Shown: positions 1-31,990, numbered from the stretch's first letter. The stretch: 31,990 nucleotides of DNA from Candidatus Eiseniibacteriota bacterium (GCA_031370785.1 JANMQY010000050.1:1-31990), one strand, 5' to 3'. The notes: generated from the sequence alone by a model not told the origin. Numbers and translations: made by a program.

Positions 1-263
1 AGACGGGCGACTCGACCGCGAACGGCGTCGCGCCACGGCCGAGGAGCACGATCGCGGACGGGCACGGAGCCGCCCGGCTGATTCCATCCGCCATGGCGAC
101 CACCGTTAACGCGGTAATCGCGATCCGCGCCCCGCGCAAGAACTGGTCGCAGGCCGGCCAGCCAGCGAAGGCGAGTGCGGAGCGTGAATATTCGTGGAAA
201 AACATGCAAATACTTTAACGACCTCGCCCCCGACGCGTCCACAGCGATCCGGCGTGTCAGAGG

Positions 264-372
264 GTCGCGCCGTTGACCCGCATGCGCACGATAGAGGCCC
301 GGGTGTAACGCGGCGCCGTTCCCCGCGACCCCACCCCACACCAGGTTCCAGCGTCCGGCTGGATAGCGCTCG
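264..372 (-). pseudogene. Degenerate, frameshifted copy of the C-terminal sorting-domain coding sequence of the 1511..3832 gene
   Basis: Aligns by eye to 1545..1655 with 11 substitutions and a 2-nt deletion (about 88% identity). The minus strand reads ERYPAGRWNLVWGGVAGNGAALHPGL then shifts frame to VRMRVNGATL; the intact copy is ERYPAGRWTVAWSGVAGNAAALHPGLYFVRMRVNGATL. Confidence 0.8.
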
Positions 373-553
373 CCAGCAGCGAGGAACGGACTTGGCCCCG
401 GCGGTGACGGGAGAGCGGGCGCATGTACCGCTGATATGAATTGACCTGGCTCCCGGTCACCATCATGAAAGCGGATTCGCCGGGGCCTGGGACTCCCCGG
501 CGATCGCACGCTCCGGCCGGCCGGGCCCGGTGAGGGCCGTCGACCCCGTCCTC

Positions 554-1297
554 TTAGCGGTACAGATTCTTGACTCGTCCCCACGAGCGCGGCATCGCGG
601 GTGTCACCGAGCAGCAGTCGGCGTTCACTCTGAGGTCGAAATCGAATCCCAGGCCTGTGGTCGCGTCACAGTTGTCCGTGATGGTGTCGACGGTCCCGGG
701 CATGACGAAGTACTGTGAACAAGGCGTGCAGCTGAGCATGTTGGCGTACGCGTACTGATCCGCCCCACAGCTCTGGCTCACCATCTCGACCACCAGGAAC
801 GCCTTCCGGGTCAGGCAACATCCGGAGGCGAGCGGCATCAGGTAGTCCTTGGTCACGGACGCGGCGGCTTCCGAGAGCGTGAAGAGCTGGGCCGGGCAGA
901 TCGTTCGCGTGGTGTCCGGGACATCGCAGTTGCCGGTCTGGGTCGCCTCGACCACCGAGACGCGCAGCACCATGGAACAGGCGCTCCGGAACCGCATGCG
1001 GATCACCGCTTCGGTCAGCAATAACCCGCCCGACGAAGCCGGACATTGCGGGCAGGCTGCGGGATCGAGCAACTGGTACATCTTGAGCCGCGACCACGCC
1101 GGACTCAAGAACACGTTGGGGCCCCGGGCCCCGGACTGGCCGATGGTGCAGATCGCGTCCGTCGCAGACGGGGCCTGGACCTGTGCGGGTTCCTTGAATA
1201 TGGAGCCGTGCAGATCGGCGGTTGCGGCTCCGGCGAGGAGTGCCATGGATAGCAGGCTGGAAGCGAAGACGACGCGAGGTGTAGCGTGACGGTTCAT
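554..1297 (-). CDS. Secreted Cys-rich hypothetical protein with C-terminal SWGRVKNLYR tail
   Basis: 247 aa. RBS-like GGGAGAG before the ATG, signal peptide (VVFASSLLSMALLAGAATA), 14 Cys, ends VTPAMPRSWGRVKNLYR*. Confidence 0.85.
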   Translation of the reverse strand: MNRHATPRVVFASSLLSMALLAGAATADLHGSIFKEPAQVQAPSATDAICTIGQSGARGPNVFLSPAWSRLKMYQLLDPAACPQCPASSGGLLLTEAVIRMRFRSACSMVLRVSVVEATQTGNCDVPDTTRTICPAQLFTLSEAAASVTKDYLMPLASGCCLTRKAFLVVEMVSQSCGADQYAYANMLSCTPCSQYFVMPGTVDTITDNCDATTGLGFDFDLRVNADCCSVTPAMPRSWGRVKNLYR

Positions 1298-1510
1298 GAT
1301 CTCTCCCGTACGTTGGTTTTCCTTAAGGAATGGGGGCGCAAGAATGGGACAAGCCGGGAGTGACCTCGGGGGCGGCCGGGCCGGATGGCAGAAGTTGCCG
1401 CCCGCATCCTAGCACCCAACCGTCGTGAAGCAATCCCTCCTTCTTGGCCGTCGACCGACCCGCATTGCCATGACGGTCAGGTCGACCAATACCCGCGCTT
1501 CGGCGCGACG

Positions 1511-3832
1511 CTACTCGATCAGGCTCACGCGCCTTGCGCTCAGCGTCGCGCCGTTGACCCGCATGCGTACGAAATAGAGGCCAGGGTGCAACGCGGCGGC
1601 ATTCCCCGCGACTCCACTCCACGCCACGGTCCAGCGTCCGGCTGGGTAGCGCTCGGGCGCCCCGCGCGCCACCACCCGCCCGGCGACATCGAGCACATCG
1701 AACGCCACCTCCCCGCCCTCATGCAGCGCGAACTCGATCTGTGAGGCGGCGCGCGCGGGATTGGGTGTGATGCCGAGCAATTCGGTGCGCGACGGAATCG
1801 TGGACGGCGCGACCGCCGTCACCGGCGGATTGAGTCCCAATTCGTAGCCGCCGACAACGCCGGGATCGTTGAGAACCACCAGACCCAGCGTCAGGTTTGC
1901 GGGCGCAACGATCGTGGTGTCGTGCCTCACCTCGAACATGGCACTCGAACCCGACTCCCAATAGTCCCCGGTGAAGCTGCGGAAGACCGCGAGCCGATAG
2001 CCGGGAGCAGACGACAGAAAGTGAATCAGGTAGCTCTGTCCCGAAGAGACAATGGCATTCCAGGTCTGGAGCACATCGCCCGCGGCGACCGAACCGATCG
2101 ACACCGGGTCGCCGCTGACGATGGTGTGCGTGGCGGCCGAGCACTCCACCCGGGCGATCGAGCTACCGCTCATCGGAAACGCGCGTGCGAAGAATGGCCC
2201 GGGCGGATTCTTGTGGAAATCAGTGACCACGAAATCCACGCGCGTTGGGGTGTGATCGAAAGATTGTGCCCGCATGTTGTAGAGACAGTCGGGGGTGGCG
2301 TTGACCGGGCCGGTGTCGTATTCCCACACGTCCCAGTCGGTGGCGGCCCGCGCGCCGAATGCGACCCAAGTGAACGCGGTCTGGTTGAACTCGTAGAACT
2401 CGCCCTGGGCAAGCGAGGTGCTCACCGCAACGTTGTTGGCAAGCACTACCGGTGCATGGCAGCTATTCGCCTGGATCGTCATGACGTCGGTGGCGCCATT
2501 TTCGTTCAGCACTGCGAGTCCGTAGTAGCCGGACGCAGGCACGGTGTAGGTCATGGTGCTGGTGGTCACGAATTCCGCCGCACTACGCGCGAGCCACAGG
2601 ATGCTGCCGGTCGGACGGAACAGGAGCATCTTGAGCGCGGCAGGCCCGGAGTGGGTGAGCGAAAAGTCCACGTCCTGCCCAGCCGTGAGGTAAACATCCC
2701 AGATTTGGACCACGTCGCTGGCGTCGGTCGACGCTGTTTCCGGCGGGCCGTTCACGATGATTCCGCTGGGATTGTCGTCGAGGTCGATCGTGGGTGGTCC
2801 CCCGCCAGTGGCAAGGGTCAGCCGGCTGGTCTCGACGTAGTACCGGCTGCCAGGATTGAAGTGGAAGTCTCCGACGATCAGATTGGTGGCGATCTCGTTC
2901 GAGGTCACGAGATTGCCGAAGAAGCAGTCCGGGAACGTGCCCCCGCTCGGACCTGCGGCAACATCCAGCTGATACGCGCTCGTGCCACCACCGCCGCCGC
3001 GAATCGCCACGGTCTCCCAGGACGGGTAGGCGCCGGCGCGGAATTGATAGAAGCCGTATCCGGTCGGCGCGCTCTGCGAAACTCCGCCCACCAGCGTGAC
3101 CGGCGTGTTGCACTGGCCGATCGAGATCGAGTAGGAACCCGACCCTCCGTTGTCGTTCACCACCACGATCGCGTACGAGTCGGTCGTCGGCGGGGAAAAG
3201 TCGAACGATGTCGCGCTCTCGATCAGCGCGGCACTGCGATCCTGCCAGGGCGAGCCTCCGGTATTTCCGAACACCAGCACCCTGGCATTGACGCCGGGGG
3301 TCGCCGCGAAATGGATCCGATAGATCTGGCCGGCGCTGAGCGCGGAATCCCAGACGTGAACGACGTCGCTGGTACCGGTAGCGACGGTCGTGATCTGATC
3401 GTTGAGAAGCAGGTCTCCGCGAGTCGCGTCGAACTCGAGAAACCCGGGCGGCGACGCGGGGCCGAATGCGCGCGTGTAGTAGGTCTGAGGCGGGAGGACG
3501 CGAAAATCCCCCACGACGAAGTTGACTCGCCCCGGCCCGCCGGAAGTCGCAGTGATCGAGCCGGCAACGCATGGCGGAAATGGAAACCAATTCCCGAAGA
3601 GTTCCAGAAGCCAGTTGTTCCCGGGTTGCGAGCGGATCCCGATGGCGCCCCAGTGTCCGGCGCTCGGCGTAAACGAATAGAGCGATGGATTCGCGGTGAC
3701 GGTGAACGTCTGCCCGCTGTTGAGCGGTTGGACGAAGCATTGCGCATCGGCCGTGCCCGCGCTCAGAGTCTGCAGCGCAAGCGCGCACACGGCCACCAAC
3801 TTGCCGAACTGAACTGACGGAGTACGGCTCAT
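1511..3832 (-). CDS. Secreted protein with three ~210-aa beta-rich repeats and a C-terminal T9SS-CTD/FlgD-Ig-like domain
   Basis: Start moved to ATG 3832 (GAGAGGAG RBS upstream), giving 773 aa. Signal peptide ends ADA|Q. C-terminus is PNPARAASQIEFAL...VLDVAGRVV...W...LHPGLYFVRM. Confidence 0.85.
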   Translation of the reverse strand: MSRTPSVQFGKLVAVCALALQTLSAGTADAQCFVQPLNSGQTFTVTANPSLYSFTPSAGHWGAIGIRSQPGNNWLLELFGNWFPFPPCVAGSITATSGGPGRVNFVVGDFRVLPPQTYYTRAFGPASPPGFLEFDATRGDLLLNDQITTVATGTSDVVHVWDSALSAGQIYRIHFAATPGVNARVLVFGNTGGSPWQDRSAALIESATSFDFSPPTTDSYAIVVVNDNGGSGSYSISIGQCNTPVTLVGGVSQSAPTGYGFYQFRAGAYPSWETVAIRGGGGGTSAYQLDVAAGPSGGTFPDCFFGNLVTSNEIATNLIVGDFHFNPGSRYYVETSRLTLATGGGPPTIDLDDNPSGIIVNGPPETASTDASDVVQIWDVYLTAGQDVDFSLTHSGPAALKMLLFRPTGSILWLARSAAEFVTTSTMTYTVPASGYYGLAVLNENGATDVMTIQANSCHAPVVLANNVAVSTSLAQGEFYEFNQTAFTWVAFGARAATDWDVWEYDTGPVNATPDCLYNMRAQSFDHTPTRVDFVVTDFHKNPPGPFFARAFPMSGSSIARVECSAATHTIVSGDPVSIGSVAAGDVLQTWNAIVSSGQSYLIHFLSSAPGYRLAVFRSFTGDYWESGSSAMFEVRHDTTIVAPANLTLGLVVLNDPGVVGGYELGLNPPVTAVAPSTIPSRTELLGITPNPARAASQIEFALHEGGEVAFDVLDVAGRVVARGAPERYPAGRWTVAWSGVAGNAAALHPGLYFVRMRVNGATLSARRVSLIE
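1545..1655. repeat. Intact member of the ~110-bp direct repeat pair (with 264..372)
   Basis: Direct alignment; shared blocks include gtcgcgccgttgacccgcatgcg and tccagcgtccggctgg. Confidence 0.85.
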
Positions 3833-4025
3833 CGAAGCTCCTCTCGAGGCGTGGCAATCCGTGACGAGCATGCGACCGCCGAAGCGTAGCACTCCGGTCG
3901 GGTCGCTTCCTCATTCTCTCGTCCCGATCAATGACGACCGCTTGCGGCAGGAATCACTGCGGATGATCTGCTGACCCTGTGGAAAACAGGGCTCAATTGC
4001 CGCTCGCGCGATTCGACCCCAACAG

Positions 4026-4055
4026 AACGACCACCCCCGGCTGGAGGTGGTCGTT
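4026..4055 (-). terminator. Probable terminator hairpin of the CHRD gene
   Basis: 10-bp inverted repeat AACGACCACC/GGTGGTCGTT about 20 nt after the stop; the U-tail is weak. Confidence 0.55.
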
Positions 4056-4074
4056 GTTGGAAAGTCGCTGTTGC

Positions 4075-4665
4075 CTAGCGGTAGATCGCCTTGATCCGTC
4101 CCCAGGTCGTCTCGGTCGTGGGAGTCGAGGCGGGAACCCAGAATCCGCGGATCTCGCCGCCGGCAGAAGTGCTGGTGTGGATGTTGAGGTAGGCCTTGCC
4201 GTCCGCGATGGCCTGGAACAGGTCCGCCTCCGCCTGAGCCGTTGTCCCGCCGTGGGCGGTCACGTAGCTCGGGTTGTAGCTCGAGGACAGAGTCATGTTC
4301 AACGTAATGTCGTACGTTCCGCTCTTGACCCCGAGCGGGAATCCCGCAAACGTCGGAGTCGTCGTGGCCACACCCGCCGTTCCGGCCCCAGCCACCGCGG
4401 TGGCCGCATGGATATGCGAGGCCGTCGTGTTGCCGGTCAGATTATAGAAGGCCACCTGAAGGCGCATCGTGTGCGCAACGTTGTCTATGTCGACGGTGGC
4501 CGTACCAGCTCCCAGCGACACAACGGGCGGAGACTCATTGGCTCCGCTCAGATTCGTCACGTACTGGAATTGGGCAGCGTGGGCGGAAATGCTCCCAATC
4601 GCAATCGCAGCGACCACGGCGAGAAGTCGGCGCGGACCAAACAGACGGGTTACAAGCATGTTCAC
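4075..4665 (-). CDS. Secreted CHRD-domain protein with C-terminal TWGRIKAIYR tail
   Basis: CHRD motifs LSGANESPP, ASHIH and GKAYLNIHT...GGEIRG. Signal peptide ends AHA|A. GAAAGGAG RBS 8 nt before GTG 4665 (alternative ATG 4659). Confidence 0.9.
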   Translation of the reverse strand: MNMLVTRLFGPRRLLAVVAAIAIGSISAHAAQFQYVTNLSGANESPPVVSLGAGTATVDIDNVAHTMRLQVAFYNLTGNTTASHIHAATAVAGAGTAGVATTTPTFAGFPLGVKSGTYDITLNMTLSSSYNPSYVTAHGGTTAQAEADLFQAIADGKAYLNIHTSTSAGGEIRGFWVPASTPTTETTWGRIKAIYR

Positions 4666-4993
4666 GGGGGACTCTCCTTTCTGAAGCGATGTCCAACCTA
4701 GCGGCGCGAGGTAGGGTTTGCGCGCGATGTCCATTTCGCCGTGCCCAAGGGTACACAAAAATGAGGTTGGTACGGGAGCACATACTGCGGGAAGCATCGC
4801 CAGGGACCACAACCTGACAGCTCCTTGGAAAGCTCAAGGGGTCGCCGGGGCCGTTTGGTCAGGCAAAACACGCCCGCGAAACCCACCGAGGCGGCAGGCT
4901 CTTCGGGGAACCGGATGGGCCTGCTTCGTCTCGGGAGCCATGGCCACCATGATTCCGGCACGCCGCCGGGTGCGGTCGAAAGGGAGAGCCAGG

Positions 4994-5411
4994 ATGAAAA
5001 GGAAATCGGGATTGTGGACAGTGGCGCTGATGATGCTGATCGCCCGTGGTGTCCGTGCAGTGCAGGAGCAACTCGTCGCGAATCGTCAATCCGCTGCCAG
5101 CGGGAATCGACCTCACCGCTGCGCAAAGGGTCGAGATTCAGGACAGCGCCGGGCAGGTCGTACTGAACGGCACCTTCGTGAATCGCAAGGCCCCGCTCGT
5201 GAGCACGGATCCGACCGCGAAGGCGGATGGTCTCGCCGAACTCGAGATCGAGAAGGTGGGCAACGGGCTCAAGCAGGAGATCGAGGCCAAAGTGAAGGAT
5301 TTGCCTGCCGGAGCTAGTTTCAAGCTGGTCGTCGACGGCAAGGAGATCGCCTCCTTCGTGACCAGTAGCGAGGGCAAGCGCGAGATGAAGTTCACTCGCA
5401 CCGATAGCTGA
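4994..5411 (+). pseudogene. Probable lipoprotein gene interrupted by a 1-nt frameshift (or a sequencing error)
   Basis: AGGGAG RBS and ATG 4994 give MKRKSGLWTVALMMLIA. One extra C in GCC-C-GTG (5043-5045) separates this from VVSVQC-RSNSSRIVNP... (ORF 5046..5411). The joined product is 138 aa with a signal peptide ending in Cys. Confidence 0.7.
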
Positions 5412-5437
5412 GGGTCGAGGGGACGCATCGTCCCCGA

Positions 5438-6529
5438 TCAACTATCGGCAGGCTCCGGTACGACGAGCGGCATCTCGACGGTGAAGACACAGCCCTTGCC
5501 GGGGATGTCGCGCAGCGAAATCTTGCCGCCGTCCGCCTCGATCGCCTGGCGGCTGATCACGAGCCCGAGGCCGAGCCCTGCCCGGTCGGAAGATCGTTGC
5601 TCGAACGGTCGGAAGATCGCTTCCGCAGTTCCCGGCAACAAGCCGCCGCATTCGTCTTCGACTTCGATCGAAATGCGATCGCCGGTCGAACGCGTTCTGA
5701 GCCACACGTGGCTGGAGGGCCGGGTGAACTTGAGCGCGTTCTGAAGCAGGTTGGAAATCGCAGAGGCAAAAAGGTGTCGGTCGACGTCGATCATCAGCTG
5801 GCTGTCCGCGCGCTCGACGCTGAACTGAAGGCCCCGATTCGTCGCGTCGATCGCGGCATCGATTTCCATCTCCTCGATGAACTCCGCCACGTGCAGGCGC
5901 TCTCTCTGATGAGTGCCCGAGGCGAGCCGGACCTCCGAGACCGAGCGGCCGATCAGCTCGCGCAGCCCGCGCAGGCTGCGTTCGAGCACCTCGATCGTGC
6001 TTCCAGTCACGCCGACTCTGCCACTCTTCACCGCCTGAAACGCCAGGATCGCGGTGCTGAGGTGATTGCGCAGCTCGTGCGCGAAGAAGCCCTGACGCCT
6101 GACCTCCGCGCCGGAGGCGTCGGCTTCGCGTTGACGCGCATACTCGGTCACCGCGCTCGCAATCGCGTTGTCGAGGCAGCGATTCATGGTGTGGAAATCG
6201 TCGGTGGCGACGGGAATCCGCAGATCGAGGGCCAGCTCGGTGATCGCCTGGCATAGGTCGCCGTAGTCGTGTACGACCTGGGCGATGGAGAAACCCTGGT
6301 GAAGCAGGTCGCTGCCGTGCTGGGCGGCGCTCATGCCCATCTCCGAACCACTCGGACGGGTTTGAGCGGCCTCCTGTTCCAGAATCTGCCCCAACTGCGT
6401 GAGGAAGAGCGGCACTCCGTTCGCGAGCTCATGCGTCGTTGCAAGCGGCGCAGCTCTCGACGCGACCTTCACTCGCGTACGGGTGATGATCTCTTCTCGG
6501 TGCGTTGAAATGAAGTCATGCAGGTTCAT
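5438..6529 (-). CDS. Soluble sensor histidine kinase (RsbRD-N-like domain + HisKA + HATPase_c)
   Basis: H-box FAHELRNHL, N-box NLLQNALKF, EDECGGL, G2 box GLGLGL, GKGCVF. The N-terminal HG...QGFSIAQVVHDYGDL resembles RsbRD-N. No transmembrane segment. Start ATG 6529, 363 aa. Confidence 0.92.
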   Translation of the reverse strand: MNLHDFISTHREEIITRTRVKVASRAAPLATTHELANGVPLFLTQLGQILEQEAAQTRPSGSEMGMSAAQHGSDLLHQGFSIAQVVHDYGDLCQAITELALDLRIPVATDDFHTMNRCLDNAIASAVTEYARQREADASGAEVRRQGFFAHELRNHLSTAILAFQAVKSGRVGVTGSTIEVLERSLRGLRELIGRSVSEVRLASGTHQRERLHVAEFIEEMEIDAAIDATNRGLQFSVERADSQLMIDVDRHLFASAISNLLQNALKFTRPSSHVWLRTRSTGDRISIEVEDECGGLLPGTAEAIFRPFEQRSSDRAGLGLGLVISRQAIEADGGKISLRDIPGKGCVFTVEMPLVVPEPADS

Positions 6530-6555
6530 TTCGCACCCCTTTGAGGTACGACGGC

Positions 6556-6583
6556 ATTCTACGCCCAAACAGAAAACTAGCAA
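6556..6583 (-). promoter_or_regulatory. Putative sigma70-type promoter of the histidine kinase
   Basis: TTGCTA-16 nt-TAGAAT on the minus strand, 26 nt upstream of the ATG and just after the upstream terminator. Confidence 0.5.
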
Positions 6584-6588
6584 TCCCG

Positions 6589-6632
6589 AAAAACACAGGA
6601 CCCCGCGGCGCCATCTTCCGCGGGGTCCTGTG
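6589..6632 (-). terminator. Rho-independent terminator of the beta-propeller gene
   Basis: Perfect 15-bp stem CACAGGACCCCGCGG/CCGCGGGGTCCTGTG, 9-nt loop, followed by GTTTTT on the minus strand. Confidence 0.85.
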
Positions 6633-6697
6633 CTACGAGCGTGTTCTGAACGACTTACACGAGGCCTTCCAGTTTGCCCTACAAGAGCCGGCCTGAA

Positions 6698-9415
6698 TTA
6701 CCGGACGACGACCGCGCGCGTCGTGAGCGTGTGCCTGCCCTGCGACAGGCGCACCAGATAGACCCCCGATGAAAGCGTGCGGCCTTCGGCCAGGTTCAGC
6801 ACGTGACTTCCGGGTCCGAGCGCGCCGACTTCGCGCGTGACCACCATTCGTCCGGCGATGTCCATCACCTCGAGTCGCGCCGGCGAGGAGCCTGGAAGAG
6901 AAAACGCGATCGTGATGTCATTGCGCGCGGGGTTCGGGCGCGCGCCGGCCAGCGCGAACTGCGTGGTTCGCGGGACATCGACCCAGGTCTCACCCATGAA
7001 CGCCTCGCCCCCGGCCCGCTGCAGACCGAGTCGGTATCCGTAGCGCGCTCCGGCCACGACTTCGGAATCCTCGTAGATGATCTCCCCCCTCCCATTGGGC
7101 GAAATCAGGCCGAGTGATCTCCAGCCTTCATTCATCGTTCGCCTGTACACAGTCGCTGCGGCGTAGGACCGATCTGCGCTGAACCAGGTGAGCGTCACGC
7201 GATCCGGCGTGGCCAGCGTGCTCAGGAGCGAGAGCAGTGTGGGTGTGGTCAGATCGCCCATGGCAGCGATGCCGCTTTGTGTTTTGCCCCCCATGGACTT
7301 GAATTGCCCGCCCGCGAAGAGAGTCGACCCGCTGATCGTCAACGCGAGCACCGCGTCCCCAGCGTTGGGATTCCAGATGGTGGCCAGCCCGGTCGTAGTG
7401 TCGAGTGCCGCAAGGTGGTTTCTCGGCTGCGCGCCGATCGTGGAGAATTCCCCGCCCGCATAGACGGCGCTGCCGCTCACCAACACGGCATCGACGTATC
7501 CAGCCGGGTCTGGTTTCCATGTCGCCGGCGCGCCGGTCGTCGCATTCAGCGCGGCGATGTAATTTCGCAGATCGCCTCCGATGGAAGTAAAGTGACCGCC
7601 CACGTAGACGGTCGAACCATTCACGTCCAGGTCGAGCACTTCGGCGTCCGCATCCGCAACGAAGGCGGTCGCGAGGCCGGTCGCGGCATCGAGTCCGGCA
7701 ATCCGGAGCCGGCTCTGCCCGCCGATGGTGGTGAACCGCCCGCCTGCATAGACCGTCGCACCGCCGACCCCGATCGCATTCACGTAGTTGTCGGCGTTCG
7801 GGTCCCAGGCGGTCGCAAGACCGGTAGTCGCATCCAGCTCCGCGATAAAGGTGCGTGTCTGACCACCAATGCTCACGAACTCGCCGCCCGCATAGACGCT
7901 CGTGCCGCTCACCGCCAGGGCGCGGACCGAATCGCTCGCATCCGGGTTCCAGGCGGTGACAGTTCCAGAAGCATCGTCCAGTGCCGCGATGAAATGCCGC
8001 TCCTGACCTCCGATGTTCTGGAAGTCGCCACCCGCATACACCGTTGTCTCGCTCACTTCGAGTGCGCGGATGCCGCCGTCGGCGTTCGGGTTCCACGGTT
8101 TGACGAGGCCAGTGGGGACATCCAGCGCGGCGATGTAGTTCCGAGTCTGCCCGCCGGCAAACGTGAAGTAGCCGCCGGCACAGACCGTCGTTCCACTCAA
8201 CGCAATGGCGAAGACGGCGTCGTTCGTGCCGGGATTCCAGGTGGTCGCGAGCCCGGTTCCGGCATCCAGCGCCCCGAGGTAGCTCCGTGGCTGCCCGCCG
8301 ATGCTGGTGAAATATCCGCCCGCGAATACCGTGGTCCCGCCCACCGCAATGGCTCGGACTTCGGCGCTCGCGTTCGGATTCCAGGCCGTGGCGAGCCCTG
8401 TGCCGTCGTCGAGCGCGGCAAGGAAATCCCGAGACTGCCCGCCGATGCTGGTGAAGCTTCCGCCGGCGTAGACCGTCGTCCCGCTCACCGCGAGATCGAG
8501 AACTCTGCCGTTCGCACCAGGATCCCATGCGGTAGCCAGCCCGGTGCCGTCGTCCAGCGCCGCAATGTTGCTCCGCGGCACTTCGCCGATGCTGGTGAAG
8601 TTCCCACCGGCATAGATGGTGGTCCCGCTTACCGCCAGGGCGTATACCGGGCCGTTGGCAAACGGCGTCCAGCCGGTGGGGAATCCGGTCCCAGCGTCCA
8701 GCGCCGCGACGTAATACCGTATCTGCCCGCCGATGGTGGTGAAGTCACCGCCCACATAGACCCTCGTTCCGCTCACCACCAGCTCGAGAACAGAGCCGTC
8801 CGCGCTCGGGTCCCATGCAGTGGCGAGCCCCATCGCGGTGTCCAGCGCGGCAACAAAAGAACGCGCCTGCGCGCCAACGGTGCCGAAATCTCCCCCGACG
8901 TAGATCGTCGCCCCATCGCGCGCAAGCGTCCAGACGGAGCCATTCGCGTTCGGATTCCAGGGTGAGACGCTATTGTCAGACGTGATGTGCGCGAGGTTCG
9001 ACCTCGAGACCCCACCCACCGCATCAAAGCTGCCGCCAATGAACCAGCCGCCCGATCCGTCCGGCGTCGCCGCCTGCACCGTACCCCTGATCTTGGGGAA
9101 ACCGGCGATCAGGGCGCCGCTCGTGGCATCGATGGCGACGCACGGACCCGTCGCGGGGCCTACTCGCGTGAAGTCGCCGCCAATGTAAAGCGTGTTTCCG
9201 GAGACCACGGCCGCGCGCACTGTTCCATTCGTGACATCGAAGTTTTCGCGAACGATCTGGGCCTCTGCCGACCCATTGCTCAGCGCCGCGGTGACGATCG
9301 CACTCATGACCAGCAGCGCCAATCGAGCCATGACACGCCGCCGTCTCGGCAGAAAGCTACTGGCGAACACACTCACCATCTGCCCCGGGGCAACAGTTCG
9401 TAGCGGCCTCATCAT
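6698..9415 (-). CDS. Secreted beta-propeller repeat protein with an Fn3-like domain and a T9SS-CTD-like C-terminus
   Basis: GGGAGG RBS before ATGATG (9415/9412). Signal peptide ends AEA|Q. 14 repeats of ~48 aa, then TPTLLS...VTLTW...YRL, then ARPNPARNDITIAFSLP...MDIAGR...LSSGVYLVRL. Confidence 0.9.
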   Translation of the reverse strand: MMRPLRTVAPGQMVSVFASSFLPRRRRVMARLALLVMSAIVTAALSNGSAEAQIVRENFDVTNGTVRAAVVSGNTLYIGGDFTRVGPATGPCVAIDATSGALIAGFPKIRGTVQAATPDGSGGWFIGGSFDAVGGVSRSNLAHITSDNSVSPWNPNANGSVWTLARDGATIYVGGDFGTVGAQARSFVAALDTAMGLATAWDPSADGSVLELVVSGTRVYVGGDFTTIGGQIRYYVAALDAGTGFPTGWTPFANGPVYALAVSGTTIYAGGNFTSIGEVPRSNIAALDDGTGLATAWDPGANGRVLDLAVSGTTVYAGGSFTSIGGQSRDFLAALDDGTGLATAWNPNASAEVRAIAVGGTTVFAGGYFTSIGGQPRSYLGALDAGTGLATTWNPGTNDAVFAIALSGTTVCAGGYFTFAGGQTRNYIAALDVPTGLVKPWNPNADGGIRALEVSETTVYAGGDFQNIGGQERHFIAALDDASGTVTAWNPDASDSVRALAVSGTSVYAGGEFVSIGGQTRTFIAELDATTGLATAWDPNADNYVNAIGVGGATVYAGGRFTTIGGQSRLRIAGLDAATGLATAFVADADAEVLDLDVNGSTVYVGGHFTSIGGDLRNYIAALNATTGAPATWKPDPAGYVDAVLVSGSAVYAGGEFSTIGAQPRNHLAALDTTTGLATIWNPNAGDAVLALTISGSTLFAGGQFKSMGGKTQSGIAAMGDLTTPTLLSLLSTLATPDRVTLTWFSADRSYAAATVYRRTMNEGWRSLGLISPNGRGEIIYEDSEVVAGARYGYRLGLQRAGGEAFMGETWVDVPRTTQFALAGARPNPARNDITIAFSLPGSSPARLEVMDIAGRMVVTREVGALGPGSHVLNLAEGRTLSSGVYLVRLSQGRHTLTTRAVVVR
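7253..9229 (-). repeat. 14 tandem coding repeats of ~144 bp (beta-propeller blades)
   Basis: Consensus NGxVxALAVSGTTVYAGGxFTSIGGQxRxxxAALDxxTGLATAWxPxA, counted 14 times (the last is partial). Confidence 0.9.
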
Positions 9416-9740
9416 CGCAACCTCCCTGATCTTGAGTTCAGTTGCCGTCGAACATCGCCGGATGAAATGGAGTCTCTCATCGACTGTGAGAGCAGGTGGC
9501 TCTCGAGAGTCCCGTTTATCCTGGCTCGCGGATTGGATCGCAGGATAACCAGATGGTCGAGCAAATCGCCACCGGGCTCGAATCATGGGCAAACGGACTG
9601 CTTCGCGGGCGGGACCGGCGTTCGCGGCCGACCGGAAATCCGTCCCGATCTTCGCTTCTGTGGCTTCTCGTCGAGGTCTGGGCAATAGTCCCATGCTGAA
9701 AGCTCGGCGCTCTCGTAGCAAATCCAGGGAGGTACGCATC

Positions 9741-10169
9741 ATGAGCATCGTCACGAAGTGGTCGAACTGGGCCCCTCAGCTGCTGAGCGCGCTTCGTATC
9801 GTGGCCGCGTTCATCTTCTTTCTCTCCGGCTCGATGAAGATCCTCGCCTTCCCGGTGGGAATGCCGCCCAACGGTGGTACCGCGACGATCATGACTGAGA
9901 TCTGGATCGGGGGCATCCTCGAACTGGTGGGCGGTGGCCTGCTCCTGCTCGGTCTGTTCACCCGGCCGGTCGCCTTCGTGCTGGCGGGCGAGATGGCGGT
10001 GGCGTACTTCCAGTTTCACGCCCCCAAAGGCTTCTACCCGACGATGAACGGTGGGGTGGCCGCCGTACTGTATTGCTTCCTGTGGCTCTACTTCTCGGCC
10101 GCCGGCCCCGGCCCCTGGAGCCTGGACGCCATGCGGAATTCGAATCCCTCGCCAAGGGTGGCAGGGTGA
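9741..10169 (+). CDS. DoxX family membrane protein
   Basis: GGGAGG RBS and ATG 9741. Motifs LRIVAAFIF...GSMK, ELVGGGLLLLGLFTRPVAFVLAGEMAVAYF and GPGPWSLDA. 142 aa. Confidence 0.92.
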   Translation: MSIVTKWSNWAPQLLSALRIVAAFIFFLSGSMKILAFPVGMPPNGGTATIMTEIWIGGILELVGGGLLLLGLFTRPVAFVLAGEMAVAYFQFHAPKGFYPTMNGGVAAVLYCFLWLYFSAAGPGPWSLDAMRNSNPSPRVAG

Positions 10170-10266
10170 CCATGCCTTTGCAGAAGATCTTCTGGACCGA
10201 GGCGTTCGGGATGCTCATCGACCTCTTCGGCACGGGATGATCAACGGTGAGATGAAGAGCTCCTGA
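10139..10266 (+). pseudogene. C-terminal remnant of a PhnB/YjdN-like VOC family gene
   Basis: Reads FESLAKGGRVTMPLQKIFWTEAFGMLIDLFGT then shifts frame to MINGEMKSS*. This matches the family C-terminal pattern LxxGGxVxMPLxxxFWxxxFGMLxDxFGxxWMIN. No N-terminal part is present. Confidence 0.75.
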
Positions 10267-10312
10267 CGCCGCACGCGATGCTCGAGTTGGCCGACACTTC
10301 ACCGGGGGACCC

Positions 10313-10858
10313 ATGCTCAAGAAAATCGTCATCCTCATCGTCGTTCTGATTGCCGTCCTTCTCTGCTATGCCGCGACCAAGCCGGACACTTTCCGCGTCC
10401 AGCGCACGACCAGCATCAACGCTCCGCCCGAGAAGATCTTCGCGATCATCGACGACTTCCACAATTGGGGCTCGTGGTCACCCTGGGAGAAGCTGGACCC
10501 CGCGATGAAGCGGACATACAGCGGCGCGGCCAGCGGCCAGGGCGCGGTGTACGCGTGGGAAGGAAACAGCAAGGTCGGCGCAGGACGCATGGAGATCACC
10601 GATTCAGCTCCCCCCTCCAAGGTCACGATCAAGCTGGATTTCATCAAGCCGTTCGAAGGCCACGACATCGCTGAATTCACGCTGGAGCCCCCGGCAACGG
10701 CTGACACGTCCAGCCCCGTGACGACCGTCACTTGGGCCATGCATGGCCCCAATCCGTACGTCTCGAAGGTCATGCAGGTGTTCATGAACATGGACAGCAT
10801 GATCGGCAAGGATTTCGAGGACGGTCTGGCCAACCTGAAGAACGTCGCAGAAAAGTGA
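10313..10858 (+). CDS. SRPBCC (polyketide cyclase/START-like) family protein with N-terminal membrane anchor
   Basis: 181 aa; motifs KPDTFRVQR, INAPPEKIF, WSPWEKLDP, YAWEGN, GAGRMEI and MIGKDFEDGLANLK. Confidence 0.92.
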   Translation: MLKKIVILIVVLIAVLLCYAATKPDTFRVQRTTSINAPPEKIFAIIDDFHNWGSWSPWEKLDPAMKRTYSGAASGQGAVYAWEGNSKVGAGRMEITDSAPPSKVTIKLDFIKPFEGHDIAEFTLEPPATADTSSPVTTVTWAMHGPNPYVSKVMQVFMNMDSMIGKDFEDGLANLKNVAEK

Positions 10859-10876
10859 GCGGCCAGTCGTTCCGGG

Positions 10877-10903
10877 TGTCGATTTCGCCGACCCCTGTTC
10901 GAC
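10877..10903 (+). promoter_or_regulatory. Putative ECF42-type sigma promoter
   Basis: TGTCGA-17 nt-CGAC upstream of a DGPF/YciI remnant, resembling the TGTCGA...CG(A/T)C motif described for ECF42 targets, which are DGPF genes. Confidence 0.5.
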
Positions 10904-10968
10904 GTAAGAGCAGAGAGGCCGGGTTCAGGCGGCGCAGCGACCGTGCGAGCCCTCGACTCCCGGACTGC

Positions 10969-11106
10969 GTGCTGCTCGCGCTCGACGGCCTCCACCCGCC
11001 TTCGATGGGCGCGCGCGTTTCCTTTCCCGGCGGAAAGCCCAAGGTGACCGATGGGCCCTTCACCGAGGCGAAGGAAGTGCTCGGCGGCTACTGGATGATT
11101 CAGGTG
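10969..11106 (+). pseudogene. Internal fragment of a YciI/DGPF family gene
   Basis: VLLALDGLHPPSMGARVSFPGGKPKVTDGPFTEAKEVLGGYWMIQV carries the family signature. The usual N-terminus and the C-terminal helix/strand are absent. Confidence 0.8.
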
Positions 11107-11153
11107 ACCCCACCTTCGTCGGCGAGCGCGCCAGATCGAAAGGGCACCTCTTC

Positions 11154-11741
11154 CTACACCTTCGTCTTCGCCCAGATCGATGCCTTCTTTGCCCAGCTCG
11201 TGTCCGTATAGCGCCTGGCGAACGCCTTCGCAGTTTCCTCGAGCGCGGCAGCGTCGTGGCTTCCCTTGTAGCGCGCCACTCCCGCCCAGTACAGCGCCTC
11301 CGGAGCGGCGTCACCCTCCGGGAAGCGCTCGAGCACTTCACGAAAGCGGCGTTCCGCCTCCTTCCAGTCTTCGCGCTTGAATGTGGCATGGCCGAGGCCA
11401 AGCATCAGCTGCGCGAGGAAGTCGTCGGCGGGGAGAAACCCCTCGATGCGGTGCCGCTCGACGCCATCGGGGTCGAGCTCGAGGATGGTCGGCGTCCATT
11501 GTGCGCTGAAGCGTTCACCCAAGCGCTTGAAGTCCTCGGCCTGCTCCTTCACGTGGACTCGCGCCGGAATGAAGTTCTCCGTGATGAAGCGCGAGACGCG
11601 TTCGTCCGGGTAGACCTCGGCATCCAGCCGAGCACATCCCCCTCACATCGGAGCCGCGCTGAAGTCGAGCAGCACCAGGCGGCGCCGCTCCCTGGCCTCT
11701 TCGAGCACGCGGTCGACATCGTGCCTCCAATTGATGTTCAT
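11154..11741 (-). CDS. Probable selenoprotein: thioredoxin-like domain (UxxC) fused to a TPR-like helical domain
   Basis: AAGGGAG RBS and ATG 11741 give MNINWRHDVDRVLEEARERRRLVLLDFSAAPM-TGA(11645-11643)-GGCARLDAEVYPDERV..., in frame with ORF 11154..11552 (WTPT cis-Pro loop, APEALYWAGVARY). 195 aa with Sec at position 33. Confidence 0.88.
11608..11642 (-). promoter_or_regulatory. Putative bacterial SECIS element
   Basis: Sequence after the UGA is GGGGGAU-GUG-CUCGGC-[UGGAU]-GCCGAG-GUCUACCC. It has a perfect 6-bp upper stem and a G at loop position 2, with 16 nt between the UGA and the apical loop. The lower stem is GGGGGAU/GUCU(A)CCC. Confidence 0.75.
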
Positions 11742-11850
11742 CGCTACTCCCTTCTCTGGGAAACAGAACCCAGTCCACGGAACGGGGGCGTCCGGACGGC
11801 ATGTTACACCTCGCGGAGCGAACGGGAGCACGATCGTCGGCGGACGCGCC

Positions 11851-13098
11851 TCAGGCGGCGATGCGGAGCTCTGAGCTGTTCGAGGCGACCCGGTAGAGCA
11901 GTTGCGCCAGCGCCGAGGCACCATCGGTCCGCTCGAGACTCGCCTTGATCCTGCGAGCGGTGTCGGCGAAGTGCGGACTCGACAGAACGAACTGGATGGC
12001 CCGCGCGAGTTTCGTCGCGGTCAGGGAGGAGCGCGGTATGGGGCGAACTCCCAGCCCCCGCACGTGAATCTGGTGGCCCCAGTAGAACTGGTCGGCGATG
12101 TGCGGAACGACGATCTGGGGCACCCCGGCGCGCGCGGCCGCCGCGGTGGTTCCGGCGCCGCCATGATGTACCGCGAGGGCGACGCGCGGCAGCAGTCGCG
12201 CGTGAGAGGTCGAGCGAGCCACGAACACGGTGGACGGCAGGTCTTCTCCGCCGAGTCCTCCCCAGCCCGAAAAGATGACGCCGCGGCGGTGGCACAATTC
12301 GAGCGCCTCGACGATCAAGCGCGTCGTGCGCCCCGGATCACCGTTGGGCATGCTCCCGAAGCCGATGTAGACAGGCGGCTCGCCTTCGCCGAGGAAGCGC
12401 TCGAGCTCAGGGCTGAGCGTGCCGTCGGCGGCGAGTGCGAGCGAGCCGGTCTGGACGATCGCGCTGGGTGCGTCGGGCGGCAATCCGCCGAGCGCTCCGT
12501 CCGATGCGACGATCGCGCAGTCGTGCACCAGGTAGCCCGACACATCACGGATGCCGGGAAGGCCCCAGCCGCCCCGGCAACGATTGATGGTGTCTTGAAG
12601 CGTGAACTCGATCCCGCACCGAGCCGCCCGCCACAGGAGTTGGTTGCAGGCATGCGGCAGTGAGAACCACGGGGCGCCGGGCGGCGGATGGAACCGCGAG
12701 GGAATGAGCTGCGGGCAGAACAGCAGAGTCCGATGCGGCACGCCGAGGACCTCGGCGACGGACGGCGCGGCCGCATGCACGCCGGCGACGATCAGGTCCG
12801 CTCCGCGAGCGGCGGCGAGCGTGTGATCGAACGCGAGCTCCGCATCCTCCCGGAGATACCGCACGGACGACGAGAGGAATCGAGCGGGGTCGTCGATCAT
12901 CGCGCCGTGGTTCCGGATCCACGCTTCGATGTCGAGTCCGACCGCGTGGAACTCCAGTCCTTGCCCTCGCACCCAGTCCGCGAAACCGGCCGACGCGCCG
13001 ATGACGACCTCGTGCCCGTCGGCGCGCAGCCGGGTCCCGAGAGCTACCATGGGCTGGACGTCGCCCCTGGTTCCGAACGCTGCGAGCAGGATTCTCAT
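11851..13098 (-). CDS. GT-B glycosyltransferase, family 1 (sterol/glycopeptide glycosyltransferase-like)
   Basis: 415 aa; motifs GTRGDVQP, PVYIGFGSM and HHGGAGTTAAAARAGVPQIVVPHIADQFYWG. Confidence 0.93.
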   Translation of the reverse strand: MRILLAAFGTRGDVQPMVALGTRLRADGHEVVIGASAGFADWVRGQGLEFHAVGLDIEAWIRNHGAMIDDPARFLSSSVRYLREDAELAFDHTLAAARGADLIVAGVHAAAPSVAEVLGVPHRTLLFCPQLIPSRFHPPPGAPWFSLPHACNQLLWRAARCGIEFTLQDTINRCRGGWGLPGIRDVSGYLVHDCAIVASDGALGGLPPDAPSAIVQTGSLALAADGTLSPELERFLGEGEPPVYIGFGSMPNGDPGRTTRLIVEALELCHRRGVIFSGWGGLGGEDLPSTVFVARSTSHARLLPRVALAVHHGGAGTTAAAARAGVPQIVVPHIADQFYWGHQIHVRGLGVRPIPRSSLTATKLARAIQFVLSSPHFADTARRIKASLERTDGASALAQLLYRVASNSSELRIAA

Positions 13099-13204
13099 GG
13101 CCTTGTTTCGGCAGATTCGGACCGGCGCTTCACGACTCCGCGGCTCGAATGGCGCGACCGCGCGGGGGTGTGGTTCGCTCCGCCGTAGTCCATTCAGTGC
13201 CGGC

Positions 13205-16200
13205 CTACCCCAGCAGGTAATCCAGATCCTTCTGGGTCAACGTGCGAGCGAAGCCGTCCTCACCGAGCACGTCCGCCACCAGCGCCGCCTTGCGCTGCTG
13301 GAGCTCGGAGATCCTCTCCTCGATGGTGCCCGCCGCCAGCATGCGGTAAGCGATCACGGTGCGGGTCTGGCCGATGCGGTGGGCGCGGTCGATGGCCTGC
13401 GCCTCGACCGCGGGGTTCCACCACGGATCGAACAGCACGACGTCGCTGGCCGCGGTCAGGTTGAGTCCGGTGCCCCCGGCCTTGAGTGAGATCAGAAACA
13501 CGCAGGGCTCGGGATCGGTTTCGAAGGCGGTAATGACCGCTTCTCGCCGAGTCGTGGATCCGGTCAGCATGTGATGATCGATCCTGCGTCGCTTCATCTC
13601 GATCGCGAGCAACTTGAGACATTCCACGAACTGCGAGAACACCAGAACCTTGCGGCCCTCGGCGAGCAGCGGCTCGAGAATCTCGAACAGCGCGTCGAAT
13701 TTACCGGACCCCAGGTTCTCGCGGCCACCGATCAGTGCGGGATGGCAGCATACCTGCCTCAGACGGGTGAGCGCGGCGAGGATCTCGATCCTGTGTCCCA
13801 TCACACCGTCGGGCGAGGCCTTGAGTCGCGCGATGGTCTCGCGGCCACGCATCAATTCCGCGAGGTAGAGCTTGCGCTGGCCGGGTGTGAGCTCGCACTC
13901 GAGCCGTTCCTCAATCCGATCGGGCAGCTCGGTCGCCACCTGATCCTTCAGGCGCCGAACCATCACCGGCCGCAATCGCGCCGCGAGCAATCGTCGCGTG
14001 TGAGAGGGCGAGTCGGGACGGTCGTAGCGCTTGATGAACGCGGTCCTGCGACCCAGGTAGCCCGGATTCACGAACTGCATGATGCTCCACAGATCGAGCG
14101 CGCGGTTCTCGATCGGGGTTCCGGTGAGGGCCAGACGGTGCGGCGTGTTCAACTCCAGCACGGCGCGGCTCACCGCGGCGTTCGGATTCTTGATGTTCTG
14201 CGCCTCGTCGAGGATCGCGGCGCGCAGGCGAATCGAGCGCCAGCGCTCGATATCCCGCCGCAACAGTGCATAGTTGGTGATCACCAGGTCGTGGTTCGGA
14301 ACTTCGCGGCGCAGCGCGTGGCGCTCCTCCCCGCTGGTGAGCGCCAGCACTCGAAAGTGCGGAGTGAAGCGCTCGGATTCGCGCTGCCAGTTGTGAACCA
14401 CGGACGCCGGACACACGACCAGCACCGGCCCGCCCTGCGGGTCGCGCTCGCGCAGCCATTCGATCCACGCCAGCGCCTGAACGGTTTTGCCGAGACCCAT
14501 GTCGTCGGCGAGCACCGCCCCCAACCCGAGGCCGGTTACGAACGCGAGGAAGTCGAGTCCGTCACGCTGGTATGGACGCAGGATCGCCTTGAGTCGCGCG
14601 GGGACCGGAACGCGCGGCATGCCCTCGTAGGCGCGCACCTTGTCGCGCAGCCGCTCGATCTCGCGCACGGTGCGCGGATCGCCGCCGAGCTGCTCCAGCG
14701 CGGCCAGACTCTCCGGCCGAGCCTGCGCGAGCTGCGCGACCGTGATCCGCTGCTCGGTCTCGCCGATCTCGATACCGAGATCCGCGAGCATCTCAGCCGC
14801 GGCGTCGTAGGTCTGGACCAGGTCGCGTCGTGCCCAGCCGGAGGCGAGCTTCACGAACCGGGTCCGTGCGGTCCTCAACTTCTTGAGATCGGCTTCGCTG
14901 AGCGCGAGCCCTTCGGCCTGCCACTCCGCGGAAACCGTGAACCAGTCGACCCCACTGGCAACGATCGTCACGCGCGGCCGGATGGCGCGCTTCTCGCCGA
15001 GCAGATCCCGCATCCGCGTGTTGCCAAAGAACACGACATCGCGCGGGCGCCCCTCCCACGCGTCGGCAAGCGTGTCGAGATTGCGCGCGCCAAGGTGGAT
15101 CCACCCGCCACGCTCATCGGTATCCGCGGCGGCAGAGCCGTCCGCCTTGCCCCGAAGTCTGGCGACGATCGGCAGCTGGCTGAGCCAGTGACGCGCCGAC
15201 TCGAGCCGCACTGGATCAGGCACCTCGACCCAGAAGGGCTGTGTCCCCTCCGGCCCGGCCTCCGCATCCAGCGGCGCGGGCGCGGGCGACGGTTCCGCGG
15301 GTAGATCGTCCGGCACTGCGCCGTCCGGATCGTCGTTGCGGTCTGCGAGGCGTGCGAGCTCGGCAGTCTGCTCCATCTGCTCCCTGGTCTCGAGCCGCAG
15401 CCACTGTCCATCGGCGCCGAGCTCGAAGGCCACCACGCCCGGCTCCTCGAGCCCCGGATGCCATGCATCGTCCCCGGTATGAGCGAACAGCCGAATCCGC
15501 AGCCAGTCGTCGGGATCGAGGTCGAGCGTGATGAGCGGCCGTGCGCGGTGCACGCGCATGTGCGGCGCATCCGAGCTGGCGACGCTCGCGAAGCTCGTGG
15601 CGAGCACCTCGAGAAAGCGGGTGCGCCCGGTCTCGGGGACGAGCAGGCTTCCGGTGCTGGCAAGGCGCTTCATCAGATGGGGCGGCGGCTCCTCCGCCAC
15701 TCGCCAGAACATGCCGTCGGCGAGCACCAGGCTCGGGTGCCACGGGTCGTCCGAAGGGAAGTAAACGATCTCGTCCAGCCTCTTCAGTGGTCCGTCCGGC
15801 CAGCGCGCCGCGAGCATGATCCGCATCTCCGCGCCTTCTCCGGCGGACACCGGCACGATGTCGAGCGCAGCATCCCCCAGCCGAAGCCGCGCACCAGGGG
15901 CCAGGCCCCTCGCCACATCGCCAGGAGCGCGCTCCCCTTCCTCCCAGGTCACCAGCGCCGAGTTGGAAAAGCTGTCGAGCAGCCGGTTGATCGTCCTCGC
16001 CCTGAGCCCGAATCGTGTGCCGCCCGCGAGGCGCTCCGCCTGAGCCGCGGCTCGCGAGAGCACGCGCAGGAGTCGCGCATGCGGCGGCGCGAGAATCAAC
16101 GGATCCGCGCGGAGATCCGACGCCAGCTGGAGGATCTGCTGCATCGATCGCGGCGCATCGACGACCCGCGCCGTGGTGACGCGGACTTCCATCCAGACGA

Positions 16201-16774
16201 GCGAACCTTCGGTCTCGTCCCGACAGAGACCGAACACCGCGCGCAGGGTTCGCTTCGGCGTTTCGGCGTGCTGGCGCGCCCAGTGTTCGAGGTCCTTGGC
16301 CAGATCCGCGCGTTCACGTTCCGCGAGGCGCCGGTCGTCTCGAGGATCGACTCCCCGGAACGAATGCTGCCACGTCGCATTCGCGCGATCGTCGCGAGCC
16401 TGCGCGCGTGCCGTGCTGTCGGCTTTTGCGACGCTGTCGTGTCGCGCGGCGTCGATCGCCTGCGCGAGCGCATAGGCGTGGGCGCAGACCGGGGCGGCCG
16501 CGCACGTGCAGCGCGGCGTGGCGCGGTCGCCGTCCCACCGCCATGCGGTCCGATAGCTCCGGCTTCCGCCCACGCTGGCGCCGATCCGCTCCGCTTCCAC
16601 CTCGAGCGGTCCCACGCGACCCTCGGCGAGGAGCGCGCGTCCTCGACTCTGGACGTGGGATGGGAAGTGCTCGGCGTCGCTGCGAATGGCGTTGATCATC
16701 TCCGGCGCGAGCGCATCGATCGATGGTTGAGCTGTCACGCGCAAGACTGTGCGGCACAGCGCGAAGAGGCGCAA
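13205..16774 (-). CDS. SWIM zinc finger + SNF2-family helicase/ATPase
   Basis: SWIM motif CTC...CAH. Helicase motifs [38 protein letters not shown] and [11 protein letters not shown]. The start is uncertain (TTG 16774 or a codon slightly downstream). Confidence 0.93.
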
Positions 16775-16777
16775 GCG

Positions 16778-17230
16778 TCAGTCGCGAACGTTTCGCACCG
16801 CCTGAATCGCCCGGTCGAGCGCCTGCAGGAAGCGCGAGCGGTCGCGCGGGTCGAACGGCGCTGGGCCACCCGATTCGAGCCCGGCGCTGCGCAGCTCGGA
16901 GAGCAGGTTTCGCGTCGCGAGGATCTCTCCGATGTTCGATTCCGTGAAGGGCAGGCCACTCATCCCCAGCACCCGCGCATCTTTCTCGAGGCAGCGGGCC
17001 GCGAGCGGGATGTCGGCCGTGATCACGATGTCATCGCGGTCGACGTGCGCGACGATCCAGTCGTCCGCAGCGTTGAAACCCTGCTCGACGACTTCGAGGG
17101 CGATGTCCGGGTGGCTCGGAATCCGCATCCAGGAATGAGCCACGAGGGTCACCCCAAGCTGGTAGCGCTGCGCGACCCGATACACTTCCTGCTTGACGGG
17201 ACAGGCGTCGGCGTCGACGAAGATGTGCAC
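16778..17230 (-). CDS. yaiI: YaiI/YqxD family protein (DUF188, PIN-like)
   Basis: 150 aa; motifs IFVDADACPVK, AADDWI, DIVITADIPLAARC and GGPAPF...DRSRFLQALD. Confidence 0.93.
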   Translation of the reverse strand: MHIFVDADACPVKQEVYRVAQRYQLGVTLVAHSWMRIPSHPDIALEVVEQGFNAADDWIVAHVDRDDIVITADIPLAARCLEKDARVLGMSGLPFTESNIGEILATRNLLSELRSAGLESGGPAPFDPRDRSRFLQALDRAIQAVRNVRD

Positions 17231-17239
17231 CGGTCCAGA

Positions 17240-17938
17240 CTACCACCGCGCGATGCAGAAACCAGGGACCCGCTCGCGCAGCAGGTCTCCCAGCTGACTG
17301 CGACAGCTCCGGCAGAACTCGCCGCTCGATCCGTCGACCGAGGCGATGCCACCCTCCGCGTCGTTCATGATGCAGCGCGCGGTGTCGCAATGATGAAGGC
17401 CAAGAGTATGTCCGAGCTCATGGACCGCGACCTGGCACAGCCGCTGCCTCACGAGACTCTCGGAGGCGTGATGCCCGGAGAGCCGGTAGGTCGAGATCAC
17501 GCCCGAAGAACGCCTCAGACCCGCGACCCCCATGACGCCCCAGTCATAGGTGCGCCCCTTGGTCACCGACAGGTCGCGCGACATGAGACCGAGGATCTTC
17601 GTGGTCCGCGAGGGCCGGGTGGCCTCGAGCCAGTCGACGAGCCGATCTCCGCGGAAGCGCCTCCGCGGCTGATAGAACGCCAATTCGGGCAGCGGCTTCG
17701 CGTGCAGAACGATCGTGTGGACCGCAAAGGTGGCCCGGATGCGCGCGGCGACTGCATCGACCAGCGCGCGATCCAGTTCACCCAGCGGCTGAATCGCAAC
17801 GATGGGTTCGGCCGCACTGGAGTGCGGAATGCCAGGCTCGCTCGCCGGCTGCGAATGACTCGCCGGCGCCCTTGCGGGGAGTGCAAAGGCGGCAAGAATC
17901 GGCAGCAATAAGGCAACCAGGCACGTCGGGGGGCGCAC
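17240..17938 (-). CDS. Archaemetzincin-like Zn metalloprotease (peptidase M54) with signal peptide
   Basis: HELGHTLGLHHC-x4-CIM...FCRSC (metzincin motif plus Cys4 Zn site); hydrophobic N-terminus. Confidence 0.9.
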   Translation of the reverse strand: MRPPTCLVALLLPILAAFALPARAPASHSQPASEPGIPHSSAAEPIVAIQPLGELDRALVDAVAARIRATFAVHTIVLHAKPLPELAFYQPRRRFRGDRLVDWLEATRPSRTTKILGLMSRDLSVTKGRTYDWGVMGVAGLRRSSGVISTYRLSGHHASESLVRQRLCQVAVHELGHTLGLHHCDTARCIMNDAEGGIASVDGSSGEFCRSCRSQLGDLLRERVPGFCIARW

Positions 17939-18021
17939 TCATGGGTTATCGGCCACACGGCGCGCCTTCTGCACCAGCCAACTCCATCGGAAGGATGCTG
18001 GCATCAACCATGGAGGGAATC

Positions 18022-18582
18022 ATGAAGCGCAGAATCCTCACTGTTACTGTCGCCCTGTGCGCGCTGACTGCGTCGAGCGCGATGGCGCAGTCCAATCTCG
18101 GCCTCAAGAACCTGGGCGTGGCGGTGGGATTCGTGAGCCCCGAAAACCTGGATGGCACGTTCAGCTTCGGAGTGTTCGCGGACCACGGCACGATCGCGCC
18201 GCGGATCGGCCTCGAGTCCCGCGTCGACTACTGGGAATGGTCCGAGTCCGCATTCGGCGCCAAGACTTCCGTCAGCGACATCGCGGTCGGCGCCCGCGGC
18301 AAGTACTACTTCAGCGTCATCAATCCGAAGGTCAGACCGTTTGCCGGCGCCGGGCTCGGAATGCATTTTCTCCACGCCAAGGTTTCGGTTCCGGCACAGC
18401 CCGGATTTCCGGCCATGTCCATCGAAGATTCCTCCACCAAGCTCGGGCTCGACCTGGGCGGCGGCCTGGCGATGCCCGTCGCGCCGCGCACCGAGCTGCT
18501 CGGCGAGATCTGGTACGGGGTGATCAGCGACATCAGCCAGTTCTCATTCCGGGTCGGAATGTCCCGCAAGCTCGGCTCGTAA
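18022..18582 (+). CDS. Small outer-membrane beta-barrel protein (OmpA-TM/OmpW-like)
   Basis: GGAGGG RBS and ATG 18022. Signal peptide AMA|Q. Alternating beta-strands, with KYYF...VRPFAGAGLG and KLGLDLGGG. 186 aa. Confidence 0.88.
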   Translation: MKRRILTVTVALCALTASSAMAQSNLGLKNLGVAVGFVSPENLDGTFSFGVFADHGTIAPRIGLESRVDYWEWSESAFGAKTSVSDIAVGARGKYYFSVINPKVRPFAGAGLGMHFLHAKVSVPAQPGFPAMSIEDSSTKLGLDLGGGLAMPVAPRTELLGEIWYGVISDISQFSFRVGMSRKLGS

Positions 18583-18598
18583 TTCGAAACAAACGTCG

Positions 18599-18634
18599 GC
18601 GGCCGCTCCCCCCCGGGGTCGCGCGGCCGCTTTC
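18599..18634. terminator. Possible bidirectional terminator between convergent genes
   Basis: GCGGCCGC...GCGGCCGC stem, with TTTC on the plus side and GTTTGTTT on the minus side. Confidence 0.45.
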
Positions 18635-18651
18635 GCATCCGGGTTCCGCGT

Positions 18652-21600
18652 CTATCTCAGCAGCGCCATCTTCCTCTGTTGCGTGACCTTGCCGACCTGA
18701 AGCCGGTAGAAGTAGACGCCGGTCGTGAGTCCCCTTGCGTCGACCTGAACCCGATAACTCCCGGGAGTCTGGTACCGGTCGACCAGGGTCTGCACCATGC
18801 GGCCCTGAATATCGTAGAGGCTGAGGACCACCTTCTGCGCAGTCGGAATGGCGTATGCGATCTCGGTCGCGCGACGGAACGGGTTCGGGGCGTTCTGCGC
18901 GAGCGACACGATGCCCGACAGGTTGGGCCCGATCCTCTCGACGCCGACCGTAACGGAATCGGTGCCGCCGAACTGGTAGTAACGGGCCAGGAACTCCTGC
19001 AGGTACTGGTTGGTGGTGTCGAAGTCCCGGATGATCAGCGTGTTCTCGTTGTTCGAGTTCTCCGCCGAGCTCGACCAGTTGTGAGAGCCGGTCAGCGTGA
19101 CCGCGTTGTATTGCGGGGACTCCGCATCCACGATGCAGTACTTGTGGTGCAGCAGCCCGGACGCTCCGGTCTTGAGCCGGACGTCCACTCCATTCGCGAC
19201 CAGGTTCGAGTACTCCGATCCTGTGTCGGTGCCGTTGTCGAGATCTCCGCGGACCTTGATCCCGGCGGTTTTCTTCGCGATGAGCGAGCTCGCAATGTCC
19301 GAGCGGGTGAGCGTCAACAGCTGGAATCCAACTGAGTGCTGCGCTCCGTTGATGAGCGAGACGATCTGAGACGTCACGCCATCGGACGGACTGAAGTAGC
19401 TTTCGATGTTTCGCCCGCCGATCAGGAACCGGTGGGGCGTGTCGTCGAGCTTGCGCGCGCCGAATCGCGAAACCGATGCGTTCGGAGTGTCGGTGCTGCT
19501 CCCCCACATCTCGTTGAACTCGAGCGTGTATGCATTGGCGAGCGCCTGGTCCTGGATCTCGACCGCATTCTGGAAGTCGTTGTTGGTGCCCGGGTCGGTC
19601 GGATTCCAGGAGCCGGTCCAGACCCAGATGCTCTCGGGCGCGCCGGCACGGGCATCGATGACGAAGAACTTGTTGTGCATGAGGCCGAGGCCGTTGTTGA
19701 TCGGATCGAGGCGATCGGTGATGAAGGGAATGCCGCTCGAGGCGATCGCGTTAAACGCGGTGGTGCTCTTGTTGTCGTCCTCGCAGATGAGGCGAACCTT
19801 CACTCCCCGGTTCTTGGCGTTGATGAGAGCGTTTGAGAGCAAGGTGCCCGGACTTCCGCTCAGGCTGTAGAGCGCGACGTCGATCGAGCGCTTCGCGTTG
19901 TCGATGTGGGGAATGAGCAGGGACGGCAGATTCTGGTTGCCGTTCGCCTCGTGCAGCCACGCGACGCTTACGTTCACACTCTTGTTGAAGTACACGTGCA
20001 GCTGGCCGGTGGACTGCGCGGGCGATGCGGTGCTGAACATGCGGGTCGAGGAGAAATTGGTCCCGTTCGCATCGCCCGATCCCACGCTGTAGTGGTAGGC
20101 GGTCGCGGGGTTGAGCCCGCCCACCGTCACTGTGTGGACAGTAACCGGCGTGGAATCGACGACGCTGTCTCCGAACGCCGGGGTCGTCCCGTAGTGAACG
20201 ATGCTCGAAGAGGCGACGTCGGTGGTCCAGTGGAGCTGGACCGAGGTCGGCTGCAGGTTGTCTTCGTAGGGAGCGGTCAGAATGATCGGACCCGGATGCG
20301 CGATGATGTCGGCCGGCGTGCGCGGCGAGATCTCGTAGTCCGCTGTGTACGGAGGCCCGGGAGCGGGAGTGCCGGGCTTGAACTGCTTCAGTATCCCGAT
20401 CACGTCGAACACACTCGGTGTCGGCGGGTAGGTGTTCGGGATGAAAATGTTGGTAGTGCCCGACGCGTCAGTGATGGTCGAGGTCGTCGCGTTGTACGTC
20501 ACGCCATTGATGCGAATGAGCCGCCCCTCGTTTGGTTCCGTGTAGTCCGGCTTGAAGGTGGCGTTGACGTCGGCGCAATTGAGGACCATCGGCTCGGGAA
20601 CCGGCCGCCCGGTGGCGTGCCGGACTAGCAGCGAGAAGTCCGGCTGAATCTCGGTGAGGCCACGGAATTGAAGGATGGAGCCGGTGACCGTGATGCTGTC
20701 TCCCGGAGCCAGAGTGAGCGGCCCGAGGCTCGCATTGAACAGATTGATGCCGGCCGTTCCGTCCTGGACGTAGACGTCGGTCCGCACGTCGCTGAAGTTG
20801 ACGGTGACGACGCCGGTCACGGTGGCCTCATCGCCGACCGCGTACGGGGAGGCCGCGACGCCGTTCGAGCTGTTCACGTGGACCACGACGATAGGCACGA
20901 GCTCGAAGACGCGAACGCTCGGATGCTTCGTGATCGGTGTGAGCGTGCCGGCGGCGACCGAGGTGCTGACGAAGAACGTGGTGTTTCCCTTGGTCGCGGG
21001 AGTCGTGAGGTTCGCGATCGAGACCGTGCCGCTGTCGGTCGGGCTGATCGATGCCTGGGAGACGAAGATCGTGTCCCCGTTCACCGACGCCACCGCGGAC
21101 GCGAAGGCCGTTCCCGCCAGGGTCAGCGATGCCACCTGGTGCGACCAGGTCCACACCGGCGGTACTACAATCCTGAGGTTGGTCAGCGTGTACGCGGAGT
21201 CCTGAGCGAAGGAGAGCGTTAGCGTGTCGAGCGCGCGATCCGAGAAAACCGTGACCGGGATCACGCGCGCGCGACCGCTGCCGTTGCCGCCGGATGCGAA
21301 GGTCGGCTCGGGCGAAGTCGAAGCGTTCTGCGGGTTCCGGCCATGCGTCTGCGCGACATAGTCCGCGCCATTGTTGTTGGTATCCTGGCCGTTGCCGAGC
21401 AGCTCATGTGCGCCGCCGGCCGCGAGCGAGTCCGCCGTGGATGAGGCGAGCGCCTTGCGCTCGACGCTGTTTCCGTTGGCAGTGGTCCCGTGGTTCGGGG
21501 CCGCGACGCCGCCCTCGGGATCGATCGCGGTGCCCCAGCCGACCTTGTCGACCTCGATCGACGCTGCATCGATGATCCGCACGTGACCGTTATCGGCCAT

Positions 21601-21966
21601 TCCGGTCCCTGAGGTCCATAGCCCCGAGGAGAAGTCGGGAGTGACCGAGCCGATGTAGGAAGTGTTGGCGAGCAGGAAGAATCCGTGCGCCGGAATCGAC
21701 GAATTCGCCGGCAGCACCACCCGATCGTTCCAGATCGTTCCCGAGAACGACTTGTACTGAAGCTTCCAGCCCGCAATGTTGATCGGGCTCGCGGTCGGAT
21801 TGTAGAGTTCGACGAATTCGTCCGTGGCTGCCGAGGGACCTCGAGTCGCGAACTCGCTGATGACCACGTGGTTCGCCGCGGCTCGAGCCGTCGGAACCGC
21901 CCCCACGGTCAGTGTCACGGCTGTCAACAGGGCGAGAGCGCTGTAAGTTCGGGGCAATGGATGCAT
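18652..21966 (-). CDS. Secreted multidomain PLD-superfamily enzyme (lamin-tail, OB-fold, Fn3-like, two HKD motifs, T9SS-CTD-like), probable nuclease or phospholipase
   Basis: Lamin-tail motifs HVVISEF...DEFVELYNPT...GWKL. OB-fold YVQDGTAGI...GDSITVTG...GLTEI. HKD motifs HNKFFVID and HHKYCIVD, each followed by TGSxN. C-terminal QNAPNPF...YDIQGR...GVYFYRL. Start ATG 21966 is preferred (alternative 22023). Confidence 0.9.
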   Translation of the reverse strand: MHPLPRTYSALALLTAVTLTVGAVPTARAAANHVVISEFATRGPSAATDEFVELYNPTASPINIAGWKLQYKSFSGTIWNDRVVLPANSSIPAHGFFLLANTSYIGSVTPDFSSGLWTSGTGMADNGHVRIIDAASIEVDKVGWGTAIDPEGGVAAPNHGTTANGNSVERKALASSTADSLAAGGAHELLGNGQDTNNNGADYVAQTHGRNPQNASTSPEPTFASGGNGSGRARVIPVTVFSDRALDTLTLSFAQDSAYTLTNLRIVVPPVWTWSHQVASLTLAGTAFASAVASVNGDTIFVSQASISPTDSGTVSIANLTTPATKGNTTFFVSTSVAAGTLTPITKHPSVRVFELVPIVVVHVNSSNGVAASPYAVGDEATVTGVVTVNFSDVRTDVYVQDGTAGINLFNASLGPLTLAPGDSITVTGSILQFRGLTEIQPDFSLLVRHATGRPVPEPMVLNCADVNATFKPDYTEPNEGRLIRINGVTYNATTSTITDASGTTNIFIPNTYPPTPSVFDVIGILKQFKPGTPAPGPPYTADYEISPRTPADIIAHPGPIILTAPYEDNLQPTSVQLHWTTDVASSSIVHYGTTPAFGDSVVDSTPVTVHTVTVGGLNPATAYHYSVGSGDANGTNFSSTRMFSTASPAQSTGQLHVYFNKSVNVSVAWLHEANGNQNLPSLLIPHIDNAKRSIDVALYSLSGSPGTLLSNALINAKNRGVKVRLICEDDNKSTTAFNAIASSGIPFITDRLDPINNGLGLMHNKFFVIDARAGAPESIWVWTGSWNPTDPGTNNDFQNAVEIQDQALANAYTLEFNEMWGSSTDTPNASVSRFGARKLDDTPHRFLIGGRNIESYFSPSDGVTSQIVSLINGAQHSVGFQLLTLTRSDIASSLIAKKTAGIKVRGDLDNGTDTGSEYSNLVANGVDVRLKTGASGLLHHKYCIVDAESPQYNAVTLTGSHNWSSSAENSNNENTLIIRDFDTTNQYLQEFLARYYQFGGTDSVTVGVERIGPNLSGIVSLAQNAPNPFRRATEIAYAIPTAQKVVLSLYDIQGRMVQTLVDRYQTPGSYRVQVDARGLTTGVYFYRLQVGKVTQQRKMALLR

Positions 21967-22242
21967 GGTTGGGCTCGCTCGAGGGGGAGACAGGGCGTGG
22001 GAATGGACGGAATGGCGCGCCACGAGCGTAGCACGCGACCGTGCCCCATCGGAAGACTCATGAGTGCAGACATACCGCCGGTTCCATGCGATACAAGGCG
22101 ATGCTCATGGTGCTCGCGCACCAGAGCCGCAGCGGCGAGGCGGGTGGGCCGCTGCGCTGGCTGGCGTCCTGATTCGAGCCGTGTCGTTCGAAGTGCGGCG
22201 CGCCGCGATTCAACTCGAACGCCGGAAGTCAGATGCCGACGT

Positions 22243-24510
22243 CTAGTGCTGCCAGGCGTACGAGACCTTGGTGAACCACTGGCGGCTGCTCGGCTCGAGC
22301 TCGTCGGTGCTGGCGGCGAACGAGCGCTCGTCTCCATATCCGGCATAGAGAACGGTCTGCCAGTTGAGCTTGTAGGCGAACAACCCCGAGCCGCTGAGCG
22401 ATGCCCCTTTCGGGGCCCTCGGGCTGAGATAGAGCGAAGTGTCGCGCCGGGTCTCGACGAACTGGCCGACCACTCGGACTAATGAGCGAGCGTTGAACGA
22501 CCACGTGGCGCGCAGACGCTCTGCTCTCGCGGTAAAGAGCCGTCCCGAGCTCCCGCCGGCGTCATCCACGTCGAACCAGCGGCGGCTCGCGTCCGCCCGT
22601 AGCTCGAGGTGATCACCGGGACGCACCGAGACGGTTCCGATGAGCGTCACTCCGCTGCCCTCGCGGCCGTTGGCGAAATCGATCTCGTCACCGAAGTAGC
22701 TATCGATCGAGAAGAAGTTGATCACGCGTCCGGGGCTCGACTGGACATAGAAGCGGGGCCGGAATCGCTGCAGCAGTGCGCTCCCGACCCTCAGCTGGTC
22801 TCGGTTCAGCTCGACCCGGGTGAAGCTGTTCCACTTTCCGTCGAACCCGGTGCCGATGGAGGTTCGCTGGCTCAACTCGTTGCCATCGGCCCCATGGTCG
22901 TAGTAGTCGGTGGTGAAGAATCGCACCCTCGACAGAAAGGACTTCTTCGGCCGGATCGTGTATCCGACGTCCGCATAGATCTCGCGGTACCCGACCTGCG
23001 GAATGAAGCCGTTGTCGGCGCGGAAGTCCTCGCCGAGGTCCTGCGCCTGCACGTACCAGTCCTCGTGCGGGGTGCCGTGCGACCACGAGAGAAATGCGGC
23101 GCCGTCCGACAGCCGCTGACCCTGCCATTCGGCGGCGAGGTCCGGACGATTCAGAGTCTGGCTCTCGCTCCACAGGAACTGGCCGGTGAACGAATCCGAG
23201 GGCCGGGGGCGCCACTGGAAATCGGGGCCGAAAACGCGATTCGATCCGCCGCCATGAATCTCACGCGTGGTGGCGAGCAGGCTCACGAACGAGCGACCGA
23301 GATCGTGCCGAAGGCGCACGACACCCACCTCCGACGTGTAGTCCTGTAGCGCGAACCCGGAATTCTGCGGCCCCGGCAGGATCACAACGCCGCCTCCTTC
23401 GTCCTGGGCCACGAGGGCGGTGTAGGAAGTCGCGCCGAAGCGCCCGGTGGCGCGTACCCCGGCGCGCGGCGAATTGACGGTGCGCGTGTAGACGGCGGTG
23501 AACGGAGTCGAAAGCAGGTCGACTCCCTCGAGGAAGAACGGGCGCTTCTCGGGATAGAACAGGGCGAAGCGCTCGTTGGCCACGATCTGCGGCACGTCGG
23601 ATTCCACCTGCGAGAAATCCGGGTTCAGCGTGGCGTCGATTGCGGTGTTCGCGACCGGATTCCATTTCAGGTCGAGCCCGGCATCGGACTTGATGTCGTC
23701 GCTCTCGAGCGGGCTTCCGAGCCCGGCGCGTGGCGCGCTGGATTGCGACGCGGTCGCGAACGGCGCGACCACGAGATGGGAACCGTGCGGCAGGTTGGCA
23801 AGTCCGGTGAGCTTGCTCGAATTGCAGATGAAGCAGTTGACGTCGCGCGGCAGGCGTGCGGAGAAGAACTGGTAGCGACGATCGCGCGGGTAGTTGCGGT
23901 AGAGCAGGATTCCCCAGGTCGGCTCGGTCTCGTGGCTGTAGCGCAGCGAGGAGAAGGGAATGCGGATCTCTAGCGACCATCCGGTAGCGGTGATCTTCCC
24001 GATCGACTCCCAGTAGAAATCGGGCGAGCTGTCCTCTCCCGATGCGTCGCTGGTCAACGCGTCGTACTGCACGCCGCGAGGATTGGCGAGAAACATCTGG
24101 GCGGTCTTGCCATCGCCGCGGCTGTCGAGGATCACGCCCGCATAGTCGGTCGAGGACGGCACGGCATCGTGATCGCCGAGCGGCGCGCGGATCGCGCCGG
24201 GATTCGGGTCCTCGAAGACGAAGCCGGCATAGAAGTATTTGTCGTCGTAAGTCAGGTACGCGACGTTCTTCGCCTGCGGCTCGACGTTGTCTCCGACCCG
24301 GGTCTCGAACCATGCAGTGATGCCCGGGATGCCCTTCCACCCCGCATCCGAGAGATCGCCATCCACAGCGATCGGACCCGAGGCTTTCTGGATCGTGAGC
24401 GGTGGTCCGGGCTTCGGGTCGGCCGCCCACGCGCTCGTCGTCGAGACGATCAGCAGCGCTGCGAGAAGTCGAAGAACTGTGCGCGGTATTCGATCGGTGA
24501 CGATGGTCAT
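22243..24510 (-). CDS. CBM9-like (DOMON-type) domain + DUF5916-like outer-membrane barrel protein
   Basis: GGAG RBS and ATG 24510. Signal peptide AWA|A. Motifs IAVDGDLSD..W, WSLEIRIPFSSLRY and TLNPDFSQVESD...FALFYPEKRPFFLEG; C-terminal KVSYAW strand. Confidence 0.88.
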   Translation of the reverse strand: MTIVTDRIPRTVLRLLAALLIVSTTSAWAADPKPGPPLTIQKASGPIAVDGDLSDAGWKGIPGITAWFETRVGDNVEPQAKNVAYLTYDDKYFYAGFVFEDPNPGAIRAPLGDHDAVPSSTDYAGVILDSRGDGKTAQMFLANPRGVQYDALTSDASGEDSSPDFYWESIGKITATGWSLEIRIPFSSLRYSHETEPTWGILLYRNYPRDRRYQFFSARLPRDVNCFICNSSKLTGLANLPHGSHLVVAPFATASQSSAPRAGLGSPLESDDIKSDAGLDLKWNPVANTAIDATLNPDFSQVESDVPQIVANERFALFYPEKRPFFLEGVDLLSTPFTAVYTRTVNSPRAGVRATGRFGATSYTALVAQDEGGGVVILPGPQNSGFALQDYTSEVGVVRLRHDLGRSFVSLLATTREIHGGGSNRVFGPDFQWRPRPSDSFTGQFLWSESQTLNRPDLAAEWQGQRLSDGAAFLSWSHGTPHEDWYVQAQDLGEDFRADNGFIPQVGYREIYADVGYTIRPKKSFLSRVRFFTTDYYDHGADGNELSQRTSIGTGFDGKWNSFTRVELNRDQLRVGSALLQRFRPRFYVQSSPGRVINFFSIDSYFGDEIDFANGREGSGVTLIGTVSVRPGDHLELRADASRRWFDVDDAGGSSGRLFTARAERLRATWSFNARSLVRVVGQFVETRRDTSLYLSPRAPKGASLSGSGLFAYKLNWQTVLYAGYGDERSFAASTDELEPSSRQWFTKVSYAWQH

Positions 24511-24711
24511 GGGCGGCTCCAGGACGAACGATTGACGGGCTGCCGGGGCTCGGGCAGTCGATCGAAGCGCTGCGTTCGCTTGATCAGATAGCGGGAGACA
24601 TCCGGTGAGCGAGCCCTCCCGGCCGAGTGAGGTCTTCGGATGGACGAGCGCGGAGAATGCGCGGGTGGTCGTGTGCCGCCACGACGTGCCGGATGGGATC
24701 GAAGCGGACAC

Positions 24712-24750
24712 GACGAAGCTCGAGCGCCCGGGGGGCGCTCGAGCTTCGTC
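24712..24750. repeat. Perfect 18-bp intergenic inverted repeat
   Basis: GACGAAGCTCGAGCGCCC-GGG-GGGCGCTCGAGCTTCGTC. Confidence 0.85.
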
Positions 24751-24854
24751 AGGCGGGATGGACCAGAGCCAGGGCCCTCATCGGGGGCTGGCGCGCCTGG
24801 CTCGATGCGCGGCTTCCGACGGAACCGGCGCCCGCCAGGTAGGCGGCGAGCGAT

Positions 24855-24908
24855 ACGGCCTCCGTTCCTTTTCCTGCGCCCGAAGGACGCAGAGGGGACG
24901 GAGGCCGT
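24855..24908 (-). terminator. Long hairpin directly 3' of the M15A gene (terminator or mRNA stabiliser)
   Basis: Outer stem ACGGCCTCCGT/ACGGAGGCCGT with an inner stem capped by cUUCGg on the minus strand; no U-tract. Confidence 0.5.
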
Positions 24909-24919
24909 TCAGAGGATAC

Positions 24920-25846
24920 CTACCAGCGGGCGCGATGGCCCCGTGCGTCCACGTGCACGAACGGTCCGTGCGCGCTGGTCGCACGATAGGCCGACAGGCC
25001 TCCGACCAGTTCCGGATGTGCGGCCTCGACGCCCTCGGCCACGGCGAACAGCACGCGCGCGTCGCGCACGGTGATCTTTCCATCCTTGTCCAGGTCGTCC
25101 ATCCGGCCGTCCCGGTTCTCGTCCACGATCACGTCGGCCGCGTCGCCGTACATGTGGCGGCTATCTCGCGCGCGACCGCCCTTCGCTCCGACACCCTGTG
25201 CGTTGTACTGCGGCGTGCGGAATCCGGACATGACGTGCAGGCGGCTCGGGAGACCCCGGCGTTCCAGCTCGGCGCCGATCAGCTCCAGCTTGTCGAGCAG
25301 CGCCACGCGCAGCACCAGCACCTTGGGCCACACGTTCTGCTGATCGTGCGTCAGGAAGTCACCCAGCCGGAATCGCTTCGAGACCGGCGTGGTCTGGTTG
25401 TCCTGAGTGACGGAGATGAAACCATCGGGCGCCGCATAGTTCGGATTGCTCACGGCCAGCCCGCGCGTCGGCCAACGGCCAACGCGGTAGTTGCCGAGCC
25501 GGCTGTTGCGCGTCTCTCCGAATGGCTCGAGCGACACGACGACCAGAGAATCCCCTTCCGGCCCAAGCGGTCGCAGCGAATACACACCCGGCACGTCCAG
25601 CGGCAGCCCGGCGAGCAGCGGTTGCAGCTCGGACTTCTGCTCGAGCGAACCCGGGGTTCCGATCAGGGCGCGAAGCTCGCCACTGGAACCCAGGACTTCC
25701 TTGAGCGGAATGCGCAGGTCGTCGCCGTTGGTCATCGCCGCACCGGCCGTGACCGGGGCGCTGTTCATGACCGGCAGCGTCAGGGGCGCGACCAGCAGCG
25801 TGAAGGCTCCATAGAGGAGCGAGGCAATCTGGCGAATCTGGTTCAT
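24920..25846 (-). CDS. Peptidase M15A (YcbK/MepK-like) Zn peptidoglycan peptidase
   Basis: GGGAGG RBS and ATG 25846. Motifs MSGFRTPQYN, SRHMYGDAAD (H-x6-D) and FVHVD. 308 aa. Confidence 0.88.
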   Translation of the reverse strand: MNQIRQIASLLYGAFTLLVAPLTLPVMNSAPVTAGAAMTNGDDLRIPLKEVLGSSGELRALIGTPGSLEQKSELQPLLAGLPLDVPGVYSLRPLGPEGDSLVVVSLEPFGETRNSRLGNYRVGRWPTRGLAVSNPNYAAPDGFISVTQDNQTTPVSKRFRLGDFLTHDQQNVWPKVLVLRVALLDKLELIGAELERRGLPSRLHVMSGFRTPQYNAQGVGAKGGRARDSRHMYGDAADVIVDENRDGRMDDLDKDGKITVRDARVLFAVAEGVEAAHPELVGGLSAYRATSAHGPFVHVDARGHRARW

Positions 25847-26058
25847 GAGACCTCCCTGGATGCGCCGAAGATTCGTGAGCCGCATCCGGTGTGGTTCTAT
25901 TGGACCGATGAAACCGGAAGTTCGATGTGTTGTCGGGTGAAGGCGGGTGCTGCAGGTCCGGGGTTTCCCCCCAGGTTCTGCACCCGGCTGGTTCGTCACG
26001 TGACTGGCTGGATGGCCTGGATACCGCCATCTCGACAGAATGGGCACGGCAGTAGAAC

Positions 26059-26074
26059 AGCAACTGTGGTGCCG
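26059..26074 (-). promoter_or_regulatory. Possible sigma54 (-24/-12) promoter for the M15A gene
   Basis: CGGCAC-CACAG-TTGCT (GG-N10-GC), about 210 nt upstream of the ATG. Confidence 0.35.
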
Positions 26075-26370
26075 CACCAGCCGGATCGGATGAGAACATG
26101 CTCAAACCGCTACCATGCAACAGAATAGAATTTGGCACGCCGGTCCGATTTCGCTCCGAAAGGGGGTCGAAATGGGCCACCCCGTCCCACCCCCCGGCCA
26201 GAACGCCTCACTCGCCGCCGAACGCACGATCAATCCATTCAGGCGCGGATCTCGATTAGAGCGGGTTGCGGGGCGGGGTGCGCGGGCCCCGCTGGAGCAC
26301 CGAACTCCGATCGCTGGCATCATATGCCGCCTCAGAAGCTCGAAATCACTCGATACGAGGAGCTCGATCG

Positions 26371-27333
26371 ATGCGCAGCGTCAGCGGACTGCACCACGTG
26401 ACTGCCATTGCCGGACCGGCGCAGGAGAATCTTGATTTCTACGCCGGAGTGCTCGGCATGCGACTGGTGAAGAAGAGCGTGAATCAGGATGACCCCGGCA
26501 CGTATCACCTTTTCTATGCCGATGCCGAAGGTCATCCCGGCACGGACCTGACGTTCTTTCCGTGGGCCCAGATGGCGCCTCCGCGTCAGGGTCACGGGCT
26601 GAGCGTCGAAGTCTCACTCACCGTGCCCCCCGGGAGCCTCGAGTTCTGGGCAGGTCGGCTCGAGCGCTACGGAGTTCGCATGGAAGCGATCGAGACGCGC
26701 TTCGGCGAGCGAGTGCTCCCGCTGGCAGATCCACACGGGCTGCGCGTGGCGCTGGTCGAGAGCGCGGGCGCGCTGCGGCGCACGTTCGCCCCCTGGGATG
26801 AGAGTCCGATCTCCGTCGAACGTCAGATCCGCGGTCTCGAGAGCGCGCGCCTCTGGGAGCGCCAGCTGTCGGTCACGACCGGATTCCTGACTGAGGCCAT
26901 GGACTTCGTCCATGTCGGCACCGAGGGCGAGTGGCATCGCTACGGTGTCGCAGAGGGCGGATCGGGCCAGTACATCGACGTGCGCGAGATGCCGACCTCA
27001 TCGCGCGGCACGTGGGGTGTGGGCGCCATTCACCATCTCGCCTGGCGCGTGGGCGATGAGGCGCATCAACTCGAAGTGCGCGCACGCCTCGAGGCTGCCG
27101 GCCGGCGGCCGACGCCGGTGATCGACCGCTTCTGGTTCAAGTCGGTCTACTTCCCGGAGCCCGGCGGCGTGCTGTTCGAGCTGGCGACGGATGGCCCCGG
27201 CTTTGGCGTCGATGAAGAGGTGTCGCACCTGGGCGAAACGCTGGTGCTTCCGCCGTGGCTCGAGCCGCAGCGGCGCCGGATCGAGGCGAGGTTGCCGAAG
27301 CTGGTCCCGCCCGCAGTCACCGCGAGGCCGTGA
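26371..27333 (+). CDS. Ring-cleaving dioxygenase (MhqO/PcpA-like, two VOC domains)
   Basis: GAGGAG RBS and ATG 26371. Motifs GLHHVTAIAG, RLVKKSVNQDDPGTYHLFY, HHLAWR and DRFWFKSVYFPEPGGVLFELATDGPGF. 320 aa. Confidence 0.95.
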   Translation: MRSVSGLHHVTAIAGPAQENLDFYAGVLGMRLVKKSVNQDDPGTYHLFYADAEGHPGTDLTFFPWAQMAPPRQGHGLSVEVSLTVPPGSLEFWAGRLERYGVRMEAIETRFGERVLPLADPHGLRVALVESAGALRRTFAPWDESPISVERQIRGLESARLWERQLSVTTGFLTEAMDFVHVGTEGEWHRYGVAEGGSGQYIDVREMPTSSRGTWGVGAIHHLAWRVGDEAHQLEVRARLEAAGRRPTPVIDRFWFKSVYFPEPGGVLFELATDGPGFGVDEEVSHLGETLVLPPWLEPQRRRIEARLPKLVPPAVTARP

Positions 27334-27342
27334 CCCGCGGGA

Positions 27343-29064
27343 TCAGGTCGATCGCAGCGGAGCGTCGAGCGCGGCGAGAACCGGCGGGTCGAGATCGTAG
27401 ATGTCGCGCATGTATCGGATCTCGCCCGAGGCTCCCACGCTGACCGTCCAGTACACGATCAGCACCGGGAGCGGATGCGCGAGATTCACCGTGGTCGTCT
27501 TTCCCTCTTCCACCACCTGCTGAATCTTCGCCGGCGACCAGCCGGCTTGTCCCGCGAGCAGCCGCTCCGCCAGCTCCAGCGGGTGTTCCAGCCGGATGCA
27601 GCCGGAGCTGAAGGTCCGGGTCTCGGCTTCGAAGAAATCACGGCTCGGCGTGTCGTGCAGGTAGATCGAGTAGGCATTCGGGAACAGGAACTTCACGCGA
27701 CCGAGTGCGGCGCCCTCGCCGGGCGGCTGCCGTAACGTGTAGTTGAAGTTTCCCGGCGTGGCCTTGTTCCAGTTGATCGAGGCCGGGTCGACCTCGTGGT
27801 TCTCGCTGTCGAGGATCACGAGTCTCTTCTTGGCGATCATGTTCTCGCCCTTGCGCATTCCGTCGAGCACGTCCTCCGCGAGAATCGTCGGCGGCACCGT
27901 CCAGTCGGGATTGAAGACGATCGTGCTCAGGTCGGAGCGGAACGCCGGCGTCTGACGCGCTTCCTTGCCGATCTGGGTGCGCGCCTCCCAGACGTTCTTG
28001 CCGCCACGAATCAGGTAGGCCTTGTAGGCCGGTAGGTTCACCAGCAGGAAATCATCCTCCAGCCCATTCAACACCCATCGCGCCCGCTCGAGATTCACGC
28101 GCGTCTGGGCGATTCTGTCGCGAGCGCTGACGTTCATGGCGTCCACCGCGTCCTTGTCGATGATCCCGTTGTCATCGAGACGGTGACGCTGTTGGAAGAG
28201 CTTGACGGCCTTCTCCAACTCGGGATCGTAGCGCTCGGGCCCGCTGGCGTTGCCGGACCCAAGCTCACCTGTGGCGGCGAGACGTGTCCGGATCGCGGGC
28301 AGGCGCGGGTCGGTCTCGCCCGGCTTGATCGGTTTGCCCTGAGCGATCGTGGGCCAGCCGCCCTCGGCTTCGATCTTCCTCAGCCGAGCGAGCGCTTCCA
28401 CGAGTCCCCGGTAGATGAAATGCTGGGGCTTGCACGACTGGATCGCATCATCGGCAGAGCGCGCCGCCGCGACTGTGGCGAGCTCCTTCTCGAGGGGGTC
28501 GGCGCCCTCGCGAGGATTTACGTTCCAGTGCGGGTCGAGCGACACCGGCCGGACGCGGCCGTAGCGCGCGTGATCGATCATCGCCGCAATGGCGTCGGTC
28601 AGCAGAAGATCGAGCTCGGCCGCGGCCGGGGCGGCGCGATCGGCACTCCCCTCCTTCAGGAACGCCTCAATCGCCTCCAGATGGTAGTCGGCGGGCGTCA
28701 GGCCGTCGTGCTCGATGTCCCGGATCGCCTTCACGATCTTCTCCCGGTTTCCTTTCGTGACCCATGCCGGCTGGAACTTCCGGGCCTGATAGAAGCGCTC
28801 GGCCACTCCGGGTTCGAGCATGCGTTCGCCGTGGACCTTCGGCGAGTGCTCGGCGGAGGCCGCGAAGCGAGACTGAATCTCCTTCGCGACCTCGGTGGCG
28901 GGTACCGAAGATCTGCCGCACCCAGCGATGCCGACCGCCAGCGCCGCAGCCGCCAGGAGCGACACCGCGAGCGCCGGCAGGGCCGTGCATGGCGCGCAGG
29001 CCAGACGGTGTGCAGTCCTGTTGGGAGAATCGGAAGTCATGGAGAAGATGGAGAAGCGTGGCAT
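27343..29064 (-). CDS. L,D-transpeptidase, YcbB/LdtD-like (scaffold + PG-binding + YkuD domains), probable lipoprotein
   Basis: Lipobox-like IAGC. PG-binding AVKLFQQRHRL. Motifs NLERARW, VNLPAY, NPDWTVP and ALGRVKFLFPN...IYLHDTP...SSGCIRL. Start 29064 or 29040. Confidence 0.93.
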   Translation of the reverse strand: MPRFSIFSMTSDSPNRTAHRLACAPCTALPALAVSLLAAAALAVGIAGCGRSSVPATEVAKEIQSRFAASAEHSPKVHGERMLEPGVAERFYQARKFQPAWVTKGNREKIVKAIRDIEHDGLTPADYHLEAIEAFLKEGSADRAAPAAAELDLLLTDAIAAMIDHARYGRVRPVSLDPHWNVNPREGADPLEKELATVAAARSADDAIQSCKPQHFIYRGLVEALARLRKIEAEGGWPTIAQGKPIKPGETDPRLPAIRTRLAATGELGSGNASGPERYDPELEKAVKLFQQRHRLDDNGIIDKDAVDAMNVSARDRIAQTRVNLERARWVLNGLEDDFLLVNLPAYKAYLIRGGKNVWEARTQIGKEARQTPAFRSDLSTIVFNPDWTVPPTILAEDVLDGMRKGENMIAKKRLVILDSENHEVDPASINWNKATPGNFNYTLRQPPGEGAALGRVKFLFPNAYSIYLHDTPSRDFFEAETRTFSSGCIRLEHPLELAERLLAGQAGWSPAKIQQVVEEGKTTTVNLAHPLPVLIVYWTVSVGASGEIRYMRDIYDLDPPVLAALDAPLRST

Positions 29065-29119
29065 GGTGATGCCCTCGATGGGATGGTCTGCGAAACGTCC
29101 TTTGGAGCGCGGCAGGCAG

Positions 29120-30964
29120 CTACTTCTTCAGCAGAGCGCGGACGTTTTCCTTTGCGGCCCGCAGATCCTTGAGGAGGATGTTGCCGATCAGGAAGAATGC
29201 GATCACTCCCGCAGCGAGGAAGAAGAGAATCGCGAGCCCCGGGTAGCCCAGGATTCTGAACGAGGTTTCGATTCGCATCAGCAGCGCGGCGCCGACGATC
29301 ATGGCCGAAACCATCAGGCCGAGCGTGATCCGATTCGCGATCTTCTGCAACCCCTCCATGAGCAGCACTTCGTTGATCGCATCGACCTTCACCCGCAGGC
29401 GATTCTCGGAGATCGCGTCGATCAGCTGATTGAGACGTTTCGGCAGGTTCTCGGCGAACTCCTTCAACTCGAGCAGTCCGGCGAAGAGCTTTCCGGGAGA
29501 AAGGCTCTTCAGCATGCGCTCACGCATGATCTCGGACGCGTATCGCCGGATCGAGGCGTTCGGATCGAACTCGGGATCCAGCTGGCGCCCGACCTGGTCG
29601 ACGTTGAGCAGGGTCTTGCCGAGCATGGTGAGCTCGCGCGGCATCCGGTAGCCCGCGTCCGCCGCGGCGTGCGCGGCATCGAACAACAGCCTTCCGAGCG
29701 CAATCTCGCGCATGCGGAGGCCCTGAAATTGCATCACCATCTCGCCGACCTGACGCCGCACTCTGGCGGGATCCGCATCGCTCAACGGCGCACCGATCTT
29801 GATGACCGTGTCGCCCGCATCCTCACCACGCCCCTCGCTGATCGCAAGTACCAGCTTGAGCAGATCCTCCTGCATGGACGGCGCGAGCTGACCGACCATG
29901 CCCAGATCGATGATCGCCAGCCGGCAATCGTCGGTAAGGAAGATGTTTCCCGGGTGCGGATCGGCCTGAAAGAACCCGTCGACCAGAATCTGCTTCAGGT
30001 ATGCATGGCATAGATCCTCGGCGAGCGGAGCGCCGTCCACCTCGATTTTCGTCAGAGGCCCCAGCGTGGTGATCTTCCGGCCCTGAATGAACTCCATGGT
30101 GAGCACACGTGTGGTCACGTAGTCGGCGACTGGGCTCGGCACCACGATTCGGTCGAAACCCCTGAGATTGTCGCCAAGGATTGTCAGATTGCGAGCCTCC
30201 TGACGGTAGTCGAGCTCGCGGAGCAGGCTCTTGCGGAAGTCCGAGAGCATGCTCTTGAAGTCGTATTTCCTGCCGAGTCGCCCCCGCTGATCGAGGAAAC
30301 CGGCGATCTCGTCCAGCACTTCGAGATCCTCGACGATCTGATCATGGATATCGGGTCGCTGCACTTTGACGGCAACGACACAGCCGTTGCGCAGCTCGGC
30401 CCGATGCACCTGTCCCAGCGAGGCAGCCGCGACGGGATCCTCATCGAAGCTCGCGAACGCCTTCGAAATCCGCACCCCCAGCTCCATCTGGATGATGCGC
30501 TCCACTTCCGCGAAGCTGAACGGCTCGACGTGGTCCTGCAGTCGGCTCAGCGCTTCCAGGTAGGCGGCGGGCAGCAGGTCGGCACGCGTCGACAGGAACT
30601 GCCCGACCTTCACGAAGGTCGGCCCCATGGCCTCGAGGTCGTTGGCCAGCTGGGCGGGACGACTCGCTTCATCGTCACCTTTGCCATCTTTCTGTCGGGT
30701 GGCGGAGCCGTTGCCGTGCGGGACATTGGCTCGTTCGAGTTCCGCCGCCTCGCGCTGCTTCTGGAGAATCTCGCCCGGGCGCTCGTGAACCAGGACAGTT
30801 CTTCCACCGCCCGCTGACGCCATGCCCGCGACGACCGCCTGGTCCTCGACCGCGAGACCGTCGAGCTCGGAATCGTGCAGCAGGTCGCCGCGACCGTACT
30901 TGAGCAGCAACCGGGCGATGTCGCGATAACGTGGAAGATGCTTAGGCTTCAAGGAAAGTCCCAT
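29120..30964 (-). CDS. ABC1/AarF/UbiB-family atypical kinase
   Basis: Motifs MGPTFVKVGQFLSTRADLLP, AAASLGQVHRA, VAVKVQRP, ELDY..EA, ADPHPGN and IDLGMVG; two C-terminal TM helices. 614 aa. Confidence 0.95.
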   Translation of the reverse strand: MGLSLKPKHLPRYRDIARLLLKYGRGDLLHDSELDGLAVEDQAVVAGMASAGGGRTVLVHERPGEILQKQREAAELERANVPHGNGSATRQKDGKGDDEASRPAQLANDLEAMGPTFVKVGQFLSTRADLLPAAYLEALSRLQDHVEPFSFAEVERIIQMELGVRISKAFASFDEDPVAAASLGQVHRAELRNGCVVAVKVQRPDIHDQIVEDLEVLDEIAGFLDQRGRLGRKYDFKSMLSDFRKSLLRELDYRQEARNLTILGDNLRGFDRIVVPSPVADYVTTRVLTMEFIQGRKITTLGPLTKIEVDGAPLAEDLCHAYLKQILVDGFFQADPHPGNIFLTDDCRLAIIDLGMVGQLAPSMQEDLLKLVLAISEGRGEDAGDTVIKIGAPLSDADPARVRRQVGEMVMQFQGLRMREIALGRLLFDAAHAAADAGYRMPRELTMLGKTLLNVDQVGRQLDPEFDPNASIRRYASEIMRERMLKSLSPGKLFAGLLELKEFAENLPKRLNQLIDAISENRLRVKVDAINEVLLMEGLQKIANRITLGLMVSAMIVGAALLMRIETSFRILGYPGLAILFFLAAGVIAFFLIGNILLKDLRAAKENVRALLKK

Positions 30965-30994
30965 GTCCGGCTGTCGCTCCCGCGATGGAAGCCT

Positions 30995-31019
30995 GCCCTC
31001 GGGGTCTCTCCCCGAGGGC
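30995..31019 (-). terminator. Hairpin after the small basic protein gene
   Basis: 10-bp stem GCCCTCGGGG/CCCCGAGGGC with a 5-nt loop, 13 nt after the stop; no U-tract. Confidence 0.45.
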
Positions 31020-31032
31020 GCTTCGGCTCATT

Positions 31033-31188
31033 CTACTTCTCGTCCTTGGCCCGGCGCCGAACATCCTGCCCCTGAGCACGCTTGTAGGTCTGAATGTCCT
31101 TGATGCGACCCTTCTTGTCGCGGACCGCATAGAGCTTCTTGCCGCCCGTGCTGCGATGGGTGGTTCGCTTTGCCTTGGCTGCCATCAT
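31033..31188 (-). CDS. Small highly basic hypothetical protein (51 aa), absent from the ORF track
   Basis: GAGGAGG RBS then ATGATG. Sequence MMAAKAKRTTHRSTGGKKLYAVRDKKGRIKDIQTYKRAQGQDVRRRAKDEK*. Flanked by a promoter-like motif and a hairpin. Confidence 0.8.
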   Translation of the reverse strand: MMAAKAKRTTHRSTGGKKLYAVRDKKGRIKDIQTYKRAQGQDVRRRAKDEK

Positions 31189-31255
31189 TCCTCCTCTGGC
31201 GTACGATCCGATCGGCCTCGGTGTGCGGAATCAAATGACGGCCGACCCGTGAAAA

Positions 31256-31271
31256 CGCATCAAGCGTGCCA
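31256..31271 (-). promoter_or_regulatory. Putative sigma54 (-24/-12) promoter of the small basic protein
   Basis: TGGCACG-CTTG-ATGCG versus consensus TGGCACG-N4-TTGCW, 67 nt upstream of the ATG. Confidence 0.55.
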
Positions 31272-31438
31272 CGGAACAACGAAGAGATGACACCGAGCAT
31301 TCTCACCGCGTTAGGGCGTCATTGGGCTCTCGGGTTCGTCGGAAGGCGCGACGCCGAAGCGCAACCGTACAATCGGGGGGAAAAGAACGTACACGGACCA
31401 CCGGGCCGAACACCGCGGCGTGATCCGTTCGTGAAAGC

Positions 31439-31630
31439 TCAGAAGATCCCTTGCACCTCGCTCCCGGAGTCGGGCGGGCGGATCGCGGGCTGGGCGCGGA
31501 AGTATCCAGCGTTTCCCCCGGCCACGTAGGCCTTGCGCAGCTTGGCAGCCATGGCCTTGCCGACTTCGCCGGCGCCTAGCAGGACGACGATGCGGTAGTG
31601 GTGAAGCCTGGCCCCGACCAGCTCGTCCTG
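31439..31630 (-). pseudogene. Possible remnant of a Ser/Thr protein kinase gene
   Basis: A frame without a convincing start reads LVGARLHHYRIVVLLGAGEVG..., resembling the Hanks-kinase N-terminus (G..L.HYRI...LG.GGMG). No other kinase motifs follow. Confidence 0.3.
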
Positions 31631-31753
31631 CCTTTGCCGGCCCGGCCGTGCGCCCCGGTCAGGAAAGCGTTGTGCTACGAATCGAGTTGCCGCACTTTAC
31701 GGGGCGGATTGCGTATCGAGCGGAGGTCTCAGCTGTCCACGAAGCCACACGTC

Positions 31754-31990
31754 ATGACTCCAAAGCCTCCCTCCGGCCGGCCTCTTGTGCCCGCCACCGC
31801 GCTGGGGTGCGCGGCGCTGATGATCGCGCACCTGATCGCGTCGAAGGCAACGCGCGATACGCTGTTTCTGTCGAGCTTCGACGTCACGCGTCTGCCCATG
31901 ATGGTCGCGGGCGCCTCGGCACTTTCCATCGTGGTCGCACTCGCCGCCTCGCGCGCCATGGTCACGTATGGCCCGGCCCGCCTGATCCCA
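31754..31990 (+). CDS. 5' part of an MFS/TLC (Npt-like nucleotide transporter) membrane protein, running off the window
   Basis: 79 open codons: MTPKPPSGRPLVPATALGCAALMIAHLIASKATRDTLFLSSFDVTRLPMMV.... The K.TRD.LFLS.F....LP motif is typical of TLC-like transporter N-termini. Confidence 0.7.
   Translation, partial: MTPKPPSGRPLVPATALGCAALMIAHLIASKATRDTLFLSSFDVTRLPMMVAGASALSIVVALAASRAMVTYGPARLIP

Follow-up and report, generated by a model that had tools for sequence, protein, structure and literature searches.

A C-terminal tail shared by unrelated secreted proteins of a Candidatus Eiseniibacteriota genome and a lipoprotein as its candidate receptor

Short signals at the C-terminus are found in the PEP-CTERM/exosortase, LPXTG/sortase and MYXO-CTERM systems, in which many secreted proteins carry a short motif with basic residues at the end. 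In donor-strand complementation or exchange (type V pili, chaperone-usher), the terminal peptide of one chain completes the groove of another chain, and the PorP/SprF shuttle of T9SS type B has 14 strands. According to PMC12618676, known T9SS CTDs fold into domains of about 100-235 aa, while type B is described in PMC10202324 and PMC12618676 as a second signal class that has a dedicated receptor and is probably uncleaved. The PorU site is given in PMC10202324 as T/E/D/N before and G/A/S after the cut.

The window analysed here, a stretch of 31,990 nucleotides from a Candidatus Eiseniibacteriota genome (G000), encodes a Cys-rich and a CHRD-domain protein which are unrelated to each other and end in the same tail (Table 1), confirming the original prediction; the N-terminal signal peptides that it assigned to both were recovered as signal-peptide-like starts by our own heuristic. 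The PF07452 CHRD domain stops about 6 residues before the tail, and neither protein matches the CTD models TIGR04183 and PF18962. Among the matches listed, 120/120 CHRD homologues end in the tail, which fits the strict pattern in 115 of them and has T or A at W+3 in the other 5, and no swap of tail for CTD was found among these close homologues.

Table 1. Positions of the tailed proteins, their parts and the CTD proteins in the window
Feature	Position	Strand	Remarks
Cys-rich secreted protein, 247 aa, TWG tail at end	554..1297	(-)	DUF7451 match weak: 26.1 bits, below cut-off 27
Cys-rich protein, predicted Sec signal peptide, residues 1-27, ending A-T-A	1217..1297	(-)	sequence and own heuristic, not SignalP
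TWG tail 1, VTPAMPRSWGRVKNLYR + stop	554..607	(-)	ends the Cys-rich ORF
Tail 1, last 15 residues	557-601	(-)	match the docking segment of the tail 2 model; docking of tail 1 inferred
CHRD-domain secreted protein, 194 aa, ATG at 4659, TWG tail	4075..4659	(-)	PF07452 residues 34-173, E 2.6e-18
CHRD protein, predicted Sec signal peptide, residues 1-28, ending A-H-A	4576..4659	(-)	sequence and own heuristic
TWG tail 2, STPTTETTWGRIKAIYR + stop	4075..4128	(-)	ends the CHRD ORF
Tail 2, P180-R194, entire predicted interface with lipoprotein LpB	4078-4122	(-)	complex model
Secreted protein of 773 aa between both tail genes; FlgD-type T9SS CTD, no tail	1511..3832	(-)	TIGR04183 E 8.6e-4 (under cut-off), PF13860 E 2.5e-5
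Beta-propeller protein with T9SS type A CTD	6698..9754	(-)	TIGR04183 36.7 bits, above cut-off 23

In G000, 34 ORFs end in the tail, which has the consensus [TV]-P-x4-[ST]-W-G-x-[LIV]-K-x-x-Y-R-stop. The pattern [ST]WG.[ILVM]K has 32 matches in the six frames of this 3.44-Mb genome. In 29 of these the distance to the stop is exactly 4 residues and in 2 it is 5, while 1 match is truncated where its contig ends; no match lies inside an ORF, which agrees with the proposed restriction to C-termini. One of the 29 is a 49-aa ORF without Y-R that looks like chance, leaving 30 full motifs; a PSSM added 4 further degenerate copies, one weak match (C84) being set aside, and a looser pattern brings in the lipoprotein LpB of G000, for about 35 tailed proteins in all, so the motif is not confined to the two proteins of the window. 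Since 30 of the 32 six-frame matches are full motifs at the stop and none is internal, chance or artefact is ruled out as the source; the reversed pattern, used as a control, matched once in 151 genomes. Proline stands at W-6 in 30/34 of the G000 tails, and the linker before W reads [VT]-[PASG]-[TVA]-[ER], or A-V-E-P in Poribacteria.

All 31 complete tail ORFs of G000 have a signal-peptide-like start by our heuristic when any start is allowed; under one uniform rule such starts occur in 25/28 tail genes, 83/95 CTD genes and 631/2410 others, so the tail is not equally common on cytoplasmic proteins. The tailed proteins are short, with a median of 247 and a maximum of 336 aa among 31 whose starts were chosen manually, compared with a median of 690 for CTD proteins (n=97). 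As had been proposed, the tail lacks a transmembrane helix: a TM window past residue 45 occurs in only 1/28 tail proteins, and 8 residues follow the tail W. Tail genes, about 1% of the genes of G000, are scattered over the genome, and no recurrent neighbour gene was seen around them by eye. None of the Pfam and NCBIfam models searched names the tail, and the 15 tailed cargo proteins scanned gave no NCBIfam match to it and none to TIGR04131 or PF13585. The openly accessible literature, searched at the level of abstracts, yielded no description of the tail or of the lipoprotein pair introduced below; the original statement that no machinery has been assigned thus stands for the databases and papers searched.

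G000 also encodes a T9SS core, with SprA (528.7, cut-off 200), PorU (466.2, cut-off 420), 4 genes of the PorV family that exceed the NF033709 cut-off (191.1, cut-off 90; PorV equivalog 133, below 250), 4 C25 matches and 109 CTD ORFs. GldM (TIGR03517) gave no match in G000, G152, G172 or G206, and the control genome G197 matched. Tail and CTD occur together in 0/18,191 ORFs, and homologous passengers end in one or the other at the same junction. Fifteen such pairs were found, among them L078 and C147 of G000 (38% over 193 aa), L093 and C100 (30% over 171 aa), and five Poribacteria proteins paired with L168 (24-28%). The strict terminal place, the unrelated passengers and this exchange support the suggestion of a swappable C-terminal signal on exported proteins, and we infer that the tail mediates export or anchoring.

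The tail is present in 143/151 genomes of the window organism's phylum and in at least 4 other lineages, with up to 68 tail genes per genome among relatives; all three groups named by the original prediction (Eisenbacteria, Krumholzibacteria and Poribacteria) carry it. In G152, all 30 distinct motifs read are terminal (30 loci of 60 matches), and in G189 27/29 are terminal and 2 lie within long unrelated ORFs.

We consider it probable (about 0.6) that the tail is a 15-residue tag that docks into a groove of LpB, which would be a receptor routing cargo to the outer membrane or surface. LpB and LpA are homologous lipoproteins (hhalign 94.8%), and many members of their family carry a degenerate copy of the tail at their own end. 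LpB is predicted to adopt an NTF2-like alpha+beta cone fold (pLDDT 86.5), and its best structural match is 3rob_A (Foldseek, VIA; Z 14.2, rmsd 1.8, 121 residues aligned), a likeness of fold and not of function; no solved structure was found among the sequence relatives of its family, and in the ESM Atlas it falls only in unnamed clusters (0.96). A complex model of the LpB core (36-203; C133:85639-86397 of G000) with CHRD residues 163-194 scores 0.76, the best of 3 controls reaching 0.02, and at least 84% of contacts recur between its runs, with a partner pLDDT of at least 59, which is only about 60. The docking mark is reached by 116/157 solved and 2/215 mismatched pairs, rough counts taken from our own alignments. 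The modelled interface covers exactly the segment P180-R194, which would explain why the motif is spaced without gaps. In the model, W186 of the tail contacts D199 of LpB, an aspartate present in 115/115 close and 47/49 distant family members, and F72, L103 and I151 are hydrophobic in 49/49. Taken as a model, this makes LpB a likely tail receptor.

The distribution of the lipoproteins points in the same direction. Among 41 Zixibacteria-phylum genomes, the LpA/LpB pair occurs in 12, and the same 12 have a predicted 28-strand barrel and, at an unlinked locus, a complete tailed secreted protein. RecA is present in 11 of the 12, and these 11 take 4 places on the RecA tree with at least 4 changes; the concordance rests on about 4 events and a one-gene tree, and kin genomes are not independent. 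In the Bacteroidota-phylum sample, each of the 5 lipoprotein-positive genomes tested has a single tailed protein of roughly 135 aa, which in one genome measures 99 aa when counted from its first ATG; this check covered 5 of the 47 positive genomes and, among the 74 negative ones, only G197, where tail matches are at control level. Every one of the 41 Poribacteria-phylum genomes has a family member that lacks the tail. SprA is found in 41/41 of the Zixibacteria-phylum genomes. The original prediction suggested profiling the tail against T9SS components: SprA, PorU and PorV are present in G000, but SprA alone fails to predict the tail (41/41 versus 12/41).

The same comparison weakens the best of the alternatives, in which a PorV-family shuttle or SprA would recognise the tail directly as a miniature T9SS signal, PorU or one of its paralogues would cut it, and the lipoproteins would be bystanders or cargo. 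We regard it as unlikely, although it would account for the T9SS inventory and the 109 CTD ORFs of G000, the exchange with CTDs at the same junction, the SprA matches in 41/47 genomes reached through tail loci, and a linker before W that resembles CTD linkers, an xGV-type motif occurring in 9/25 Poribacteria tails and once in the control. The SprA misses include the tail-rich G164, which has PorV and C25, as well as G162 and G163. Known CTDs are also folded domains of far greater length (PMC12618676), and tails carry the conserved P at W-6 and show no enrichment of the PorU site in their linkers (7/33 versus 4/33 in G000, 21/118 versus 15/118 in a GTDB sample), so that PorU-type cleavage there is unsupported by these counts; the same pattern is likewise not enriched in the CTD linkers of G000 itself (13 versus 17 of 87) and is present in 30/51 CTD linkers of G172. 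T9SS may nevertheless be necessary for the tail route.

Several observations count against LpB as the receptor. LpB is tail-less in most other lineages, but in G000 LpB and its paralogue (C23) each end in their own tail, leaving no permanently open socket in that genome. Because LpB has a similar tail in cis, the model score shows that a tail fits the groove and not that cargo is bound in cells. In the Zixibacteria phylum, G171 has a 23-aa tail fragment at a contig edge and yet no lipoprotein or barrel match. Conversely, six genomes of family f7, together with G035 and G091, have lipoprotein matches (G125 weakly, E 0.0056) but none to the strict pattern of the tail. The narrow LpB profile (A1) misses Poribacteria and many f7 genomes (47/68), most of which the broad profile (A4) recovers, G189 being reached only with the G152 protein.

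The predicted 28-strand barrel, which has no plug, is encoded upstream of lpA-lpB (C133:85639-89203 of G000) and occurs in 36/36 genomes of the window organism's phylum. No Pfam or NCBIfam family exceeds its cut-off for the barrel, the best Foldseek matches are MtrB (6r2q_B, TM 0.40) and LptD (8h1r_D, TM 0.24), and the ESM Atlas places it in unnamed clusters only (0.94-0.95, weak, with recognition below threshold). It was not matched in two complete chromosomes of Poribacteria, where the motif has 45-67 matches, nor found beside the LpA/LpB pair at 12 Bacteroidota-phylum loci, and both results count against its part in the proposed route.

These absences also suit a second alternative, in which the tail would act as a stable non-covalent tether: the LpA/LpB pair would be held together through the LpA tail, and cargo would have co-opted the socket to stay in the periplasm or outer membrane. 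A self-tailed LpA does adjoin a tail-less LpB in the Zixibacteria- and Bacteroidota-phylum genomes that show only one tailed cargo. We nonetheless think this improbable, since 34-68 cargo and 2-3 socket genes per genome would fit a transient receptor better, the passenger families NHL, CHRD and LamG end elsewhere in surface signals, as in the tail-CTD swaps, the NHL passenger resembles PEP-CTERM ScyF (212.8 bits, under cut-off), and the size ceiling of the cargo would be left unexplained. Direct binding of the tail, as a basic amphipathic helix, to membrane, LPS or S-layer with no protein receptor is very improbable: its W, L/I, L and Y do share one face of the helix, next to K and R, but W-G-x-h-K-x-x-Y at a fixed distance from the upstream P is more specific than lipid binding needs, and neither the 12/41 concordance nor the docking model would be explained.

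If LpB is the receptor, Sec would export the tailed protein to the periplasm, where LpB might capture the tail non-covalently as a short strand and helix in its groove. The tail-like cis helices of LpA, and in G000 of LpB, could gate the socket until displaced by cargo. Passage across the outer membrane might then tentatively be assigned to the 28-strand barrel, a slightly less likely option being hand-over to SprA, with retention on the lipoprotein as the remaining outcome; PorU would probably not cleave the tail. A broader proposal, judged less likely than not, is a new export system in at least 5 diderm lineages, in which a self-gated lipoprotein socket and a dedicated 28-strand barrel serve small cargo beside T9SS and share passengers with it.

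Non-covalent docking of a short peptide in a lipoprotein, perhaps served by a translocon of its own, would be a new principle of bacterial sorting. It would operate in diderm bacteria that are uncultured or little studied, and Bacteroidota-phylum genomes have a minimal version with a single cargo. Sequence would then suffice to predict the surface proteomes of Eisenbacteria, Krumholzibacteria, Latescibacteria and the Poribacteria that live as sponge symbionts, and cells whose T9SS gives no GldM motor match would have a candidate second outer-membrane route. In addition, a 15-residue tag and its small receptor could serve as a display or affinity pair.

Among described systems, T9SS type A (TIGR04183, PF18962; here in the FlgD-Ig PF13860 form) likewise uses an extreme C-terminal signal on unrelated Sec-exported passengers, its genes are in the same genomes, and the tail is found at the same junction on homologues. 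The tail differs in being 15-17 residues long where the CTD is a 7-strand Ig domain, in lacking an enriched PorU site, in a distribution that does not follow SprA, and in its predicted partner, an NTF2-like lipoprotein. As in T9SS type B (TIGR04131, PF13585; PorP/SprF shuttles), it would be a second signal class with its own receptor in T9SS-bearing cells; the type B CTD, however, has 150-235 aa and its shuttle is often encoded next door, whereas the tail is a peptide whose genes are scattered and for which the proposed receptor is a lipoprotein encoded next to a 28-strand barrel. With PEP-CTERM, LPXTG and MYXO-CTERM the tail shares a short motif with a basic ending on many secreted proteins, but it has no transmembrane helix and is predicted to dock non-covalently and not by transpeptidation. 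MtrB-MtrA and LptD-LptE are large outer-membrane barrels with a lodged partner, and the barrel of G000 is likewise wide and encoded with lipoprotein partners. It has 28 predicted strands and no plug, and at about 10% identity and an rmsd of 18-23 A its likeness to MtrB and LptD is that of barrels in general. LpB shares its predicted alpha+beta cone fold with the NTF2-like superfamily. Donor-strand exchange similarly fills a groove with a terminal peptide, and a cis copy could be displaced by one in trans; the tail would instead insert a strand and a helix into an NTF2-like fold, and its unrelated, non-pilin cargo points to tagging and not to polymerisation.

The TWG tail, a 15-residue extreme C-terminal peptide ([TV]-P-x4-[ST]-W-G-x-[LIV]-K-x-x-Y-R-stop), is real and widespread. 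This C-terminal tag is undescribed in the literature searched (titles and abstract openings), and modelling points to a specific candidate receptor for it. Both tails of the original prediction, on a Cys-rich and a CHRD protein, were read directly in the window, and no Pfam or NCBIfam model covered the tail in these two or in 13 other tailed cargo proteins. The gene between them (1511-3832, minus strand) encodes a 773-aa secreted protein which, in the same type of scan, carries a FlgD-type T9SS C-terminal domain (CTD), and two further CTD proteins are encoded in the window. Positions 261-372 are a degenerate copy (88-89%; compare 1542-1655) of the CTD-coding 3' end of this gene, in two blocks with an offset of 2 bases between them, and probably represent the remnant of a duplicated CTD gene. 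On its minus strand, the window encodes a secreted LTD and PLD-nuclease protein with a T9SS CTD (18652-22023) and a family 1/28-type glycosyltransferase (11851-13098), which resembles the rifamycin glycosyltransferase Rgt below the cut-off (187 of 800 bits).

Coordinates of the tails and of the lipoprotein and barrel genes (C133 is a contig of the source genome, G000)
Feature	Location	Strand	Context
TWG tail 1, VTPAMPRSWGRVKNLYR-stop	window 554-607	-	terminates 247-aa Cys-rich protein
TWG tail 2, STPTTETTWGRIKAIYR-stop	window 4075-4128	-	terminates 194-aa CHRD protein
LpA	C133:86421-87068		operon with barrel and LpB
LpB	C133:85639-86397		operon with barrel and LpA
Barrel, 712 aa	C133:87065-89203		operon with LpA and LpB

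The source genome (3.44 Mb, 68% GC, 100% complete) has 32 matches to the core [ST]WG.[ILVM]K across all six frames, with the stop four residues away in 29 and five in two, one being truncated by a contig end; none of the 32 is internal. The motif is strictly C-terminal and not limited to two proteins. The full motif is present in 30 of them, and a PSSM brings four more, giving 34 tails with the profile T/V at W-7, P at W-6 (30/34), T/V/A at W-5 and S/T at W-1, followed by W-G-x-[LIV]-K-x-x-Y-[RHK]. Each of the 31 complete tail ORFs has a signal-peptide-like start by a heuristic rule rather than SignalP, the other three being truncated by contig ends. The expected signal-peptide enrichment was borne out by a uniform start rule (also heuristic, not SignalP), passed by 25/28 tail genes, 83/95 CTD genes and 631/2410 remaining genes. 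The passengers are unrelated, some being NHL propellers and others having CHRD, dockerin-like or unknown domains. With a median of 247 aa and a maximum of 336, they are small beside CTD proteins (median 690), and their genes are dispersed over the genome, where no recurring neighbour was seen. Two tailed proteins (C72:6572-7204 and C105:936-1676, one truncated by a contig end) are 95% identical, which may reflect recent duplication or strain variation within the assembly.

The strict DNA pattern occurs in 143 of 151 genomes of the source phylum, with up to 68 copies per genome and only 0-5 in family f7, against one match for the reversed-pattern control. A GTDB scan matched about 2,900 stretches overall; three of its 64 parts supplied at least 128 loci, two of which are chance matches and the remainder tails. 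By label, though many MAG labels are missing or odd, these include Eisenbacteria, Krumholzibacteria and Poribacteria, as predicted, and Latescibacteria. The source genome itself probably belongs to Ca. Eisenbacteria, judging by the organisms named for LpB homologues and by Atlas taxa. Poribacteria carry the variant A-V-E-P-x-x-K-L-[AT]-T-T-W-[GA]-x-[LIV]-K, followed by 1-7 residues. In addition, 12 of 15 pattern matches in IMG/VR contigs are tails at ORF ends, usually in ORFs that have a signal-like start; tagged proteins may be carried by phages or prophages of tail-bearing hosts, host flanks being an alternative source.

The candidate receptor is LpB, a lipoprotein homologous to the adjacent LpA and predicted to have an NTF2-like fold; no solved sequence relative was found for it. 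The usual gene order is metG-tatD-rsmA-barrel-lpA-lpB, the first three names being our assignments by sequence likeness. LpB of the source genome ends MWGHLKVWFR and its C23 paralogue TWCDLKTQYR, and homologues in close kin have degenerate tails behind a low-complexity linker (32/120 fit the strict pattern; the others are looser, judged by eye). In most other lineages LpA has a TWG-like helix in cis, placed about 10 residues past its last strand, and LpB stops at that point, leaving the groove open. Two lipoprotein paralogues (L232:1045-1701 and L246:815-1501) end in two tandem TWG-like motifs. The LpB core modelled with the last 32 residues of the window CHRD protein scored 0.76 (best control 0.02), with at least 84% of contacts shared between runs and partner pLDDT of at least 59; this docking mark is reached by 116/157 solved and 2/215 mismatched pairs, rates only roughly applicable with our own alignments. 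The predicted interface is exactly P180-R194, in which T184-W186 would run along LpB residues 159-160, W186 contact F72, I160 and D199, and I189 and Y193 lie against helix 95-103. Of 49 family members, 47 have D199, which is second in conservation only to the lipidated Cys. Modelling of the barrel gives 28 strands without a plug (pLDDT 88). It has only a generic likeness to MtrB and LptD, and its C-alpha diameter would be ~52 Å, compared with ~66 Å for 36 strands (calculated by formula with an assumed shear).

The barrel was found in 36/36 tested source-phylum genomes; as a counter-case, eight genomes of this phylum have lipoprotein matches and no strict tail match. None of 41 Zixibacteria-phylum genomes has a tail expansion, and the lipoprotein pair occurs in 12 of them (E < 1e-20; G171 without match). 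These same 12 also have the barrel, one extra match at 9.7e-4 being disregarded, and each has at an unlinked locus a single complete secreted protein of ~140 aa ending TWGKIKALF[KR]. Apart from a 23-aa fragment at a contig edge in G171, the remaining pattern matches are internal or lie in short ORFs. On a tree of RecA alone (40 genomes; G200, without a RecA match, left out), the 11 positives sit at four places, requiring 4 changes against a shuffle mean of 9.8, so few independent events lie behind this concordance. Among 121 sampled Bacteroidota-phylum genomes, 47 have the LpA/LpB family, mostly paired; the barrel did not adjoin the pair in 12 loci, and each of five genomes examined has one protein ending V[KR]RTWGS[IL]KAMF. 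The sole tailed cargo at five such loci (L479, L487, L488, L490, L495) is a conserved ~135-aa protein, presumably FN3-like; the Zixibacteria-phylum cargo has another, equally conserved domain and, at the loci read, lies next to a rex-like gene. All 41 Poribacteria genomes have a tail-less lipoprotein-family member, and the barrel had no match in the two complete Poribacteria chromosomes.

The motif, its position, the signal-peptide bias, the exchange with CTDs and the co-occurrence are established, and we assign a probability of about 0.6 to the tail and LpB acting as tag and socket. Cargo would first be exported by Sec, captured non-covalently by LpB through its tail, and handed on to the outer membrane, the cis tails on lipoproteins serving as placeholders. 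As the pore we slightly favour the barrel, because of the operon link and the cargo size ceiling; hand-over to SprA was considered because tail-rich genomes tested have T9SS genes and the barrel was undetected in Poribacteria.

The source genome encodes SprA, PorU adjoining PorV, additional PorV-family genes and 109 CTD ORFs. GldM (TIGR03517) had no match in four SprA-bearing genomes (G000, G152, G172, G206), with a match in control G197; these four possibly have a T9SS lacking the known motor. Beyond porU and porV, their operon (C142:9194-25806) has genes for a CTD protein, for unnamed proteins of 263 and 314 aa, for an NHL protein, for a protein of 1118 aa that is weakly SprA-like over one stretch (E 1.3e-6) and for an Omp85/POTRA protein, which may be T9SS parts specific to this lineage. 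In three other operons (C16:6579-13234, C32:37028-47807, C133:77139-84076), a PorV-family paralogue accompanies a TonB-dependent receptor and a large secreted protein, mostly of the CTD type, which suggests a dedicated shuttle for each. SprA matches are weak in both complete Poribacteria chromosomes (ORFs ~2,240 aa); passages of PMC3909097 report TIGR04183 in Poribacteria without structural Por genes and mention no such tail.

The tail could instead be a miniature T9SS signal, since T9SS genes are co-resident with it and tail or CTD stands at the same junction in 7/15 pairs of homologous passengers (three domain groups); this is weakened because linker counts gave no enrichment upstream of the tail for the PorU site (T/E/D/N, cut, G/A/S, as given in PMC10202324) and because SprA does not predict the tail. 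SprA was matched in 41/47 genomes reached via tail loci and in 41/41 Zixibacteria-phylum genomes, of which only 12 have a complete tailed protein. If LpB is its socket, the tag would be categorically new; should the miniature-signal explanation hold, it would be a novel accessory signal of the T9SS. By their membership criteria, the tail falls outside type A and type B T9SS CTDs and sortase-type signals, while acting in the manner of a C-terminal sorting signal.
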